Positions 1-64,000 of a DNA stretch of 64,000 bases are shown here, piece by piece (the first letter of the stretch is position 1; each line of letters starts with the position of its first letter). The notes beneath the pieces were generated by a model. The model did not search any database. It was not told the DNA's origin and saw only the letters and a program-made list of their open reading frames with translations. A program made the translations under genes and the position numbers. Source of the stretch: an uncultured Prolixibacteraceae bacterium (GTDB taxonomy: Bacteria; Bacteroidota; Bacteroidia; Bacteroidales; FEN-979); contig CAYUZX010000012.1 of assembly GCA_964449285.1 (NCBI GenBank), forward strand, positions 150 to 64,149. The letters run 5' to 3'.

Positions 1-596
1 AAGCTTTCTGGAATTTTATTATCTAATAACGCTTTTTTTACTTCTAAGATTCTAATCGAATCACATTGACCAGATGCGTAGGTAGCCAAACCCTCCACAA
101 ACCAATCAATTCTATCAACATCACTAAAATCAGGGCTTTTATTTTGTTGTCCATGAAAAACGTGGATTAGTTCGTGTGTGATTAGATTTTGAGTTTTAAT
201 TGTGTTTGAATAGGTGTGTTCACAAGCTAAGCTGTCCCACTTTTTTGGTGAGATTATATCAAGTTTGTCAGCAATACCACTTGCAACCATCCAGCATTGT
301 GATTTAAATTCAGGCATATTCCAGTCTTTTTGCCAAGAGCTATCTAATGAAGCACGAGTTGGATGAATATAAATATTAAATTCACTGCTATAGGAGTTTT
401 TTAAAAAGTCTGTTACTGACTTTTTCCCATTTTCAAAATAGACTTTATATTCAAGTATATCTTTTTTGTCCTTGGAATCGTAAAAAATCGTGTACCCATT
501 TTGTTTTTCACTTATCCATTTTTCTCCAACAATAGTTAAGCTAGAAAAGATTGGAACGATTAATATAATTAGTAATAATAATGATTGTTTTTTCAT
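1..596 (-). CDS. secreted HExxH metallopeptidase-like protein (Peptidase_MA-like); C-terminus runs off the window start
   Basis: My own minus-strand translation from the ATG at 596-594 gives MKKQSLLLLIILIVPIFSS (signal-like), then NLITHELIHVFHGQQ and WFVEGLATYASGQ. This is an HExxH motif plus a downstream Glu. The frame stays open to position 1. It is absent from the ORF track because it is edge-truncated. Confidence 0.55.
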   Translation of the reverse strand, partial: MKKQSLLLLIILIVPIFSSLTIVGEKWISEKQNGYTIFYDSKDKKDILEYKVYFENGKKSVTDFLKNSYSSEFNIYIHPTRASLDSSWQKDWNMPEFKSQCWMVASGIADKLDIISPKKWDSLACEHTYSNTIKTQNLITHELIHVFHGQQNKSPDFSDVDRIDWFVEGLATYASGQCDSIRILEVKKALLDNKIPES

Positions 597-660
597 ATTT
601 CCCTTTTTGCTCATATGACGTTACTCAAATTAATTTGGCTACACTTTCTGGTCGCTTGCC

Positions 661-754
661 GCTAACGTTCTGCAGCTAAGGCCAGTGCGGTTTTATCTGG
701 GATCGTACCAGCGATCCCGCCAATGCCCCGCATTGGCTTTAGGTGCCTGTTAGC
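661..754. other. attC-like or otherwise structured inverted-repeat element
   Basis: The outer arms are GCTAAC (661-666) and GTTAGC (749-754), with CTAAGGCC and GGCTTTAG pairing inside them. Two perfect 7-bp internal hairpins follow: GGGATCG/CGATCCC (699-718) and GCCAATG/CATTGGC (719-737). Confidence 0.3.
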
Positions 755-1255
755 AGGAGGCCGGTGATTTTTTGTTTAGTAGCACGGTTCTGTTTCTGGC
801 AATTTGTTCTTGAATAACATTCATTTCTCTATTTGTTCTAAAAGTCAAGCACGGCCAAAGGGTTTCTCATCAAACTGGTAAATCATTAAGCAGCATACTC
901 AATCTTCTCCTTATCCAACAAATTGCCTCAACAGCGCTCGGAAAGTTTAGGAGCGTGATCTTTAAAGTTATTTGATCCCACCTCCCTTTCAATTTCTCAC
1001 TATATATAAAGAACGACCATATAAATATACATAATTCCGGCTTTCTGCTAACTTGTCGGTAGCTTTATAATTGATGATACTTGGGCCTTAGTTCAATTTC
1101 TTTGTATGCCTTCTGATGACTTTATCTCTGAAATTTGAGAGATAGATCCAGTGGGATGGTTTGCTGCCATCATTTTGTGCTGATGCGACTAAATCATTCA
1201 TATCAGAACCCATACTCATCTTCTTGAAACAAATGTAATGTGTTCTTTTGACATA

Positions 1256-1495
1256 TCAAAATAATATAAATCTAATCGATGTTTCCAATTTGCCCATTGG
1301 ATGCACTAACTGCTTGAATCCTTTGGTGGTGATATGAGTATAAATCTCTGTGGTCTTACTGCTCTCATGACCCAGCAGCGCCTGGATGTACCGCAAATCT
1401 GTCCCGTTCTCTAATAAATGTGTCCCAAAACAATGACGTAATCTGTGAACCGTAACGGTCCTTACGACCTTTGATTGTCGTATAAAAACCTGCAT
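1256..1495 (-). pseudogene. tyrosine recombinase/integrase, C-terminal catalytic fragment only
   Basis: The 79-aa ORF contains [38 protein letters not shown], which is the HxxR ... GH ... Y catalytic box. The N-terminal roughly 200-300 aa of a normal integrase are absent, and the zupT stop lies about 50 nt away. Confidence 0.8.
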
Positions 1496-1548
1496 CCTTT
1501 TACTCTCAATGTCCTTGATCCTTAAACCCCAATGTTTTATTCAACGTT

Positions 1549-2364
1549 TTATCCAAGAGAAACATCAAGTAGCATCATAGTGGCAAAACCTAACATGGCT
1601 CCTATGGTTGATAAATCTGATTCATTCCCCGTTTGCGATTCTGGTATTAATTCTTCAATCACCACAAAAATCATTGCCCCTGCAGCAAATGATAAAGCAT
1701 AAGGAAGCAACGGGGTTATTGCTAATACCAGGTATGCGCCAATTACGCCCGCAATTGGTTCAACGATACCCGATAACTGGCCATAGTTAAAAGCTTTTAA
1801 CCGTGAGAAACCTTCACGTCTTAATGGGATTGATACTGCAGCGCCCTCTGGAAAATTTTGCAAACCAATCCCGATGGCTAAGGCAACTGCTCCTGCAAGC
1901 ATACCCATATCAGGATTGTTTGCCAGTGCACCAAAAGCGACACCTACCGCAAGACCTTCAGGGATATTGTGCAGCGTTATTGCAAGAACAAGAAGCACGC
2001 TTCGTTGCCACGAAGTCTTAATACCTTCGGCTTTATCAGTTGACAGCCCCATATGCAGGTGAGGTAAAATCTTATCAATGAGCAATAAAAAAGCGCCACC
2101 AGCTAAAAATCCAACCAAGGCAGGAACCCACGGAACAGACCCACTATCCTCAGCCATTTCAATTGCAGGTTTAAGAAGCGACCAAAAACTAGCAGCAATC
2201 ATTACTCCTGCAGCAAAGCCAAGCATTGAATTTAAAACCTTTTTATTGATTGTTTTAAAGAAAAAAACCATAGATGAACCTAAAGCCGTAACACCCCATG
2301 TGAACAAGGTTGCAAAAAGGGCTAATAGAACTGGTTCATATTCAAATAAAATATCCAACTTCAT
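1549..2364 (-). CDS. zupT: ZIP-family divalent metal (zinc) transporter
   Basis: A 271-aa polytopic protein with the HNIPEGLAVG and QNFPEGAAVS motifs typical of ZupT/GufA ZIP transporters. Confidence 0.85.
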   Translation of the reverse strand: MKLDILFEYEPVLLALFATLFTWGVTALGSSMVFFFKTINKKVLNSMLGFAAGVMIAASFWSLLKPAIEMAEDSGSVPWVPALVGFLAGGAFLLLIDKILPHLHMGLSTDKAEGIKTSWQRSVLLVLAITLHNIPEGLAVGVAFGALANNPDMGMLAGAVALAIGIGLQNFPEGAAVSIPLRREGFSRLKAFNYGQLSGIVEPIAGVIGAYLVLAITPLLPYALSFAAGAMIFVVIEELIPESQTGNESDLSTIGAMLGFATMMLLDVSLG

Positions 2365-2478
2365 TTTTTGACGTGTTAAATTTTGTTTTCTATCTTTATT
2401 CCAATGTAAGTATCATAAATATCCCTAACGATCCTACAGGATAAAAATAGGCATAAAAGTCCAATTTTAAACTTGTAG

Positions 2479-2612
2479 TTTGAAAAAGACACTATTTGCG
2501 GAGAGCAGGTCATCCATGCCTTGAAGGAGCATGAAACTGTTAGTCATGTTCTGGATATTTGCCGGGAACGAAAGCCCGGAATGATCTATCCTTCCCTTTT
2601 CCAGTTTCATCG
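2479..2612 (+). pseudogene. relic of an IS3-family orfA (HTH transposase) gene
   Basis: A frame with no start codon translates to FEKDTICGEQVIHALKEHETVSHVLDICRERKPGMIYPSLFQF. It resembles the conserved IS3 OrfA N-terminus (F..EQ.I..LK..E.G..V.DLCRE.GIS..TFY.W), then the similarity decays. Confidence 0.35.
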
Positions 2613-2675
2613 CCCCTTTTCCGTCATTCACCGGATTTTATTTTTAGTATTCAATGGACTGAAATAGTTTTGCGT

Positions 2676-2709
2676 CCCAACCCGTAAATCCCCTTTAGGG
2701 GGTTTGGGG
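2676..2709. repeat. hairpin word-repeat sharing TAAATCCCCT with the 52027-52056 element
   Basis: The sequence is CCCAACCCGTAAATCCCCTTTAGGGGGTTTGGGG, an imperfect palindrome just upstream of the efflux operon. Confidence 0.5.
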
Positions 2710-2743
2710 CAAAAAAGATTTACGAATGATAATGACCAACAAA

Positions 2744-4084
2744 ATGAAATTCACCAAAATCCTTTTCCTTCTGGCAACTAGCCTGCTGCCCTCCTTCAGC
2801 TTCTCCCAGGCGCCCCCTCCCCAGGTTATTTCCATGGAGGAGTGCCTGAACCTGGCGGTGCAAAACAGCGTAAGGTTGCAGATCTCAGCCCTGGAACAAC
2901 AACGGCTGAGATACCAGTACCGCGAAACTATCGGACAGGGATTGCCCAACATCAACTTCAACGGAGCGTTCGACGACTACCTTGCCCTCCCTACCCAGTT
3001 GATCCCCGGTGAATTTTTCGGACAACCCGGCGAACTGATCCCTGTCCAGTTTGGGACCAGTTTTAACTTATCGGGATCCCTCGACGCCAGCCAGATCATC
3101 TACAACCAAACTTACCTGGTGGCGCTGAAGATCTCAAAACGGCTGCTGGAACAAAATACCCTGGAGAGTGAACGGATCGAAACCGATCTGGTAGCCGAAG
3201 TGGCAAAAGGGTTTTACCTGGCCCAAATCACAAAGAAACAGATCCAGAACCTGCGGTTTAATCTCGACAACCTGGATTCACTTTACAATATCGCGAAAAG
3301 CCAGTATGAATTCGGACTCATCACCGGGGTGGATGTGGACAGGATTAACGTAAACCGGCTGAACCTCCAAAGCTCTATCGACAACCTGGAAACCCTCTAC
3401 CAACAACAGCTCAGTATGCAGAAATACTTCATGGGGATCCCGGAAGAGCAGGAGATCGCTTTTCCCGATACGCTCGACATGCGGACGGTCACCTTGGATA
3501 CCTCAGGGAACCTGAACGACCATATCGACATCCGGATGATTGAAAAACAGAAGGAGATCGTGGAGACCAACCTGAAACTCGACCGCTCCTTCTATTACCC
3601 CTCACTCACCTTTATCGGAAGCGTCAACTACCTGAACCAGAGTAACACCTATTACCTCTTCGGCAATCCGACCGATTGGTTCAACACCAGCCTGATCGGT
3701 TTCCGGCTCAATGTTCCGGTATTCAACGGATTACAGAAACGGTCGAAGGTCAGCCAGACCAAAGTGCAACTTCAGCAGGTGAAGATCACCGAAAACGACA
3801 CCCGCAGGGTCCTCAGCATCCAGGCCAAGGATGCCGCACGGAAGCTGGATAATAGCATCACGACAGAATTACGCCAGCGGGAAAACGAAAAGCTGGCCGA
3901 ACGGGTCTATGCCGTCTCACAGGACCGGTACCAGAAAGGGATGATCCCGCTGACCGATATGCTCAATGCCGAAACCGCCCTCAGCGATGCGCAGCTGGGA
4001 CACATCAACGCCCTGGTGCAGATGAAGATCGCCGAGATTGACTACCTGAAGGCAAAAGGAACCCTGTTGGAGGTAGTGAAGTAG
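2744..4084 (+). CDS. TolC-family outer-membrane efflux protein
   Basis: The signal peptide is MKFTKILFLLATSLLPSFSFSQ. I moved the start to the internal ATG at 2744. The protein has an OEP-like two-repeat architecture and is the first gene of an OMP-MFP-RND operon. Confidence 0.85.
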   Translation: MKFTKILFLLATSLLPSFSFSQAPPPQVISMEECLNLAVQNSVRLQISALEQQRLRYQYRETIGQGLPNINFNGAFDDYLALPTQLIPGEFFGQPGELIPVQFGTSFNLSGSLDASQIIYNQTYLVALKISKRLLEQNTLESERIETDLVAEVAKGFYLAQITKKQIQNLRFNLDNLDSLYNIAKSQYEFGLITGVDVDRINVNRLNLQSSIDNLETLYQQQLSMQKYFMGIPEEQEIAFPDTLDMRTVTLDTSGNLNDHIDIRMIEKQKEIVETNLKLDRSFYYPSLTFIGSVNYLNQSNTYYLFGNPTDWFNTSLIGFRLNVPVFNGLQKRSKVSQTKVQLQQVKITENDTRRVLSIQAKDAARKLDNSITTELRQRENEKLAERVYAVSQDRYQKGMIPLTDMLNAETALSDAQLGHINALVQMKIAEIDYLKAKGTLLEVVK

Positions 4085-4117
4085 GTAGGAGGGTAAGAGG
4101 GTATGAGAGTGTGAATG
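4073..4117 (+). repeat. purine-rich period-8 imperfect tandem repeat spanning the stop codon
   Basis: The units are GTAGTGAA GTAGGTAG GAGGGTAA GAGGGTAT GAGAGTGT GAATG. The TAG stop (4082-4084) lies inside the second unit. Confidence 0.7.
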
Positions 4118-4130
4118 TTATATAAAAAAA

Positions 4131-4157
4131 TCTGTGGAATCTGTGGAATCTGCGGTG
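4131..4157 (+). repeat. 9-nt tandem repeat, 3 copies
   Basis: The units are TCTGTGGAA TCTGTGGAA TCTGCGGTG, in the intergenic region. Confidence 0.8.
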
Positions 4158-4207
4158 AAAATAAGAGTCAAACAAAATAAAATCGTGTTACCTACAAAAT
4201 AACTGCA

Positions 4208-5272
4208 ATGAAACGACTGATCATTATCTCAACGATTATCCTGGTACTGGTAGGAGCCTGCACGGTAACCCTGCTGTACAACAAAAAGCAGATTGACGAA
4301 AAAGCCAACCCGGATGTAGCCATTAAAAGCATCCCGGTCTTCGTGGAAGAGGCCGTGATGAAGCCGCTGAACGGCGATTTCTCCTACCAGGGAAGTTTTC
4401 AGCCGGTCCATGAGTTGCTGCTCCTTTCCGAAGGACAGGGGAAGGTGGAAAAGATCCTCTTTGAAACCGGGGATGAGGTGCAGGCCGGGCAGCTGCTGGC
4501 TTTGTTAGACGATGACCTGATTCGCAGTCAGCTCACCCTCGCGGAAGCCAACCTGGAGAAGATAGAGCGGGATATAGCGAAATACGAGGCCCTGCTGAAA
4601 AATGACGCCATCTCCTCGCAACAGGTTGAGGAAGCCCGCCTGGGCTTGATCAAGGCACAAACCGATGTGGTATCCCTCAAAAAGCAGCTTGATTATGCCT
4701 CCATCAAGGCACCGATCAACGGGACCATCACCAGTCGCTCGATTGAGATCGGCTCGGTGCTGATGCCGGGATCGCCGGTAACCAATATCGTCGACATCAG
4801 TCGGCTTCGGTTCATTGCCTTCATGTCGGAAGGGGAGGCCATCTATATCCATCGGGGAAGCAAGGTGGCGATCACCTCCACGCTCTTCCCGGGAATTACC
4901 TACCAGGGGCGGGTGATATCGGTTGGGGTACAAGCCGACGGCGCCAAACGGTTTCCGGTAGAGATCGATGTAGAGAATCGTCGCGATCATACCCTCAAGG
5001 CGGGGATGTTCGGCACGGCATTCTTTGAAGGAGTCAATGGGCACAGTGCCCTGGTCATCCCGCGAAATGCCCTCACCGGCAGTATCAAGGAACCAAAAGT
5101 CTTTGTAATACAGGGAGATACAGCCTATCTGAGGACGATCAGCCTGGGACAGGCCGACGACAACCTGGTGGAGGTTCTTCACGGAATGAACTCCGGTGAA
5201 AAGGTGGTTGTGTCGGGGCAGATAAATCTGGAAAACAGATCCGTCGTGACTGTGGTTAATCATTCGAAATAG
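4208..5272 (+). CDS. RND efflux periplasmic adaptor (membrane fusion protein)
   Basis: It has an N-terminal membrane anchor, a coiled-coil hairpin (LTLAEANLEKIERDIAKYEALL) and beta-barrel segments. It sits between the OMP and the RND pump. Confidence 0.9.
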   Translation: MKRLIIISTIILVLVGACTVTLLYNKKQIDEKANPDVAIKSIPVFVEEAVMKPLNGDFSYQGSFQPVHELLLLSEGQGKVEKILFETGDEVQAGQLLALLDDDLIRSQLTLAEANLEKIERDIAKYEALLKNDAISSQQVEEARLGLIKAQTDVVSLKKQLDYASIKAPINGTITSRSIEIGSVLMPGSPVTNIVDISRLRFIAFMSEGEAIYIHRGSKVAITSTLFPGITYQGRVISVGVQADGAKRFPVEIDVENRRDHTLKAGMFGTAFFEGVNGHSALVIPRNALTGSIKEPKVFVIQGDTAYLRTISLGQADDNLVEVLHGMNSGEKVVVSGQINLENRSVVTVVNHSK

Positions 5273-5280
5273 CTATTGCC

Positions 5281-8200
5281 ATGAACATTACACAACTCTC
5301 TATCAAACGGCCCACGTTGGTCGTTGTGGTCTTCGCAGTACTTACTTTTCTGGGACTAATCAGCTATTTCCAGCTCAACTACGAGCTGCTGCCTAACTTC
5401 TCCCAACCGGTATTGGTTGTGGTCACCCCATACCCGGGCGCCTCTCCGGCGGAAGTGGAAAATTCGGTAACAAAAAAAATTGAGGATGCGGTGAGCAGCC
5501 TGGAAGACATCGACAACATCCAGAGCACTTCCTACGAAGGGAACTCTGTGGTTGTGATCATCTTCAAGAGTTCGGCCGACATGGAAAAGGCGACGGACAA
5601 TGCCACCATGAAGGTCAGGAACATCGAATACCTTCTTCCCAGGGATGCCAGAACACCCCTCATCACCAATTTCAGCATGAGTGATATCCCGATCATCCGG
5701 CTTGGGGTGACCGCCAACCTGCCGGCTACAGAACTCTATGACCTGGTAAAGAACAAGGTGAAGCCCATGGTCAGTACGATCAATGGCATATCACAGGTCG
5801 ACATGTTGGGAGGCGAGGAGCGGGAGGTGCGCATCAACATAGACAACGAGAAGCTGAAAGCCCACCGCCTCTCCATCCTGCAGGTGACCGAAGCGATCCG
5901 TATGGCCAATATGGAATTCCCTACAGGCAAGATCAAGGATCCGTCGCGGCAGGTGATCATCCGGTTGGCAGGAAAATTTTCCTCCCTGGAAGATCTCCGC
6001 AACCTGGTGATCTATACCACCCATGAAGGCAGTCCGGTAAAGCTGGAGGATGTAGCCGAAGTGGAGGATACCAAGAAAGAGACCACTAGCATCAGTCGCA
6101 TCGACGGCATCAATTCGGTGGGATTGCTGATTTTCAAGCAGCCCGACGGCAACGAGGTGGAGATCTCCCGCAAGGTGAAGGAGACAATGGTGATAATGGA
6201 AGATATCTATGCTGCAGAAGGGCTCGAGTTCTCCGTAGCCAACGACTCCTCTGAATTTACCCTCACTTCGGCCAACCATGTGATGCGCGACCTCCTGCTG
6301 GCCATCATGCTGGTAGCGATGGTGATGCTGGTGTTCCTGCACAGCCTTCGGAACTCCTTCATCGTGCTGGTGGCTATCCCGGCTTCGTTGATCTCGGTAT
6401 TCACAGCCATGTACCTATTCAATTTCTCACTCAACATCATCTCGATGGTGGCCATCGCCCTGGTTATCGGGATCCTGGTAGACGATTCGATCGTGGTACT
6501 GGAGAACATCTACCGGCATCTGGAGATGGGAAAGGACCGAAGGCAGGCAGCGCTGGAAGGGCGGAACGAGATTTCCTATACCGCCCTCTCCATCACCATG
6601 GTCGACGTGGTAGTATTCCTTCCGATCGCGGTAATCACCAGTATGATCTCGGGTATGCTCCGGCAGTTTGCCCTGGTGGTGGTGTTCGCGACCCTGATGA
6701 GTCTGTTTGTATCCTTCACTGTCACCCCATTGCTTGCCTCCCGGATTGCCAAACTTGAACGGTTCCGCAAAGGGGGACTGCTGGAGCGTTTTATCCAGGC
6801 GTTCGAACGCGGACTGAAGAGCTTTACGATGGGATATTCTGAGGTGATTGCCTGGTCGTTGCGCCACAAAGCCATCGTCCTGATTGGGGCCACGGCGCTC
6901 TTCATTGCTTCCGTATCCCTGGTTGTTGGCGGGTTTATAGGAAGCGAGTTCGTTAGCATGGGCGACCGCGGGGAGGTGATCATCCAGATGGAGCTGCCCA
7001 AGAGTGCTACCATCGAACAAACCAACCAGCTGACCCTGGATGCGGAAAACTTCGTGATGAGCCAGCCCGAAGTGACCAGCATCTTCACCACCGTAGGTTC
7101 CTCCACCAGTTTCTTCGGCGGTGGGTTGACGGCCTACATGTCAGAAATGCACATCAAGATGGTGGAGAAAGAGAAACGGAACATCACCTCCGAGCATTTT
7201 GCCCTGCAGATGAAAAAGGACCTGATGAACCGTATTCCGGGGATCAAGGTGCGGTCAACCATCGTATCGATGATGGGGACTTCCGATATGGATCCCATCA
7301 TGGTGGTGCTGAGCGGTCCCAATCCGGATGTGCTGAATCACTGGGCCGACGAGGTGATGAACGAGATGCGGAAGGTCCCCGGAGCCTATGAAGTGAAACT
7401 TTCTGTGGAACCCGGTAATCCCGAGGTGGAAGTCGTGCTGGACAAGGAGAAGATGGCGGAACTAGGATTGTCGACGGCGATGGTAGGGATGACCCTGCAG
7501 AATGCATTCTCGGGCAACACCGATGCTAAATTCAGGGATGGCGACAACGAATACGACATCAACGTGGTACTGGACCAGTTCAACCGGAAAAGCATCCAGG
7601 ACATCGCTTCCCTCTCCTTTATCAACGCCCTTGGACAGGAGATCCGGCTGAGCCAGTTTGCCACCCTGAAGCCGTCGGGAGGCACCAATGTGCTGCAGCG
7701 TTACAACCGCGTGTCGTCGGTTACGGTGCAGTGCCAGGTGATCGGTCGTCCGGTCGGATCGGTCGGCGAGGATGTCATGAAGCGTGTCAATGCCATGGAA
7801 TTACCCAGTGAGGTGATCGTCATCCCCGAAGGGGATATGAAATACCAGACCGAGGCCTTCGGCAGCATGGGACTGGCATTCCTGGCTTCGATCCTCTTCG
7901 TCTACCTGATCATGGTGGCGCTGTATGACTCCTACGTGGATCCATTCGTGGTCCTCTTCTCCATCCCGCTTGCCATCATCGGGGCCCTGCTGGCGCTGGC
8001 GCTTACCATGCAATCACTAACCATCTTCTCTATTTTGGGGATGATCATGCTGGTGGGGCTCGTCGGGAAGAATGCCATTTTGCTGGTCGATTTCACCAAC
8101 CAGTTGAAGCGTGAAGGGCATTCAACCTACGATGCCCTCATTGAAGCCGGAAAGGTAAGGATGCGTCCCATCCTGATGACCACCCTTTCGATGATCTTTG

Positions 8201-8400
8201 GGATGCTACCCATTGCACTGGCTGCAGGAGCCGGATCGGAATGGAAGAACGGCATGGCCTGGGCGCTGATCGGTGGACTCACCAGCTCGATGTTTCTGAC
8301 CCTCCTTGTCGTTCCGGTGGTTTATCTTATTTTTGATAAGATCAAAGAACGTGTAAGACGGAAAAAAAGATTGAATATGATTTTGGTTGAAGCAGAATGA
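5281..8400 (+). CDS. RND (AcrB/HAE1-type) efflux permease
   Basis: A 1039-aa protein with two large periplasmic loops and a 12-TM layout. The AcrB-family N-terminus reads MNITQLSIKRPTLVVVVF. Confidence 0.95.
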   Translation: MNITQLSIKRPTLVVVVFAVLTFLGLISYFQLNYELLPNFSQPVLVVVTPYPGASPAEVENSVTKKIEDAVSSLEDIDNIQSTSYEGNSVVVIIFKSSADMEKATDNATMKVRNIEYLLPRDARTPLITNFSMSDIPIIRLGVTANLPATELYDLVKNKVKPMVSTINGISQVDMLGGEEREVRINIDNEKLKAHRLSILQVTEAIRMANMEFPTGKIKDPSRQVIIRLAGKFSSLEDLRNLVIYTTHEGSPVKLEDVAEVEDTKKETTSISRIDGINSVGLLIFKQPDGNEVEISRKVKETMVIMEDIYAAEGLEFSVANDSSEFTLTSANHVMRDLLLAIMLVAMVMLVFLHSLRNSFIVLVAIPASLISVFTAMYLFNFSLNIISMVAIALVIGILVDDSIVVLENIYRHLEMGKDRRQAALEGRNEISYTALSITMVDVVVFLPIAVITSMISGMLRQFALVVVFATLMSLFVSFTVTPLLASRIAKLERFRKGGLLERFIQAFERGLKSFTMGYSEVIAWSLRHKAIVLIGATALFIASVSLVVGGFIGSEFVSMGDRGEVIIQMELPKSATIEQTNQLTLDAENFVMSQPEVTSIFTTVGSSTSFFGGGLTAYMSEMHIKMVEKEKRNITSEHFALQMKKDLMNRIPGIKVRSTIVSMMGTSDMDPIMVVLSGPNPDVLNHWADEVMNEMRKVPGAYEVKLSVEPGNPEVEVVLDKEKMAELGLSTAMVGMTLQNAFSGNTDAKFRDGDNEYDINVVLDQFNRKSIQDIASLSFINALGQEIRLSQFATLKPSGGTNVLQRYNRVSSVTVQCQVIGRPVGSVGEDVMKRVNAMELPSEVIVIPEGDMKYQTEAFGSMGLAFLASILFVYLIMVALYDSYVDPFVVLFSIPLAIIGALLALALTMQSLTIFSILGMIMLVGLVGKNAILLVDFTNQLKREGHSTYDALIEAGKVRMRPILMTTLSMIFGMLPIALAAGAGSEWKNGMAWALIGGLTSSMFLTLLVVPVVYLIFDKIKERVRRKKRLNMILVEAE

Positions 8401-10052
8401 GAGCGTTCGTACAGGCATATTTTCGAAAGATGATGATGCTCAACGATCTGGTTGAGGCGTTCCGCAAACTGAAACAGGTCAACAGGGATCCGGCATACCG
8501 CGAGTACCGGGAGCAGTATCTGGAACTGATCCTGGCCGTTCTTACAACCTTTGCAGTCTTTGATATTCTGGGGGGACAACTGATTGATTTTCTGAGCAAT
8601 CAACCGAATCTTCAACAACTGCTTTTTGTCAGGCTTCTCTTTTTCGTGCTGATCATCTCCAATTTTTCTGTCTACCTCTTTCTGGCAAACAGGCTTCCGG
8701 TTAGGATATTTATCTACCCGTTGTTCTATTTATTCACCATTGCCTCACCGCTTCTGACCTATTTCACCGGTGGGGTGGATGGTCCCTATTGGTTTGAGAT
8801 CATCTTCATCCTGGTTACCTGGTTCATGATGGTTCCGTTCAGTTACAGGCGTCTTGGGGTGCATGCCCTCATCCTGGCAACAATCTACAGCCTGATCATG
8901 GTTCCCCTGATCCCCCATCCTATCGACTGGGTGGTATTTACTGAACATGGCATGGTCTTCGTTGCCGTTTTTATCCTGGGGATGCTGGTTGCCATCTTCA
9001 ACAACCTCTTCTCCTCTTCCGTATTTTTCAGCGAACAACGAATAGCTAAAAGCGAAAAGCGCTTCCGCATGTTTACCCAAAACAGCCTTGATGTAGTTTG
9101 GACAATCGATGCCCGAACCGGCTGCTTCACCTATGTCAGCCCTTCGGTGTTCAATCTTCGCGGCTACCGCCCGGAAGAACTGATCGGGACCACAATCACG
9201 GAGTCACTCACTCCGGCATCACAGGAGAAGCTTCGTGAACTGACAACGAAAGCCAGGGATGAGATTCGCCAGGGCAAAAAAGAAAATGTGGAGATCGGGG
9301 AGCTGGAGCAGTATACCAAAACCGGTGATACGGTGTGGATTGAGGTGATTGTCAGTTTTGTTTCTAACGACTTAGGAGAGATCGTTGAAGTGATCGGGGA
9401 TTCCAGGAATATTACAGAGCGCAAGAGGGCGGAGGGTGAGTTGCTGCAGATCCAGGAGAAGCTGAAGGAGGAGTCGCAGAAGCTACACCAGGAGAACCTC
9501 CGGATCCAGTATGAATCGCTGAAGAACCAGATCAATCCTCATTTTTTATTCAATAGTTTGAATGTTCTGACCTCCCTGATCCGGATCGATGCCGGGTTGG
9601 CCGAAAAGTTTACCGAACAAATGGCCAAGGTATACCGCTATGTGTTGGAACACAAGGAGGAGGATACGGTGACGCTGCAGACAGAACTCGATTTCATCAA
9701 GTCATATATCTTTCTGCTGGAGATCCGGTTTCAGGGGAAAGTGTTGTTTGACATAGATATTCCCGAAACATACCTCGACCGTCATATACCTCCCCTGACA
9801 GTCCAGCTCCTCATTGAGAATGCGGTGAAGCATAATGTCTTCTCAAAGAAAGATCCGCTCAAAGTGAAACTCTTCGTAGATAAGGAGGACTATTTCAACA
9901 TCGTGAACAATCTGCAGAAGCGGGAAGTGGGGATGGGTTCTACGGCGGTGGGGTTACAAAACATAATTGACCGGTTCCGGCAGCTGACGCACCGGATGCC
10001 GGAATTCGGGGAGCAGGGGGATCAGTTTATTGCGCGGATACCGCTGCTGTAA
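8397..10052 (+). CDS. LytS/YehU-type sensor histidine kinase with polytopic N-domain and PAS domain
   Basis: Motifs are NQINPHFLFNSLNVL (His_kinase-type H box) and ENAVKHN (N box), with a PAS-like stretch and a coiled coil. The ATG overlaps the RND stop (ATGA at 8397-8400). Confidence 0.85.
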   Translation: MRAFVQAYFRKMMMLNDLVEAFRKLKQVNRDPAYREYREQYLELILAVLTTFAVFDILGGQLIDFLSNQPNLQQLLFVRLLFFVLIISNFSVYLFLANRLPVRIFIYPLFYLFTIASPLLTYFTGGVDGPYWFEIIFILVTWFMMVPFSYRRLGVHALILATIYSLIMVPLIPHPIDWVVFTEHGMVFVAVFILGMLVAIFNNLFSSSVFFSEQRIAKSEKRFRMFTQNSLDVVWTIDARTGCFTYVSPSVFNLRGYRPEELIGTTITESLTPASQEKLRELTTKARDEIRQGKKENVEIGELEQYTKTGDTVWIEVIVSFVSNDLGEIVEVIGDSRNITERKRAEGELLQIQEKLKEESQKLHQENLRIQYESLKNQINPHFLFNSLNVLTSLIRIDAGLAEKFTEQMAKVYRYVLEHKEEDTVTLQTELDFIKSYIFLLEIRFQGKVLFDIDIPETYLDRHIPPLTVQLLIENAVKHNVFSKKDPLKVKLFVDKEDYFNIVNNLQKREVGMGSTAVGLQNIIDRFRQLTHRMPEFGEQGDQFIARIPLL

Positions 10053-10133
10053 AAGAATCCTCAGATATGAGCCATATTGTAACAAGAATGTACACTAATA
10101 TCCTTAGCGGTAAAAGTCTTCGTTTACGGGACC

Positions 10134-10172
10134 TTAACCGCAAAAACGCGAAGGCGCAAAGAGCGCAAAAGA
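10134..10172 (-). repeat. word-repeat, TTTGCGCC..GCG..TTTGCGGT family
   Basis: The reverse complement CTCTTTGCGCCTTCGCGTTTTTGCGGTTAA matches GTCTTTGCGCCTTTGCGTCTTTGCGGTGAA at 23141-23170 at about 26 of 30 positions. Confidence 0.7.
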
Positions 10173-10196
10173 TCTCAGAATAAAGAAATTTGAACA

Positions 10197-10952
10197 ATGA
10201 AAGTAGTAATCATAGAAGACGAAGAACTCTCCGCCCAGCGGCTGGAGAAGATGATCCTGGAGATCGATCTCTCGATCAGCGTTCTGGCGAAGCTCGAATC
10301 GATCGAATCGGCTGTGGCGTGGTTCAGGTCCAATCCCGATCCCGACCTGATCTTTCTGGATATTCATCTGGAGGACGGGATCAGCTTCAACATCTTCGAC
10401 CAGGTGACCATCCAGTCACCCATCATTTTCACTACAGCCTATGACGAATATGCCATCAAGGCTTTCAAATTGAAGAGCATCGACTACCTGTTAAAGCCAA
10501 TCACCCGGGAAGAACTCGAAACAGCGCTCCGGAAATACCGGAACTGGACTGCGCTGGAGAAGCCGACGATCGACATCAGGGCGCTCTATGACCTGATCCA
10601 TCCTGAGAAACATTACCGTACACGGTTTTCGGTCATAGTTGGCGACCGGATCAAATCCATACCGGTGGAGGAGGTGGCCTATTTTTATTCGGCCGACGGG
10701 ATCACATTTATGGTCTGTCGCAACACGCATGCATACACCCTGGATGGGAGCCTGGAGACTCTCGGGCACGAACTCGATCCGTCAAGGTTTTTCCGCGCCA
10801 ACCGCCAGTTCCTCGTGGGGCTCGGCAGTGTGGTTCAGGCACATGTTTACCCCAAAAGCCGCCTGAAACTAGAACTGAAGCCAGACACGAATCAGGAGGT
10901 TTTCGTCAGCATCGACAGAGTTGTGGGGTTTAAGATGTGGCTGGAGGGGTAG
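10197..10952 (+). CDS. LytTR-family response regulator
   Basis: It has a REC domain (VIIEDEE ... LIFLDIHLEDG) followed by a LytTR DNA-binding C-terminal domain. It lies downstream of the LytS-type kinase. Confidence 0.9.
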   Translation: MKVVIIEDEELSAQRLEKMILEIDLSISVLAKLESIESAVAWFRSNPDPDLIFLDIHLEDGISFNIFDQVTIQSPIIFTTAYDEYAIKAFKLKSIDYLLKPITREELETALRKYRNWTALEKPTIDIRALYDLIHPEKHYRTRFSVIVGDRIKSIPVEEVAYFYSADGITFMVCRNTHAYTLDGSLETLGHELDPSRFFRANRQFLVGLGSVVQAHVYPKSRLKLELKPDTNQEVFVSIDRVVGFKMWLEG

Positions 10953-11103
10953 GGAAGAGAGTCCGCTCACGTTATCCTTCAGGTAAAAATTACGGTTACT
11001 GTCCGTATATAGATAACCCCTATTTGCTGCAAAGATATGGGATAACAGTTGAATTCATTGGAATTCTTAAAGGTATGAAGGAGTGAATAAGCAGCATTCA
11101 GCA

Positions 11104-11580
11104 TCAGGCATCCGGCATCAGACTCGCAATCAACGGCCACGCACAAGCGGCCAGCAGTGCCAGTGTCAGCAATAGCCGGAGCGCATTCTTCACCGACCGG
11201 TTTTTCGTCGCGAAGATGTCCCAGGTATGAATCATCGCGGAGATTATGAAGAAGATGAGCGTGGCGATTAGAATCGTGGCATCGGCATAGAGGCCCCAAT
11301 TGAAGATGAAGACCAACGTCGCTGTGATGGCAAAAGCCAGGTTGGCGCCTCCCGACTGCTTCTGGTACCGCGGATCAGCCTCCCTTCCCATCGACCCGGC
11401 AGATGCCTTTCCGAAGAAGAGGCCTTCGATACCGGTTAGTCCAGCCATGACGACGATGACGAAGAAGCTCAAATAATGAAGGGTTGTTTTTGGATCACCG
11501 TTGCCCAACTGATAGGCAAAAAAGATCCCGGCGCAGATGCCGGTGATCCTGGACCATTCGAATAATTTTGGAGTATTCAT
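11104..11580 (-). CDS. hypothetical integral membrane protein
   Basis: A 158-aa ORF with 4-5 hydrophobic helices. I recognise no motif. Confidence 0.55.
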   Translation of the reverse strand: MNTPKLFEWSRITGICAGIFFAYQLGNGDPKTTLHYLSFFVIVVMAGLTGIEGLFFGKASAGSMGREADPRYQKQSGGANLAFAITATLVFIFNWGLYADATILIATLIFFIISAMIHTWDIFATKNRSVKNALRLLLTLALLAACAWPLIASLMPDA

Positions 11581-11759
11581 ATGAAGCGTGGTGTAAATGA
11601 CTATAAATGTTAAGGGACTCTGCAGCTGAAAAACACGACAGGCATGATATAGCCTAAGTAAAGGAAATAGTTAATCTTCATTGGTTGGGGCAGAAATCAA
11701 GTTAAGGTTTTCATGAGTTTAAAATAACAAAATTATAGTATAAATTTGCTGCGTCGATC

Positions 11760-11834
11760 GGGACGTTAGCTCAGTTGGTTCAGAGCGCTGCCTTCACACG
11801 GCAGAGGTCACTGGTTCGAATCCAGTACGTCCCA
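11760..11834 (+). tRNA. tRNA-Val (anticodon CAC)
   Basis: I folded the cloverleaf by hand. The acceptor stem is GGGACGT/ACGTCCC, the D arm is GCTC..GAGC, the anticodon stem is CTGCC/GGCAG with loop TTCACAC, and the T arm is ACTGG-TTCGAAT-CCAGT. The discriminator is A and CCA is not encoded. Confidence 0.9.
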
Positions 11835-11839
11835 CGCCT

Positions 11840-11877
11840 CAGATAATGACTACACGACACTTATTATCTGCCTTTTC
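11840..11877. terminator. hairpin between tRNA-Val and the convergent AttH-like gene
   Basis: An 8-bp stem, CAGATAAT (11840-47) with ATTATCTG (11863-70), is followed by CCTTTTC. Confidence 0.4.
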
Positions 11878-11905
11878 ATGATCATTCGTATTAACCGAGA
11901 GTCTT

Positions 11906-13492
11906 TCATAGAGTATTGGAGACGGGATTTTTTTTTCTCTTTACCAGCACAATGATGACCAGAATCAGGATGATTACCAATGCTACCGGGGAAGCCAGAA
12001 CAACGAAGCTCTGAATGACCAGCCATGTGCCGGGCGGGCTGGCAATCAATAGCTGGCGGTTGGCAGCATTATCTTCGATTCCCAGCAATGCCATGTTCTC
12101 TTTCAGGGCAAACGCCTCTCCCGAATAGTTTACCCCCTCTCCGAATCCATATCCGGAGATCTCTTTCCCCTCTTTTGTGCCCTTCGCAATCACGCCACCT
12201 TCCCGGATCTCACTGGCTGCCGAATAGATAAATTGATCGTCGACAGTGGAAGCCATGGTGAATTCCAGCTTCTTATCAGGGATATTCACCTCCCAGCCGT
12301 TAGGATACCAGGCCTTGGACCTCGGACTGCGCATCCATTTTGTGATCGTGACCGTTCCGGTGATATTTTCTCCTTTGCCAGCTTCATCAATGTACTTTCC
12401 TGAAATCGTTCTTGTAACCGGATCGGGAGGATCTTCACCCTTGTTTTTCAGATCGGCTGTCTTGTCGGAATGGGGAGAGGCAAAGGTCACTTCGGTGTTG
12501 TCGTCAAACTGCACATCCGACCAGTCCCAGCCAAATGACTTCGGAGTTTCGCCGGAGAGGCCTTCGCGGATATTTTCAATCGCCTGAACCAGGATGTTTT
12601 TCGGATACCCGGTTGGCGAAATACCGGCCAGCCACTGGTGGTCCATCCACATCTTGCCTGTAAGATGTCTGGTTTCACCTTGAAAGGTTACTGTGCCCGT
12701 TGTCTTGATATTGGGGAAAGAGTAATACCAGGTTCCCAATCCGAATATGGAAGGTATTTTACCGTTATCTCCCTGAAGTAGCAGAGGTTTGCTCTCTGCA
12801 AGATTGAGATCGATCGAAAGCTCCCTGACAGGATCGTTAACCGCAATTCTCATCGGGAATACCCTCTCTTTTTGTAGGCTAACCGCACTGTTCATCCCTA
12901 TCCGGGCAATAAAGGGTTCGATACCATAGGTGATCTCTCCGCCGGTTCCGGAGAAGATGGGATTACTGCCGGTAATATGCAAATTCTGATCGGCATAATT
13001 AACGGCCACGACAGTTTGCACCAGCTGGTTATCTAGCGCCGACAAGCCAAGTTTGTCAGCAATACGCGGGGGATAGAGAGCCCGACGGAAAAAGACGACA
13101 ACAATATCGATCTCATTCCCGTTGGTGTCCAGGAAATTCCCCGACCAGAAGTACCACCCGAACTGGAAATCGAGTTGAGCCTTGTGATCACGCGGAAAGA
13201 TCAGGGTATCGTTCGTGTTCATATCCGAATAGCCATGGAAATAGTCCTGTCCCATGAAGTTCGGCAATACATAGCATTGGGTGTAGTCCAACCCTTTTTC
13301 AGCCCTCTCCATCAGCAGATCATACCGTGCCGGGTATTTTTGAACGAGAGGAGTTCGCGTGGAGAGTACGCTGTTGATCATGACTGCTGTTGGCTGAGCG
13401 ATATCCTTTTTCATCCCCGGAGGGCTGTTAAAAAATAAAATCAGGAGCGCTGCTCCGACAATGAGGAGTAAAATTGTGATGACTGCTTTCAT
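11906..13492 (-). CDS. AttH/CrtC-like (lipocalin-fold hydratase-like) protein with N- and C-terminal TM anchors
   Basis: A 528-aa protein with a WMDHQW motif and the overall look of the AttH / hydroxyneurosporene-synthase family. It is hydrophobic at the N-terminus (AVITILLLIVGAALLILFF) and at the C-terminus (ALVIILILVIIVLV). Confidence 0.5.
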   Translation of the reverse strand: MKAVITILLLIVGAALLILFFNSPPGMKKDIAQPTAVMINSVLSTRTPLVQKYPARYDLLMERAEKGLDYTQCYVLPNFMGQDYFHGYSDMNTNDTLIFPRDHKAQLDFQFGWYFWSGNFLDTNGNEIDIVVVFFRRALYPPRIADKLGLSALDNQLVQTVVAVNYADQNLHITGSNPIFSGTGGEITYGIEPFIARIGMNSAVSLQKERVFPMRIAVNDPVRELSIDLNLAESKPLLLQGDNGKIPSIFGLGTWYYSFPNIKTTGTVTFQGETRHLTGKMWMDHQWLAGISPTGYPKNILVQAIENIREGLSGETPKSFGWDWSDVQFDDNTEVTFASPHSDKTADLKNKGEDPPDPVTRTISGKYIDEAGKGENITGTVTITKWMRSPRSKAWYPNGWEVNIPDKKLEFTMASTVDDQFIYSAASEIREGGVIAKGTKEGKEISGYGFGEGVNYSGEAFALKENMALLGIEDNAANRQLLIASPPGTWLVIQSFVVLASPVALVIILILVIIVLVKRKKNPVSNTL

Positions 13493-13539
13493 GGATTTAT
13501 TTTTTTATTAATGAGATTGACAAATACAAGAAGCTTATA

Positions 13540-13547
13540 CAAAGGTA
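13540..13547 (-). promoter_or_regulatory. Bacteroidota -7 box TACCTTTG
   Basis: It matches TAnnTTTG and lies 48 nt upstream of the start at 13492. Confidence 0.4.
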
Positions 13548-13568
13548 TTTTAAAAGAATCATTATCCA

Positions 13569-13576
13569 TATCTTTG
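13569..13576 (+). promoter_or_regulatory. Bacteroidota -7 box TATCTTTG
   Basis: It matches TAnnTTTG, upstream of the ORF starting at 13627. Confidence 0.4.
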
Positions 13577-13626
13577 ATCGTATCAAATGATGGTATCATG
13601 AAGCTGGCAAAGTCAAAGATATTTGG

Positions 13627-14289
13627 GTGGCTATCTCCTTTGTTCCGATCAGCACACTGTCCGACACGGTGATCATCAGGCTTACTGAGAATCCATCGGG
13701 ACTTCCACCCGATACAGCGGACATCATGGAAGAGTGGACGCTCACTACGTTTGGGTCATGGTCGCAATGGAATACCCCGATTCATCTGCAGGGAAACGGC
13801 ACATCCCAGCTTCAGGCCGGACATGATTATTGGTTATGGGCCATCGGCAAAGAGACCACCTGGTGCATGTGGAGCTTAAACGTGGATCCCTCATTTACAT
13901 GTCCTCATACCATCCGCCGTGAAAATGAAGACTGGCTACCTGTTTCCAACGAGACTGCCAGCGCTTTCCGGGTTGATGTTTCAGAGGTTACAGGCATTTC
14001 AACCACCGATGTAAGGGATTCACAGGGCAGCTCACTTGCCCAGAATTATCCAAACCCATTTCATGCAACAACAAACATCTCCTATACTATCGGAAAACCT
14101 GGTTTTGTCAATCTGAAAATCTATGATCTGTTTGGAAGAGAGATCCAAACGGTCGTTAATGAATTCCAGGATGCCGGGATTCATTCCATTGATTTTGATG
14201 CGGATCAACTTTCAACGGGAGTCTACTTTTATCAACTTCAGGTAGGAAGCCGGTTGGTGGATGTTAAAAAGATGTCCTGTGTGAAGTAA
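13627..14289 (+). CDS. T9SS C-terminal-sorting-domain protein with no evident signal peptide (possibly truncated)
   Basis: The C-terminal roughly 80 aa (NYPNPFHATTNISYTI ... GVYFYQLQVG ... KKM) fit the Por/T9SS CTD pattern. The ORF needs a GTG start, and its N-terminus (MAISFVPISTLSD) is not signal-like. Confidence 0.55.
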   Translation: MAISFVPISTLSDTVIIRLTENPSGLPPDTADIMEEWTLTTFGSWSQWNTPIHLQGNGTSQLQAGHDYWLWAIGKETTWCMWSLNVDPSFTCPHTIRRENEDWLPVSNETASAFRVDVSEVTGISTTDVRDSQGSSLAQNYPNPFHATTNISYTIGKPGFVNLKIYDLFGREIQTVVNEFQDAGIHSIDFDADQLSTGVYFYQLQVGSRLVDVKKMSCVK

Positions 14290-14307
14290 CTGACATCCGA
14301 TTTTATC

Positions 14308-14571
14308 ATGCATTTCGAAAATATTTTTGCCAAAATGCAAATATTTGTACTGGAAAAGAGAATGTATATGATGCAACCTGGATTAATTGAGAACCTGCTG
14401 GAACTGGACAGGATAGCTAGAGCTGACGGAAACAAATACCCCCCAAAACGGTATATGTATCCTCATTTGGAGTATCTGATGACCAAAACCAGACAGATTA
14501 CCGGTATTGTTGGCCTTCGTGGTACGGGGAATCCCATTGATTTTGTTCGGCTTCTTATGGTAGTTTTTTGA
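14308..14571 (+). pseudogene. possible N-terminal fragment of an AAA-type ATPase gene
   Basis: The translation ends in TGIVGLRGTGNPIDF. This resembles a Walker A (G.RG.GKT) that breaks off after GTG, and no ATPase body follows. Confidence 0.3.
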
Positions 14572-14731
14572 TTGACCTCCCGGATGCCATTTCAACAACA
14601 GGATCGATGGTGATGGTATAGCAGCCTTTGTTGGTGTTGGTATAGGAGACCTGTTCGGGGCCATAGGGACCGTGTTGTTTTGGATGAAATTTTTCATATC
14701 CTACAGGAAATGAGAATTTTAAGTTGTTCAT
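14555..14731 (-). CDS. 58-aa hypothetical small protein downstream of the racemase-family gene
   Basis: My own translation is MNNLKFSFPVGYEKFHPKQHGPYGPEQVSYTNTNKGCYTITIDPVVEMASGRSIKKLP. It starts 6 nt after the upstream stop and falls below the ORF-track length cut-off. Confidence 0.3.
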   Translation of the reverse strand: MNNLKFSFPVGYEKFHPKQHGPYGPEQVSYTNTNKGCYTITIDPVVEMASGRSIKKLP

Positions 14732-14737
14732 TATCAG

Positions 14738-15436
14738 TTATGGTTCGATCATTCTTGTGACCAGACTCTCAACGTGAATCTTAGTGGTATCAACTATCTC
14801 AAAATCTTCAAAATCAGATTGGTTAAGAATCAATGGCAATTCCGTGCCTCCTAAAATCAATCCTTCGATGGATTCTTTTTCGTGCAATTCTTTTACTATC
14901 CGGAGAAGTTGGTTTTTGGTTTCAGGAATAACCTTGTTCAGGACCAGCTCTGACATGTATTTTTCGTGAATGTAGTCCTGTTCCGGGGGATTCGGTATTA
15001 CGACTTCAAGGCCGTATTTCCCGGCAATCTTCTGATAAAATCCGAACGTCATGGTTGATTTTGTCCCGAAAAGCCCCACCCGTTTCAACTTTTTCGATGC
15101 AATGAACAGGCAGGTCTCCTCCACGATGCTGATCAGTGGGATATGAGCCCGTTCCGCCAATTTATCAAACACGATATGGGGAGTGTTCGATGCAATGGCT
15201 GCAAAATCGACTCCTGCTCTCTCAAGGATTAATATTCTGGCAGCGAGGAAATCGACCAGTTTGTCAAGCTGGTTCGTAAACACATAATCAAGCATCTCGG
15301 TCATATTGATGCTATGGATGAGGATCTCAGGATATTCTTTTGTGTTCAACCGTTCCTGAAACCGCTGAATGATCAGTCGGTAGTATGCAATGGACGATTC
15401 CGGCCCAACGCCTCCTATTAGCCCTAACTTCTTCAT
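14738..15436 (-). CDS. Asp/Glu/hydantoin-racemase superfamily protein lacking both signature cysteines
   Basis: The N-terminus is MKKLGLIGGVGPESS. Signature-1 position reads AIASNTPH (Ser83 where Cys or Thr is expected). Signature-2 position reads LILGGTELPL (Gly197 where Cys is expected). Confidence 0.8.
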   Translation of the reverse strand: MKKLGLIGGVGPESSIAYYRLIIQRFQERLNTKEYPEILIHSINMTEMLDYVFTNQLDKLVDFLAARILILERAGVDFAAIASNTPHIVFDKLAERAHIPLISIVEETCLFIASKKLKRVGLFGTKSTMTFGFYQKIAGKYGLEVVIPNPPEQDYIHEKYMSELVLNKVIPETKNQLLRIVKELHEKESIEGLILGGTELPLILNQSDFEDFEIVDTTKIHVESLVTRMIEP

Positions 15437-15652
15437 TTTATTGGTTTTATTTTTATGAATAATCTCGAGTTCTGTCTGTCCATGTCATGGGATTACCATG
15501 TACCCAGGTTATTTGAGGAACGTGGGAGGTTGAACATCAGTTTACCGCATGACTTTTTCCCCCGTGGACACAAATTGTTTGTTTCGATTGAGATTTCATT
15601 GATGTTGATTTTCTTCAATGGTAAAAATAGTGAAATTCTGGAACCAGGCATA

Positions 15653-15685
15653 ATTGCTCTGCGAGGAACAGAGTGACGAAGCAAC
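15653..15685. repeat. REP-like hairpin, ATTGC...GACGAAGCAA family
   Basis: The sequence is ATTGCTCTGCGAGGAACAGAGTGACGAAGCAA. Related copies lie at 35745-35778 and 41670-41690. Confidence 0.6.
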
Positions 15686-15702
15686 GGCATCCTCTTTTTT
15701 CT

Positions 15703-15710
15703 TACTTTTA
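15703..15710 (+). promoter_or_regulatory. -7 box-like TACTTTTA
   Basis: A near match to TAnnTTTG, 36 nt upstream of the ATG at 15746. Confidence 0.35.
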
Positions 15711-15745
15711 CAAAACTTTAATAGATCTACCAAACTTGTTCACTT

Positions 15746-17137
15746 ATGAGAATCACACTCTACGGGGCTGCCAGCGGAGTGACAGGCAGCGCTTACCATG
15801 TTGAGACGAAAGAAGCCAACATCCTGATCGATTGCGGCATGTTTCAGGGAGGAAAAGAGGCCGACAAACTCAACCGTTCTGCTCCACCGGTTGATTTTAA
15901 ACGACTTGACTCCATTGTACTTACCCATGCCCACCTGGATCACTGCGGACGGCTTCCGCTGGCGATCCGCGCCGGGTATAATAACGCTATTTATGCAACT
16001 CCTGCTACGATTGAAATTGCCGGATTGATCCTCCGGGATTCACTCAAGATATATACCAGTGATCTGGAGAAACTCAACCGTATGTTACAACGCCAGGGGA
16101 AAAAGAAGCTGCAACCCTTATATGACAAGGAGGATGTAGAGCAGGCTATAAGGCAGATGGAATCCATTCCTTACAGGCAACCCTACATGGTGGCTTCCGG
16201 GATCAAAGTGATTGCCCAGGAGGCAGGCCATATCCTCGGATCGGTCAGCCTGAAAGTCGTCACCACAGAAGATGGGAAGGAGAAGTCTGTCGTTTTTTCC
16301 GGCGACCTTGGGGCCGCCGGGATACCAATCATAAAAGACCCCGAACCCTTCACGCAAGCCGATATGGTTTTCATGGAATCCACCTATGGCGATCGGGACC
16401 ACAAATCTCTCAGCGCTACCCTGGAGGAGGCTCGTACGATCATTCATGAAGCCATTGAATCCAACGGAAAAATTTTGGTCCCCTCGTTTGCCGTCGGCCG
16501 TACACAGGACCTCTTATATTACCTGGATGAAGCCTTCCACAAGGAAAACCTCCCGTCGTTTCCCATCTATCTCGACAGCCCGATGGCGATCCAGGCTACA
16601 AAGATCTACCTGCAGCATCCCGAGCTATATGATGAGGAGACGCAGGTATTGAATCTAAGGGGCCAGTTCAGGAAGGACCTGGCCAAGGTTCATCTCACAG
16701 CAACGCCTGATCAGTCAAAAGCGATCAATGATGTGGCTGGAACCTGTCTGATCATTGCCGGCTCGGGAATGTGCACCGCCGGACGGATCGTTCATCACCT
16801 TCGGCACAACCTGTGGCGGCCCGAAACATCTGTCGTTATCGTAGGTTACCAGGCCGTAGGAACTCTCGGGAGACAGCTTGTGGAGGGAGCCGAATATGTT
16901 AAAATCTGGGGCGAAACCATTGTGGTGAAAGCGAAGATCTACAGCCTGGGAGGATTCAGCGCCCATGCCGGGCAGTCGGATCTGCTGAAATGGTTTGGTG
17001 TCATTGCACCATCAAAACCTAGAGTTGTACTGATCCACGGGGAAGATAAAGCCCGGGCCGTGTTGGCGGAGAAGCTGAAGCAAGAGTTTGGCGTGAAGGC
17101 GGAGGTTCCTGGTTATGGTAAGACCGTTCAAGTGTAA
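15746..17137 (+). CDS. MBL-fold beta-CASP family hydrolase (RNA-metabolising nuclease type)
   Basis: It carries THAHLDHCGRLP (HxHxDH). The 463-aa length, the beta-CASP-like middle and the C-terminal GGFSAHAGQSDL motif fit this family. Confidence 0.85.
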   Translation: MRITLYGAASGVTGSAYHVETKEANILIDCGMFQGGKEADKLNRSAPPVDFKRLDSIVLTHAHLDHCGRLPLAIRAGYNNAIYATPATIEIAGLILRDSLKIYTSDLEKLNRMLQRQGKKKLQPLYDKEDVEQAIRQMESIPYRQPYMVASGIKVIAQEAGHILGSVSLKVVTTEDGKEKSVVFSGDLGAAGIPIIKDPEPFTQADMVFMESTYGDRDHKSLSATLEEARTIIHEAIESNGKILVPSFAVGRTQDLLYYLDEAFHKENLPSFPIYLDSPMAIQATKIYLQHPELYDEETQVLNLRGQFRKDLAKVHLTATPDQSKAINDVAGTCLIIAGSGMCTAGRIVHHLRHNLWRPETSVVIVGYQAVGTLGRQLVEGAEYVKIWGETIVVKAKIYSLGGFSAHAGQSDLLKWFGVIAPSKPRVVLIHGEDKARAVLAEKLKQEFGVKAEVPGYGKTVQV

Positions 17138-17185
17138 GGGAGCAAAGGAGCGAGGTTACGAAAACTTCGTACTTCTGACTTTCCC

Positions 17186-20100
17186 TTACCGTATCGTCAG
17201 CTTCGCCCTATACGATTCGGTTTCGCTCACCATCCTGACAAGATAAATACCTGATGACAGTCCTGAAAGATTGACTAACTCCCGTAGGTTACCATCAGAC
17301 GTATTCAGCTGTTTCGTCATCATGTTGCGCCCAAACAGATCGACAACTTGCAAAGTATAGGGTTGTTTTGCAGCACCGGTCAGAGTTATTGTCACCTCGC
17401 CGGATGCCGGATTGGGATAAACCTTCAGCCGGTTTTTGAATCCTGTCTCTCCGGGATTTACGGCTGTGATATCGGCAATAGCAAAGTCGTCAATAGCAAA
17501 ATCCCCCTTCTGGCCACAGGAGGTGATTCCCCTGAACCGCAGGGCAACCACCTGTCCGTTCCAAGGGGAAAGATCGATCTCCAGCTCTTTCCATTCATCT
17601 CCCTGGTTGCCGAGGATGGGTTGAACGATATCGTTAACAATCGTTGATCCGTCAAAAAGATCAACATGAAATTGCCCTATATCGGCTCCCCAGGCATGGT
17701 ACCAGATCGTCAGCGTGGGAGCGACCCCATGCCGGAGATCAACACACGGCGTGTTGATGATAGCCTCTTTATCCAGGCAATAGGCTGATGGCTCCATGTA
17801 GAGATACTTCCCAGAATAAGATCCTGTGGTATGGTCGGTAGTGGGACCGGTTTGACCTGTTGAGGTTGGCCCGTAATACGTTCGCCAATCGTGCTGGTCG
17901 TAGACATCATTGGCCAGGTTATACCATCCCTGTTCCAGGTTACAAGTATAGAGTTCGCAGATGGGTGCGGAAGCACATTGTACCCATGTATCGAAATTCT
18001 GCTCGTATCCTAATGAAATGGTTATTCCGTCGATCACCTCGATGGGGATCTCCAGCAGGTTGTTCGCGGGATTCTGATCGGCCGAATAGTCGATCCAGGC
18101 TTTGAGGTTATAAGACCCAACAGTTGAGATGTCAATTGTCTCAGAGAACAGATAGATGATTGTAGAATCCGGATCAATCGTACCGGTGTAGCTCTCCGTG
18201 ACTTCCGTATTGTTATCCAGCTGGAACTTCAGTGTAGGGTTTATGATCGATTCGGTGCCAAAATTCCTGACTTCAACAGAGACTGGCACGGTTGACAGAT
18301 TCATCAAACTTGCCTGGAAGAGACCCCATTGGGCTGTAGGGATAGAGACCATCATCGCATCTGTGGGGAAGCAATTAAATGTTCCTGGAGTCTTTTCCAG
18401 TGCGACGGCCCTTCTGCCTGTTGCCCCGTTCTCGCCGAGTGCCCTGACAGTGAACCATGAACTGGTGACAGTATTGGTATCTTCAACGATAATGGAGGTA
18501 GCAGAGGTCACTCCTATCGAGTCCATATACTTCTCACCCAGTTTCATAACCTCATAGGATGTAGCTCCGAAAACAGGACTCCAGCTGAAGTGCGTAACAC
18601 CGATGCAAGCCCAGTCGACCTGCAGGTTGCAGGGCACTCCCAGGATGGTAAAAGGTGCGTCCGTTTGCGAAACCGAACTCCCCCTGGTGATTCTGACGAG
18701 GGCTTCACCGGTAACTGTATTGGGAATGGTCCAGCTGAAGAAGCGAGTTCCTCCTGCCATATTTTCTGCGATGATCTCCCAGGTTTGGCCGTTATCCAGC
18801 GACGACTCCAACGTAAAGGTCTGACTTTCGCCAAACGCATCCCAGCGGATGAGTTCCGAAGTGCCGGGAACCATCGATTCTCCGCCAACGGGATAAGTAA
18901 GGACTACATCCTGAGGGATGAACTCATAGATCACATAGTAGGTTTGTGGTCCCTGGGGAACGGTTGCTCCCTGAACCTGAACGGTATATGTCCCAGCATC
19001 GGGGCTGTCGAGTGTCACCTGTTCCATGTTATTCCTGTCGTCGGTTCCTCTGAACGCTGACATGTTGAGGCTGTCGGGGTTCGGGTAGTGACTGAGTTTC
19101 CAGGGAAGCCAGGTGGTGGAACCAGGGTCGGTGAGGGTCATGTTGAGGTTATTCACCAATGCCCAGTTGGTGTTAACCGATGCTTCATAGTCGGTCCAGT
19201 AGATCATCACCCTGAGTTGAGCCACGTTGGCCGGGACGTCTACGAGATGGGTAATGGTACTGCCCTGGTTGAGGGAACCCGAATCAAACCGGGCCTCTTC
19301 AATCACCTTAACAGCTCGCAGTGCATTAATACGACCCCATCCGAATTTAAAGTCGGGACCCGGATTTCCAAGGTCTTCCGCAGTATTTAGCAGGATGCCT
19401 TTCATCAATCCGGCCATTGGGTCATTTCCGGAGTAAGTTTCCCGGTAAGCCTGGTATAACTGGGCCAGTGTGCCAGCTACACCCGGGCAGGACATGGAGG
19501 TGCCCGATTTCAACGCATACGTATTGGGATCGACGGTTGAATAGACATTGGAACCTTTAGCAGCACAGTCAGGCTTGATACGGCCGTCGTGTGCCGGCCC
19601 CCGACTGCTGGAAGTTGAGAGCCCGTCGGCGTAGTCGACGTTGGCGACCGCAATTACGTTCTTGCCGATTTTATGGCCGCCGGTGACATTCCCCCAACCC
19701 GCGCCTGCTCCATAGCCGCAGTTGCTTGTACCGTCGTTGCCTGCAGAGAACACATGCAACAGGGAAGGATAGACCCGAACCTGCTGATCAAGGGTGCGGG
19801 CCAGAGTGGTGTATCCTGCATTGCACCCATTGCTGTAGGATGTGGAGGTAATCCTGACCCCCAGGTTGCCATAATCCTGAGGAATGGCGCTGAAACCAGG
19901 GTAATTGCTAGCGCTATATACATAAAGTTCGGCGCCAAAGGCATTGCCTTTCCCGAGAGGGTTTACATTGCCAGCAGCCATGATGATGCCCGCACAGTGG
20001 TCGCCGTGGTCGCCGCTGTTGTTGCCCAGGAACTGCGCCAGGATTCTTTCCTGGTAATCGATATGTGGTCCGATGACGCCGTCGTCCTGGAGCTCAACGT

Positions 20101-20821
20101 GAACCCCGGTTCCGTCATAATGGCGTCCGGCACCGTAATCGGTCGCAATGGCATTGGTACGATGGAGCGTGCGTCCCGTAGAGTTCTCAGGCTCAGGCTC
20201 GGGGTAAACGGGTTCCATGAAGACAACAAAAGGGAGGGCGGCAATAGACTGGATCTGATCTTGTGGAACAGCTACGTTGATATAGTGGCCGAAGTTTTCA
20301 CTCAGGATAAGCGGAAGTCCTTTCGCCTGCAATGCGCCGGCAACCTGATCGGGGTTGAGGTTGGGGTAATAATTAACCAGAACACTGATGCTTCCATTGT
20401 CCATGATCGCATGATTGGGGAAGTTCCCTTCATAAAGATCCGGGGAGAGTTTGTAATCGACATCAATGGCTGAAATACTACGGATGCCCTTTCCTGTCAG
20501 CGCCCCTGCATTAAAATCCTGCCGGAAAGCTGCGAAATAGGCATTTTGCGGAAGGTAGTCCAATAAGTTGACTCCAGCATCGTTAAGGGCCATCTTTGTC
20601 ATTTGATCGGGGATTTCATAGAACTGGATGATCTTGAAGAACTGGCCATTATATAGGGTTTCAGAGGAAACCGAAAAGGATGAGAGAAATGCCTCCGTGT
20701 TGGCTTCGGGGACAACCGTCCCGGTTTTAAAATGGAGAGTAAAATCACCGGATTGAGGTTGTGAGAAGATGGTTGCAGTCACCAGCAGGCACACTGTCAG
20801 GAGGGAAGATCGTAAAGCCAT
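17186..20821 (-). CDS. S8 subtilisin-family peptidase with MAM domain and T9SS C-terminal sorting domain
   Basis: The catalytic triad contexts are LQDDG, HGDHCAG and SGTSMSCPGVAG. The MAM-like region is QHDWRTYYGPTSTGQTGPTTDHT ... GDFAIDDFAI. The CTD is KVYPNPASGEVTITL ... GIYLVRM. I set the start at the internal ATG 20821 (MALRSSLLTVCLL...FSQ), which is supported by the -7 box at 20850. Confidence 0.9.
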   Translation of the reverse strand: MALRSSLLTVCLLVTATIFSQPQSGDFTLHFKTGTVVPEANTEAFLSSFSVSSETLYNGQFFKIIQFYEIPDQMTKMALNDAGVNLLDYLPQNAYFAAFRQDFNAGALTGKGIRSISAIDVDYKLSPDLYEGNFPNHAIMDNGSISVLVNYYPNLNPDQVAGALQAKGLPLILSENFGHYINVAVPQDQIQSIAALPFVVFMEPVYPEPEPENSTGRTLHRTNAIATDYGAGRHYDGTGVHVELQDDGVIGPHIDYQERILAQFLGNNSGDHGDHCAGIIMAAGNVNPLGKGNAFGAELYVYSASNYPGFSAIPQDYGNLGVRITSTSYSNGCNAGYTTLARTLDQQVRVYPSLLHVFSAGNDGTSNCGYGAGAGWGNVTGGHKIGKNVIAVANVDYADGLSTSSSRGPAHDGRIKPDCAAKGSNVYSTVDPNTYALKSGTSMSCPGVAGTLAQLYQAYRETYSGNDPMAGLMKGILLNTAEDLGNPGPDFKFGWGRINALRAVKVIEEARFDSGSLNQGSTITHLVDVPANVAQLRVMIYWTDYEASVNTNWALVNNLNMTLTDPGSTTWLPWKLSHYPNPDSLNMSAFRGTDDRNNMEQVTLDSPDAGTYTVQVQGATVPQGPQTYYVIYEFIPQDVVLTYPVGGESMVPGTSELIRWDAFGESQTFTLESSLDNGQTWEIIAENMAGGTRFFSWTIPNTVTGEALVRITRGSSVSQTDAPFTILGVPCNLQVDWACIGVTHFSWSPVFGATSYEVMKLGEKYMDSIGVTSATSIIVEDTNTVTSSWFTVRALGENGATGRRAVALEKTPGTFNCFPTDAMMVSIPTAQWGLFQASLMNLSTVPVSVEVRNFGTESIINPTLKFQLDNNTEVTESYTGTIDPDSTIIYLFSETIDISTVGSYNLKAWIDYSADQNPANNLLEIPIEVIDGITISLGYEQNFDTWVQCASAPICELYTCNLEQGWYNLANDVYDQHDWRTYYGPTSTGQTGPTTDHTTGSYSGKYLYMEPSAYCLDKEAIINTPCVDLRHGVAPTLTIWYHAWGADIGQFHVDLFDGSTIVNDIVQPILGNQGDEWKELEIDLSPWNGQVVALRFRGITSCGQKGDFAIDDFAIADITAVNPGETGFKNRLKVYPNPASGEVTITLTGAAKQPYTLQVVDLFGRNMMTKQLNTSDGNLRELVNLSGLSSGIYLVRMVSETESYRAKLTIR

Positions 20822-20849
20822 AGTTACATATTTAATAAATTGAATTCGA

Positions 20850-20857
20850 CAAAGATA
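20850..20857 (-). promoter_or_regulatory. -7 box TATCTTTG
   Basis: It lies 29 nt upstream of the ATG at 20821, and downstream of the longer ORF-track start. Confidence 0.5.
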
Positions 20858-21147
20858 CCAGAATTGATATAAAGAAGACAAGAAAGCGGCTTTAGTGGTT
20901 GCATCACAGACAGGGAGATTGTGATAAGGTGATGAGCAATGGATTTTCTATCTTTACCCCCGGAATCGGATTGGGTATGGAGCTATCTAAAAACGTATTG
21001 GCCGGACAAGTATCAATCGGGATGAAAGGGGCCGACCCTGAACTACACTTCCGGTATAAATATTACGTAGCTTCAGTTTACTATTCACTTCCTCTGGTGG
21101 GATTTTACAGCAGGGGAACCGGGGTGAAAATCGGCATGGGATTTTAG

Positions 21148-22068
21148 ATGAAAACGGAAGGACATAGCGACTCAAAACGTGCGGTTATAATTGCCTTGAT
21201 CGGCAACTTACTCATCTTTGTCATTAAACTGATCGTCTCCTTTATTACCACCAGCTCGGCTATGCTGGCAGAAGCGATCCACTCCTTTGCCGACTGTTTC
21301 AACCAGGTCTTTCTGCTCATCGGAGATGTAAGATCCAAACACCCTGCTACGGAGCGGCATAGTTTCGGGTTCAGCCGCGAAGTCTTTTTCTGGTCGTTGC
21401 TGGTAGCAGTCCTCCTCTTTTTCGTTGGAGCTCTCTTTTCCATCTACGAAGGGATTCATAAGCTACTGAACCCAGAAGAGATGAAAGAGATCTACTGGAT
21501 CTTTATCGTACTGCTGATCTCCATTACCATTGAAGCGAAGAGTTTTCATGTCGCCTTCAAAGCGTTCCGAAAGAAGAGCGCCAAACCTCTTCTGAAAGCG
21601 ATTGAAGAATCAACGGACACCAATCTCCTGGTTATCATTCTGGAAGATTTCGCCGCTTTAACCGGACTGACCATTGTACTGGCAACCACTGTAATATCTA
21701 TATTTTATCCGATTTTTGATGCCATTGGAAGTATTTTGGTTGGTGTGCTCCTGGCAGCCATCTCTTACAAAATGGCTTTCGAGATCAAACGCTTCATCGT
21801 GGGGGAGAGCATCCCACGGGAAAAAAGGACACTGATCAAACGGATCCTGCAGGAATATCAATTGGTGGAGCATGTCAACCGCATCCGAACCATGGTGGTG
21901 GGCAACGACAAATACATGGTAATCATCTCGGTAGATATTGATGACGAAGCCACCGGATATTACACCGAAGACATCCTCGATGAGATCAAACAACGGATTT
22001 TACAAACGATTCCTGAGGTGGAGGAGGTGTACATTGACATTCAGGATCTTAGAAGGAGCACCTATTAG
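21148..22068 (+). CDS. cation diffusion facilitator (CDF) metal efflux transporter
   Basis: It has six TM segments, the HSFADCFNQ motif in TM2 and a C-terminal cytoplasmic domain. Confidence 0.9.
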   Translation: MKTEGHSDSKRAVIIALIGNLLIFVIKLIVSFITTSSAMLAEAIHSFADCFNQVFLLIGDVRSKHPATERHSFGFSREVFFWSLLVAVLLFFVGALFSIYEGIHKLLNPEEMKEIYWIFIVLLISITIEAKSFHVAFKAFRKKSAKPLLKAIEESTDTNLLVIILEDFAALTGLTIVLATTVISIFYPIFDAIGSILVGVLLAAISYKMAFEIKRFIVGESIPREKRTLIKRILQEYQLVEHVNRIRTMVVGNDKYMVIISVDIDDEATGYYTEDILDEIKQRILQTIPEVEEVYIDIQDLRRSTY

Positions 22069-22116
22069 AAATAGTGAAGCAGTGAAATGGCGAAATGGGG
22101 TGGTGGTGAAGTGACG
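22069..22116 (+). repeat. purine-rich period-8 tandem repeat starting at the first base after the stop codon
   Basis: The units are AAATAGTG AAGCAGTG AAATGGCG AAATGGGG TGGTGGTG AAGTGACG. Confidence 0.75.
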
Positions 22117-22178
22117 GTTCGCTGAAGACTGGTATTGCATTTTCTTCATAACCATCACACGCTCACATGCTCACACCC

Positions 22179-23015
22179 TCAGAGGCTATACAATAACTTG
22201 ATCTCCTCCGCCCACAAACTCTCATCCGGTGTCTCCAGAATCAGTGGCATATTGTCAAAACGGGAATCATGCATGATCCGTTTGAATGGGAGTAATCCTA
22301 ATGTTCCTTTCCCGATACTTTCGTGGCGGTCGACCCGGCTGCCGAGGGGTTTCTTGGCATCATTGAGGTGCATCCCGCAGAGGAAGTTGAATCCAACCAC
22401 GTTTTCGAAATGGCTAAAGGTACCATCAAAGCCTTGGTCGGTGCTCAGATCGTACCCGGCGGCAAATGAGTGGCAGGTGTCGATACAAACTCCCACCCGG
22501 CTTTTGTCATCCACGTGGTCGATCATGAAGGCGAGTTGTTCGAATTCAAATCCCAGGTTGCTTCCCTGTCCGGCCGTGTTCTCGATCACGGCCGTCACCC
22601 CTTTTGTTTTATCCAGTGCAAGGTTTATCGATTCAGCGATCAATTTCATACAGGCTTCGTCGGAGATCTGCTTCAGCGTGCTTCCCGGGTGGAAGTTGAG
22701 CAGTTCCAACCCTAGCTGCTCGGCCCGCTGCATCTCGTCCAGGAAGGCGCCGCGTGATTTGGCAAGCATCTCAGGGTCAGGATTTCCGAGATTGATCAGA
22801 TAGCTATCATGCGGCAGGATATACTTCGGCGAGAAGCCGTATTTCTTGCAATTGGCTTTGAATGCGCTGATGCTGGCAGCCGTGAGTGGTGATGACACCC
22901 ATTGGCGCTGGTTTTTAGTAAATAGGGCGAAGGCTTTCGCTCCGATATCGTGGGCGTTCACAGGGGCGTTCTCCACACCTCCCGAGGCGCTGACATGGGC
23001 TCCGATGTATTTCAT
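22179..23015 (-). CDS. nfo: endonuclease IV (AP endonuclease)
   Basis: The N-terminus is [13 protein letters not shown]. The protein shows the conserved Nfo metal-ligand His, Asp and Glu pattern and is 278 aa from the internal ATG. Confidence 0.9.
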
Positions 23016-23044
23016 AGTGTAGGGATTTATGTGCAAGTATACGG

Positions 23045-23125
23045 AAAATGGTGAAATGGTGAAATTGCGAAAAGCGAAATTGCGAAATAGCGAAAAGCTG
23101 GATGCCGGATGCCAGATACCGGATA
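23045..23125 (+). repeat. compound short tandem repeat (period 8, then period 7)
   Basis: The period-8 part runs AAATGGTG AAATGGTG AAATTGCG AAAAGCG AAATTGCG AAATAGCG AAAAGCTG. The period-7 part runs GATGCCG GATGCCA GATACCG. It lies in a divergent intergenic region. Confidence 0.8.
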
Positions 23126-23135
23126 TTTCTGTGAC

Positions 23136-23172
23136 TTCGTGTCTTTGCGCCTTTGCGTCTTTGCGGTGAAGT
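23136..23172 (+). repeat. word-repeat, TTTGCGCC..GCG..TTTGCGGT family
   Basis: The sequence is CTTCGTGTCTTTGCGCCTTTGCGTCTTTGCGGTGAA. It is the inverted copy of the element at 10134-10172. Confidence 0.7.
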
Positions 23173-23193
23173 CTTGCAAACGAGAAAACAGAG

Positions 23194-23201
23194 TATCTTT
23201 G
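23194..23201 (+). promoter_or_regulatory. -7 box TATCTTTG
   Basis: It lies 22 nt upstream of the ATG at 23223. Confidence 0.5.
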
Positions 23202-23222
23202 AACGATACAAAGTTTTATCCC

Positions 23223-24083
23223 ATGAAAAAATTCTATTCAACTTTCTTTCTTTTGACCTGTATCGGCATTTCGGCAGTATATTCTCAGTTCCAGCCGCTG
23301 ACAGGGAACGAGCTACCGGGAGCGGTTGTGGTTAGCACCTACAACTACACGCCTGAAACCATCTGGAACTACAATAGTGATGCTGCCCCGATGATATCCG
23401 AATATGGTTTCAACGCCCTGTTGGTTCAGAAATTCATGGTAGGGATGGAAGATTTCAAGCTCGAAGCTTATTTCATGAACAGTCCTGAAGCGGCTTACGG
23501 CCCTTACTCCACTAATATCCTTGGATGCACCAAACAGGACTCTATTACCTCCTGGGACTGCCTCACTCAGTATCAATATAAAGCGGCTTACGGACGTTTT
23601 TACATGATTATAACTAACCAATCGGGCTCTAAGGGGGCACAGCAATACGGCTATACGATCACGCAGAAGTTCATGCAGCTCAATCCACAAACGTCCCTGG
23701 AGTTGCCTTACGTATTCAACGCACCAGCCTTTGCCGACAACCGTAACCAGGTCGACTTCGTCAGCGGCATGCTGGGGATGCAGAACAGTTTGCTTGGATG
23801 GGAAAATCTGATCGTTGGTGTACGTTTTGCCATGTATGCCGTCATCCTTCCCGATCCACGCGGGGAGATCTATTTTGCACAGATTACTTTCCCAACCCAA
23901 GCCGACATGTACAACTTCCTCACCCGCGCCAAACTGATGCAGAACGGCGTCCCCATCCAGGCCTATAACGATTACGGCTTCCTCTTCCGCGAATTCGTCA
24001 TATCCGATCCCTCCAGCCCACTGACCATCTACTTCCTCCAGAGCTCCGTGCCGATTGCGATTGCGGAGGTGACGGAGGAGTGA
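23223..24083 (+). CDS. hypothetical secreted protein
   Basis: The signal peptide is [23 protein letters not shown] recognise no motif. The antisense 267-aa ORF is judged to be a shadow. Confidence 0.6.
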
Positions 24084-24136
24084 GGTAATTGGGGCAAGTG
24101 AGGGAAAGGGGTGCAAGTGAGGAAAGTGGGGATAGT
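24084..24136 (+). repeat. purine-rich imperfect repeat directly after the stop codon
   Basis: There are two units of about 19 nt, GCAAGTGAGGGAAAGGGGT and GCAAGTGAGGAAAGTGGGG, with G/A-rich flanks. Confidence 0.65.
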
Positions 24137-24363
24137 GTTTTGGATTATAGCCGGGAAGATTCAGCTACTTTTTTCGTTTTCATTGATTTTTTGGTTCGAT
24201 TCAAAACCAAAGGATGGCATTATCAAATGCTGGTCTGATTGTCTGGGAATGCTGGTGTGCAATCCCCGCCCCTACGCCGGATCCCACCTCCTCCATCAGG
24301 GTACTGCCATACTTTCGTGTACTATAAAAACAACCAAACCGCATATATATGTAGAAAAATCCA

Positions 24364-24371
24364 TACCTTTG
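24364..24371 (+). promoter_or_regulatory. -7 box TACCTTTG
   Basis: It lies 31 nt upstream of the ATG at 24402. It therefore sits inside the ORF-track N-terminal extension, which argues against that extension. Confidence 0.5.
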
Positions 24372-24401
24372 CAACGACTCACTCTAACTAAAAAAACGAC
24401 G

Positions 24402-25949
24402 ATGATGATGCGGTTGATTGTTTGTCTCTCTTTTCTACTTATTGTAACCCTCGTACCCAGTATTACTCTGGAAGCAATAACACCACTTTCACCACCCGAT
24501 ACCCTCGGGCAGGCAAAACAACTCCGGGATGCCGGAAAGCTGAAGGATGCCCTGAAACTGCTGGAACCATACTACACTGCCCATCCGACTGATCTCAACG
24601 CAGCCTGGATCTATGCTCAAACAGCCTACTGGGTCAAGCGGTTCGGACTTTCGCAACAGATCTACGAGACGGCCATCAGGACCCATCCAAAAAATCTTTA
24701 CATCCAGCTCGATTACGCCAAGATGCTTGTGGATATTGGAAAATACGAAAAGGCGATGCCTTATTTACAGGCTTATCTGGCGTATGATTCGACAAATACG
24801 CAGGCTAAACTGATCATTGCCAAAATGACTTTCTGGAAAGGGAATTACAAAGAGGCAGAGGACAACGCTTCTGAACTGGTGACGGCGGATCCGGCTAATA
24901 CGCAAGCGGCCTCCTTGCTCGATGCGATCCGCCTGGCTAAAAGTCCCTGGATCGGAATCACCGGCTCCTATTATACCGACAACCAGCCACTGCAAACGAT
25001 TTTTCCTGTGCTCGAAAGTAACATCTGGCTGCATCCGCTCTCCACCCTGCGTTTCAGCGTCAGGAGCCCATTCTTTTCACAGGGAGGAACATATACAAAC
25101 GCCCTCTGGATTCAGGCCGGCAACAGCTCTTTCATCTGGAAAGGAAACTGGAAGATTACTGTTGACGCAGGGGTGCTGAAGTATCCCTATAAAAATACTA
25201 CCACCTGGACAGGTAATCTGGAATTGGAGAAACGGTCGTTCCGCCACCTTGTCACCACCCTCCAGGCCGAACGGAAACCCTATTTTTCCACCGGAAGCAG
25301 CATCGATACGGTGATCAATGAGTACCATGTTGCCGAAACCATCCACTGGGATAACTTCAACTCATGGAATGGACAGGTCTCTTTCAATCTTGACTATTTC
25401 CTGGCAGATAAGAACTCCATCTACTCCTTTGCTGCCTGGGGACTTGCTCCTCCTATCAAGGCTTCGGTATTCGATTTCAGGCTGGGATATGGGTTCGGCT
25501 ACAGCACCGCTACTGATGACAACTTTCAACCCACCGAAAAAAAATCAGATATCATTGCTAATTACGATCCTGCCGTAGGCATCGAAGGGATCTATTATCC
25601 CTACTTTACCCCGAAGCAACAGCTTGTCAACTCCGCCTTGTTATCGATAGGTATTCACCCGGTGAAAGGATTCGATATCGGCATCAGCGGGAACCTGGGA
25701 TTCTATGCTACGGCTCAAATCCCCTATTTCTATCTGGATACAAATAACTTCGGTGAAGATGTTATCAAAAAGGGATTCAGCAAGGAGAAGTATTTCCCTT
25801 TTACTATCAGTGCCTTTGCCTCTGTTCAGTTATCAAAAAAAGTCAGCATTCGTGCTGATTACAAATACAATAGCACCTACTTTTGGGCAGAACATTATGC
25901 GGGTTTGCAACTAAAGATTCATCTCTGGAATGCGAAAAAGCGGAAATAA
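24402..25949 (+). CDS. TPR-repeat plus C-terminal beta-barrel outer-membrane protein (PgaA/BcsC/PelB-like architecture)
   Basis: The signal is MMMRLIVCLSFLLIVTLVPSITLEA. TPR-like helices fill residues about 40-170. Alternating beta-strand-like segments then run to a C-terminal aromatic (LQLKIHLW). Confidence 0.55.
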   Translation: MMMRLIVCLSFLLIVTLVPSITLEAITPLSPPDTLGQAKQLRDAGKLKDALKLLEPYYTAHPTDLNAAWIYAQTAYWVKRFGLSQQIYETAIRTHPKNLYIQLDYAKMLVDIGKYEKAMPYLQAYLAYDSTNTQAKLIIAKMTFWKGNYKEAEDNASELVTADPANTQAASLLDAIRLAKSPWIGITGSYYTDNQPLQTIFPVLESNIWLHPLSTLRFSVRSPFFSQGGTYTNALWIQAGNSSFIWKGNWKITVDAGVLKYPYKNTTTWTGNLELEKRSFRHLVTTLQAERKPYFSTGSSIDTVINEYHVAETIHWDNFNSWNGQVSFNLDYFLADKNSIYSFAAWGLAPPIKASVFDFRLGYGFGYSTATDDNFQPTEKKSDIIANYDPAVGIEGIYYPYFTPKQQLVNSALLSIGIHPVKGFDIGISGNLGFYATAQIPYFYLDTNNFGEDVIKKGFSKEKYFPFTISAFASVQLSKKVSIRADYKYNSTYFWAEHYAGLQLKIHLWNAKKRK

Positions 25950-27534
25950 AAACCTCTGGGAGTTCAGGGAAGTCGCGCCGGTAAGATACCGCGATAAGTT
26001 CTTCCTGCTTGTGCTGGTGATTGCAGGTATTGCCAGTGTGTTCTATTTTGCAGACTGGTGGTTCCGCGAAAAGCACATCAGCACGCTGTGGTTCTTCATC
26101 CTGCTAAGCCTTTTTTTCTGGTATGGCATCTTCCGTCTCATCTTTATCTGGATCAACTACCTCCATATTAAAAGGCCAGAACCGATTAACCCGGAAGAGG
26201 GTTTGCGTGTGGCGATTTTCACCACCAGCTCACCTGGAGAACCCTTGGAGATGTTTGAAAAGACCCTTGCGGCCTGTCGTGATATCACCTATCCCCATAC
26301 CACCTATCTGCTTGACGATACTCAGGATCCAAGGTTCCGGGAAGTAGCTGAGCAATATGGTGCTGTGTGGCTTGAACTGGTCGGAATTCCGGGTGCTAAA
26401 GCAGGTAAGGTCAACAAAGCGCTACAGCTTATCGATGAGGAATTCATCCTGATCATGGACCCCGATCATATCCCGTTCCCCAACTTCCTCGATCATACCC
26501 TAGGGTTTTTCCGGGATGAGAAGGTGGGCTTTGTTCAGGTTTCACAGGCGTACTACAACCAGTACCGTTCGTTTACTGCAAAGGGAGCAGCGGAACAGAC
26601 CTATACCTTTTACGGGCCTACTCAGATGGGATTGCACGGACTGGGAGGTGCTGTTGCAATTGGGGCAAATTGTACTTTTCGAAGGAAGGCGCTCGAAAGC
26701 ATCGGCGGTCACGGCATCGGCCTGGCTGAAGACCTGATCACCTCCATCCGCATCCATGCCGCCGGTTGGAAATCGATATTCAATCCGGTGATCGTCAGCC
26801 GCGGTTTGGTACCCGAAGACTTCGGTTCCTTTTGCAAACAGCAGCTCAAATGGTCACGAGGGGTGTTCGAAGTGACCTTCGTGGAGGTCCCTAAGCTGTT
26901 TTGGAAACTGACCGGATGGCAACGACTATCCTACCTCATGATCGGCACTTACTACCTGGCAGGAGTGACCTCCCTCTTTTTCGTGCTGGTTCCTTTCCTC
27001 TTCTTCCTCACCGGGATATTACCGGCTAGTATGTCGTTTGTGGAGTTCCTGATCAATGGTTCGGTGGTGGCGATCTTTGCTATCCTGATCTATCTCTATG
27101 TCCAGCGGTGGCTGGTTCACCCGCAAACAGAACGGGGACTGCACTGGCGTGGGATGGTGCTGAAATTCGCCAGTTGGCCGGTCTTCTTCCTGGGCTTCCT
27201 GCTTGGAGTAGTGAATGCCGAGATCCCCTACATCCCGACAGCAAAAAAGGCGGTGACAGGTTATTTCACCCCATTCGCCCGTCCCCTCATTGCCCAGGTC
27301 TTCATATTTATCATTGCGGTGGTGGTGATTTTCATTCAACGAAGGTTTTACATCTCCGAAAGCGAACTGATCCTTTCGGCTGAAAAAACATGGGCGATGA
27401 TCGGATTTGCCTTCATCGCATTCCTGATGTCTCTGGGCGGTATTATCGCTGCATGGCTGGGGAAATATATCCACGTGGAAAGCCCATGGGATGGTGTGGA
27501 TTTAAAATCGATTAAAACGAAGAAAAATGGCTAA
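25930..27534 (+). CDS. membrane-embedded family-2 glycosyltransferase (processive synthase type, BcsA/PgaC/NodC-like)
   Basis: Two N-terminal TM segments precede a GT-A core (LLDDTQD, MDPDHIP, AEDL) and a Q(Q/R)xRW-like QQLKWSRG motif. Four to five C-terminal TM segments follow. The gene overlaps the upstream gene by 20 nt. Confidence 0.85.
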   Translation: MRKSGNKNLWEFREVAPVRYRDKFFLLVLVIAGIASVFYFADWWFREKHISTLWFFILLSLFFWYGIFRLIFIWINYLHIKRPEPINPEEGLRVAIFTTSSPGEPLEMFEKTLAACRDITYPHTTYLLDDTQDPRFREVAEQYGAVWLELVGIPGAKAGKVNKALQLIDEEFILIMDPDHIPFPNFLDHTLGFFRDEKVGFVQVSQAYYNQYRSFTAKGAAEQTYTFYGPTQMGLHGLGGAVAIGANCTFRRKALESIGGHGIGLAEDLITSIRIHAAGWKSIFNPVIVSRGLVPEDFGSFCKQQLKWSRGVFEVTFVEVPKLFWKLTGWQRLSYLMIGTYYLAGVTSLFFVLVPFLFFLTGILPASMSFVEFLINGSVVAIFAILIYLYVQRWLVHPQTERGLHWRGMVLKFASWPVFFLGFLLGVVNAEIPYIPTAKKAVTGYFTPFARPLIAQVFIFIIAVVVIFIQRRFYISESELILSAEKTWAMIGFAFIAFLMSLGGIIAAWLGKYIHVESPWDGVDLKSIKTKKNG

Positions 27535-28696
27535 GAAATCAGGCAGAATAGCTGCCACCATAGCGGCAGTTGTATTGGGTTTGTTGATTGTTATTGCAAT
27601 CGTATTTGCCGGCAATCAGACCCGCGGTCCGCTGGAGAACCTATTTACATCCATGGGAACCATGGTTAAAGATGTGGAACACTATTTTATTCTTCAAAAG
27701 CGGGAGAGCAAACGGGCAGATAAACTTACCTGGTTTGATGTATATAAGGATAATCTCGATTCCCTAAAGAACCCTTCGGTCATCCTGCTGGGTACCTACG
27801 ATAATGAAACCACCGAGTCGTTTGAATCCATCATTAACCTGGAAGATTCACTGCACACCACATTGCCTCTTATCCACCTCTTCACTGCCTGGGGGAGCAA
27901 GGCAGGGGAGCAGTTCCCAAAGTTACAGGTGGAGGCCATCCTGGCGCTCGGGTCTCTCCCCATCATCACCTGGGAACCGTGGTTGGTTGACTTTGATGAT
28001 GAAGCGTACCCCAATCTCCGGCCGGTGAAGGAACGTGATAAGGGAGGATTGGCTGATATTGCCCTTGGAGAGTATGACCCCTATATCGTAACGTGGGCAG
28101 GAGAAGTGGCAAAGATCAAGGAGCCTTTGTTCCTTCGTATCGGCCACGAGATGAACGACCCCTACCGCTACCCTTGGGGTCCGCAAAACAATGCTCCCCA
28201 GGATTTCATCGACGCCTGGAAACACATTCGTGTAATCTTTGACTCGGTTGGGGCTACTAATGTGATCTGGGTATGGTCTCCTCATCCTGCATACGGGTAT
28301 TATGATGCATTCTATCCGGGGGATGAATTTGTAGATTGGGTGGGTGTCACAGCCCTGAATTACGGTGCTGTTGCCAACTGGTCACAGTGGTGGACCTTTC
28401 ATGAGATCGCTGGAACCTATTATGATCTGCTGGCAGCCTTCGACAAGCCTATTATGATAAGCGAGTTTGGCTCCCTGGCTGTGGGAGGTGACCGGCGTAC
28501 ATGGTATGTTGATGCGTTGAGAGATATGCCAGAGAAGTACCCATTTGTCAAATCAGTGATATTTTTTCACTTCTCATCGGATAATACCACGACCGAACAA
28601 ACGCTCAACTGGTATTTTATTGATGATACCACGATAACCCGATCGATTACCAACCAACTCGCCCTCTGGCCCGAATCCCTGAAGCCTGGAAATTGA
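27527..28696 (+). CDS. membrane-anchored GH26-like (clan GH-A) glycoside hydrolase
   Basis: It has an N-terminal TM anchor. The motifs LRIGHEMNDPYRYPWG, FYPGDEFVDWVGVTALNYG and MISEFGS resemble the GH26 acid/base and nucleophile contexts. The ATG overlaps the GT2 stop. Confidence 0.6.
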   Translation: MAKKSGRIAATIAAVVLGLLIVIAIVFAGNQTRGPLENLFTSMGTMVKDVEHYFILQKRESKRADKLTWFDVYKDNLDSLKNPSVILLGTYDNETTESFESIINLEDSLHTTLPLIHLFTAWGSKAGEQFPKLQVEAILALGSLPIITWEPWLVDFDDEAYPNLRPVKERDKGGLADIALGEYDPYIVTWAGEVAKIKEPLFLRIGHEMNDPYRYPWGPQNNAPQDFIDAWKHIRVIFDSVGATNVIWVWSPHPAYGYYDAFYPGDEFVDWVGVTALNYGAVANWSQWWTFHEIAGTYYDLLAAFDKPIMISEFGSLAVGGDRRTWYVDALRDMPEKYPFVKSVIFFHFSSDNTTTEQTLNWYFIDDTTITRSITNQLALWPESLKPGN

Positions 28697-28731
28697 TCTC
28701 ATTTCAGATTGACATCAGTTACATATTTTTG

Positions 28732-28739
28732 TATCTTTG
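28732..28739 (+). promoter_or_regulatory. -7 box TATCTTTG
   Basis: It lies 14 nt upstream of the ATG at 28753. Confidence 0.4.
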
Positions 28740-28752
28740 GTGTGAACCAAAA

Positions 28753-29841
28753 ATGAATGCCATGAAAAAGATAGCGATCAGCTTTTACCTGGTGATAGCA
28801 ATTCTCATAGTCATCACCGGTTGCAGTAAAAAAGAGGACAACAACAATCCTCCTGTTGAAAAGAAAAAGTATGCCTGGGTAACAGGAACCCAGGACAGTA
28901 CAGGCTATGGCCTGATCCTCTTCTCGCCGGATGCCGGAGAGACATGGGAGAGACAGGGTCAGGGACAGTCGGCGTTGCAAGGCATTGATGTACAGGACAT
29001 TTGGGCAGTTGATGAAGATATTGTCTGGGCTGTCGGATCTAAAAACACGATCCTCCGTTCACAAAACGGAGGGGTGGGATGGGAGAAGATCCAGGGACCC
29101 TCACATCCGGCAGCTCCGAACCTGATGTCCATCTGTATCCCGGATCAGAATAACATCTGGATAAGTGGAAGTAATGGTGCGGTGTATAACTCCACCGACG
29201 GAGGGAACAACTGGACAATGTTCGATACCAATTTCTTTCAGAGCGGAGGGATCCAGGGGATCTGGGCGATGAACTCCCAGCGGATTTTTGCGGTTGGCGG
29301 GGTTCCCCCGACAGCCGACAATGAAAGAGGAATTATTGTCTGTACGATCGATGGTGGCGCTACATGGAATACCTATGTTCCCAGCAACGATTACAACCGG
29401 AACGAATGGATAGGGGTGGTGTCCAATGGTGCTACCGTGGTGATCTACGGGGGGAAATCCCATTATATGGTAAGTATGGATGAAGGGGAAACCTGGAGGA
29501 ATGATTCGGTTCCCGGTACCGGCGGTGGCGGTGGAGAAGCTGATCTCAACCACCTGATCATGCTCGGCCCTGAAATCTGGTGGGGAGCTTATGATATGGG
29601 GCAGGTCGGCCTGACCGAAAATTGGGGATCCACCTGGACCATACAGAGTACCGGCCATGGCGGGGATTACCTGGTTGGCATTGATGCCTGGGACAGCCAG
29701 CTCGCCCTGGTTGTGGGAACCTCGGTATCGGTACCGAGAGATGTGCCCATCCTGAAAACTTCCGACGGCGGAACCTCCTGGGAAGTAAAAAAGACCGTCA
29801 ATACCAACCTGAACAAGGTCTCTTTCATCCGGAACCAGTAA
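28753..29841 (+). CDS. BNR/Asp-box beta-propeller lipoprotein (Ycf48-like)
   Basis: The lipobox is ITGC. Seven S/T-x-D-x-G-x-(T/S)-W-type boxes are present: SPDAGETW, SQNGGVGW, STDGGNNW, TIDGGATW, SMDEGETW, TENWGSTW and TSDGGTSW. Confidence 0.75.
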   Translation: MNAMKKIAISFYLVIAILIVITGCSKKEDNNNPPVEKKKYAWVTGTQDSTGYGLILFSPDAGETWERQGQGQSALQGIDVQDIWAVDEDIVWAVGSKNTILRSQNGGVGWEKIQGPSHPAAPNLMSICIPDQNNIWISGSNGAVYNSTDGGNNWTMFDTNFFQSGGIQGIWAMNSQRIFAVGGVPPTADNERGIIVCTIDGGATWNTYVPSNDYNRNEWIGVVSNGATVVIYGGKSHYMVSMDEGETWRNDSVPGTGGGGGEADLNHLIMLGPEIWWGAYDMGQVGLTENWGSTWTIQSTGHGGDYLVGIDAWDSQLALVVGTSVSVPRDVPILKTSDGGTSWEVKKTVNTNLNKVSFIRNQ

Positions 29842-29881
29842 AATAATTCGCAGACGGCTATAAACTGACTTGATTTTCATT

Positions 29882-29889
29882 TACTTTTG
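29882..29889 (+). promoter_or_regulatory. -7 box TACTTTTG
   Basis: It lies 30 nt upstream of the GTG start at 29919. Confidence 0.4.
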
Positions 29890-29918
29890 TTATACATTTA
29901 AAGTATAATTTCTGCTCC

Positions 29919-30980
29919 GTGAAACCGTCAACCTACCTCCTTCTGTCCATTGCCCTTGTATGTTGCATGGTCACCTCCTGCAAAAAGACAACCACCCCCG
30001 ATACACCCGAAAACACCAAAGTAGTTGCCTGGGCCGTTGGTGCCATGGATACCAACAATATTGGGGTGATCCTCTATACCGATGATGCCGGTGAGACATG
30101 GAAACGACAGAGTGACGCCACGATGTTTCAGGGAGTTGACATCAACAACGTATGGGCCATCGACCAGCAGAACGCCTGGATCGTCTGTTCTGGGAACCGG
30201 ATCTACCGCACCATTAATGGAGGCGAAAGCTGGATTCTGGTGCTTACTCCCCCTCTGCCCGGAGATCCGGACCTTTTCGGAATCTCGATCCTGAACAATA
30301 CCAATATCTGGGTGAGCGGAGATAAGGGGACTGTCTACAACTCAAACGATGCCGGGAACAACTGGACGGTTTATGATACCAATTCATTTCGCAGATCAAT
30401 CCTTCAGGGAATTCATGTAATCACACAAAATGTCGTTTACGTGGTGGGTGAATTTGCAACCGGACAAGGGAGTTGGGGGTTCATTGCCAGGACCCTGAAT
30501 GCTGGAATTACCTGGGACTCGATTTCACTACCAAACAGCTTCAATCAGCATGCATGGATTGGCGTTGCTGCCACTGATTCCAATAATGTGATTGTATACG
30601 GCCAAACCGGGCACTATGCTGTGACAAAAAATGGTGGAAATTTCTGGTATACACCCGATGCTATAGATCCGGGGGATATAAACTGCATGGTGATGCTAAG
30701 TCCCGAGTCGATCTGGGGAGCATTTGATTACGATCTGATCTTCAAAACATTTGATGGAGGAGAAACCTGGCTTGACCAGACAAGTAAAGGACCTTCGAAT
30801 CAGTTCCTGGTAGGGATCGATACTTATTACTCTCAAACTGCTCTGATTGTTGGCGAGTCGGCTGATACCATCCGTTCAGGCAAGATTATCAGCACAAGGG
30901 ATGGAGGCAACAACTGGTCGCTTAGGCATGTAAGCCCTGCGAAGTTGCAGAAGGTCTCCTTTGCAAAGGTCCAGCAGTAA
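29919..30980 (+). CDS. BNR/Asp-box beta-propeller lipoprotein, paralog of the upstream gene
   Basis: The lipobox is VTSC. Seven boxes are present: TDDAGETW, TINGGESW, SNDAGNNW, TLNAGITW, TKNGGNFW, TFDGGETW and TRDGGNNW. The protein is collinear with 28753-29841. Confidence 0.75.
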   Translation: MKPSTYLLLSIALVCCMVTSCKKTTTPDTPENTKVVAWAVGAMDTNNIGVILYTDDAGETWKRQSDATMFQGVDINNVWAIDQQNAWIVCSGNRIYRTINGGESWILVLTPPLPGDPDLFGISILNNTNIWVSGDKGTVYNSNDAGNNWTVYDTNSFRRSILQGIHVITQNVVYVVGEFATGQGSWGFIARTLNAGITWDSISLPNSFNQHAWIGVAATDSNNVIVYGQTGHYAVTKNGGNFWYTPDAIDPGDINCMVMLSPESIWGAFDYDLIFKTFDGGETWLDQTSKGPSNQFLVGIDTYYSQTALIVGESADTIRSGKIISTRDGGNNWSLRHVSPAKLQKVSFAKVQQ

Positions 30981-31035
30981 TCAGTAAGCAGTTGGCAGTA
31001 GCCAGTTTGCAGTTTATTGTTAGCAATTTGTTGAT
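30973..31035 (+). repeat. period-7 imperfect tandem repeat spanning the stop codon
   Basis: The units are AGCAGTA ATCAGTA AGCAGTT GGCAGTA GCCAGTT TGCAGTT TATTGTT AGCAATT TGTTGAT. It contains GCAGTTGGCAG, the reverse complement of the CTGCCAACTGC unit at 35245-35275. Confidence 0.7.
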
Positions 31036-31057
31036 AGTTTTGCTAATCCCTAATCGC

Positions 31058-31088
31058 TTCACATCCCACGTCCCACGTCCTTCGTCTT
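31058..31088 (-). repeat. period-7 GACGNRG tandem repeat directly after the rodA stop (minus strand)
   Basis: The minus strand reads TGA-AA GACGAAG GACGTGG GACGTGG GATGTGA. This is the same family as 43031-43086. Confidence 0.75.
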
Positions 31089-32348
31089 TCAGACGAGATC
31101 GTGCCTGTAAGAGTCCTGCCGGATAAAGACGAACAGGAGGATGGTGAATGCCCAGAGGGAAGATCCTCCATAACTAAGGAATGGCAAAGGAATGCCTATC
31201 ACAGGCATCAGCCCCAGAGTCATTCCGATGTTGATGGCAAAATGGGTAAATAAGACTGCCGCCACTGAATAGCCGTATATCCGGCTGAATTTGGAGCGTT
31301 GTCGCTCCGCTATGATGATGATCCGGGTGAAAAGCGAGATATACAGTACGATCAGTACGAAGCTGCCCAGGAATCCCCACTCTTCGCCAACCGTGCAGAA
31401 GATAAAATCGGTGCTTTGTTCAGGCACGAAGTTGTACTTGGTTTGGGTGCCATTCAGATAACCCTTGCCCAGGATCTGGCCTGATCCGATAGCAATCAGC
31501 GACTGATTCACATTGTATCCTGCGCCTTTCAAATCGCTGGTCTTCCCAATCAGAACGTTAATCCGTTGCTGCTGGTGGGGTTGAAGGATGTGGTTTACAG
31601 CATAGTCGATCGAAAATACATACCCTGCTGAACCAATCAAGATGGCTAATACGATCATCAGGTGACGAAATTTTCGCAGGGTCATGAAGTAAAAAATGAC
31701 TGCGCCGGCAAAGAGAATCCCGACCACGATAAATTTATTTATCAGCAGGGCCAGGATGCCGAATACAGGAAGTGCTACCAGGGCTAGCGTCACATACCCA
31801 CTCATGCCAAAACGGTAGAATACGAGGAGAAATGCCAGAAACACTAAGGCCGAGCCTGTATCCCGCTGAAGGAGTATCAGGAGTGCGGGCAAGAAGATCA
31901 GCAGGAACGCTTTCATCCAGGTCTGAATCTTTTTCAGGTTGAGGTCTATTTTACTGAGGTATTTCGCAACCACCAATGCAGTAGCCATCTTGGCAAATTC
32001 GGCTGGCTGGATGGCTATGCTGCCCATGTGCAGCCACGACCGTGCACCGGAGATGTCCCGGCCGATAAAGATGACCAGGATAAGCACCCCTATCAACCCG
32101 AAATAGATCAGCCAGGCAAACTGGGAAAAGAACTTGGGATCGATAGCCAATGTGATGATGGCAAGGATGAGGGCAGCGGCAATCCAGATCATCTGTTTTC
32201 CGTATCGCTGACTTATATCGAAAATGCTAGGCTGTGTTTCGTCATATACTGCAGCGTAGATGTTGAGCCAGCCGAACAGTACCAGTGCTAGGTATAGGAA
32301 TACCATCACCCAGTCGATCCGGTGAAATATGCCATACTCCCGTCTCAT
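31089..32348 (-). CDS. rodA: peptidoglycan glycosyltransferase RodA (SEDS family)
   Basis: A 419-aa protein with 10 TM segments and the FtsW/RodA/SpoVE pattern. It lies immediately downstream of PBP2, with an ATGA overlap. Confidence 0.9.
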   Translation of the reverse strand: MRREYGIFHRIDWVMVFLYLALVLFGWLNIYAAVYDETQPSIFDISQRYGKQMIWIAAALILAIITLAIDPKFFSQFAWLIYFGLIGVLILVIFIGRDISGARSWLHMGSIAIQPAEFAKMATALVVAKYLSKIDLNLKKIQTWMKAFLLIFLPALLILLQRDTGSALVFLAFLLVFYRFGMSGYVTLALVALPVFGILALLINKFIVVGILFAGAVIFYFMTLRKFRHLMIVLAILIGSAGYVFSIDYAVNHILQPHQQQRINVLIGKTSDLKGAGYNVNQSLIAIGSGQILGKGYLNGTQTKYNFVPEQSTDFIFCTVGEEWGFLGSFVLIVLYISLFTRIIIIAERQRSKFSRIYGYSVAAVLFTHFAINIGMTLGLMPVIGIPLPFLSYGGSSLWAFTILLFVFIRQDSYRHDLV

Positions 32349-34168
32349 TGTTTAATCAGGTTACCATTCATCATCCGTTCTTGTAAATCCTGTCGCTTCA
32401 CCTCTCCCTTCAAATACTTCTCAATCATCAGGCTGGCAATAGGTGCAGCCCAGGAGGCGCCCCATCCTGCATTCTCCACAATAACTGAGATCGCAATCCT
32501 GGGGTTTTCTTTTGGGGCAAATGCAATGAAGATGGAGTGGTTGTCACCATGCGGGTTCTGAGCTGTACCCGTTTTGGCACAGATAGCAACACTATCCAGC
32601 CTCGCACTGGTTGCTGTCCCGGCCAGAACGACCTTCTCCATCCCATCAACCACCACATCGAAATAGTTGGGATCCACGGTACTGTAATGCTTTTCCATAA
32701 AGGTTCTGTTCACGCTGTTGGGTTTACCCACTCCCTTGATTACATGCGGGGTAATGTAATACCCCCGGTTGGCGATTACAGCAGTCATGTTAGCCAGCTG
32801 GACCGGCGTTATCAGGATCTCTCCCTGACCGATGGCCAACGAGATGACCGTCAGGGATCTCCATCTGTTTTTGCCATAGTACTTATCATAATAGGCGCTG
32901 GAGGGAATATTGCCTGAAAGTTCACTGGGGAGATCCAGGCCAAGCCGTTTTCCCAGACCGAATGAGAGAATGTGGTTGCGCCATATGTTAAAGTCTTTAT
33001 CGGTTGCGTAGAATCCGTCTTTTTCGAGGATCGATTTGAACACCTTACAGTAGTATGTGTTGCAGGAGTATTGAATCGATTCTTCCAGGTCGAGCGGACC
33101 GGTATGGTTGTGGCATCCCACCACATGACCGTTCCCCAGATCAAAACCACCTGGACAACTATATCGGGTACTGGCAGTCAATACGCCTTCTTGTAATCCC
33201 ACAAGGGCATTGGCTGTTTTGAAGGTAGATCCGGGGGGATATGTTGCCATCAGGGCACGGTTGAAGAGAGGAATGTTGATGCTGTCAACAGAAAGGAGGG
33301 CAAAGTTGTGGTTGCGTATCCGGCCAACCAGGAGGTTTGGATCATATGTGGGACTGGATACCAGGCATAGAATCTCTCCGCTGGAGGGTTCAATGGCGAC
33401 AATACTTCCCTTTTTATTCAGCATCAGCAACTCACCAAGAAGCTGGAGATTAACATCAATGGAAGACCAGAGATCTGTCCCCGGAGCAGAGACGGTATCA
33501 TAATGCCCCTCCTGAAAGCTGCCCATATCGCGGTTGTGAACGTCAACTATACGTATCTTCATCCCTTTCCGGCCGCGTAACGCCTCCTCATAGGATTTCT
33601 CTATTCCGCTGATACCGATATAGTCGCTTGGTTTGTAATAAGGATTCTTGGCAATGATTGCAGGGCTGGCTTCTCCGATATACCCTAGCATATGGGCAGC
33701 GGTGGGGTAGGGATAGCTCCGCAAGGTTCGGGGTTGAACGAAAAATCCGTGAAACATGAACATCTTCTCCTGAAGGGCCCCAAAATTCGCCCGGTTGATC
33801 TGGGATTCAAATACGGATGGTTTATAGGAGGAGTAGTGCCGGGCCTTTTTCAGCCGTTCCCTGAAATCCACGATGCTGATATCCAGTAACCGGCAGAACT
33901 CGGCTGTGTCGATCGTCTTCACCTCCCTGGGAATCACCATCATGTCGTAAGCGGCTTCGTTGTAAACCAGCAATTTCCCATTCCGGTCGTAGATCAAACC
34001 CCGGGCCGGGTATTGCGTGATATATCGAAGTACGTTGTTGTTGGCCGACAGGATATACTTCTCGGCCATTACCTGAATATAAAAGAGCCGGATGGTGAAG
34101 ATAAGTCCGGTTATGAGAAAAAGTCCGAGAATGATAAGTCTCCGGTTCAGGTAGAGTTTTTCCATCAC
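32345..34168 (-). CDS. mrdA: penicillin-binding protein 2 (elongasome transpeptidase)
   Basis: It has an N-terminal anchor, a PBP dimerisation domain and a transpeptidase domain with the STFK (PGSTFKT), SCN and KTG(T) motifs. Confidence 0.9.
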   Translation of the reverse strand: MMEKLYLNRRLIILGLFLITGLIFTIRLFYIQVMAEKYILSANNNVLRYITQYPARGLIYDRNGKLLVYNEAAYDMMVIPREVKTIDTAEFCRLLDISIVDFRERLKKARHYSSYKPSVFESQINRANFGALQEKMFMFHGFFVQPRTLRSYPYPTAAHMLGYIGEASPAIIAKNPYYKPSDYIGISGIEKSYEEALRGRKGMKIRIVDVHNRDMGSFQEGHYDTVSAPGTDLWSSIDVNLQLLGELLMLNKKGSIVAIEPSSGEILCLVSSPTYDPNLLVGRIRNHNFALLSVDSINIPLFNRALMATYPPGSTFKTANALVGLQEGVLTASTRYSCPGGFDLGNGHVVGCHNHTGPLDLEESIQYSCNTYYCKVFKSILEKDGFYATDKDFNIWRNHILSFGLGKRLGLDLPSELSGNIPSSAYYDKYYGKNRWRSLTVISLAIGQGEILITPVQLANMTAVIANRGYYITPHVIKGVGKPNSVNRTFMEKHYSTVDPNYFDVVVDGMEKVVLAGTATSARLDSVAICAKTGTAQNPHGDNHSIFIAFAPKENPRIAISVIVENAGWGASWAAPIASLMIEKYLKGEVKRQDLQERMMNGNLIKQ

Positions 34169-34173
34169 TACCG

Positions 34174-34692
34174 TTACTTCCTGAGAACTATGTCGGGCGT
34201 AATAAGCACATTACTCATGTTCAGCGCCCTGTCGATGATAAAAAATTCGAACCTTACCGTGTCGAAATCAGGGGCTGGGTCCATTGCAAGTGTATCGGAC
34301 ATGAAGCCTTTGATCGCTTTGCCGGGGTAGTCGGGATTCAGGACAGGAATGCGGGCACTGAACGGAGGATCGAGGACCACTTCTACATAAACAGAGTCGC
34401 GCTTTTCGAAATAACGGATCACCAGGTTATAGTAGTAGTTGCCACTCCGGTTATAGGGAGCAAAGGTATCTCCCGGATTCAGTCCGATGTCACCGTCGCC
34501 GTCCTGAAAATCGAAGGAGAGGATCCCTTTGACTGCAAGCTGACCGGTATCAAAAACCGTTATGAACGTACGGGGTGAAATCTCCGGGATGTCGGAAAAC
34601 TCTTCCTGTTTGACACAGGAGGAGATGAGGAACATTCCGACCAGGGTTGCAACCAATACCTTGATCTGGGTTTTGGGAATATACCGATTCAT
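34174..34692 (-). CDS. hypothetical lipoprotein co-oriented with mrdA-rodA
   Basis: It begins MNRYIPKTQIKVLVATLVGMFLISSC (lipobox). It is 172 aa from the internal ATG, and its stop lies 5 nt before the mrdA start. Confidence 0.6.
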   Translation of the reverse strand: MNRYIPKTQIKVLVATLVGMFLISSCVKQEEFSDIPEISPRTFITVFDTGQLAVKGILSFDFQDGDGDIGLNPGDTFAPYNRSGNYYYNLVIRYFEKRDSVYVEVVLDPPFSARIPVLNPDYPGKAIKGFMSDTLAMDPAPDFDTVRFEFFIIDRALNMSNVLITPDIVLRK

Positions 34693-34696
34693 TTCG

Positions 34697-34704
34697 TATC
34701 TTTG
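34697..34704 (+). promoter_or_regulatory. -7 box TATCTTTG
   Basis: It lies upstream of the ATG at 34756. Confidence 0.45.
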
Positions 34705-34755
34705 ATGAAATGCTAAATTACACAATTTTCCGATAGACAGGGACGCCCAGAAGCG

Positions 34756-35739
34756 ATGATTTTTTCAGATACCATAGGTGCGATAAAGACGGAAGAGCAG
34801 TTTGACCGGCTGGCGCTGGAGGCTTTTCGTTATCAGCTTCAGCGAAACCAGGTCTATGCCGAGTTTGTTGATGCACTGGGAATTCACGCCTCCAGTGTGA
34901 ATCATTACTCCCGTATTCCATTCCTTCCCCTCGAATTTTTCAAGACACGAGAGGTCTATGCTGCGGAAGAGGAGCCTGCAATCACTTTTCACAGTAGCGG
35001 AACCACCGGAATGCAGCGCAGCAGCCATGCCGTGGCAGATGCCTCACTCTACCGATCCTCGCTGCTTGAAGGGTTCCGACACGTTTACGGAGATCCCTCA
35101 AGCTTCATGATCTGTGCTCTCACCCCCTCCCCGGAAGAGAATCCTAACTCTTCCCTGGCCTTCATGATCAACACCTGGATCAACGCCGGAGCTAAGCCCG
35201 GAAGCGGCTTCTACCTGAGTAAACCAAAACAGCTGGCGGAGATGCTGCCAACTGCCAACTGCCAACTGCCAACTGTTCTTCTCATCGGCCTCACCTACGC
35301 TCTTCTCGACTTTGCCAAACAATACCCGATTGCACTCCCTGATGCCATCATTATGGAAACCGGAGGGATGAAGGGAGAACGACGGGAGATGGTTCGGGAA
35401 GAGATTCAAGGCATCCTGAAAGAAGCTTTCTCGGTCAAGGAGATTCATTCCGAATACGGCATGTCGGAGATGCTTTCGCAAGCTTATTCTACGACCAATG
35501 GAAGGTTTAACGCCCCTCCGTGGATGAAAGTCCTGATCCGCGATCCCAACGATCCACTCTCCTGGGCTGCGAAGGGCAAAACCGGCGGGATTAGCATCAT
35601 CGACCTGGCCAACTGGTACTCCTGCCCATTTCTGGGCACCCAAGACCTCGGCCGGCTGCACAACGATGGCTCATTCGAAGTCTTCGGCCGGTTTGATCAC
35701 AGCGATTTGCGGGGATGCAATCTTTTGCTGGGGAGCTAG
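34756..35739 (+). CDS. LuxE/PaaK-like adenylate-forming acyl-protein synthetase family protein (often annotated as acyl transferase)
   Basis: The N-terminal EAFRYQLQRNQVYAEFV ... IPFLPLEFFK and FHSSGTTG motifs fit the LuxE-like family common in Bacteroidota. Confidence 0.6.
   Translation: MIFSDTIGAIKTEEQFDRLALEAFRYQLQRNQVYAEFVDALGIHASSVNHYSRIPFLPLEFFKTREVYAAEEEPAITFHSSGTTGMQRSSHAVADASLYRSSLLEGFRHVYGDPSSFMICALTPSPEENPNSSLAFMINTWINAGAKPGSGFYLSKPKQLAEMLPTANCQLPTVLLIGLTYALLDFAKQYPIALPDAIIMETGGMKGERREMVREEIQGILKEAFSVKEIHSEYGMSEMLSQAYSTTNGRFNAPPWMKVLIRDPNDPLSWAAKGKTGGISIIDLANWYSCPFLGTQDLGRLHNDGSFEVFGRFDHSDLRGCNLLLGS
35245..35275 (+). repeat. (CTGCCAA)x4 plus CTG heptanucleotide tandem repeat inside a CDS
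   Basis: Four perfect units occupy 35245-35272. They are translated as LPTANCQLPT in the LuxE-like ORF. Confidence 0.9.
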
Positions 35740-35744
35740 AGTTT

Positions 35745-35778
35745 GTCGTCATTGCGATGAGCAGAGCGACGAAGCAAA
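35745..35778. repeat. REP-like hairpin, ATTGC...GACGAAGCAA family
   Basis: The sequence is GTCGTCATTGCGATGAGCAGAGCGACGAAGCAA. Confidence 0.6.
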
Positions 35779-35814
35779 GAGATTAGACATGAGGCATTAG
35801 AATCTGGCATCTGT

Positions 35815-36474
35815 TCATCCGGCTACCGGCAGGGTCACCTCCACCGTATCGTTCTTCGGCGAGTTCACTAGCTTCGACACAGGGAAGGCTTTCATCATCT
35901 CTGCAGGGTAGGGTTTCAAGAGCTCCTGCAATGTGGTTTCGTTTGTGTTGTTGAGCCACATCTTTTCGTTTTCCGGCAGAAGGATCACTGGCATCCGGTT
36001 ATGGATGGGAGCCATCAGCCCGTTGGGCTCGGTGGTGATGATCGAAAAGGAGTGGATGATCTCCCTGTCAGCGCTGACCCACTTCTCCCAGATGCCGGCC
36101 ATGGCAAATGGCGCACCGTTTGTTAAAACGATGCGGTATGGCGTCTTGGTAGTATTCTTTTTCCATTCATAGAAACCGTCAGCTGGCACGAGACAACGGC
36201 GGCGCTGGAAGGCATTTTTAAACGAGGGCTTTTCGGCTATTGTCTCTGCTTTGGAGTTGATCAGCTTGTTTCCGATCAACGGATCTTTGGCCCAGAAAGG
36301 GATTAGTCCCCATCGGAAAAATTGGAGTTCACGCGGATTCTGGTTGCTGATAATGGCAAGCTCCTGTGAAGGAGCACAATTATATCGGGCTTTGTATATG
36401 GCCGACCGCACCGAAACGCCAAAACGCTCTTTGATCAGTTCATCTTCAACAGCAAAGGAGTATCGTCCACACAT
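35815..36474 (-). CDS. SOS-response-associated peptidase (SRAP/YedK family, abasic-site sensor)
   Basis: It starts MCGRYS, with the catalytic Cys2. The 219-aa length from the internal ATG is supported by the -7 box at 36496. Confidence 0.85.
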   Translation of the reverse strand: MCGRYSFAVEDELIKERFGVSVRSAIYKARYNCAPSQELAIISNQNPRELQFFRWGLIPFWAKDPLIGNKLINSKAETIAEKPSFKNAFQRRRCLVPADGFYEWKKNTTKTPYRIVLTNGAPFAMAGIWEKWVSADREIIHSFSIITTEPNGLMAPIHNRMPVILLPENEKMWLNNTNETTLQELLKPYPAEMMKAFPVSKLVNSPKNDTVEVTLPVAG

Positions 36475-36495
36475 ATTGGGAGGATTAATTTTCAA

Positions 36496-36503
36496 TAAAG
36501 ATA
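36496..36503 (-). promoter_or_regulatory. -7 box-like TATCTTTA
   Basis: It lies 22 nt upstream of the ATG at 36474. Confidence 0.4.
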
Positions 36504-36512
36504 AAAAATTGA

Positions 36513-36520
36513 TAGATTTG
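36513..36520 (+). promoter_or_regulatory. -7 box TAGATTTG
   Basis: It lies 18 nt upstream of the ATG at 36538. Confidence 0.4.
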
Positions 36521-36537
36521 TCAGTGATTTTAAAGCA

Positions 36538-38622
36538 ATGGCTCAACGTTCCAGATCCAAAAAGAAACGACACTCCTTATCTCAGGATGATGGATTTTCG
36601 CTGAAACGTGTTGAAACACTCTTTTCGAAACAGTTGATGCGGGTGATCGGGATCCTCTTCCTGGGTGCCAGTTTATGGTTTGCCGCAAACTCCACCGACA
36701 CGATCTTTAAAATCGCTAAAAACCTGGTCTCTCCGAAAGAGCTAATCATGAAGCAGGGTTCTGCAACACTCCCGGTTACCGGGCAGGTCGCAACTCCTTT
36801 ACAATCAGTTGCAGCTCCGATTACCTTTCCGATGGTGCTGATCATATTTGCCACGATGGCCGGTTGGCTGGTCATGCAGTTGCTGGCTCGCTGGCGAAAA
36901 CGAGCCGAATTTCAGATCATCTCAGTGTTTCTGGTATTTGTCGCTATCCTGGCCATGATACGCAGCTATGGATGGCAGGTTGAACTTATTTTCTCCCTGC
37001 TGATCCTTATTTCGGTCGGCCTCTTCTTCTTTGGCCAGCATCTGAGTCATACCGGTATCCGTATTCATTTTCTCTTCACCTGGGGGCTTTTTTCCCTTTG
37101 GTGGCTGCTGAAAATCATGATCAACGGACAACGTGACCAACTGACCTCTTTTTTTATCCTCTCCTCTCTGATATTCCTGACATTCCAAGCGATTTTGTTA
37201 TTCAGAGGCTTTGCCGGCCGCAGGGCCCTGAGCAGGTATATGGAGGTGTTTGCAATCGGTTTCAACGTTGGGATCTATTTGATCCTCATCGCGGCAACTA
37301 TCCTGAAGTTTTACGACAAACTGCCGCTCTTTTTCTTTACACTGGCGCTTTCTGCCCTGTATATCCTATCCCTTCTTGCTATGGAGTACTCCGGAAAGCC
37401 ATTCCGGAAGATGCCATTCCTGATATCGGCCCTGGTGCTGGTCAGCTTACTCCTGCCACTACTCTTCTGGAAAAGCCATGTGATCCTACTGGCCGGAAGC
37501 CTCTCTTTGCTCTTACTTTTTTACTCGGGACAATCCAAGGACCAGCCCTCTATCATTGTTGCACTGGTACTTGTTGTATTGATGATCCTGGTCTTTTTAA
37601 AAGACCTGGCGTTTGCCTATTTCCCTGCGGCATTCACTGGGGGGTTGGCTGGGAATGAATCCCTGTTTTACAAAGGACTGATCTCGGGACTGTTTATCGC
37701 ACTGGTTGCCTTTCTTGATCGTTTCCAACTCAAGAATCTGGATATAAAGTTTTCCCGAAAGTGGTTCAACAGAAAGAGATACCTGATGTTGCTAAAAGGG
37801 GTATTTCTGGCCGGACTTTACTTCGGACTCTTCTGGCTCTGGCAATTTAGTTGTTTTGCTATCTGTGGCTTTGAGGAGGTAGCGCTGATCAGCTGGTTCT
37901 CATACCATTGCCTCTTCTTCACTATTGCCATCCCGTGGCTTGCAGCCCAGAAATCCTCGTTTCTCCCTATCGCAATCCTGGTCTCTGTAATGATGACCTT
38001 CATTTACCCCTCCTTGCTGAGTTTGCAGAACATAAAGCTGCTCGATCTCTATATCCGGGGAATTCAGGTGGGGCTAACCGTATTTTCGATGCACTATGTA
38101 GCGACCGGACTTTTTCTGGTCTTCATCGCGATTGTTTTACATTATGTAGGGAAAGCGTTTAAAGAGAATACCATTGCCAAGCGAATTTTTCTTATCTACG
38201 CCATTGTGATGGTGCTTTACATACTGATTTTAGAAATGGGGCTGACCGCTGTTGCCATCAGGGCAACATCAACTCTGGAGGCGAATGAGATCCGAAGACA
38301 GATGATGGGGTTACCGGCTACGATGATTCTCTTTGCCGGAGGGGCAATCACATTGGTCTGGGGTTTCATTTGGCAAAAACGGTTTGGCCGCACGATGGCT
38401 ATGATCCTGCTGTTTCTGGCTGCCTTCAAGTTGATCTATTTTGACTTGAAGAGCATCTCACTCTTCACCCGGGTCATCCTCCTTTTTGCCACCGGATCTG
38501 TATTTATTGGTCTGTCACTGGGATATACAAGGGCGCGAAAAGCCTTCCGAAAGAAGCAGCCATCGAGAAGCCACTTCCGAAAGCCGGAATTCCACAAAGA
38601 TATTGGATCCCAAGCGAAATAA
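36538..38622 (+). CDS. large polytopic membrane protein (DUF2339-like)
   Basis: A 694-aa protein with a basic N-terminus followed by roughly 18-20 hydrophobic helices. The family assignment is from memory only. Confidence 0.55.
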   Translation: MAQRSRSKKKRHSLSQDDGFSLKRVETLFSKQLMRVIGILFLGASLWFAANSTDTIFKIAKNLVSPKELIMKQGSATLPVTGQVATPLQSVAAPITFPMVLIIFATMAGWLVMQLLARWRKRAEFQIISVFLVFVAILAMIRSYGWQVELIFSLLILISVGLFFFGQHLSHTGIRIHFLFTWGLFSLWWLLKIMINGQRDQLTSFFILSSLIFLTFQAILLFRGFAGRRALSRYMEVFAIGFNVGIYLILIAATILKFYDKLPLFFFTLALSALYILSLLAMEYSGKPFRKMPFLISALVLVSLLLPLLFWKSHVILLAGSLSLLLLFYSGQSKDQPSIIVALVLVVLMILVFLKDLAFAYFPAAFTGGLAGNESLFYKGLISGLFIALVAFLDRFQLKNLDIKFSRKWFNRKRYLMLLKGVFLAGLYFGLFWLWQFSCFAICGFEEVALISWFSYHCLFFTIAIPWLAAQKSSFLPIAILVSVMMTFIYPSLLSLQNIKLLDLYIRGIQVGLTVFSMHYVATGLFLVFIAIVLHYVGKAFKENTIAKRIFLIYAIVMVLYILILEMGLTAVAIRATSTLEANEIRRQMMGLPATMILFAGGAITLVWGFIWQKRFGRTMAMILLFLAAFKLIYFDLKSISLFTRVILLFATGSVFIGLSLGYTRARKAFRKKQPSRSHFRKPEFHKDIGSQAK

Positions 38623-38811
38623 AGTAGTTTGCGGAACGATCATTGGAGAAATTTCTGGCATGGTGCCATATCGGTCCGCTCGGAGCGAAAGTGGAGGTAG
38701 TTGAATTAACCGAAGGCCCGTTGAAGGCATATGCCTCTTTCGAGATAAAAAGACGGGCCCGATGGTTGAACACAGGTAAATGAAGAATGAAGAATAAAGT
38801 GCTGGACTGGA

Positions 38812-39492
38812 TTAACGAGCGCCTTCTACAACCACCACAATCTCTCCCTTTACCTCTTTTTCAGAAAACACCTCAGCTAACTCCTGCAGCGTACCCCTGA
38901 CAGTCTCTTCATATACTTTCGTCAGCTCCCTGGAAACGGATGCCTGGCGGTTGGGACCAATATACTCTACTAATTGAGTAATTAATTTACTCAACCTATA
39001 AGGAGATTCATAAAAGACCAGGGTATACGGGCTGCTGGAAACCTCTTTCAGTTTTGTTTGCCGCCCTTTTTTATGAGGTAGAAATCCTACAAATAGAAAG
39101 CTGTCGCAGGGGAGCCCCGAATTTACAAGTGCCGGGATAAAGGCAGTGGGACCGGGCAGCGACTCCACTTCAAGCCCTTCTTTAAGGCAGGCCCGAACAA
39201 GCAGGAAGCCAGGGTCGGAGATGCCCGGTGTTCCCGCATCACTGACCAGCGCTGCCACCTCGCCCAATTTTAACCGGTTAATCACAGAATCGAGGGATTT
39301 GTGTTCATTGAACTGGTGATGTGAAACCAGCTTGTTTCGTATCTCAAAATGCTTGAGCAGGATCCCTGTCTGGCGCGTATCCTCTGAAAGGATGAAATCA
39401 ACCTCTTTCAGCACGCGGATAGCCCGCAGGGTCATATCCTCGAGATTGCCAATCGGTGTTGGTACCAGGTAAAGTGAGGGATGCCGGTTCAT
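38812..39492 (-). CDS. rsmI: 16S rRNA (cytidine1402-2'-O)-methyltransferase
   Basis: It has LYLVPTPIGNLEDMTLRAIRVL and a tetrapyrrole-methylase fold pattern. Confidence 0.9.
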   Translation of the reverse strand: MNRHPSLYLVPTPIGNLEDMTLRAIRVLKEVDFILSEDTRQTGILLKHFEIRNKLVSHHQFNEHKSLDSVINRLKLGEVAALVSDAGTPGISDPGFLLVRACLKEGLEVESLPGPTAFIPALVNSGLPCDSFLFVGFLPHKKGRQTKLKEVSSSPYTLVFYESPYRLSKLITQLVEYIGPNRQASVSRELTKVYEETVRGTLQELAEVFSEKEVKGEIVVVVEGAR

Positions 39493-40190
39493 GTGTTGGT
39501 AACCAGTTTAAATCCAACACCATGGACGTTGATCAGTCCTACGGTAGGATCTTGTTTCAGATACTTCCGGAGTTTCACGATATAGACATCCATACTCCTG
39601 GCATTGAAATAGCTGTCGTTGTTCCAGATTTCGGTGAGCGCTTCACTGCGGGTAAGCACATCATTGAAATGAGTACACAGCAGCCGGAGCAGTCCGGTCT
39701 CCTTCGATGTGAGTTTCTGTTCAGTTTTGCCTATGGTAAGCGTCTGGCGGTGCAGATCAAAGGTGTAGGATCCAATGGTAAACACCGTCTCTTCGTGTGA
39801 GGGTTTCGGATTGTCTTCCAATCTTCTCAAAATGGCCTGCATACGGAACAACAGCTCTTCCATGCTGAAGGGTTTGGTGAGGTAATCATCTCCTCCAATT
39901 TCGAACCCTTTCAATTTATCCTCCTGCATCGACTTCGCCGTGAGAAACAGGATCGGAGTCTTCTTATCCCGTGTCCGGATCTCTTTGGCTACAGTAAATC
40001 CATCCTTTACCGGCATCATGATATCCAGGATACAGAAATCAATCTCCTGTTTTACAAAGGCTTCGATGGCTTCCTGTCCGTTCATGCAAAGCGTAGTTTG
40101 ATACCCTTTGGCATCGAGGTAGTTTTTGAGAAGATTCCCCAGATTCCGGTCATCTTCTGCAAGGAGAATATGAATTGTTTTCTTTTCCAT
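39489..40190 (-). CDS. OmpR/PhoB-family response regulator
   Basis: A REC domain (ILLAEDD ... ILDIMMPVKDG) is followed by a winged-helix C-terminal domain. Confidence 0.9.
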   Translation of the reverse strand: MEKKTIHILLAEDDRNLGNLLKNYLDAKGYQTTLCMNGQEAIEAFVKQEIDFCILDIMMPVKDGFTVAKEIRTRDKKTPILFLTAKSMQEDKLKGFEIGGDDYLTKPFSMEELLFRMQAILRRLEDNPKPSHEETVFTIGSYTFDLHRQTLTIGKTEQKLTSKETGLLRLLCTHFNDVLTRSEALTEIWNNDSYFNARSMDVYIVKLRKYLKQDPTVGLINVHGVGFKLVTNT

Positions 40191-40195
40191 AGTGT

Positions 40196-41482
40196 CTAAT
40201 CTGGTATTTTATAGGGGAGATAGATCTTGAAGAGCGTTCCTTTATTGATCTCACTTTCGATTGTTATCTTCCCATGATGTTCTCCCACGATGGCTTTTAC
40301 ATAACTGAGTCCCAGGCCAAACCCGCGCACATTGTGAATATTGCCGGTGGAGATTCGATAGAGCTTATCAAATATCTTTTTCTGTTCCTGTTTGCTGATC
40401 CCAGACCCGTTATCCTTTACTGATAACGTAATTCCAAGGTTACTATTTTCCGTAGTGATTCTGATCTCCGGTTTTCGTGGTGTATATTTTGTTGCATTAT
40501 CCAGGAGATTGTACACCAGGTTGGTCAGGTGTACCTTATCTCCTTCCAGCAGAGAGGGCTTTGCCAGCAGGTTGGTGTGTATCTCACCGTCCTTGATTTC
40601 CACCTGAATCCGGATGCTTTTAATTACATCCCGGATAATAATGTGGATATCGATCATTTCAAGGTGCATTTTCATCTCTCCCTTCTCCAGTACTGCGGCC
40701 TGTAGGATTCGTTCCGAAAGGATCGAGAGCCGGTTGTTCTCTTCCCTGATCATCTCGATGTAGGTGTCGTAAAATGATTCCGACCTGGGTAGCTCTTTAT
40801 CACCAAGAGCCTCACAGGCTAGAGAGATAGTTGATATCGGCGTCTTAAACTCGTGTGTCATATTGTTGATGAAATCACTTTTCATATCCGAAATCTTCTT
40901 TTGCCGGATCAGCATGGTGATGGTATAGGAAAAGGTATAAACAATCACAACGATCAGAACAATAGAGATCAGTAGCATACCCCACAATTCAGTAAGCAGA
41001 AACTGCCTTTCATAGGGAAAATAGATCAGCAGGTACTCCGGGGTTGTGAACATGTCGGCCGAGAACAACGGGTAGGCATAGCCTATCTGGATCAACTGTT
41101 TACGGTATTCGCTTGATTTCTCAAAGATGAAAAGATCGTATTCCGGTTTATAGATCACGAACTGAAAGCGCGTATCCACACCGCGGATGTTTAGCTCAAG
41201 AGAAATCAGCGAATCCATTTCAGGGGGAGTGATGAAGAGGGAGTAATCAAGGTGTTTGTTGAAGCTCAGCATCCCAGGGAATGGGTTGATCTCGGCAGCT
41301 CTCCATTTTTCCAGCCGTTCAATCTTGTACACCACTTTGGCCATGGCTTCGTTGACACTTCTTCTGAAACTGGCCTCTTTCACTGATGAAGCACTGTGTA
41401 TCCAGTAGAGTTGAACCCCAAGCAAGCCTATCAGGGCGATGGTCATAATGATGATGATCCCAACAAGTACGTTCCGTTTCAT
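40196..41482 (-). CDS. sensor histidine kinase (HisKA plus HATPase_c)
   Basis: It has two TM segments, the H box MTHEFKTPIST, the N box LLDNATKY and the G boxes DNGSGI and GFGLGL. I prefer the ATG at 41482 because the TTG at 41494 lies inside the -7 box. Confidence 0.9.
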   Translation of the reverse strand: MKRNVLVGIIIIMTIALIGLLGVQLYWIHSASSVKEASFRRSVNEAMAKVVYKIERLEKWRAAEINPFPGMLSFNKHLDYSLFITPPEMDSLISLELNIRGVDTRFQFVIYKPEYDLFIFEKSSEYRKQLIQIGYAYPLFSADMFTTPEYLLIYFPYERQFLLTELWGMLLISIVLIVVIVYTFSYTITMLIRQKKISDMKSDFINNMTHEFKTPISTISLACEALGDKELPRSESFYDTYIEMIREENNRLSILSERILQAAVLEKGEMKMHLEMIDIHIIIRDVIKSIRIQVEIKDGEIHTNLLAKPSLLEGDKVHLTNLVYNLLDNATKYTPRKPEIRITTENSNLGITLSVKDNGSGISKQEQKKIFDKLYRISTGNIHNVRGFGLGLSYVKAIVGEHHGKITIESEINKGTLFKIYLPYKIPD

Positions 41483-41491
41483 TTCTATATA

Positions 41492-41499
41492 CAAATGTA
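41492..41499 (-). promoter_or_regulatory. -7 box TACATTTG
   Basis: It lies 9 nt upstream of the ATG at 41482, which implies a very short leader. Confidence 0.4.
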
Positions 41500-41522
41500 A
41501 AGGAAATTACGAAACAGACTTT

Positions 41523-41557
41523 TTAACATTTTTTAACGATTCTTAATATTCATTAAC
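41523..41557. promoter_or_regulatory. four TTAAY direct repeats at exact 10-bp phasing
   Basis: TTAAC occurs at 41523, TTAAC at 41533, TTAAT at 41543 and TTAAC at 41553. They lie 40-75 nt upstream of the kinase-regulator operon. Confidence 0.45.
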
Positions 41558-41633
41558 ACTTATCATTGTCATTCTGAACTATTTTTGTTCGCAGGCAAAA
41601 TTCTTTTTTCATCTGGATTTGTTTATTGATTTG

Positions 41634-41662
41634 AGGGGCTGATGTAAATCGGCCCCTTTTTT
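41634..41662 (+). terminator. intrinsic-terminator-like hairpin plus T-run with no upstream plus-strand CDS
   Basis: The stem is AGGGGC (41634-39) with GCCCCT (41652-57). The loop is 12 nt, and TTTTT follows. Confidence 0.4.
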
Positions 41663-41669
41663 GTATGTC

Positions 41670-41690
41670 ATTCCGAGCGTAGCGAGGAAT
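41670..41690. repeat. REP-like hairpin ATTCCGAGCGTAGCGAGGAAT
   Basis: It has a 5-bp stem (ATTCC/GGAAT) and has the same look as the 15653 and 35745 elements. Confidence 0.5.
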
Positions 41691-41694
41691 CTTC

Positions 41695-41702
41695 TATCTT
41701 TA
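41695..41702 (+). promoter_or_regulatory. -7 box-like TATCTTTA
   Basis: It lies 21 nt upstream of the pgi ATG at 41723. Confidence 0.4.
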
Positions 41703-41722
41703 CTTCCTAAAACACACTTATT

Positions 41723-43030
41723 ATGTATATCTCCATCGATATCAGCCAGGCAGTTGCCCCTTTACCGGAAAACGCATTGGAGCAGATCCGTCCGCGTATT
41801 GAGACAGCGTGGGATACACTCATATCAGGCACGGGTGCTGGAAACGACTTTCTGGGTTGGATCAGGTTGCCCTCCCAAACGGATCCGGCTCTGATTTCCG
41901 GGATCAGGGAACATGCTGCCAGGATACAGCAAATCGCAGAGGTATTCGTTGTCATCGGCATCGGTGGTTCCTACCTTGGAGCCCGGGCAGTGATCGAAGC
42001 TCTCTCTCCTTCGTTTCCGGCATTGCTCCGTTCCGAAAATAAGCCTGTGATACTCTATGCAGGCGAGAACCTGAGCCAGGATTACCATGCCGACCTGCTA
42101 AAGGTGCTGGACCATTACTCCTGTGCTGTTGCGGTGATCTCCAAATCGGGAACTACCACCGAACCTGCGGTAGCATTCCGCCTGATCAAACAGAAGCTGG
42201 AGAGCAGGTATGGGAAGGAGGGAGCTCGTGAGAGGATCATCGCCATCACGGATGCCTCTAAGGGAGCCTTAAAAAGGATTGCCGATAAAGAGGGATACGA
42301 GAGTTACGTCATCCCCGATGATGTGGGCGGGCGCTATTCAGTGTTAACACCGGTAGGGCTACTTCCCATTGCGGTAGCCGGACTGGATATCGTGAAGCTG
42401 GTTGAAGGAGCTACGGAGATGGAGAGGGTAGCCTGTAAGGCACCTGATTTTGAACTTAATCCGGCCACTCTCTATGCTGCCATCCGTAACCTTCTCTACG
42501 ATCATGGAAAAACTTCCGAGATCATGGTCACCTACCAGCCCCATCTGGTTATGCTGACTGAATGGTGGAAACAGCTCTATGGCGAAAGTGAAGGGAAGGA
42601 GGGAAAAGGGATCTTCCCGGTGGGTGTGACCTTTACTTCCGATCTGCACTCGATGGGTCAGTACATCCAGGAGGGAAGCCGTAATCTTTTCGAAACCATT
42701 CTTTCGGTCGACCGGCCTAACCAGGAGCTTCTTGTACCAACGGATTCGGAGAACAACGACGGACTCAATTTTCTGGCCGGCAAAAGCCTTTCTGATGTGA
42801 ACCATAAGGCAGAAGAGGGTACCAGGATGGCTCATATAGAGGGAGGCGTTCCCAATATTCGCATCTCAATCCCATGTCTGGATCCTTATCATCTCGGACA
42901 GTTGCTCTACTTTTATGAATTTGCCTGTGGTGTAAGCGGCTACACACTGGGCGTAAACCCCTTTGACCAGCCCGGAGTGGAGGCCTATAAACGAAATATG
43001 TTCAAGTTACTTGGGAAACCGGGGTTTTAG
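41723..43030 (+). CDS. pgi: glucose-6-phosphate isomerase
   Basis: A 435-aa protein with GIGGSYLGARA, SKSGTTTE and the PGI family signature region GQYIQEG. Confidence 0.9.
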   Translation: MYISIDISQAVAPLPENALEQIRPRIETAWDTLISGTGAGNDFLGWIRLPSQTDPALISGIREHAARIQQIAEVFVVIGIGGSYLGARAVIEALSPSFPALLRSENKPVILYAGENLSQDYHADLLKVLDHYSCAVAVISKSGTTTEPAVAFRLIKQKLESRYGKEGARERIIAITDASKGALKRIADKEGYESYVIPDDVGGRYSVLTPVGLLPIAVAGLDIVKLVEGATEMERVACKAPDFELNPATLYAAIRNLLYDHGKTSEIMVTYQPHLVMLTEWWKQLYGESEGKEGKGIFPVGVTFTSDLHSMGQYIQEGSRNLFETILSVDRPNQELLVPTDSENNDGLNFLAGKSLSDVNHKAEEGTRMAHIEGGVPNIRISIPCLDPYHLGQLLYFYEFACGVSGYTLGVNPFDQPGVEAYKRNMFKLLGKPGF

Positions 43031-43086
43031 GACGAAGGACGAAGGACGTGAGACGTGAGACGTAAGACGTAAGACGTGAGACGTAT
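43031..43086 (+). repeat. period-7 GACGNRR tandem repeat (8 units) starting at the first base after the pgi stop
   Basis: The units are GACGAAG GACGAAG GACGTGA GACGTGA GACGTAA GACGTAA GACGTGA GACGTAT. Confidence 0.9.
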
Positions 43087-43125
43087 GATGTCGGCTAAAG
43101 CCCGGTTTTTCGCACTACCAGACCC

Positions 43126-43145
43126 CCGTCCCTTAAAAGGGACGG
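43126..43145. terminator. perfect 20-nt palindrome between convergent pgi and purN
   Basis: The sequence is CCGTCCCTTAAAAGGGACGG. Confidence 0.45.
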
Positions 43146-43150
43146 CAATT

Positions 43151-43197
43151 CATCATCCCCATCACCTCGTGACCTCATGACTTCATGACTTCATGAC
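43151..43197 (-). repeat. period-8 tandem repeat running from the last purN codons into its 3' flank
   Basis: The minus strand reads GTCATGAA GTCATGAA GTCATGAG GTCACGAG GTGATGGG GATGATG. The purN stop is at 43183-43185. Confidence 0.8.
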
Positions 43198-43749
43198 TTT
43201 TTCAATCACCTCCGGATAATACCGATACTCCAGCTCCTGTACCTTTTTTGCCAGCATTTCAGCAGTATCGCCAGGTTCTATGGGACATTTCGCCTGGAAA
43301 ATGATCTGGCCGTCATCATATTGTTCATTCACGTAATGGATGGAGATCCCTGATTCCTGATCTCCGGACTGGATCACTGACTCATGAACCCGCATTCCGT
43401 ACATCCCTTTTCCACCATACTTAGGGAGAAGTGCCGGGTGAATGTTGATGATCCGCGAAGGGAAAGCTGTCAACAGGTATTCGGGCATGAGCCAGAGGAA
43501 CCCTGCGAGGACCAGGAAATCGATGCACTGGACAGAGAGAATATCCATGAGATGATGGGAGTGGTGGAGGTCGTGGCGAGTAAAAACGATTGAAGGAACA
43601 TGCAGATTCCCCGCTCTTTTCAGGACAAAAGCATCGGGATTGTTACAGAGCAACAGAGTGACCCGGATCTTCGGATGATCCTTAAAATGCTCAATGATCC
43701 GCTGGGCGTTGGTTCCGTTACCGGAGGCAAAAATGGCGATACGTTGCAT
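43183..43749 (-). CDS. purN: phosphoribosylglycinamide formyltransferase
   Basis: It has MQRIAIFASGNGTNAQ, the HPALLPKYGG motif, and is 188 aa long. Confidence 0.9.
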   Translation of the reverse strand: MQRIAIFASGNGTNAQRIIEHFKDHPKIRVTLLLCNNPDAFVLKRAGNLHVPSIVFTRHDLHHSHHLMDILSVQCIDFLVLAGFLWLMPEYLLTAFPSRIINIHPALLPKYGGKGMYGMRVHESVIQSGDQESGISIHYVNEQYDDGQIIFQAKCPIEPGDTAEMLAKKVQELEYRYYPEVIEKVMKS

Positions 43750-43772
43750 ACAGGAGAGCGTTGTTTCAGGTA

Positions 43773-43780
43773 CAAATGTA
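43773..43780 (-). promoter_or_regulatory. -7 box TACATTTG
   Basis: It lies 24 nt upstream of the purN ATG at 43749. Confidence 0.45.
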
Positions 43781-43943
43781 CAAAACGATCCGGATGTTAG
43801 CTTTTTATCCTAACTATCGCGTTATTAATATATTGACAGTCAATTCAGTGGTTTTGGCAAATGTTAAAAATCGTTAAAATCTGTTGTGTGGTAACAATAT
43901 TATTCATTTCTTTGCACACCGTTAAACCAATAAAAGGAGAAAT

Positions 43944-44180
43944 ATGTCTGACATTGCAGCAAAAGTTAAAGCTATCATCGTTGATAAGCTTGGCGTTGAT
44001 GAGAGTGAAGTAACGCCTGAAGCGAGCTTCACAAATGATTTAGGTGCTGACTCTCTGGATACCGTTGAGCTCATCATGGAGTTCGAAAAGGAATTTGATA
44101 TTGCAATTCCCGATGATCAGGCTGAAAAGATCAGTACAGTAGGAGAAGCGACTGCATACATCGAGAACAATACCAAATAA
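43944..44180 (+). CDS. acpP: acyl carrier protein
   Basis: A 78-aa protein with the [13 protein letters not shown] phosphopantetheine-attachment motif. Confidence 0.95.
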
Positions 44181-44193
44181 GGAATATTTACAC

Positions 44194-45450
44194 GTGGATT
44201 TAAGACGGGTTGTTGTAACTGGCCTCGGGGCCATTACACCTATTGGTAAGAATGTCGAAGACTTCTGGCAAGCTCTTATCGAAGGCGTAAGTGGCGGTGC
44301 AGATATTGTTAAGTTCGATGCCTCAAAATTCAAAACAAGATTTGCCTGTGAAGTAAAAAACTTCAATCCGGAAGACTATTTTGACCGGAAAGAGGCCCGT
44401 AAGTACGACCTTTACACGCATTACGGGATTGTCTCCAGCGATGAAGCGGTCAAGGATGCTGGTATTGACCGGGAGGGAGTTATTGACAAGACCCGCGTTG
44501 GTGTCATCTGGGCTTCTGGTATTGGTGGTCTGGATACCCTGATCAACGAGGTCTCCGGTTTCCTGAAAGGCGATGGAGTTCCGCGGTATAACCCGTTCTT
44601 TATTCCTAAGATGATTGCCGACATTACTGCCGGCCACATTTCCATCAGGTACGGCTTTATGGGCCCCAACTTTGCTACGGTTTCCGCCTGTGCCTCATCA
44701 GCCAATGCCCTCGCCGATGCCTTTATGTACATCCGCATGGGGAAAGCTGATCTATTTGTTACCGGCGGATCAGAAGCTGCCATCAACCCTGCAGGGGTCG
44801 GCGGTTTTAATGCCATGCATGCCATTTCAACCCGCAATGATGACCCAAAAACCGCATCCAGGCCATTTGACAAGGATCGCGATGGTTTTGTCATGGGTGA
44901 AGGCGGAGGGGCACTGGTCTTTGAAGAATATGAACATGCCTTGAGAAGAGGCGCCAGGATCTATGCTGAGGTGGCTGGAGCCGGACTTTCCGGTGACGCA
45001 CACCACATGACTGCACCTCATCCGGAAGGGTTGGGCGCAATATTGGCCATGAAAGCGGCAATCGAAGATTCAGGCTTGAAAAAAGAGGATATTGACCATA
45101 TCAACACGCATGGAACCGCTACGCCGGCCGGTGATATCTCGGAGGCAAGAGCGATCATATCCTATTTTGGCGATCATGCATACAACATCAACATCAACTC
45201 CACCAAATCGATGACCGGCCACCTTCTGGGTGCAGCCGGAGCAGTGGAGGCAATTGCCAGCGTTCTGGCGGTCAAAAACGATATCGTACCCCCTACGATA
45301 AACCATTTCACCGACGATCCTGATATTGACAACAGGCTTAACTTTACCTTCAACAAAGCTCAGAAGCGAATCGTGAATGTAGCCCTTACCAATACCTTTG
45401 GATTTGGAGGCCACAACGCCAGCCTGATCTTTAAGAAGTATCAACCCTAA
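44194..45450 (+). CDS. fabF: beta-ketoacyl-ACP synthase II
   Basis: It has RVVVTGLG, the active-site context ACASS, the HGTATP and GHLLGAAG motifs, and a GTG start. Confidence 0.95.
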   Translation: MDLRRVVVTGLGAITPIGKNVEDFWQALIEGVSGGADIVKFDASKFKTRFACEVKNFNPEDYFDRKEARKYDLYTHYGIVSSDEAVKDAGIDREGVIDKTRVGVIWASGIGGLDTLINEVSGFLKGDGVPRYNPFFIPKMIADITAGHISIRYGFMGPNFATVSACASSANALADAFMYIRMGKADLFVTGGSEAAINPAGVGGFNAMHAISTRNDDPKTASRPFDKDRDGFVMGEGGGALVFEEYEHALRRGARIYAEVAGAGLSGDAHHMTAPHPEGLGAILAMKAAIEDSGLKKEDIDHINTHGTATPAGDISEARAIISYFGDHAYNININSTKSMTGHLLGAAGAVEAIASVLAVKNDIVPPTINHFTDDPDIDNRLNFTFNKAQKRIVNVALTNTFGFGGHNASLIFKKYQP

Positions 45451-45467
45451 TCATTTTCAGGCCAGGA

Positions 45468-46184
45468 TTGTCCAGATTCATTAAATCTTCCGCTGACAGG
45501 AAATTATCCGCTTCGATAAAAAATATTCTCGGATTTAAGCCCGGCAATATTGCTCTGTACAAACTCGCATTCCTTCATCGTTCAGTCGGACAGGATATCA
45601 TCAGAGGGATTAAAATTAACAATGAACGGCTTGAATTCCTGGGCGACGCTATCCTGGATGCCATAATAGCTGACTTCCTCTTTAAGACATTTCCCACCCA
45701 GGATGAGGGGTTCCTCACTGAGATGAGATCCAAGATCGTTAGCCGGGTACAGTTGAACAAACTTGCACAGAAGCTGGGGCTGGACCACCTAATCCAGCTG
45801 GATGGAGCTAATGGAGTTTATCGCTCCTACAAGGGAGATGCGTTTGAAGCACTCATCGGCGCAATATATTTGGATAAAGGATACATTTTCACCCGGAAGA
45901 TCCTGCTGGAGCGGATTATAAAGCATTACTTCGACCTTGACGAACTAGTAAACCAGGAAATGAATTTCAAAAGCAAAGTCATTGAATGGGCCCAGAAAGA
46001 GCGAAAAAACCTTCAGTTCAACGTTGTAAAAGAAGTAGGGTCGGGCAATAAAAAGCAGTACGTGGTTGAAGTCGTTGTGAATAACACCCCCCTGGCCCGA
46101 AGCCAACACTACTCCATCAAAGGAGCTGAACAGCTTGCATCCGAAAAAGCCTGGGCGCAAATCTCCACCGAACATATTGACTAA
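45468..46184 (+). CDS. rnc: ribonuclease III
   Basis: It carries the ERLEFLGDAIL signature and a C-terminal dsRBD. The start is non-ATG (TTG). Confidence 0.9.
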   Translation: MSRFIKSSADRKLSASIKNILGFKPGNIALYKLAFLHRSVGQDIIRGIKINNERLEFLGDAILDAIIADFLFKTFPTQDEGFLTEMRSKIVSRVQLNKLAQKLGLDHLIQLDGANGVYRSYKGDAFEALIGAIYLDKGYIFTRKILLERIIKHYFDLDELVNQEMNFKSKVIEWAQKERKNLQFNVVKEVGSGNKKQYVVEVVVNNTPLARSQHYSIKGAEQLASEKAWAQISTEHID

Positions 46185-46199
46185 GCCTTTATTTTTTCG

Positions 46200-46207
46200 T
46201 ACCTTTG
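46200..46207 (+). promoter_or_regulatory. -7 box TACCTTTG
   Basis: It lies 24 nt upstream of the ATG at 46231. Confidence 0.5.
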
Positions 46208-46230
46208 TGTAAGGGAATAAAGCAAAAACA

Positions 46231-46707
46231 ATGGCCAAACGAATATTTTTGGAGGCACGGTCAGGATCCATCTATTACACACTTCTGGGACTCTCTACTC
46301 AGTTGAAGGACTATCGTCTCTCATTCCTGCTCAATAAACTGCCCGGTTTCCGGTTTACCCGTTTTGACGACCTGATGGTTACCATGCCGGATGTTAAGGA
46401 ACCGGTATCTTTCTCCCTCTATACCTGTTACGATGAAGAGAATTTCAATAGCTATACCCTGCTGTCGAACCGAAGCAGTGATCATTTTCTGGTTCCTTCC
46501 GTCAGGCAAACCGATTATCTAATGATGATTGAAGGACCATTTAAAAAACAGCAGAAAGATGACCTGCTTAAAGCGCTGCGAACTGTCCCAAATATATTGC
46601 TGGCAACAGAGATCAATACATCATCGATTAAACAGTTTGAGAGCCTGATTTCCGATCTTGAACTGCATCATATGAAAAGTAAAAAAGGAACTATGCAAAT
46701 TACGTAA
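46231..46707 (+). CDS. conserved hypothetical, probably the Bacteroidota IPExxxVDY family
   Basis: A 158-aa protein. LVPSVRQTDYLMMI fits the IPExxxVDY family-name motif loosely. The family name is recalled from memory. Confidence 0.45.
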   Translation: MAKRIFLEARSGSIYYTLLGLSTQLKDYRLSFLLNKLPGFRFTRFDDLMVTMPDVKEPVSFSLYTCYDEENFNSYTLLSNRSSDHFLVPSVRQTDYLMMIEGPFKKQQKDDLLKALRTVPNILLATEINTSSIKQFESLISDLELHHMKSKKGTMQIT

Positions 46708-46721
46708 AACAGGAGGTACAC

Positions 46722-47075
46722 ATGTTTGAGAATCTGAAAGAGAAACTGGATAAAGGGATCGAGTATGCCTTTATGACCAGCGAAAAGATCACCAAAGCGG
46801 CCAAAGAGCTTGCAAAAGAGAACAACCTCACCAAAGAGGAAGCAAAAAAATTACTGGATTATCTGCAGAAAAAATCAGAAGAGACCAGGGATAATCTGGA
46901 AAAAACCATGCAGGATTTCCTCAAAGCAAGCTTGAAAAAGATGGAAATCCCATCACGGGAAGATATGAAGAAGCTTGAGGAGAGGATTCGGAAGCTGGAA
47001 GGCAAAAAGAAACCGGCTGTCGCAAAAAAGCGCACTACTCCCAAAACAAAGCCGAAGCCCAAAGCCACGAAGTAG
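46722..47075 (+). CDS. phasin-like coiled-coil protein with a lysine-rich tail
   Basis: A 117-aa protein with IPSREDMKKLEERIRKLE, a motif typical of COG3937-type phasin-like proteins. The tail is basic (KKKPAVAKKRTTPKTKPKPKATK). Confidence 0.45.
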   Translation: MFENLKEKLDKGIEYAFMTSEKITKAAKELAKENNLTKEEAKKLLDYLQKKSEETRDNLEKTMQDFLKASLKKMEIPSREDMKKLEERIRKLEGKKKPAVAKKRTTPKTKPKPKATK

Positions 47076-47097
47076 AACGGATTAACATAGGGGGATC

Positions 47098-48750
47098 ATG
47101 CTGAATTTGATTAAGATAGGGACTGCTGTCAATGAAATCGGGCGGGCCCGTGAGATCATCGGGATTATTGTGAAATACGGTTTCAATGACTGGGTCAGCA
47201 AGAATGGCCTGGGGAAGTACCTTGTCACTAAAAAGAGGCTGACCCGGATCGGCAAGTACAACACCTGGGAACGTGTACGAATGGCCCTGGACGAGCTTGG
47301 CCCCACATTCATCAAGTTTGGTCAGATCCTGGCTGATCGCCCGGATATCATTTCCGAACCGCTCAGGATGGAACTCTCCAGGCTGCAGGATGAAGCAGAA
47401 CCGATGTCGGATGAAGTTGCTATCAAAGCGATTGAGAAAGAACTGAAAATTCCGTTGATGCAGGTGTTCAGAGACTTCGATTGCATGAATATCGCTTCAG
47501 CCAGCATTGCCCAGGTTTATAGGGCCAGGCTTCAGACAGGTGAGGAGGTGTGTGTAAAGATTCAACGCCCCGACATCGAACATAAGATTGAATTGGACCT
47601 TCACCTGATGGAATATTTCGCTACGCGCATGCAGAAAAACAATCCCGAGATGGAGGCAATCGATGTGCTCGGTGTGGTGCGCGAATTTGGAAAGACCATA
47701 CGAAAAGAGCTTGATTTCAGGCATGAAGCAGCCAATGTGGTTCGGTTTCAGCACAACTTCGAAGGGGACCCGGATATTTACGTCCCCAAGCTTTATATGG
47801 AATATACTACCGGGAAGCTGATTGTTGAGGAGTATATTACCGGGATCAAGATTAGCGATACAGATGCATTGATCCAGGCTGGAAACGATCCTGTTGTGGT
47901 TGCAAGAAAGGCTGTAAGAACCATCTTTGACATGATCTTCAACCATGGGTTTTTCCATGCCGACCCTCATCCTGGAAATATCTTCGTATTGGATAACAAC
48001 GTCCTCACATTTATAGATTTCGGAATGATGGGATCGCTCAGGGAAGAACAGCTTTTTTTCCTTGGAAAGTATGCCTTGGGATATATCCAACGGGATGCCC
48101 ATAACATGACGGAAGCTCTCCTCCTGGTCTCCGGGAAGCGCCACTTCAGCCAGAAACGGGAACTTGAATTCCAGATTGGGGAGATGATGGCCCATTACCG
48201 ATACCTCCCTATTGAAGAGATGGATTTCGGAAAGGTCCTGCAGGAATCGATCGATATTATTGTAAAGTTCGGACTGAAAATTCCTCCCAGCATTTACCTG
48301 TTGGTGAAATGCCTGGCTACCATTGAACGCGTGTCGGTAATGCTCTATCCGGGAATCGATTTTGTGGATGAAATGCAACCTTATGCTCTCGACCTCTTCG
48401 CCCGCCAGTTTGATCCCAAAACCATCGCCCGGGAAGTATTCGATTCACTGAAGGAGTATTACCGTTTGGTCATGGAGCTTCCTTCCGAGCTCAACGAAAT
48501 CATCAGCAAGATCAAAGAGGGGAGATTTAAAACCCTTATTGAGATTAAAGGATTTGAACCATTGGTAGAGGAGATCGAACAAACCAGCAACCGGGTCTCT
48601 ATCGCAATCGTACTGGCCGCCCTGATTATCGGCGGATCTATCATCTCTCAACAGGAAGAGATCCGCTGGATTGGAACCACCATCTTCGTGCTGGCGGGGA
48701 TTTTCGGGTTCTGGCTGTTGTTTAAATTGTTTCGGAGGGGGAAATACTAG
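47098..48750 (+). CDS. ABC1/UbiB-family atypical kinase
   Basis: It has the ASIAQVYRA motif, FFHADPHPGNIF, DFGMMG and two C-terminal TM helices. Confidence 0.85.
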   Translation: MLNLIKIGTAVNEIGRAREIIGIIVKYGFNDWVSKNGLGKYLVTKKRLTRIGKYNTWERVRMALDELGPTFIKFGQILADRPDIISEPLRMELSRLQDEAEPMSDEVAIKAIEKELKIPLMQVFRDFDCMNIASASIAQVYRARLQTGEEVCVKIQRPDIEHKIELDLHLMEYFATRMQKNNPEMEAIDVLGVVREFGKTIRKELDFRHEAANVVRFQHNFEGDPDIYVPKLYMEYTTGKLIVEEYITGIKISDTDALIQAGNDPVVVARKAVRTIFDMIFNHGFFHADPHPGNIFVLDNNVLTFIDFGMMGSLREEQLFFLGKYALGYIQRDAHNMTEALLLVSGKRHFSQKRELEFQIGEMMAHYRYLPIEEMDFGKVLQESIDIIVKFGLKIPPSIYLLVKCLATIERVSVMLYPGIDFVDEMQPYALDLFARQFDPKTIAREVFDSLKEYYRLVMELPSELNEIISKIKEGRFKTLIEIKGFEPLVEEIEQTSNRVSIAIVLAALIIGGSIISQQEEIRWIGTTIFVLAGIFGFWLLFKLFRRGKY

Positions 48751-48810
48751 ATAGTGAGATGGTGAAATAATTAAGTTTGATTCCTCAATTTTCACTATCT
48801 AACCATATTA

Positions 48811-49833
48811 TTATATGGCACCAATAAACTGTTTCAGGAACCTCACGTCGTTCTCAAAGAACAACCGCAGATCCCGGATTTGGTATTTCAACATGGTGAT
48901 GCGTTCGATGCCCATACCGAAAGCAAAGCCGGTATAGGTTTCGGGATCTATGTTGCAGTTGGCAAGGACTTGGGGATCTACCATCCCACAACCCAGGATT
49001 TCGACCCATCCGGTATACTTGCAGATGTTACACCCTTTTCCGCCACAGATGTAACAGGAGATATCCATCTCTCCCGATGGTTCAGTGAAGGGAAAGAATG
49101 AAGGCCGGAGCCGGATTTGGGTCTCTTCGCCAAACATCTCCTGTGCAAAAAAATAGAGTGACTGCTTCAGGTCGGCAAAGGAGACATCTTTGTCAACATA
49201 GAGTCCCTCCACCTGATGAAAGATGCAGTGGGCTCTGGCGGAGATCGCTTCGTTGCGAAACACCCGACCGGGGAATATTTTGCGGATGGGAGGTTGTACT
49301 GTCTCCATCATCCGGATTTGTACCGATGACGTATGTGTTCTCAGGAGAATGTCGGGATTCTGCTGAATGAAGTAAGTGTCCTGCATATCTTTGGCCGGAT
49401 GTTCTGCAGGGAAGTTGAGAGCCGAGAAGTTGTACCAGTCGTTTTCAATCTCCGGCCCTTCTGCAACAGAGTAGCCCAATCGGGCGAAAATATCAATGAT
49501 TTGGTTACTGACGATGGATAAGGGATGCCTGGCACCAAGCCTCACCTGGCCGGTTGGCCTGGTGAGATCATGGTCGGCGCTGTCATCTTCGCCACCCTCT
49601 TCGAAGGAAGTTTTAAGTTCATCCAGCTTTTGGGCGGCACGGATCTTGAGCTTATTCAGGAGTTGTCCAACAACCCGTTTCTCCTCGTTGGGGACGGCAC
49701 GAAACTCCTCAAACAGGGCAGAAACGACACCTTTTTTGCTCAGGAATTTGAGACGAAGTTGTTCCACCTCTTCCCCGCAAGAAGCCGTCAGGGTTTCAAT
49801 CTCCTGTAGAAGATGTTCTATTTTCTCCTGCAT
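48811..49833 (-). CDS. pheS: phenylalanine--tRNA ligase alpha subunit
   Basis: It shows class II motifs (FRNEAISARAHCIFHQVEG and GFAFGMGIERI) and is 340 aa long. Confidence 0.95.
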   Translation of the reverse strand: MQEKIEHLLQEIETLTASCGEEVEQLRLKFLSKKGVVSALFEEFRAVPNEEKRVVGQLLNKLKIRAAQKLDELKTSFEEGGEDDSADHDLTRPTGQVRLGARHPLSIVSNQIIDIFARLGYSVAEGPEIENDWYNFSALNFPAEHPAKDMQDTYFIQQNPDILLRTHTSSVQIRMMETVQPPIRKIFPGRVFRNEAISARAHCIFHQVEGLYVDKDVSFADLKQSLYFFAQEMFGEETQIRLRPSFFPFTEPSGEMDISCYICGGKGCNICKYTGWVEILGCGMVDPQVLANCNIDPETYTGFAFGMGIERITMLKYQIRDLRLFFENDVRFLKQFIGAI

Positions 49834-49848
49834 ATCTGAGAAAAAGTT

Positions 49849-50520
49849 TTAATCGATCAGTTTGACTGTCATTTTGATATCCTGAACCGGACGGTCGCCA
49901 GGCCCTTTCTGCACGGCTGAAATTTTATCAATCACATCAAATCCATCTGTAATCTCACCGAAAACGGTGTAATTCATATCCAGAAAAGGGGTTCCTCCAA
50001 GGGTCTCATAGGCCTTTTTCTGGTCATCGGTATAGGAAATTCCCATCTGTGTGGCCAGGCCGTTGATTTGAGCTTCTGAGTAGGGTTTCCCCTGGACGAT
50101 ATAGAATTGCGAGCCGGAAGAGGCTTTCTCGGGATTCACCTGGTCGGGCTGCCTGGCTGCAGCCAGCGCACCTTTCTTGTGGATCAGGTTTTTATTGAAT
50201 TCGGCAGGGACCGTATATCCCGGGCCGCCGGAACCTAACGCAACACCTGGTTTTGCATTTCTTGAATTGGGGTCGCCGCCTTGAATCATAAATCCGGAGA
50301 TCACCCTGTGGAACAGCAGATCGTTGAAATACCCCTCCTTGATCAGTTTGACAAAGTTGTCCTTGTGCTCAGGAGTTTCATTATAGAGGTATCCTTTCAT
50401 ATCTCCATAGCTAGTATGTATGACAAACTTGGTCACCTTTTCATTCGTTGTTTTTTGAGACATAGCTGAAATGTTAAAGATCATAAATCCGATCAGAATA
50501 AAAAACCATCCTTTTTTCAT
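49849..50520 (-). CDS. secreted cyclophilin-type peptidyl-prolyl isomerase
   Basis: A signal peptide is followed by the FHRVISGFMIQGGDP and SQFYIV motifs. Confidence 0.9.
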   Translation of the reverse strand: MKKGWFFILIGFMIFNISAMSQKTTNEKVTKFVIHTSYGDMKGYLYNETPEHKDNFVKLIKEGYFNDLLFHRVISGFMIQGGDPNSRNAKPGVALGSGGPGYTVPAEFNKNLIHKKGALAAARQPDQVNPEKASSGSQFYIVQGKPYSEAQINGLATQMGISYTDDQKKAYETLGGTPFLDMNYTVFGEITDGFDVIDKISAVQKGPGDRPVQDIKMTVKLID

Positions 50521-50550
50521 GGGTTACTGATTTTAAGTTAAAAAACAGCG

Positions 50551-50558
50551 CAAAATTA
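50551..50558 (-). promoter_or_regulatory. -7 box TAATTTTG
   Basis: It lies 31 nt upstream of the ATG at 50520. Confidence 0.45.
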
Positions 50559-50580
50559 TGAAATTTTCGCTGGACAGGGG

Positions 50581-51165
50581 CTAGCCCGGGTGGTTTTTCT
50601 TCATTTCACCGAAACATTTTCTGCAAAGAGGCTCATAGGCATCTGTCTCCCCAAGCCTGATCCGGTCATCTCCCGGCACGATCCGGTGGGAATAGTGAGC
50701 CAGGTCGCCGCAATGGATACATATAGCATGCACCTTTGTGACATACTCGGCAGTAGCCATCAAAGCGGGCATCGGGCCAAAGGGCACGCCAAGGTAATCG
50801 AGATCCAGGCCGGCGACAATCACGCGGATCCCCTGGTTGGCCAGTATGTTGCATACCGAAGAGAGTTCGTCATCGAGGAATTGCGCTTCATCGATGCCAA
50901 CTACTTCCACATCATTGGTCAGTAACAGGATGCTTGAGGCGGACTCCACTGGTGTGGAAGGGATCGAATTTTCGTCGTGCGATACGACCTCTTCGGTAGC
51001 GTAACGTGTATCCACCTTCGGTTTGAAGATCTCCACCCGCTGCCTGGCGATACGGGCACGTTTCAGCCGACGGATCAGCTCTTCGGTCTTGCCGGAGAAC
51101 ATCGATCCGCAAATCACTTCGATCCAACCAAGGCGGTTGATCTGTCTGTTTTTTTCAAGCAACAT
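50581..51165 (-). CDS. tdk: thymidine kinase
   Basis: It has the P-loop [16 protein letters not shown], and the C-terminal zinc cysteines (CIHCG ... CRKC). Confidence 0.9.
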
Positions 51166-51220
51166 AACGCCGAGTCATTTCCAAAGAAGCCAGAATTCCG
51201 TTATCTTTACGCCACAAAGG

Positions 51221-51228
51221 CAAAAGTA
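51221..51228 (-). promoter_or_regulatory. -7 box TACTTTTG
   Basis: It lies 56 nt upstream of the tdk ATG at 51165. Confidence 0.35.
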
Positions 51229-51345
51229 CTAAATCACCTGAAATATCCATACAAACAATGTTCACACAAAACGTGGATGTGAATAATGGATATTCCATGT
51301 GACAAGTAAAATCAAAATTATTAACACATGAAATATCTCTGCTGA

Positions 51346-52014
51346 ATGAACCGCGAAATCATACAAAATCAATTATCGGAGTTACTGGAGGCGATCCAGG
51401 AGCAATACGAAATCGTCCGAAATACTGAAGGCCGCATTCCTCAGATCGAATTTGATATCCTCCTGGACAATATCCGTAAGGTCTATGACCAGCTCCACCT
51501 CCTTCAAAAAGTAGGGTCGGGGCATGCCCCGTCCCTACCAGAAGCACCACCTCCCTCTGACTATGCCCCGACCCCACTCGTCCAACCTGTCCAACCCGTC
51601 CCACTCCCCCCCCCACCGATTCTTTCGGTTGAGCGCCCGAAATCGGAGCTCCGGAAAGAGGAGGAGACCGGGAAGAAGGCAGCCAAAGCAGCCGATCTGG
51701 ATCTCTTTACAGGGGAAGAGCCCACATTCAACATGAAACTCAAGGATGCCCGGGAGCAAAGTCTTCCCCCGAAGGCTGAACCTGTCGAGCACCTGAAACA
51801 GCTGATCAGCATCAACGATAAGTTCATCTTCATCAACGAACTTTTCGACGGCAACCTGAAGGAGTATAATGAAGCCATTGAAACGCTTAACGGTTTCAAG
51901 GTGAAGAATGACTCATTCGAATACCTCGACCTGCTCCGGAAAAAGAACCTCTGGGAGCTTGAATCCGGAACCCTCATGAAGCTGAAGGAGATTGTGGAGA
52001 GGAACTACCCCTAA
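51346..52014 (+). CDS. hypothetical protein with a proline-rich linker
   Basis: A 222-aa protein with helical N- and C-terminal parts separated by PSLPEAPPPSDYAPTPLVQPVQPVPLPPPP. Confidence 0.5.
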   Translation: MNREIIQNQLSELLEAIQEQYEIVRNTEGRIPQIEFDILLDNIRKVYDQLHLLQKVGSGHAPSLPEAPPPSDYAPTPLVQPVQPVPLPPPPILSVERPKSELRKEEETGKKAAKAADLDLFTGEEPTFNMKLKDAREQSLPPKAEPVEHLKQLISINDKFIFINELFDGNLKEYNEAIETLNGFKVKNDSFEYLDLLRKKNLWELESGTLMKLKEIVERNYP

Positions 52015-52026
52015 ATCCCCGACTTA

Positions 52027-52056
52027 CCCCTAAATCCCCTGAAGGGGACTTAGGGG
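52027..52056. repeat. near-perfect 30-nt palindrome overlapping the dusB stop, preceded by a direct copy of CCCCTAAATCCCC
   Basis: The palindrome is CCCCTAAATCCCCTGAAGGGGACTTAGGGG. The direct repeat occurs at 52008-52020 and 52027-52039. Confidence 0.7.
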
Positions 52057-53018
52057 CAAATGTCAGTCAATATTCCCTCAACCGCCCCGATCGTCGTTGC
52101 TGTCACCAGCCTCATCCTGTATGGTTTCATGTTGGGGATCCCTTTGAAGTAACCGCTGTAGAATTTCCTGAATTCGAGGAGAGTAAGCCGTTCGCCTTTA
52201 TAAGCCACTGATTTACTGAAATGTTCGCGTAGGATAGTAATGCGTTCCGGGATATCAGGCTGGGGGGGGATATAGCCTGTTTGCAGATAGGATTTGATTT
52301 CCCGGAAGATCCAGGGGTTTCCAGTTGCTGCCCGGCCTATCATTAGTCCATCCACCGCTGATTGGTCCAGTCGCTCTTTTGCAACCAGTGCATTGGTGAT
52401 GTCGCCATTACCGAAAACCGGGATGCGCATCCGTGGATTCCGTTTTACCTCTCCGATCAGCCTCCAGTCAGCCTGGCCGCCATAGAGCTGCACTGCCGTT
52501 CTGCCGTGGATGGCGATAGCAGCAATGCCGAGGTCCTGCAGCTGTTCGGTCAACGTGATGATAGGCTGGTCGCCCTTGTCCCAGCCTAACCGGGTCTTCA
52601 CCGTGACCGGTAAGTGGGTGGCTTTGACCACCGCTCCGGCAATCTCAAGCATCCGGGGAATATCTTTAAGCAATGCTGCACCTGCACCCTTTCTCACGAC
52701 TTTCTTTACCGGGCATCCGAAGTTGAGATCGATCATATCGGGCGCCGCTTCTTCGGCCAATTCAGCCGCTCTTCGCATCGAATCTACATCGTGGCCGAAG
52801 ATCTGAATAGCCACAGGCCGCTCCAGCTCCTCAAACGTGAGCTTGATCTTGCTCTTCATGGCATCCCGGATGAGCCCTTCCGAAGAGATGAACTCCGAAA
52901 CTACCAGGTCGGCGCCAAACTGCTTGCATACCGACCGAAACGGGGAGTCGGTGATGTTCTCCATCGGCGCCAGGATGAGCGATGGCAGAGGCAGGGTGGT
53001 ATTTCCAATTGTGATCAA
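52050..53018 (-). CDS. dusB: tRNA-dihydrouridine synthase
   Basis: It has a TIM-barrel Dus pattern: LAPMENITD, DLNFGCP (catalytic Cys) and IHGRT. Confidence 0.9.
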   Translation of the reverse strand: MITIGNTTLPLPSLILAPMENITDSPFRSVCKQFGADLVVSEFISSEGLIRDAMKSKIKLTFEELERPVAIQIFGHDVDSMRRAAELAEEAAPDMIDLNFGCPVKKVVRKGAGAALLKDIPRMLEIAGAVVKATHLPVTVKTRLGWDKGDQPIITLTEQLQDLGIAAIAIHGRTAVQLYGGQADWRLIGEVKRNPRMRIPVFGNGDITNALVAKERLDQSAVDGLMIGRAATGNPWIFREIKSYLQTGYIPPQPDIPERITILREHFSKSVAYKGERLTLLEFRKFYSGYFKGIPNMKPYRMRLVTATTIGAVEGILTDICP

Positions 53019-53036
53019 AATAATCTATATTCGTGG

Positions 53037-53044
53037 CAAAAATA
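53037..53044 (-). promoter_or_regulatory. -7 box TATTTTTG
   Basis: It lies 19 nt upstream of the dusB ATG at 53018. Confidence 0.45.
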
Positions 53045-53061
53045 GTGAAATCGGCAACGCT

Positions 53062-53994
53062 ATGAAAACCCCCTTGCTTCATGCTCTTCAACCTTTTCCC
53101 CGAATCCTCTTCGTGGTGTTGCTGATCATCTCCTGCCTCTTCTTTTTTTTCCTGGGAGGTGTGTTGCTGGCGATGCCCCTTTTCGACGTATCTCTCTCTG
53201 AGACGATGGCCCTTCTTGCCGATTATGCCAACCCGAAAGCTGTCTCGCTACTGAAGTATCTACAAGTCATCCAAGAGGTAGGTATCTTTATCGTTCCCCC
53301 ACTGCTGGCCGCGTTTCTCTTTGCTTCCAGGCCATTTCAATACCTAAAGCTAACCAATCCCTCCCGATGGGAGATGTGGGTGATGGCAACAGTGATCATG
53401 GTGACATCCATCCCTGCCATAAGCCAGTTGATCGAACTGAATGAGGCGATGGAGCTGCCCGAATGGCTGTCTGGGATGGAGCAATGGATGCAGAAAGCCG
53501 AAGTACAGGCAAAGGAGCTCACGGAGGCCTTCCTGGATGTCAACACCCTGGGAGGTTTCCTTTTAAACCTGATGATGATCGCCATACTTCCGGCAATCGG
53601 GGAGGAGCTCCTCTTCCGTGGGCTTTTTCAACGGCTCTTTCACGATTGGCTGGGCAATATCCACCTGGCTATCATCCTGGCAGGGTTTCTTTTCGGAGCT
53701 ATGCACCTGCAGTTTTACGGGATCCTTCCCCGTGCTGTGCTTGGCATCCTCTTCGGCTATCTCTTTTACTGGTCGGGGTCGCTCTGGATACCGATCTTTG
53801 CCCACTTCCTGAACAATGCCGTGGCAGTGACTGTCTCGTTCCTGGAGCGGCAGGGGCTGATCGGAACCAGCCTTGAGGAGTTCGGCACCACCGACAACCT
53901 ATTCCTGATGATCTCCAGTTTCGTTGTTACATTTCTCGCCATCTACCTCTTTCGGTATTCGAGCTATGCCCGCAACAAACGAACCACTTTATAA
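53062..53994 (+). CDS. CPBP-family intramembrane glutamic endopeptidase (CAAX protease-like)
   Basis: It has the EELLFRG, FGAMH and HFLNN motifs and is polytopic. I set the start at the internal ATG (MKTPLLHAL). Confidence 0.8.
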   Translation: MKTPLLHALQPFPRILFVVLLIISCLFFFFLGGVLLAMPLFDVSLSETMALLADYANPKAVSLLKYLQVIQEVGIFIVPPLLAAFLFASRPFQYLKLTNPSRWEMWVMATVIMVTSIPAISQLIELNEAMELPEWLSGMEQWMQKAEVQAKELTEAFLDVNTLGGFLLNLMMIAILPAIGEELLFRGLFQRLFHDWLGNIHLAIILAGFLFGAMHLQFYGILPRAVLGILFGYLFYWSGSLWIPIFAHFLNNAVAVTVSFLERQGLIGTSLEEFGTTDNLFLMISSFVVTFLAIYLFRYSSYARNKRTTL

Positions 53995-54004
53995 CCGTGA
54001 TCAC

Positions 54005-55363
54005 ATGAAGACTTGCGTTCGCCTGATTCCGATATTCCTCCTGTTTTTTCTTATCCAACGTTCGCTTCCGGCTCAGGAGCCTGACACCAACCAGCTTCCG
54101 ATTCGTGAAAAAGGGAAAAAAGGCTGGACTTTCGGGGCATTGCCTGTTATTGCCTACGATGCCGATCAGGGTTTCCAGTTTGGTGCACTGGGACAGGTAT
54201 TCTATTATGGCGATGGATCCACCTATCCCGAGTACCTGCACACCATCTACGCAGAGGCTTCCTGGTTTACCAAGGGAGGAGCCGTTTACCAGCTCTTCTA
54301 TGATTCGAAACACCTGATACCGGGGAATATCAGGTTGACAGCCGAAGTGAGCTATTTTACCGAAAAAGCACTCGATTTTTACGGGTTTAACGGATACGAG
54401 GCGAACTACCTCCCTTCGGTCGCCAAAGAGGGAAATGCCGATTATATCTCCCGGATGTTCTACCGCCATCAGCGGAAGATGCTGCGTGTGATGGTTGATT
54501 TTCAGGGGCCTATTTTCGGGCAAAAGCTCCGTTGGCTAGCTGGGATCAACTTTTTCAACATCGAAACGGCAACAGTCGATGTTGAACGAATCAATCGTGG
54601 TAAGAAAGAGAGCAACCAGCTTCCGGATACAGCCCTGCTTTATGACCATTACGTGGATTTCGGTCTTATTGGGTCGCAGGAAAAAAGCGGGGGGAACATC
54701 ATCTACCTGAAACTGGGGCTGGTTTACGACACCCGCGACAATGAAGCTGCACCGAACCGGGGAATCTGGTCGGAGATACTCCTGATGAATGCCCCGACGT
54801 TTCTGGGCAACAACCCCTATGCTTTCATCAAGCTGGCGATAACACACAGGCAATACATCACACTGGTAAGAAATAGACTTGTAACAGCATACAGGCTGAC
54901 CTACCAGGGTACGATCGGAGGCACTGCTCCCTTTTACATCGAACCATATATGTATAGCTCCTGGGCGCTCACCACCAGACCGGATGGATTAGGCGGGTCC
55001 AGAACGCTTCGTGGGATTCTCAGGAATCGCGTGGTTGGCGAAGGGATAGCTTTTGGGAATGTGGAACTCCGATGGAAGTTCCTGCAGGGAAAACTATTCA
55101 AGCAGAACATCTATCTCGGGCTGCTGGGATTCCTTGATGGCGGGATGGCTGTTCAGGATATCAAGGTATACCGCGACCTCGTTCCGGAAGATCAGCAATC
55201 CTTTTTCTTCAACAAAACACATGACAGCATGCACTGGTCGGCCGGTATCGGATTACGTGCTGCGCTGAACGAAAACTTTATCATCTCCGTCGATTATGGT
55301 TTTGCTTTCGATAAGCAGGATGGCAACAGCGGGCTGTATATTGGAATCGGGAACATTTTTTAA
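54005..55363 (+). CDS. Omp85/surface-antigen-type outer-membrane beta-barrel without POTRA domains
   Basis: The signal is MKTCVRLIPIFLLFFLIQRSLPAQE. The strand pattern is amphipathic and the C-terminus is GLYIGIGNIF, with a terminal Phe. Confidence 0.55.
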   Translation: MKTCVRLIPIFLLFFLIQRSLPAQEPDTNQLPIREKGKKGWTFGALPVIAYDADQGFQFGALGQVFYYGDGSTYPEYLHTIYAEASWFTKGGAVYQLFYDSKHLIPGNIRLTAEVSYFTEKALDFYGFNGYEANYLPSVAKEGNADYISRMFYRHQRKMLRVMVDFQGPIFGQKLRWLAGINFFNIETATVDVERINRGKKESNQLPDTALLYDHYVDFGLIGSQEKSGGNIIYLKLGLVYDTRDNEAAPNRGIWSEILLMNAPTFLGNNPYAFIKLAITHRQYITLVRNRLVTAYRLTYQGTIGGTAPFYIEPYMYSSWALTTRPDGLGGSRTLRGILRNRVVGEGIAFGNVELRWKFLQGKLFKQNIYLGLLGFLDGGMAVQDIKVYRDLVPEDQQSFFFNKTHDSMHWSAGIGLRAALNENFIISVDYGFAFDKQDGNSGLYIGIGNIF

Positions 55364-55511
55364 TTACCATGGATTGCACATGAACCGGACTTACAGCCCC
55401 AAAAGATGATCCCAATTGTTCCCAAAGAGAAGAACACGCTATTAAAGAAGCCGAGATGCATTCCGTTCATCCAGGTAACGTCTTCAGGTTAGCTTAATAC
55501 CGGGTTCTGTC

Positions 55512-55546
55512 AAAAAAAGAAGCCGCCCTTTCGGAACGGCCTCTTC
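55512..55546 (-). terminator. intrinsic terminator after the rhodanese gene
   Basis: The minus strand reads GCCGTTCCGAAAGGGCGGC, then TTC, then TTTTTTT. Confidence 0.5.
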
Positions 55547-55564
55547 AACAGTTAAAGAGAGAAT

Positions 55565-56566
55565 TTATTGAACATAATCGTAACCCATGATCTGAGCGTC
55601 GTTGAAGACGGTCATTCCAGCGGTTACCATGTCGTCGTGAGCCAGGCCATTCATTCCATAGAGGAGCGATTTAGCATCATACCCCAATAAACGGAGGTAG
55701 GCAGCCAGGAACGAACTGGTTTGTCCGGTATAGCAATAGACAGCAATGGGCTTGTTGGTTGGTAGTGTTTTCAGATCAGCAGCCAGTTTGATAGATGCTT
55801 TAGGTGTGTATTGAATGGCGCCTGGAACATGTCCGAAATCGGCATATTGATCGGCCGGCCAATAGTTAACGATGTAGTAATTGGCAAGGTTATCAAAAAG
55901 CGTTTTATTATCAACTTTGGCTGGGCCATATCCTTCGGCCAGTAAAGCCGCAATACGTGCTTCCAGGATCTCCTGTCCGGTGGTCTTCCCTGTGGAGAGT
56001 GCCGGCATGTTACCCATTGGGCCTTTATCGGTGGCTGTCTTAACAAGTTGGGTAGCATAAGTATTGCCAATGGCATTCTGCCATCCGGAAGCAAATGCTG
56101 CATTCCAGGAGCACATACCCCACTTCATCGAAAAGACTTTAGCATATCCAGCTATCCGAAGCAGGAGGGCAGCAAAACCCGCCGTTTGTCCTGAATAACA
56201 TACAATGACCACTTTTTGATAAGGTGTTTGGTCCAATGCATCGACATGAGTCAGGATATCTCCCAATGCAACGTTATGGGCATTAGCGATATGACCGGTT
56301 GCAAAATCGGCAGCCGACCGGATGTCAATGATATAAACCTGGCCGATTAGATTGAGTGTATAAACATCGGTAGCGCTCGTTATCGATGGCATATCACTGT
56401 TTACATAATCTTTCCCAAGGGGCGAGCTGGTAGACTCCAGGAAGGTAGCTAACACTTCCGATTCATTTACCGTCGGGGTTGGAACTGGATCGTCATCTTT
56501 TTTACATGAGGTAACAAAGACAAATGCGAACAGGATACTTAGGATCCATAAATTTGTTTTTTTCAT
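55565..56566 (-). CDS. tandem-rhodanese-domain lipoprotein (sulfurtransferase-like)
   Basis: The lipobox is VTSC, followed by KKDDD. There are two rhodanese active-site loops, CYSGQTAG and CYTGQTSS. Confidence 0.8.
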   Translation of the reverse strand: MKKTNLWILSILFAFVFVTSCKKDDDPVPTPTVNESEVLATFLESTSSPLGKDYVNSDMPSITSATDVYTLNLIGQVYIIDIRSAADFATGHIANAHNVALGDILTHVDALDQTPYQKVVIVCYSGQTAGFAALLLRIAGYAKVFSMKWGMCSWNAAFASGWQNAIGNTYATQLVKTATDKGPMGNMPALSTGKTTGQEILEARIAALLAEGYGPAKVDNKTLFDNLANYYIVNYWPADQYADFGHVPGAIQYTPKASIKLAADLKTLPTNKPIAVYCYTGQTSSFLAAYLRLLGYDAKSLLYGMNGLAHDDMVTAGMTVFNDAQIMGYDYVQ

Positions 56567-56623
56567 AGTTTGAATAGGTTTTGTTTAAGGTATGTATTGG
56601 TTATTTGATGATTGAATTATTTC

Positions 56624-57979
56624 TTATCTGAACCAAGAGTCCGGTAACTTTCCATCGACCGTAATCTTTGCTGTTGCGCCAACTTCCCATGCGAGAAGGT
56701 CTTCCTGGAAGAGGTACAACTCTTTGTTGACCAACGTGCCTCCCTCGTTACGGATATGGCAGTTAAAGGAGCAAGCTTTTCCATCGGTCACCTGGGTATG
56801 GTCGGTCCACCGCAGCAAGTTATGGGGAGTAGTGTAGTTGTAGGTAGGCAGAATATTAAAATTGGCATATTGTGGAGCGCCGTATAAATCCCAGTTGTCC
56901 TGAGCTGCCAGGGTACGCCGTACGAGGGCGAAGTCAAATCCCGTTTTGATCCCGGGGATTGGGTTGGATGCAATTTTGAAATCCATATAGGAAGGAATGC
57001 GGGCTCCTTCTCCATGGATATGGCAGCTTCCGCAGTTGTTGTATACCTGAGAATGGCATACCTGGCAGTTGAAATCGTTAAAGTGCATCAAGTGATAGCT
57101 GTTGCTGCCCGATATTCCTTTGTGGCAGTCATTACAGGAAGGAAGATTCGCATAAGCGTAACGTTGTTCAACATGGTTTCCATCTCCGTGAAGGTCGGTG
57201 GACTTGTGACAATCTATGCATGTGTATCCTGCTTTCGTTAGATGGACATCGGGTTTAGTACCTGGAGAGACGCCCAAATAGGCATGTCCGCCTCGCGAAA
57301 CATGGCAGGTAACACATATGCTTATCATATCCGGTGTTTTGGTGAATGCATGGCCGTTGGGAAGACCGCCCCCACCCATAACAGGACGAACCACGTGGCA
57401 TTCGCCGCAGGATGCGTGGCAATGTGCACAATTTTTATTATAGCCTTCGATCTGGTGTTCGGGAAGTTGATCGAATTTATCAGGGCCGCTTAATCCACTT
57501 CGCATCGCTACCACTCTTTTCTGACCGGTACCATGGTGCAAACTGGTCGCAAAGTTCTCTACGATTGCCTTGTGGCACGCGCCGCACATCTTATTTGCAA
57601 ATACGGAAGGGTGAGAGATGAAGTCGCCTGAGTGTGCAAGATTTTTATCGTTGGTATAGTTGGTTCCCAGGTGGCACCCGGTACATCCGATCTGGTAATG
57701 TCCGGATGTTTTGAAAGCTTGATAGCCATCTCCTCCCATGAATACCCTATCGTAGGGTTCATAATGGGGAGCACCTCCACCGCACCCCCCTGGAGGAGCA
57801 GCTGTATCGGGAGTATAGACAGCCTGGAGATGGGCATAATTGGTATGGCACCCTTCACAGGATGCAACCGTAAGGGAATCCGGCTCAGGATCGGAACTTT
57901 TTTTCTTGCATCCACCAAGGATGATTAATGCCAGCAAAACCGGTATCCACAGTAGTTTTGTCTTCGAAAGTAGTAGCAT
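56624..57979 (-). CDS. decaheme c-type cytochrome lipoprotein
   Basis: The lipobox is LGGC. Ten CxxCH motifs are present: CEGCH, CTGCH, CGACH, CAHCH, CGECH, CVTCH, CIDCH, CNDCH, CQVCH and CGSCH. One CxxxCH (CSFNCH) follows, and the last roughly 110 aa are heme-free. Confidence 0.85.
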   Translation of the reverse strand: MLLLSKTKLLWIPVLLALIILGGCKKKSSDPEPDSLTVASCEGCHTNYAHLQAVYTPDTAAPPGGCGGGAPHYEPYDRVFMGGDGYQAFKTSGHYQIGCTGCHLGTNYTNDKNLAHSGDFISHPSVFANKMCGACHKAIVENFATSLHHGTGQKRVVAMRSGLSGPDKFDQLPEHQIEGYNKNCAHCHASCGECHVVRPVMGGGGLPNGHAFTKTPDMISICVTCHVSRGGHAYLGVSPGTKPDVHLTKAGYTCIDCHKSTDLHGDGNHVEQRYAYANLPSCNDCHKGISGSNSYHLMHFNDFNCQVCHSQVYNNCGSCHIHGEGARIPSYMDFKIASNPIPGIKTGFDFALVRRTLAAQDNWDLYGAPQYANFNILPTYNYTTPHNLLRWTDHTQVTDGKACSFNCHIRNEGGTLVNKELYLFQEDLLAWEVGATAKITVDGKLPDSWFR

Positions 57980-58050
57980 AACAGTCAGTTATTTATAGGT
58001 CTTATTTTTTGTGTAAAGTTCTTGTTTTTTCAGATGTTAATTACTTAACA

Positions 58051-58090
58051 ATAACTGTCATAGGCAATAAACATAACTGTCCTTCGACAG
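58051..58090. promoter_or_regulatory. 9-nt direct repeat ATAACTGTC (x2, 22-bp spacing) and CTGTC-N4-GACAG palindrome
   Basis: ATAACTGTC occurs at 58051-58059 and at 58073-58081. CTGTCCTTCGACAG occupies 58077-58090. Confidence 0.4.
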
Positions 58091-58098
58091 AAAATAAC

Positions 58099-58112
58099 CT
58101 GATCTGAATCAT
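58099..58112. promoter_or_regulatory. FNR/CRP-box-like palindrome cTGAT-CTGA-ATCAt
   Basis: TGAT-N4-ATCA at 58100-58111 matches the core of TTGAT-N4-ATCAA. It lies 21 nt upstream of the -7 box of the regulator gene and about 120 nt upstream of the cytochrome ATG. Confidence 0.45.
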
Positions 58113-58132
58113 TTTTTTCCCTGATAAACTTG

Positions 58133-58140
58133 TATATTTG
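58133..58140 (+). promoter_or_regulatory. -7 box TATATTTG
   Basis: It lies 24 nt upstream of the ATG at 58164. Confidence 0.45.
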
Positions 58141-58163
58141 TAATCTTGAACGACGAAACCAAG

Positions 58164-58859
58164 ATGGATATTAAAGAACAGTACACCGGTTGTACAATCA
58201 GTCCTCACAAATGCAGATGCTTTGAAATGCTGACGGAGGAAGAGATAAAGCTAATGGATTCCAGATCGGTAATAGTGAAATATAAAAAGGGTGAGATCAT
58301 CTGCAAGCAGGGCAGTTTTGCTTCTCACGTGATGTATATGGAAAATGGATTGGCTAAGGTATTTATCGACGACGGCGTAAACTCATTGGTACTGAAGATC
58401 ATCCCGGAGGGAAACCTGCTCGGGCTATCATCTCTGAGTAATGAAAACAATAAATTCCTCTATTCTGCAATGGCTTATATCGATTCTGACGTCAAGCAAG
58501 TCGATATTAATTATTTCAAGCAATTGCTGTCTCAAAATCCTGCATTCTCAAAAGAGGTCATCGACATTATGGGTTCTAACAGCACACAGATTAATAGTCG
58601 CTTTTTTTGCCTTACACATAAGCAGTCGTATGGCCGGCTGGCCGATATTCTCCTCTGTATCTCCGACCGTATATTTAAAACTGATGAGTTCGTTTTGCCG
58701 CTCTCTCGCAAAGACCTTGCCGAATTATCGGGGATGAGTTCGGAAACCGTCATCCGGATGCTGAAAAAATTCCATGATGATGGATTGATCCTTCTTGATG
58801 GCAAAAAATTCAAAATCCTGGATTACGACCGCCTGAAACGCGTTAGCGAGACAGGATAA
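58164..58859 (+). CDS. Crp/Fnr-family transcriptional regulator with an N-terminal Cys cluster
   Basis: It has a cNMP-binding-like beta-roll and a C-terminal HTH (RKDLAELSGMSSETVIRMLKKF). The N-terminus is MDIKEQYTGCTISPHKCRCF, with Cys10, Cys17 and Cys19. Confidence 0.85.
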   Translation: MDIKEQYTGCTISPHKCRCFEMLTEEEIKLMDSRSVIVKYKKGEIICKQGSFASHVMYMENGLAKVFIDDGVNSLVLKIIPEGNLLGLSSLSNENNKFLYSAMAYIDSDVKQVDINYFKQLLSQNPAFSKEVIDIMGSNSTQINSRFFCLTHKQSYGRLADILLCISDRIFKTDEFVLPLSRKDLAELSGMSSETVIRMLKKFHDDGLILLDGKKFKILDYDRLKRVSETG

Positions 58860-58995
58860 GGCTCGGCAAATCACACAATTGGGATCAGGATGAACCTCAT
58901 CCAACGAATGCCATTTGTTATTTTTTTCGCTTTTCCATAAGCCGGATAAAAGAAGCACATTCTTGGAAAATAGTTGCCACGAACATGAACTTCAT

Positions 58996-59003
58996 TACTT
59001 TTG
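58996..59003 (+). promoter_or_regulatory. -7 box TACTTTTG
   Basis: It lies 44 nt upstream of the ATG at 59047. Confidence 0.4.
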
Positions 59004-59046
59004 CATTGAAGGATTGTTTCCACTAATGCATGATTAAACTTTATTG

Positions 59047-60726
59047 ATGCAGCTGTTTAGCAAGGATTACCGGGCCTTAGGCTATTTGTGGAGATACATC
59101 AAGCCATTCAGGAAAAAATTTCTTTTCCTGAATATTCTCTCGCCCATCTATTCCGCACTTGCCGGTGCTTACTTTCTCTTTATTAAAAGATTACTTGACG
59201 ATGGATTTCTGGCCAACAATACCCAGGAAATCGGGATAACCCTGCTGATCCTTTTTGGGATTTTCTTTGCCCAAACGTTGATTGATCTACTCCAAACCTA
59301 CCTGCAAAACAAGACCATCAACACGATTACGATTGATATCAAAGACAGGTTATTCGATGCAGTTATTTCCAATTACAGGGCCATCCGTACCAGGCAGCAG
59401 GCCGGTGAAATTTTGTCAAGATTTTATATCGATACCGGCAATTTTATCACCCTGATAAATATCCTTTCCCTGGAATTTATCAAACAGCTGTTTACCCTGG
59501 TTTCCATTATAGGAGTGCTCTTCTATCTGAACTGGAAATTTGCCCTCATTCTTTTCCTGGCCTATCCTCTGTTTATCCTCCCATTGATAAAACTCGGCCA
59601 CTGGTTACGGAATCTCAGTCAGCATTACATGCACGCCTATGGAAGATCAAACAGCATACTGTATGAATCATTATATGGATACCTTATTATCAAGACCTAT
59701 AACCTGATTGATCATTTCAAGGAAAAATATAGGGCCAGCAATGAAAAACTGCTCAATAATTTACTCCGATCCACCCTTATTTCGAAACTGGTTGGGCCGA
59801 TCAATGACCTGGCCTCTTTCGTTGGACTGGGACTGATTCTATATTTTAGTATTTCCCAGGTGCAATCAGGCAGCCTTACGGTTGGCAGTCTTGTAGCATT
59901 TCTTGTGGCCTTGATGAAGTTCTATCAACCTGCCAAAGCCCTTTTCAATCTGTATAATTCTATGCAATCGGCATTCCCCGGATACATCCGGTTGAAGAGC
60001 ATGCTGGAATCTCATCAGGATACGTTAAGAAATGAAGAAACCCAGACTGCATTCTTCCATGAGCACCTGGAACTCAAACATGTCACCTTCTCCTACGACA
60101 GCCAGAAAATGATCCTCGATGATGTAAGCCTAACGGTGAAAAAAGGAGAGAAGGTGGCTATTATAGGCCGAACCGGCGCCGGGAAGTCAACCCTTATCAG
60201 TCTTTTGCTTGGCCTGATTCAGCCGGGAAAGGGGGATATCCTGATTGATGGAAAAAGGTATCAGGAGTTGAACAGGGAGAGTATCTTCAGCCTGTTCTCT
60301 TACATTTCCCAGGAACCCATCCTCTTCAATGATTCGATCCGATACAACATTCAGTTAGGAAAACTATCAAGTTCGGCGGATGAGCTGATTGAGGCCAGTA
60401 AAAAAGCACAGCTGCACTCCTTTATTTCGAACATTCAGGATGGATACGATACCCTTGTGGGAGACAGGGGTGATATGATATCGGGCGGTGAAAGACAACG
60501 GATTACGATTGCGAGGGCTCTGTTGAGAAATGCGCCCATCATCATTTTTGACGAAGCCACATCCTCGCTGGATTATGAAACTGAATCGGATATAAAGGAA
60601 GCAGTGTTTAAGTTGTCAGCTGACAAAACACTCATCATCATTACTCACAGGCTTACCACGCTGAAGGGGGTAGACAAAGTATACAACATCAAGGATGGTA
60701 AACTTGTGGAATCAAATTGGGAATAG
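59047..60726 (+). CDS. ABC exporter, fused permease and ATPase (MsbA / peptide-exporter type, no peptidase domain)
   Basis: It has six TM segments, Walker A GRTGAGKST, the signature ISGGERQR and Walker B IIIFDEATS. Confidence 0.9.
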   Translation: MQLFSKDYRALGYLWRYIKPFRKKFLFLNILSPIYSALAGAYFLFIKRLLDDGFLANNTQEIGITLLILFGIFFAQTLIDLLQTYLQNKTINTITIDIKDRLFDAVISNYRAIRTRQQAGEILSRFYIDTGNFITLINILSLEFIKQLFTLVSIIGVLFYLNWKFALILFLAYPLFILPLIKLGHWLRNLSQHYMHAYGRSNSILYESLYGYLIIKTYNLIDHFKEKYRASNEKLLNNLLRSTLISKLVGPINDLASFVGLGLILYFSISQVQSGSLTVGSLVAFLVALMKFYQPAKALFNLYNSMQSAFPGYIRLKSMLESHQDTLRNEETQTAFFHEHLELKHVTFSYDSQKMILDDVSLTVKKGEKVAIIGRTGAGKSTLISLLLGLIQPGKGDILIDGKRYQELNRESIFSLFSYISQEPILFNDSIRYNIQLGKLSSSADELIEASKKAQLHSFISNIQDGYDTLVGDRGDMISGGERQRITIARALLRNAPIIIFDEATSSLDYETESDIKEAVFKLSADKTLIIITHRLTTLKGVDKVYNIKDGKLVESNWE

Positions 60727-60734
60727 GTAAATCC

Positions 60735-61274
60735 ATGCCGATTGATTATACTACTGAGATGATCCTGGCGCTTGACATCCTGAATGTCAACGGATATTTG
60801 TGGACACGCGTCAAGGCAGATAATTCGGCTCCTTTGATCAGGGAAGGGGATATGATCTGTCTGAAGAAATGTGGGAAGGAATTAAAAAAGGGGGATCTCG
60901 TCGCGGTGGATTACCATAAAATATTTATCATTCAGCGAATCATCGAAATCGATGGGGATACCGTTTACACCAAGGCCGACCACTCCGAGAAAGGTCCCTT
61001 CAGCCAGGAGATCGGGAACATTGCAGGGAAGGTGGCCTATATTAAAAAGGAGAAAAACCTGGTGAATATTGACAATCCCATCTGTGACCTGATTCACTTG
61101 CTTATCATATGGTTATCAGTAGGACGGAGCAAAGTCAACACCGCCAGTGGCTTTTTCTACCGTAAATTTTTTCATAAACTGAGAAGATCAATGCTAAAAC
61201 GGATTTTGAAACTGGAACTCATTATTGGTAAAAAATATGCGAAAAACGTTGATCCCGGATTACAAATCCCCTGA
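60735..61274 (+). CDS. S24/S26 signal-peptidase-like protein, apparently degenerate
   Basis: It aligns by eye with the 62468 ORF (VKADNSAPLIREGD against VKADGHSMNPFIKKGD). It reads SAP where SMxP is expected, FIIQRII where FIHRIL is expected, and KADHS where KGDN is expected. It overlaps the neighbouring genes. Confidence 0.5.
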   Translation: MPIDYTTEMILALDILNVNGYLWTRVKADNSAPLIREGDMICLKKCGKELKKGDLVAVDYHKIFIIQRIIEIDGDTVYTKADHSEKGPFSQEIGNIAGKVAYIKKEKNLVNIDNPICDLIHLLIIWLSVGRSKVNTASGFFYRKFFHKLRRSMLKRILKLELIIGKKYAKNVDPGLQIP

Positions 61275-62475
61275 ATTTCAGCGTCTGAATAAACTATTCA
61301 ACCTGCTTTCTCATTACCGGGAAGGCGAAATCAGAGAACATATCCCACTGATCAGCCGGTTCGAAATCAGCCAGTATTACCTGGCATTGCTAGATAAACA
61401 ACTGGCCAGCGAACCCGAGGTTGTTTCGCAGTTGGAAAGGCACCGAAAGGAGATCCTGTTCAACAACCTCTATTACCTCAATCATGCGTCCCGCCTGATT
61501 TTACAGTTGAAAGAGAAGAACATCGATTGCATTGTACTGAAAGGGCTCTCTTTTATCAATCATCTCTATGACGATATCGGGTTGCGATCGTTTTGTGACC
61601 TCGATTTGATGATCCACAGGGAGGATGTGAGAAGATTTCTTGAGATCGTTCAACAAGAGGGATTCATGTTGAAATGTGAAGTGAACGATCCCGACAATAC
61701 GGATGATTTCGACATCTACAATGAGCAAACAAAGCTCAAGGTAGATATTTTGACTACGTTAACAGGAGGCTACTATTTTAACCGCTATTTCGCCCTGGAC
61801 CTTTCACAGGTATGGGAACGGAAAAAGCAGCTGAAAATCCAGGAGACGGAAACGTTCCGGTTAAGTGAAGAAGACGAACTCTTGTATGCCATTGTTCACC
61901 TTGCTTTTCACCTTAATTTTCATGTCGAAATCAAATGGTTCTTTGATCTCTGGTACTACATGGAGAAATACGGAGATTCTCTTGACAGGAAGTATCTCAA
62001 TGAAAAGGTGAGAAAAGCCGGACTTGAAAACGTCATTTTTGCAGTCACGGAGGTCATGTACTGGATGTTTAACAAAGATTATACAGCCATTTTTGGAAGC
62101 GTCAAACCCCGTTTTCATATCTTTGACAGGATCTGGGTCAGCTTTTACACATTTCCTCCCCGGCTGTTCGGGACCAGCCTTGAATTTCCTGGTGTCGTAA
62201 ACAGAATGGCGATCACCTTCATGAAATATACCCTGATTGCATCCCCAAAGAAAAAATGGAAGTTTGTGACCGACCGGGTTTTCCCCGACTTTGACAGGAT
62301 TACCTTTGCGTATACGCAGAAGTTCAGGATTCCCCTGAAAATCTATTATCCTATGATCTACATGCTATTCCTGCTGTTATCGCCTGTTTTTCTGACCTCT
62401 CTCTTAGCGATTTTCCTGGTTTCCACACTCTATATAAAGATAATCCTTTTCAAGCATCAGTTTCTGCATGGATGA
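61237..62475 (+). CDS. nucleotidyltransferase family protein (PF14907 / NTP_transf_5-like)
   Basis: IVLKGLSFINHLYDDIGLRSFCDLDLMIHREDVRRFLEIVQQEGF fits the LKG ... R.f.DlDlLv ... G pattern of the uncharacterised nucleotidyltransferase family. A hydrophobic C-terminal helix is present. Confidence 0.6.
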   Translation: MRKTLIPDYKSPEFQRLNKLFNLLSHYREGEIREHIPLISRFEISQYYLALLDKQLASEPEVVSQLERHRKEILFNNLYYLNHASRLILQLKEKNIDCIVLKGLSFINHLYDDIGLRSFCDLDLMIHREDVRRFLEIVQQEGFMLKCEVNDPDNTDDFDIYNEQTKLKVDILTTLTGGYYFNRYFALDLSQVWERKKQLKIQETETFRLSEEDELLYAIVHLAFHLNFHVEIKWFFDLWYYMEKYGDSLDRKYLNEKVRKAGLENVIFAVTEVMYWMFNKDYTAIFGSVKPRFHIFDRIWVSFYTFPPRLFGTSLEFPGVVNRMAITFMKYTLIASPKKKWKFVTDRVFPDFDRITFAYTQKFRIPLKIYYPMIYMLFLLLSPVFLTSLLAIFLVSTLYIKIILFKHQFLHG

Positions 62476-62977
62476 CCTTACCGGCATAAAATTAGAGCTG
62501 GTCGCAAACCACTTACTTTTAGGTCATTCCGTAAAAGTGAAGGCTGACGGTCATAGCATGAATCCGTTCATCAAAAAGGGAGATATCCTCACGGTGAAGG
62601 GAATCATCAATGATCCGCTACATCCGGGAGAGATGGTTGCCTTTATCCGCAATGAACTCCTGTTTATCCACCGGATTCTGGAGGCTGGACGGGCTGATGG
62701 AATGGTGCTGACAAAAGGAGATAACCTGTTGATATCAGATAAGTTGTCGAAGTCGGAAGAGATCATCGGCAGGGTGATCGCAATCAATGATACATCTGTG
62801 ACCTCCCGAAGTCCTATTCATCGTCTGTTTTTTCAACTATACCGGTTTTGTTTATTGGCAGGTAATAGTTCAAATACCATTGAGAACCAGGGGATCATCC
62901 AACTTTCTATCAGTCCTTTTCGGTTCAGGATCAGCAGGATTATCCTACGGGTCTATAGGTTTTTCGTTTTTCAATGA
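62468..62977 (+). CDS. S26B (SipW/Sec11-type, Ser-His) signal-peptidase-like protein without an N-terminal TM anchor
   Basis: It has GHSMNP (Ser30), FIHRIL (His68) and TKGDN (Asp85) in the order and spacing of archaeal/ER-type signal peptidases. The ATG overlaps the upstream stop. Confidence 0.55.
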   Translation: MDDLTGIKLELVANHLLLGHSVKVKADGHSMNPFIKKGDILTVKGIINDPLHPGEMVAFIRNELLFIHRILEAGRADGMVLTKGDNLLISDKLSKSEEIIGRVIAINDTSVTSRSPIHRLFFQLYRFCLLAGNSSNTIENQGIIQLSISPFRFRISRIILRVYRFFVFQ

Positions 62978-63016
62978 TTTGTTTTCTTATTTTTGACGAC
63001 CTAAAAAACGTAGGAT

Positions 63017-63904
63017 ATGAGCGATATTCACCACCATTTACTAGAGGACTATTTCCGTGATGTAAATAACAGGGGCCTTGAGAATTTCAATCTTAAGATA
63101 GGCGGAATCGGCCTTTCGGTACATGCCATCAGGGATGAGTTGTTTGATACGGCGCTGACCAAGTACAAAGATTTTCTTACACCGGAAGAGTTCCCCGAGT
63201 CCGTTGACTTTTATGATGTACAAACCCTCGCTCAGCCGGAAGCCATCATCCAGGCGTTTGATACCTACAAAGAGATTTATACGACATCTTCGAACCGCCA
63301 TCTGAATGTCTATCGCTGGGACTTTTTCGGAATCATTGATATTGCTGCCCGAACCGGTAAATTCATCCTGTTCAACAATACGTTCATGACGTATGAGTCC
63401 ATTATCAGGATTTTTTATTCCCTGCTGGCCGTCGAAAATCATGGATTCTTAATACACTCATCCTCCCTGATACATAACACGAAAGGCTATGTCTTTTTTG
63501 GCATATCAGGCAGTGGAAAATCCACCGTAGTAAAGCTTTCAGAGTCGGATGAATGCCTCACCGATGAACTCACGTTGATTACAAAGGATCAGACCGGATA
63601 TATTACCGCAGGAACCCCTTTTCATGGAGAACTTCCCATATATATGAACAAGGCGGCAAGTCTGGCCAATTTGTTTCTATTAACGAAATCTGAAACGACT
63701 TACTTCCGTAAAATGAACCGGTCGGAGATTTATCCTATCCTGTTGCGGAACGTTCTGTTTTTCAGCGATGACTGGGAACTCAGGCAAAAGATATTTAACA
63801 CTGTGATCGACCTCGCCAACCAGGTAGATATTTATGAAATGAATTTTGAGAAAAACAATAAATTCTGGAGGATCATTGATAATGGATTTAAAAATGAAAA
63901 TTAA
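63017..63904 (+). CDS. HPr-kinase-like P-loop protein (HprK-related kinase)
   Basis: GFLIHSSSLIHNTKGYVFFGISGSGKSTVVKL ... LTDELTLI matches the HprK C-terminal-domain pattern (LHA..v...g.gvli.G.SG.GKS ... DD). Confidence 0.6.
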   Translation: MSDIHHHLLEDYFRDVNNRGLENFNLKIGGIGLSVHAIRDELFDTALTKYKDFLTPEEFPESVDFYDVQTLAQPEAIIQAFDTYKEIYTTSSNRHLNVYRWDFFGIIDIAARTGKFILFNNTFMTYESIIRIFYSLLAVENHGFLIHSSSLIHNTKGYVFFGISGSGKSTVVKLSESDECLTDELTLITKDQTGYITAGTPFHGELPIYMNKAASLANLFLLTKSETTYFRKMNRSEIYPILLRNVLFFSDDWELRQKIFNTVIDLANQVDIYEMNFEKNNKFWRIIDNGFKNEN

Positions 63905-64000
63905 ACGAAATGCGAAAAGCTCGTTTCAAATTGCCGATGGAAAAGCGGTTGTCATGCTGGCTGTGAACTCAAATATCTTCACGCTGAATGAGATTGGAAC
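63894..64000 (+). CDS. PqqD-family (RiPP recognition element-like) protein, 5' part only
   Basis: My own translation is MKIKRNAKSSFQIADGKAVVMLAVNSNIFTLNEIG. It fits the PqqD pattern (..e.dGe.vl.d...g..y.LNe.g). It overlaps the upstream gene by 11 nt and is cut by the window end. Confidence 0.5.
   Translation, partial: MKIKRNAKSSFQIADGKAVVMLAVNSNIFTLNEIG

Follow-up and report, generated by a model that had tools for sequence, protein, structure and literature searches.

A Bacteroidota genome related to Prolixibacteraceae probably carries a ten-gene RiPP biosynthetic module, the first six genes of which lie at the end of the window, the whole 64,000-nucleotide stretch of DNA that was analysed. 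The six genes form tightly packed ORFs, all on the + strand between 59047 and 64000, and the observation of this co-oriented set in a preliminary description of the sequence was confirmed, every ORF being found at the position given there. A longer metagenome copy of the same contig (L001) extends past the window end and contains, directly downstream, the remainder of the PqqD gene, a radical SAM/SPASM maturase, a 53-aa precursor and a sulfotransferase. The named parts of the module are thus, in order, an ABC exporter, a degenerate signal peptidase (SpI), a PF14907 enzyme, an active-looking SpI, a ScmC/HprK-like kinase, a PqqD-type RiPP recognition element (RRE), the radical SAM/SPASM maturase, the precursor and the sulfotransferase. 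All ten module genes are present in a related locus, L090, and L008 shows the same gene order with nine complete genes and an ABC exporter cut by the contig end. In L087 and L088 the module genes occur in rotated order and in another genomic neighbourhood, with a kinase that is only 53% identical. Since the genes recur together in relatives this divergent and rearranged, their association is not due to chance, and because all ten are found, rotated in order, at another place in the genome of a relative, they form one module.

The preliminary description had read the six genes as part of a RiPP pathway whose core enzyme and precursor would lie past the window end. The RRE, the precursor and the maturase located there support this reading, and comparison of homologous neighbourhoods shows that a small precursor gene and a radical SAM enzyme recur with the module in relatives. 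Among the downstream genes it had proposed looking for, a radical SAM enzyme and a short ORF ending in Ser were found, but an asparagine-synthetase-like cyclase is absent from the called genes within ±10 kb. Its family assignments (ABC, S26-like, PF14907, HprK-like and PqqD) were each confirmed by HMM searches. Of the four gene overlaps that it listed, three are true overlaps (61237/61274, 62468/62475 and 63882 or 63894/63904), whereas the one at 60717/60726 arises only if the earliest TTG is taken as the start; in orthologues and in the gene caller's prediction the ORF begins at the ATG at 60735, so that 8 nt separate the two genes.

The combination of SpI, RRE, HprK-like kinase, PF14907 enzyme and MsbA-like pump, for which the preliminary description knew no characterised example, was already published in May 2026 as the five-gene core of the linear polyphosphorylated peptide (LPP) family of Bacillota (Popov et al., Nat Commun 2026, PMC13381572). 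LPP clusters have the composition lppA-K-B-S-D-N, and their core is annotated with TIGR02228, PqqD, TIGR04249/04352/04355, NTP_transf_5 and TIGR02203; the authors call LPPs restricted to Bacillota, and their paper makes no mention of radical SAM (PMC13381572). All five families are represented in the window. The first gene (59047..60726, +) encodes an MsbA-like, LppD-like half-size ABC exporter (PF00664, 140 bits; PF00005, 110 bits) in which HMM searches found no C39 peptidase domain, and its top NCBIfam match is the MsbA model TIGR02203 (367 bits), the same model that defines the "MsbA transporter" class of the LPP study (PMC13381572). The third gene (61237..62475, +) encodes an LppN/PsmN-like nucleotidyltransferase-fold enzyme (PF14907, NTP_transf_5; 135.6 bits) with a DLDL metal-binding box and a C-terminal hydrophobic anchor at about residues 373-411 of the 416-aa ORF (hydropathy maximum 2.61). 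No activity could be detected for LppN by the LPP authors (PMC13381572), and PsmN, another member of the PF14907 family, is needed to attach a hexose to the phospho-Ser of pseudomycoidin, where the phosphorylated residue is the C-terminal Ser (PMC6993621).

Two SpI paralogues, neither of which has a TM segment, are encoded on either side of the PF14907 gene. The preliminary description had ascribed Ser-His boxes to both, which holds for the second but not for the first. The second (62468..62977, +) is a SipW/SEC11-type, LppS-like protein that matches the archaeal-type SPase I model TIGR02228 (42.6 bits), Peptidase_S24 (28.5 bits) and SEC11A (7p2p, E 2.4e-5), with GHSMNP, IHRIL and TKGDN..SD aligned. 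Its triad is intact, Ser30/His68/Asp91 aligning with S29/H68/D93 of LppS at nearly the same positions; in the LPP family the leader peptidase is likewise an archaeal/ER-type SpI with such a triad, one that has no part in secretion. The first (60735..61274, +; 179 aa) is a soluble ER/archaeal-type signal peptidase with weak PF00717/PF10502 matches (Peptidase_S24/S26, 24.5 and 20.5 bits) and an ATG start that is kept in its orthologues. In an alignment to its active paralogue and to LppS-type SpIs from the literature (..DNSAP.. / ..IIQRI.. / ..TKADHSEKGPF..), it carries Gln instead of the catalytic His and has lost the catalytic Asp, a His-to-Gln plus Asp-to-Pro pattern that is conserved in 6 of 6 Bacteroidota loci and nowhere else. 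Only the 62468-62977 protein hence looks catalytically competent, and it is predicted to be an RRE-dependent leader peptidase; the 60735-61274 protein is probably a pseudo-peptidase or adaptor. The earlier suggestion that the leader is removed by an S26-type peptidase, rather than by a lasso B protease, is supported by a direct experimental precedent, since the SipW-like SpI LppS cleaves the LPP precursor only if the RRE LppB is present (PMC13381572).

The fifth gene (63017..63904, +) encodes a ScmC-family, LppK-like P-loop protein of the HprK/PEPCK fold that is predicted, on the basis of these analyses, to be a peptide Ser kinase. Its invariant residues are H147, G162xSGxGK168(S/T) and D183, and its AlphaFold model (pLDDT 87) yields Foldseek matches to PEPCK and HprK/P with probability 1.0. 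The ScmC model TIGR04249 (30.8 bits) ranks first among NCBIfam matches, followed by HprK_rel_A and HprK_rel_B (about 19 bits). The HprK-like assignment made previously holds, but the protein is nearer to ScmC and to PF27840 (a precomputed match) than to canonical HprK; it has no match to PF07475 (Hpr_kinase_C) at E<=0.1, and what it shares with HPr kinase/phosphorylase is only the fold together with the P-loop, His and Asp motifs. Its best models, TIGR04249, TIGR04352 and TIGR04355, are those by which the LPP authors define their "HprK kinase" class (PMC13381572, Supplementary Data 2), a likeness in sequence that would make it a counterpart of LppK, which phosphorylates Ser (PMC13381572).

The window closes within the sixth gene (63882..64000, +; alternative start 63894), whose start overlaps the kinase stop codon and which contributes the first 39 codons for a discrete PqqD-type RRE of 92 aa (PF05402), placed beside the kinase and SpI genes as in LPP clusters. 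The full protein (L001 10866-11144) scores 50.8 bits with PF05402. The maturase gene (64162-65214, window-equivalent coordinates from L001) begins 1 nt past the PqqD stop codon and encodes a protein with a CX3CX2C motif and a 7-Cys SPASM domain; in some population variants it is interrupted by a 153-bp insertion. Between it and the sulfotransferase gene lies the precursor ORF (65311-65472, window-equivalent, from L001; MENKIETPSKWDKPMIEVKEIFEKTALACDGSPFNNAQVNNKASAGTCGYYYS), a position that is constant across loci. The pN/pS of this ORF is 0.09-0.36, and it is therefore under purifying selection. The invariant pattern of the precursor is W-x-KP-[MV]-IE-x-KEIFEKTAL-x-CDGS ... CGY[YW][YF]S, its core containing two invariant Cys and ending in Ser. 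As in LPP precursors, a [Y/W]xxP leader is followed by a hydrophobic-F-E-x-T stretch. The LPP leader motif is YxxPxVLxHQxIxFETxxS, that is, Px9Fx[T/A], and the LPP phospho-site is Ser3 of the core rather than a C-terminal Ser (PMC13381572). The leader region here (WDKPMIEVKEIFEKTALACDGS) has instead WxxP and P-x7-F-E-K-T, related to Px9Fx[T/A] but distinct from it, without Ser at +3, and the core lacks FETxxS.

The exact match of the five core families to the published LPP core raises the possibility that this is a plain LPP-type pathway, making a linear (poly)phosphorylated and possibly glycosylated peptide, with the radical SAM/SPASM and sulfotransferase genes as unrelated neighbours or acting on another substrate. 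To this may be added that Chloroflexota relatives, whose loci have no radical SAM gene, carry LPP-like precursors. In a survey of about 160 related loci, however, the presence of a radical SAM gene tracks two-Cys precursors: such a gene lies within 3 kb of 30 of the 34 two-Cys YxKP-type candidate precursors, compared with 0 of 18 LPP-like E[TV]xAG[ST] precursors, and 23 of those 34 end in Ser, against a background of 11%. The precursor of the window cluster has the two invariant Cys, the maturase gene all but abuts the RRE gene, and both it and the sulfotransferase gene remain attached to the module in the rotated L087/L088 arrangement. A plain LPP pathway is accordingly considered unlikely, though it fares best among the alternatives. 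LPP clusters lack a class-defining enzyme for cyclisation or cross-linking and yield a linear product, whereas here a maturase gene is joined to the RRE gene; no characterised LPP-type cluster has a radical-SAM enzyme and a sulfotransferase. New with respect to LPP are these two enzymes, a second, degenerate SpI paralogue without the catalytic His and Asp, the Bacteroidota host and the WxxP leader.

The nearest solved relatives of the maturase are the peptide maturases SkfB, PqqE, SuiB and CteB, SkfB being closest (60.9 bits). Its 7-Cys SPASM architecture, together with a Cys-containing precursor and a PqqD-type RRE, resembles that of sacti-/ranthipeptide maturases (SkfB, AlbA, CteB, PapB), although similarity is low and under all cut-offs, the RRE here is a separate protein as opposed to an N-terminal domain, and those classes have no kinase or SpI. 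Its top NCBIfam matches are the haem-/cofactor-type enzymes AhbD, NirJ2 and MftC, and non-thioether chemistry is therefore possible. A pathway to a redox cofactor derived from a peptide, like those for PQQ, mycofactocin or SynChlorMet, in which PqqD and the radical SAM/SPASM enzyme would make a small intracellular cofactor, gains from the PqqA-like leader (WxKPxh) and from best weak NCBIfam matches that include MftC, PqqE, AhbD and ScmC/ScmD/ScmE. With SynChlorMet the cluster shares a gene order, ScmC-like followed by a PqqD homologue and a radical SAM/SPASM enzyme. Yet every score is far under the family cut-offs: the SynChlorMet equivalog models ScmC (TIGR04249), ScmD (TIGR04248), ScmE (TIGR04250) and ScmF (TIGR04251) are missed at 30.8 vs 125, 24.1 vs 100, 123.7 vs 400 and 60.8 vs 400, and distant relatives in other phyla likewise fall below them. 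The kinase (30.8 vs 125), RRE (24-37 vs 80-100) and maturase (at most 159 vs 265-500) stay far under every curated NCBIfam cut-off, and their function is therefore not given by any curated equivalog. A single radical SAM enzyme takes the place of the ScmE+ScmF pair, SpI, PF14907, ABC exporter and sulfotransferase genes are added, and no PqqB/C or MftD/E/F-type follow-up enzymes lie within ±10 kb. With an exporter, leader peptidase, kinase and sulfotransferase travelling with the module, a cofactor is considered unlikely, somewhat more so than a plain LPP.

Against published RREs, the top match of the PqqD protein is a WxxP-type paeninodin-like RRE (WP_114345259, 36.5 bits), LPP RREs reaching at most 26.3 bits, and it also matches the Bacillus lasso model NF033536 (lasso_PqqD_Bac, 37.4 bits). 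The HprK-like kinase, PF14907 enzyme and sulfotransferase belong to the usual tailoring repertoire of the paeninodin/pseudomycoidin type (PadeK/PsmK, PsmN, sulfotransferases), and the last residue of the precursor is Ser, which PadeK/PsmK-type kinases phosphorylate. A phosphorylated lasso peptide of the paeninodin type would nevertheless require a cyclase and a B2 protease elsewhere in the genome, as no asparagine-synthetase-like macrolactam synthetase (C) or transglutaminase-like B2 cysteine protease occurs among called genes within ±10 kb in L001, L087 and L090. Their roles would be filled here by the radical SAM enzyme and the SpI, the predicted leader peptidase, and the module is self-contained after its move to a new site, making a lasso product very unlikely.

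The sulfotransferase (PF13469/PF00685; 65615-66523, window-equivalent, from L001) adjoins a precursor with a Tyr-rich segment, a situation reminiscent of RaxX, a tyrosine-sulfated RiPP with RaxST as its sulfotransferase, and of eukaryotic TPSTs. The protein-tyrosine sulfotransferases TPST1/2 are among its nearest solved relatives, but the best match is the CurM sulfotransferase. The top ABC model MsbA, the PAP2 and GT9 genes downstream of the cluster in L001 and the location of LPP clusters of Bacilli inside capsule loci (PMC13381572) could suggest an envelope lipid/glycan modification operon (flippase, nucleotidyltransferase, sulfotransferase and adjacent PAP2 phosphatase) with a fortuitous small ORF, but the selection on that ORF and its fixed position, the discrete RRE with a peptide-type radical SAM/SPASM enzyme, and the absence of PAP2 and GT9 from the L087 and L090 contexts make this the least probable of the alternatives.

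The best explanation as a whole, a RiPP module, would have a small modified peptide as its exported product, which we think likely, made by a pathway similar to that of Bacillota LPPs, to which a radical-SAM enzyme adds cross-linking as the class-defining step; given such a step, the product is probably not linear. The discrete PqqD protein would first bind the leader motif WDKPMI (WxxPxI), as its homologues in lasso, LPP and PQQ pathways suggest. The radical SAM/SPASM enzyme, the likely class-defining enzyme of the module, would then cross-link the core, most likely through sacti-/ranthipeptide-type thioethers involving the two conserved Cys, an assignment made because radical SAM presence is linked to Cys-containing precursors. 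Next, the ScmC/HprK-like kinase would place one or more phosphates on a conserved Ser, the best candidate being the invariant Ser at the C-terminus, by analogy with paeninodin and pseudomycoidin, and the alternative the Ser of CDGS. The membrane-anchored PF14907 enzyme might decorate the phosphate further, for example with a hexose, like PsmN, and the sulfotransferase could conceivably sulfate a hydroxyl, possibly within the C-terminal GY[YW][YF]S. On presentation by the RRE, the soluble SpI (Ser30/His68/Asp91) would cut the leader near FEKT/ALA, as LppS does, with its catalytically dead paralogue probably serving as adaptor, and the MsbA-like pump would export the product.

Directly upstream of the cluster, in the window and also in L001 and L007, lies a gene for a Crp/Fnr-family regulator (58146..58859, +; PF13545, PF00027, PF00325). 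Its place is taken by a histidine kinase gene in L090; in L087 no regulator of this kind lies upstream, but a LytTR two-component pair follows the module. The Crp/Fnr-family regulator thus stands outside the conserved module and may provide local regulation of the cluster.

The cluster at the right-hand end of the window was found by ORF scan to comprise six ORFs in a single orientation on the + strand (59047-64000). The first (59047-60726, +) encodes a half-size ABC exporter (ABC_membrane 140 bits, ABC_tran 110 bits; best NCBIfam match MsbA TIGR02203, 367 bits), in which an HMM search detected no C39 peptidase domain. HMMs also identified two S24/S26-superfamily proteins (60735-61274, + and 62468-62977, +), the second matching the archaeal/ER-type signal peptidase I (SpI) model TIGR02228 with 42.6 bits, a PF14907 NTP_transf_5 protein between them (61237-62475, +; 135.6 bits), a kinase-like protein with a GISGSGKS P-loop (63017-63904, +) and the N-terminal part of a PqqD protein that crosses the window end (+). 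The kinase-like protein matches ScmC (TIGR04249, 30.8 bits), followed by the HprK-related kinases A and B, and carries a precomputed Pfam assignment to PF27840 (ScmC). These searches confirmed the family named for each gene in the preliminary description. Three of the four gene overlaps listed there were likewise upheld; the remaining one (60717/60726) arose from an upstream TTG, whereas orthologues and the gene caller's prediction begin at the ATG at 60735, with an 8-nt gap after the exporter gene.

An identical kinase protein is present on 22 public contigs, the longest of which (L001; JGI Ga0265595_1000202), a longer metagenome copy of the window contig, reaches 10 kb beyond the window end (window coordinate = L001 coordinate + 53016). 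In L001 the PqqD protein is 92 aa long (PF05402, 50.8 bits; best NCBIfam match the Bacillus-type lasso PqqD chaperone, 37.4 bits), and a gene for a 350-aa radical SAM/SPASM protein starts one base past its stop codon. This gene is followed by a small ORF of 53 aa and then by a sulfotransferase gene (PF13469/PF00685), beyond which lie convergent genes with no obvious tie to the module. Two loci from relatives (L087 and L088; kinase 53% identical) contain the same ten genes in a rotated order (kinase, PqqD, radical SAM, small ORF, sulfotransferase, ABC, degenerate SpI, PF14907, active-looking SpI) amid quite different flanking genes, while a 76% relative (L090) retains the window gene order at a third genomic site. 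Because the set recurs, rotated or in window order, at different sites, the ten genes constitute one mobile functional module, outside of which lies the Crp/Fnr regulator encoded upstream (58146-58859). The closest named genomes are Prolixibacteraceae and Bacteroidales MAGs. Scans for sigma-70 promoters and terminators returned background levels only, and PADLOC reported no defence-system match.

The 53-aa ORF, MENKIETPSKWDKPMIEVKEIFEKTALACDGSPFNNAQVNNKASAGTCGYYYS, is the candidate precursor peptide. Five variants are known, all of which present W-x-KP-[MV]-IE-x-KEIFEKTAL-x-CDGS, a variable middle segment and CGY[YW][YF]S immediately before the stop codon. Pairwise pN/pS ranges from 0.09 to 0.36, which marks the ORF as a genuine gene subject to purifying selection. 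It matches no Pfam or NCBIfam model.

The enzymes encoded around this precursor were compared with characterized and structurally solved relatives. In the kinase, His147, the G-x-SG-x-GK(S/T) loop and Asp183 are invariant across ten family members. Its AlphaFold model (pLDDT 87, pTM 0.86) matches structures of ATP-dependent PEPCK and HPr kinase/phosphorylase with a Foldseek probability of 1.0, and a PDB profile search agrees in the P-loop region. The protein is thus HprK-like in fold and motifs but, because an HMM search detected no PF07475 match in it, is not an HprK/P. The Ser-His signal-peptidase boxes initially attributed to both peptidases are present only in the 169-aa protein (62468-62977); GHSMNP, IHRIL and TKGDN...SD of this protein line up with the catalytic subunit SEC11A from human (E 2.4e-5). 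Its 179-aa paralogue (60735-61274) keeps the fold signature, with the His replaced by Gln and the catalytic Asp by Pro, a change found in all six Bacteroidota loci; S/H/D/D is retained in 47 of the 58 SpI-like ORFs of the remaining, non-Bacteroidota loci. Neither SpI has a membrane segment, and hence they are not secretory signal peptidases. The PF14907 protein has a hydrophobic anchor at its C-terminus and no match in a PDB sequence search. The radical SAM enzyme carries a CX3CX2C motif and a seven-Cys SPASM domain; its closest solved relatives are the peptide maturases SkfB, PqqE, SuiB and CteB, and its NCBIfam matches, headed by AhbD, NirJ2, MftC, WgkB and ScmE, all fall far under cut-off. 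For the sulfotransferase, the closest solved relatives are the CurM sulfotransferase and protein-tyrosine sulfotransferases. In two metagenome variants of the window contig (L004, 11486-11638, and L005, same position; window-equivalent ~64501) the radical SAM/SPASM gene is interrupted by a 153-bp insertion with 17-bp terminal inverted repeats (ATAGATTATCACGGTAA...TTACCGTGATAATCTAT) and GTTTAA duplicated at both ends. The insertion, whose repeat has no copy within the window, looks like a MITE-like element that would inactivate the maturase in part of the population.

Much of this toolkit has a published counterpart. Linear polyphosphorylated peptide (LPP) clusters were defined in Bacillota by Popov et al. 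(Nat Commun 2026; PMC13381572), starting from an archaeal-type SpI, and share a conserved core made up of the SpI LppS, the discrete PqqD-type recognition protein (RRE) LppB, the HprK-like kinase LppK, the NTP transferase LppN and the MsbA-like pump LppD. The models in the LPP domain table (TIGR02228, PqqD, TIGR04249/04352/04355, NTP_transf_5 and TIGR02203; PMC13381572) are the same as those matched by the window proteins. LPP precursors carry YxxPxVLxHQxIxFETxxS; LppK adds one to four phosphates to core Ser3, and LppS, which requires LppB, cuts after F-3/E-2/T-1 (PMC13381572). The LppS mutants S29A, H68A and D93A are dead, precursor without phosphate is poorly cleaved, and deletion of LppN caused no change in the heterologous host (PMC13381572). 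In an alignment with published LppS-type SpIs, Ser30, His68 and Asp91 of the 169-aa peptidase correspond to S29, H68 and D93 of LppS. The same study states that SpI peptidases were previously unseen in RiPP pathways and that LPPs are Bacillota-restricted; it makes no mention of radical SAM, SPASM or Bacteroidota LPPs, Sulfotransfer_3 appears once in its data, and its supplementary table lists unstudied SpI-RRE pairs in Dehalobacter, Brocadia, Acidobacteria and Bacteroidota, the Bacteroidota entries being SpI-ABC fusions (PMC13381572). Pseudomycoidin, a related lasso peptide, is phosphorylated on its C-terminal Ser by PsmK and receives one or two hexoses on that phosphate, for which the PF14907 protein PsmN is needed (PMC6993621). 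Literature searches found nothing under the name SynChlorMet or for HprK, radical SAM and RiPP in combination, only phosphonate work under PF14907 and only unrelated acronyms under ScmC. The cluster architecture is not mentioned in a Bacteroidales RiPP-mining study, a graspetide survey, a radical SAM compendium or a leader-protease review.

Distant relatives were collected by exhaustive profile search and by pattern scans of genome and metagenome contigs. Word-indexed protein searches returned close relatives only (17 clusters for the kinase, 10 for the active SpI and 3 for the precursor). The kinase profile retrieved 785 representative proteins at E<1e-30 among 1.84 billion, and pattern scans of species genomes and JGI metagenomes added 160 further loci. 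Where the kinase gene has 5 kb or more on both sides (47 loci), co-occurrence was counted with iterated HMMs: PqqD was present in 39, an SpI-like protein in 26, radical SAM/SPASM in 24, PF14907 in 13 and the ABC exporter in 11, with the sulfotransferase confined to the 3 Bacteroidota loci. About half of the 47 loci combine a radical SAM/SPASM maturase with a distinct family of two-Cys, Ser-terminated precursors that no model in Pfam or NCBIfam covers. Every kinase and radical SAM enzyme tested in family loci stayed below the SynChlorMet cut-offs. In one AT-rich metagenome locus (L168), two tandem ScmC-like genes (3952-4779 and 6077-6877) flank a radical SAM/SPASM gene and a second, divergent radical SAM gene lies on the opposite strand, an arrangement nearer to the two-maturase layout of SynChlorMet.

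The search for precursors targeted short ORFs carrying a [YW]x[KR..]Px-hydrophobic motif. A first regular expression for WxKP-type precursors gave no match outside Bacteroidota; widening it to [YW]xxP revealed two precursor types. Type A (e.g. MKKTYEKPAIIHSEEIEARAVTCSKMDNMSCAGGPVTS) has at least two Cys after the leader and comprises 34 unique candidates, of which a few are probably spurious; a radical SAM gene is no more than 3 kb away from 30 of the 34, and 23 end in Ser, versus 11% of background ORFs. The window precursor belongs to type A, with Trp replacing Tyr, and this WxxP leader fits the window RRE, itself closest to WxxP-type RREs. Type B (e.g. ...YNKPLIIHEFELETRAGSP...; 18 unique) is Cys-free, has an LPP-like hydrophobic-E-[TV]-x-A-G-[ST] junction and in no case (0/18) adjoins a radical SAM gene. 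Cys-free YxKPxIxHExxLE[TV]xAG[ST]P precursors were observed at loci, from Chloroflexota and elsewhere outside Bacillota, that have a ScmC-like kinase but no radical SAM gene (L013, L018, L023, L030, L036, L037, L044, L053, L057, L059-L061, L073, L079, L080, L129, L132 and L150), usually with PqqD and SpI as well where enough context is available. These peptides bear a close resemblance to the published LPP leader-core junction, and LPP-type systems therefore appear not to be restricted to Bacillota.

The biosynthetic route can be outlined, all of its chemical details being predictions. By homology to tested systems, the RRE would bind the [Y/W]xxP leader, the HprK-like kinase would phosphorylate a Ser, the soluble SpI would remove the leader in an RRE-dependent manner and the MsbA-like pump would export the product. 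The radical SAM/SPASM enzyme probably cross-links the core via its two Cys, since radical SAM genes strictly associate with Cys-bearing precursors and the enzyme is similar to SkfB and CteB. The phosphorylated residue would be the invariant C-terminal Ser, as the sole Ser conserved across type A peptides and as the residue with a precedent in paeninodin/pseudomycoidin; failing that, it would be the Ser of CDGS. The anchored PF14907 enzyme may decorate the phosphate, the sulfotransferase may act on the GY[YW][YF]S tail and the dead SpI paralogue may serve as adaptor or partner of the active SpI. Cleavage is predicted near FEKT/ALA in an uncertain register, either at FE-x-T, by analogy with LPPs, or after A-x-A just before Cys29.

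Readings of the locus as a lasso cluster, a strict SynChlorMet cassette, a cofactor pathway or an envelope-modification operon were rejected as the main reading. We tentatively consider it possible that the window cluster is a member of a large RiPP class that is uncurated and occurs in many phyla (Chloroflexota, Acidobacteriota, Methylomirabilota, Nitrospirota, Bacteroidota and others). The peptides of this class, with a [Y/W]xKP leader, two Cys and a C-terminal Ser, would receive a cross-link from a radical SAM/SPASM enzyme; a ScmC/HprK-like kinase would phosphorylate the C-terminal Ser, which would also be decorated further, and a soluble homologue of signal peptidases would release the peptide. 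Such a class would be the cross-linked sister of the 'linear' LPPs, to which the Bacteroidota branch would add sulfation and a dead-peptidase adaptor. The preliminary description, which saw a decorated-peptide pathway with leader removal possibly by S26-type peptidases, was essentially right and its finding real; its term 'uncharacterised' does not apply to the core, which is that of the published LPPs (PMC13381572). New beyond that core are the extension by a radical SAM/SPASM enzyme and a sulfotransferase, the pairing of an active with a dead SpI and the host phylum, as is the placement of the cluster as one branch of a broad, uncurated, radical-SAM-linked LPP sister family with its own precursor type.

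The RiPP field has known SpI-type leader peptidases and polyphosphorylated peptides only since 2026, when they were described as Bacillota-restricted and linear; the window locus, taken with about 160 related loci, reveals the same kinase/RRE/SpI toolkit in many other phyla. If the sister class holds, orphan SynChlorMet-type ScmC proteins would gain a function as peptide kinases, and LPP-type systems would not be confined to Bacillota. The loci offer concrete, compact targets in the search for a new peptide scaffold combining cross-link, phosphate and sulfate, the Bacteroidota version being one ten-gene unit with a single precursor, and a route to testing the roles of ScmC-family and PF14907 proteins and to learning the part of a catalytically dead peptidase paralogue in leader processing. 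In scale, the finding adds another genome-mined variant to the RiPPs and reveals no new principle of biology.

The DNA immediately upstream of the cluster encodes a multihaem cytochrome (56624-57979, -; 451 aa, lipoprotein-like, roughly ten CxxCH motifs) next to a 333-aa lipoprotein with rhodanese domains (55565-56566, -), a pair that could form a sulfur or metal redox module. Far from the cluster, a tRNA-Val (CAC; 11760-11835, +) is the sole Rfam/ARAGORN match in the 64-kb window, the remainder of which resembles ordinary chromosomal coding sequence.
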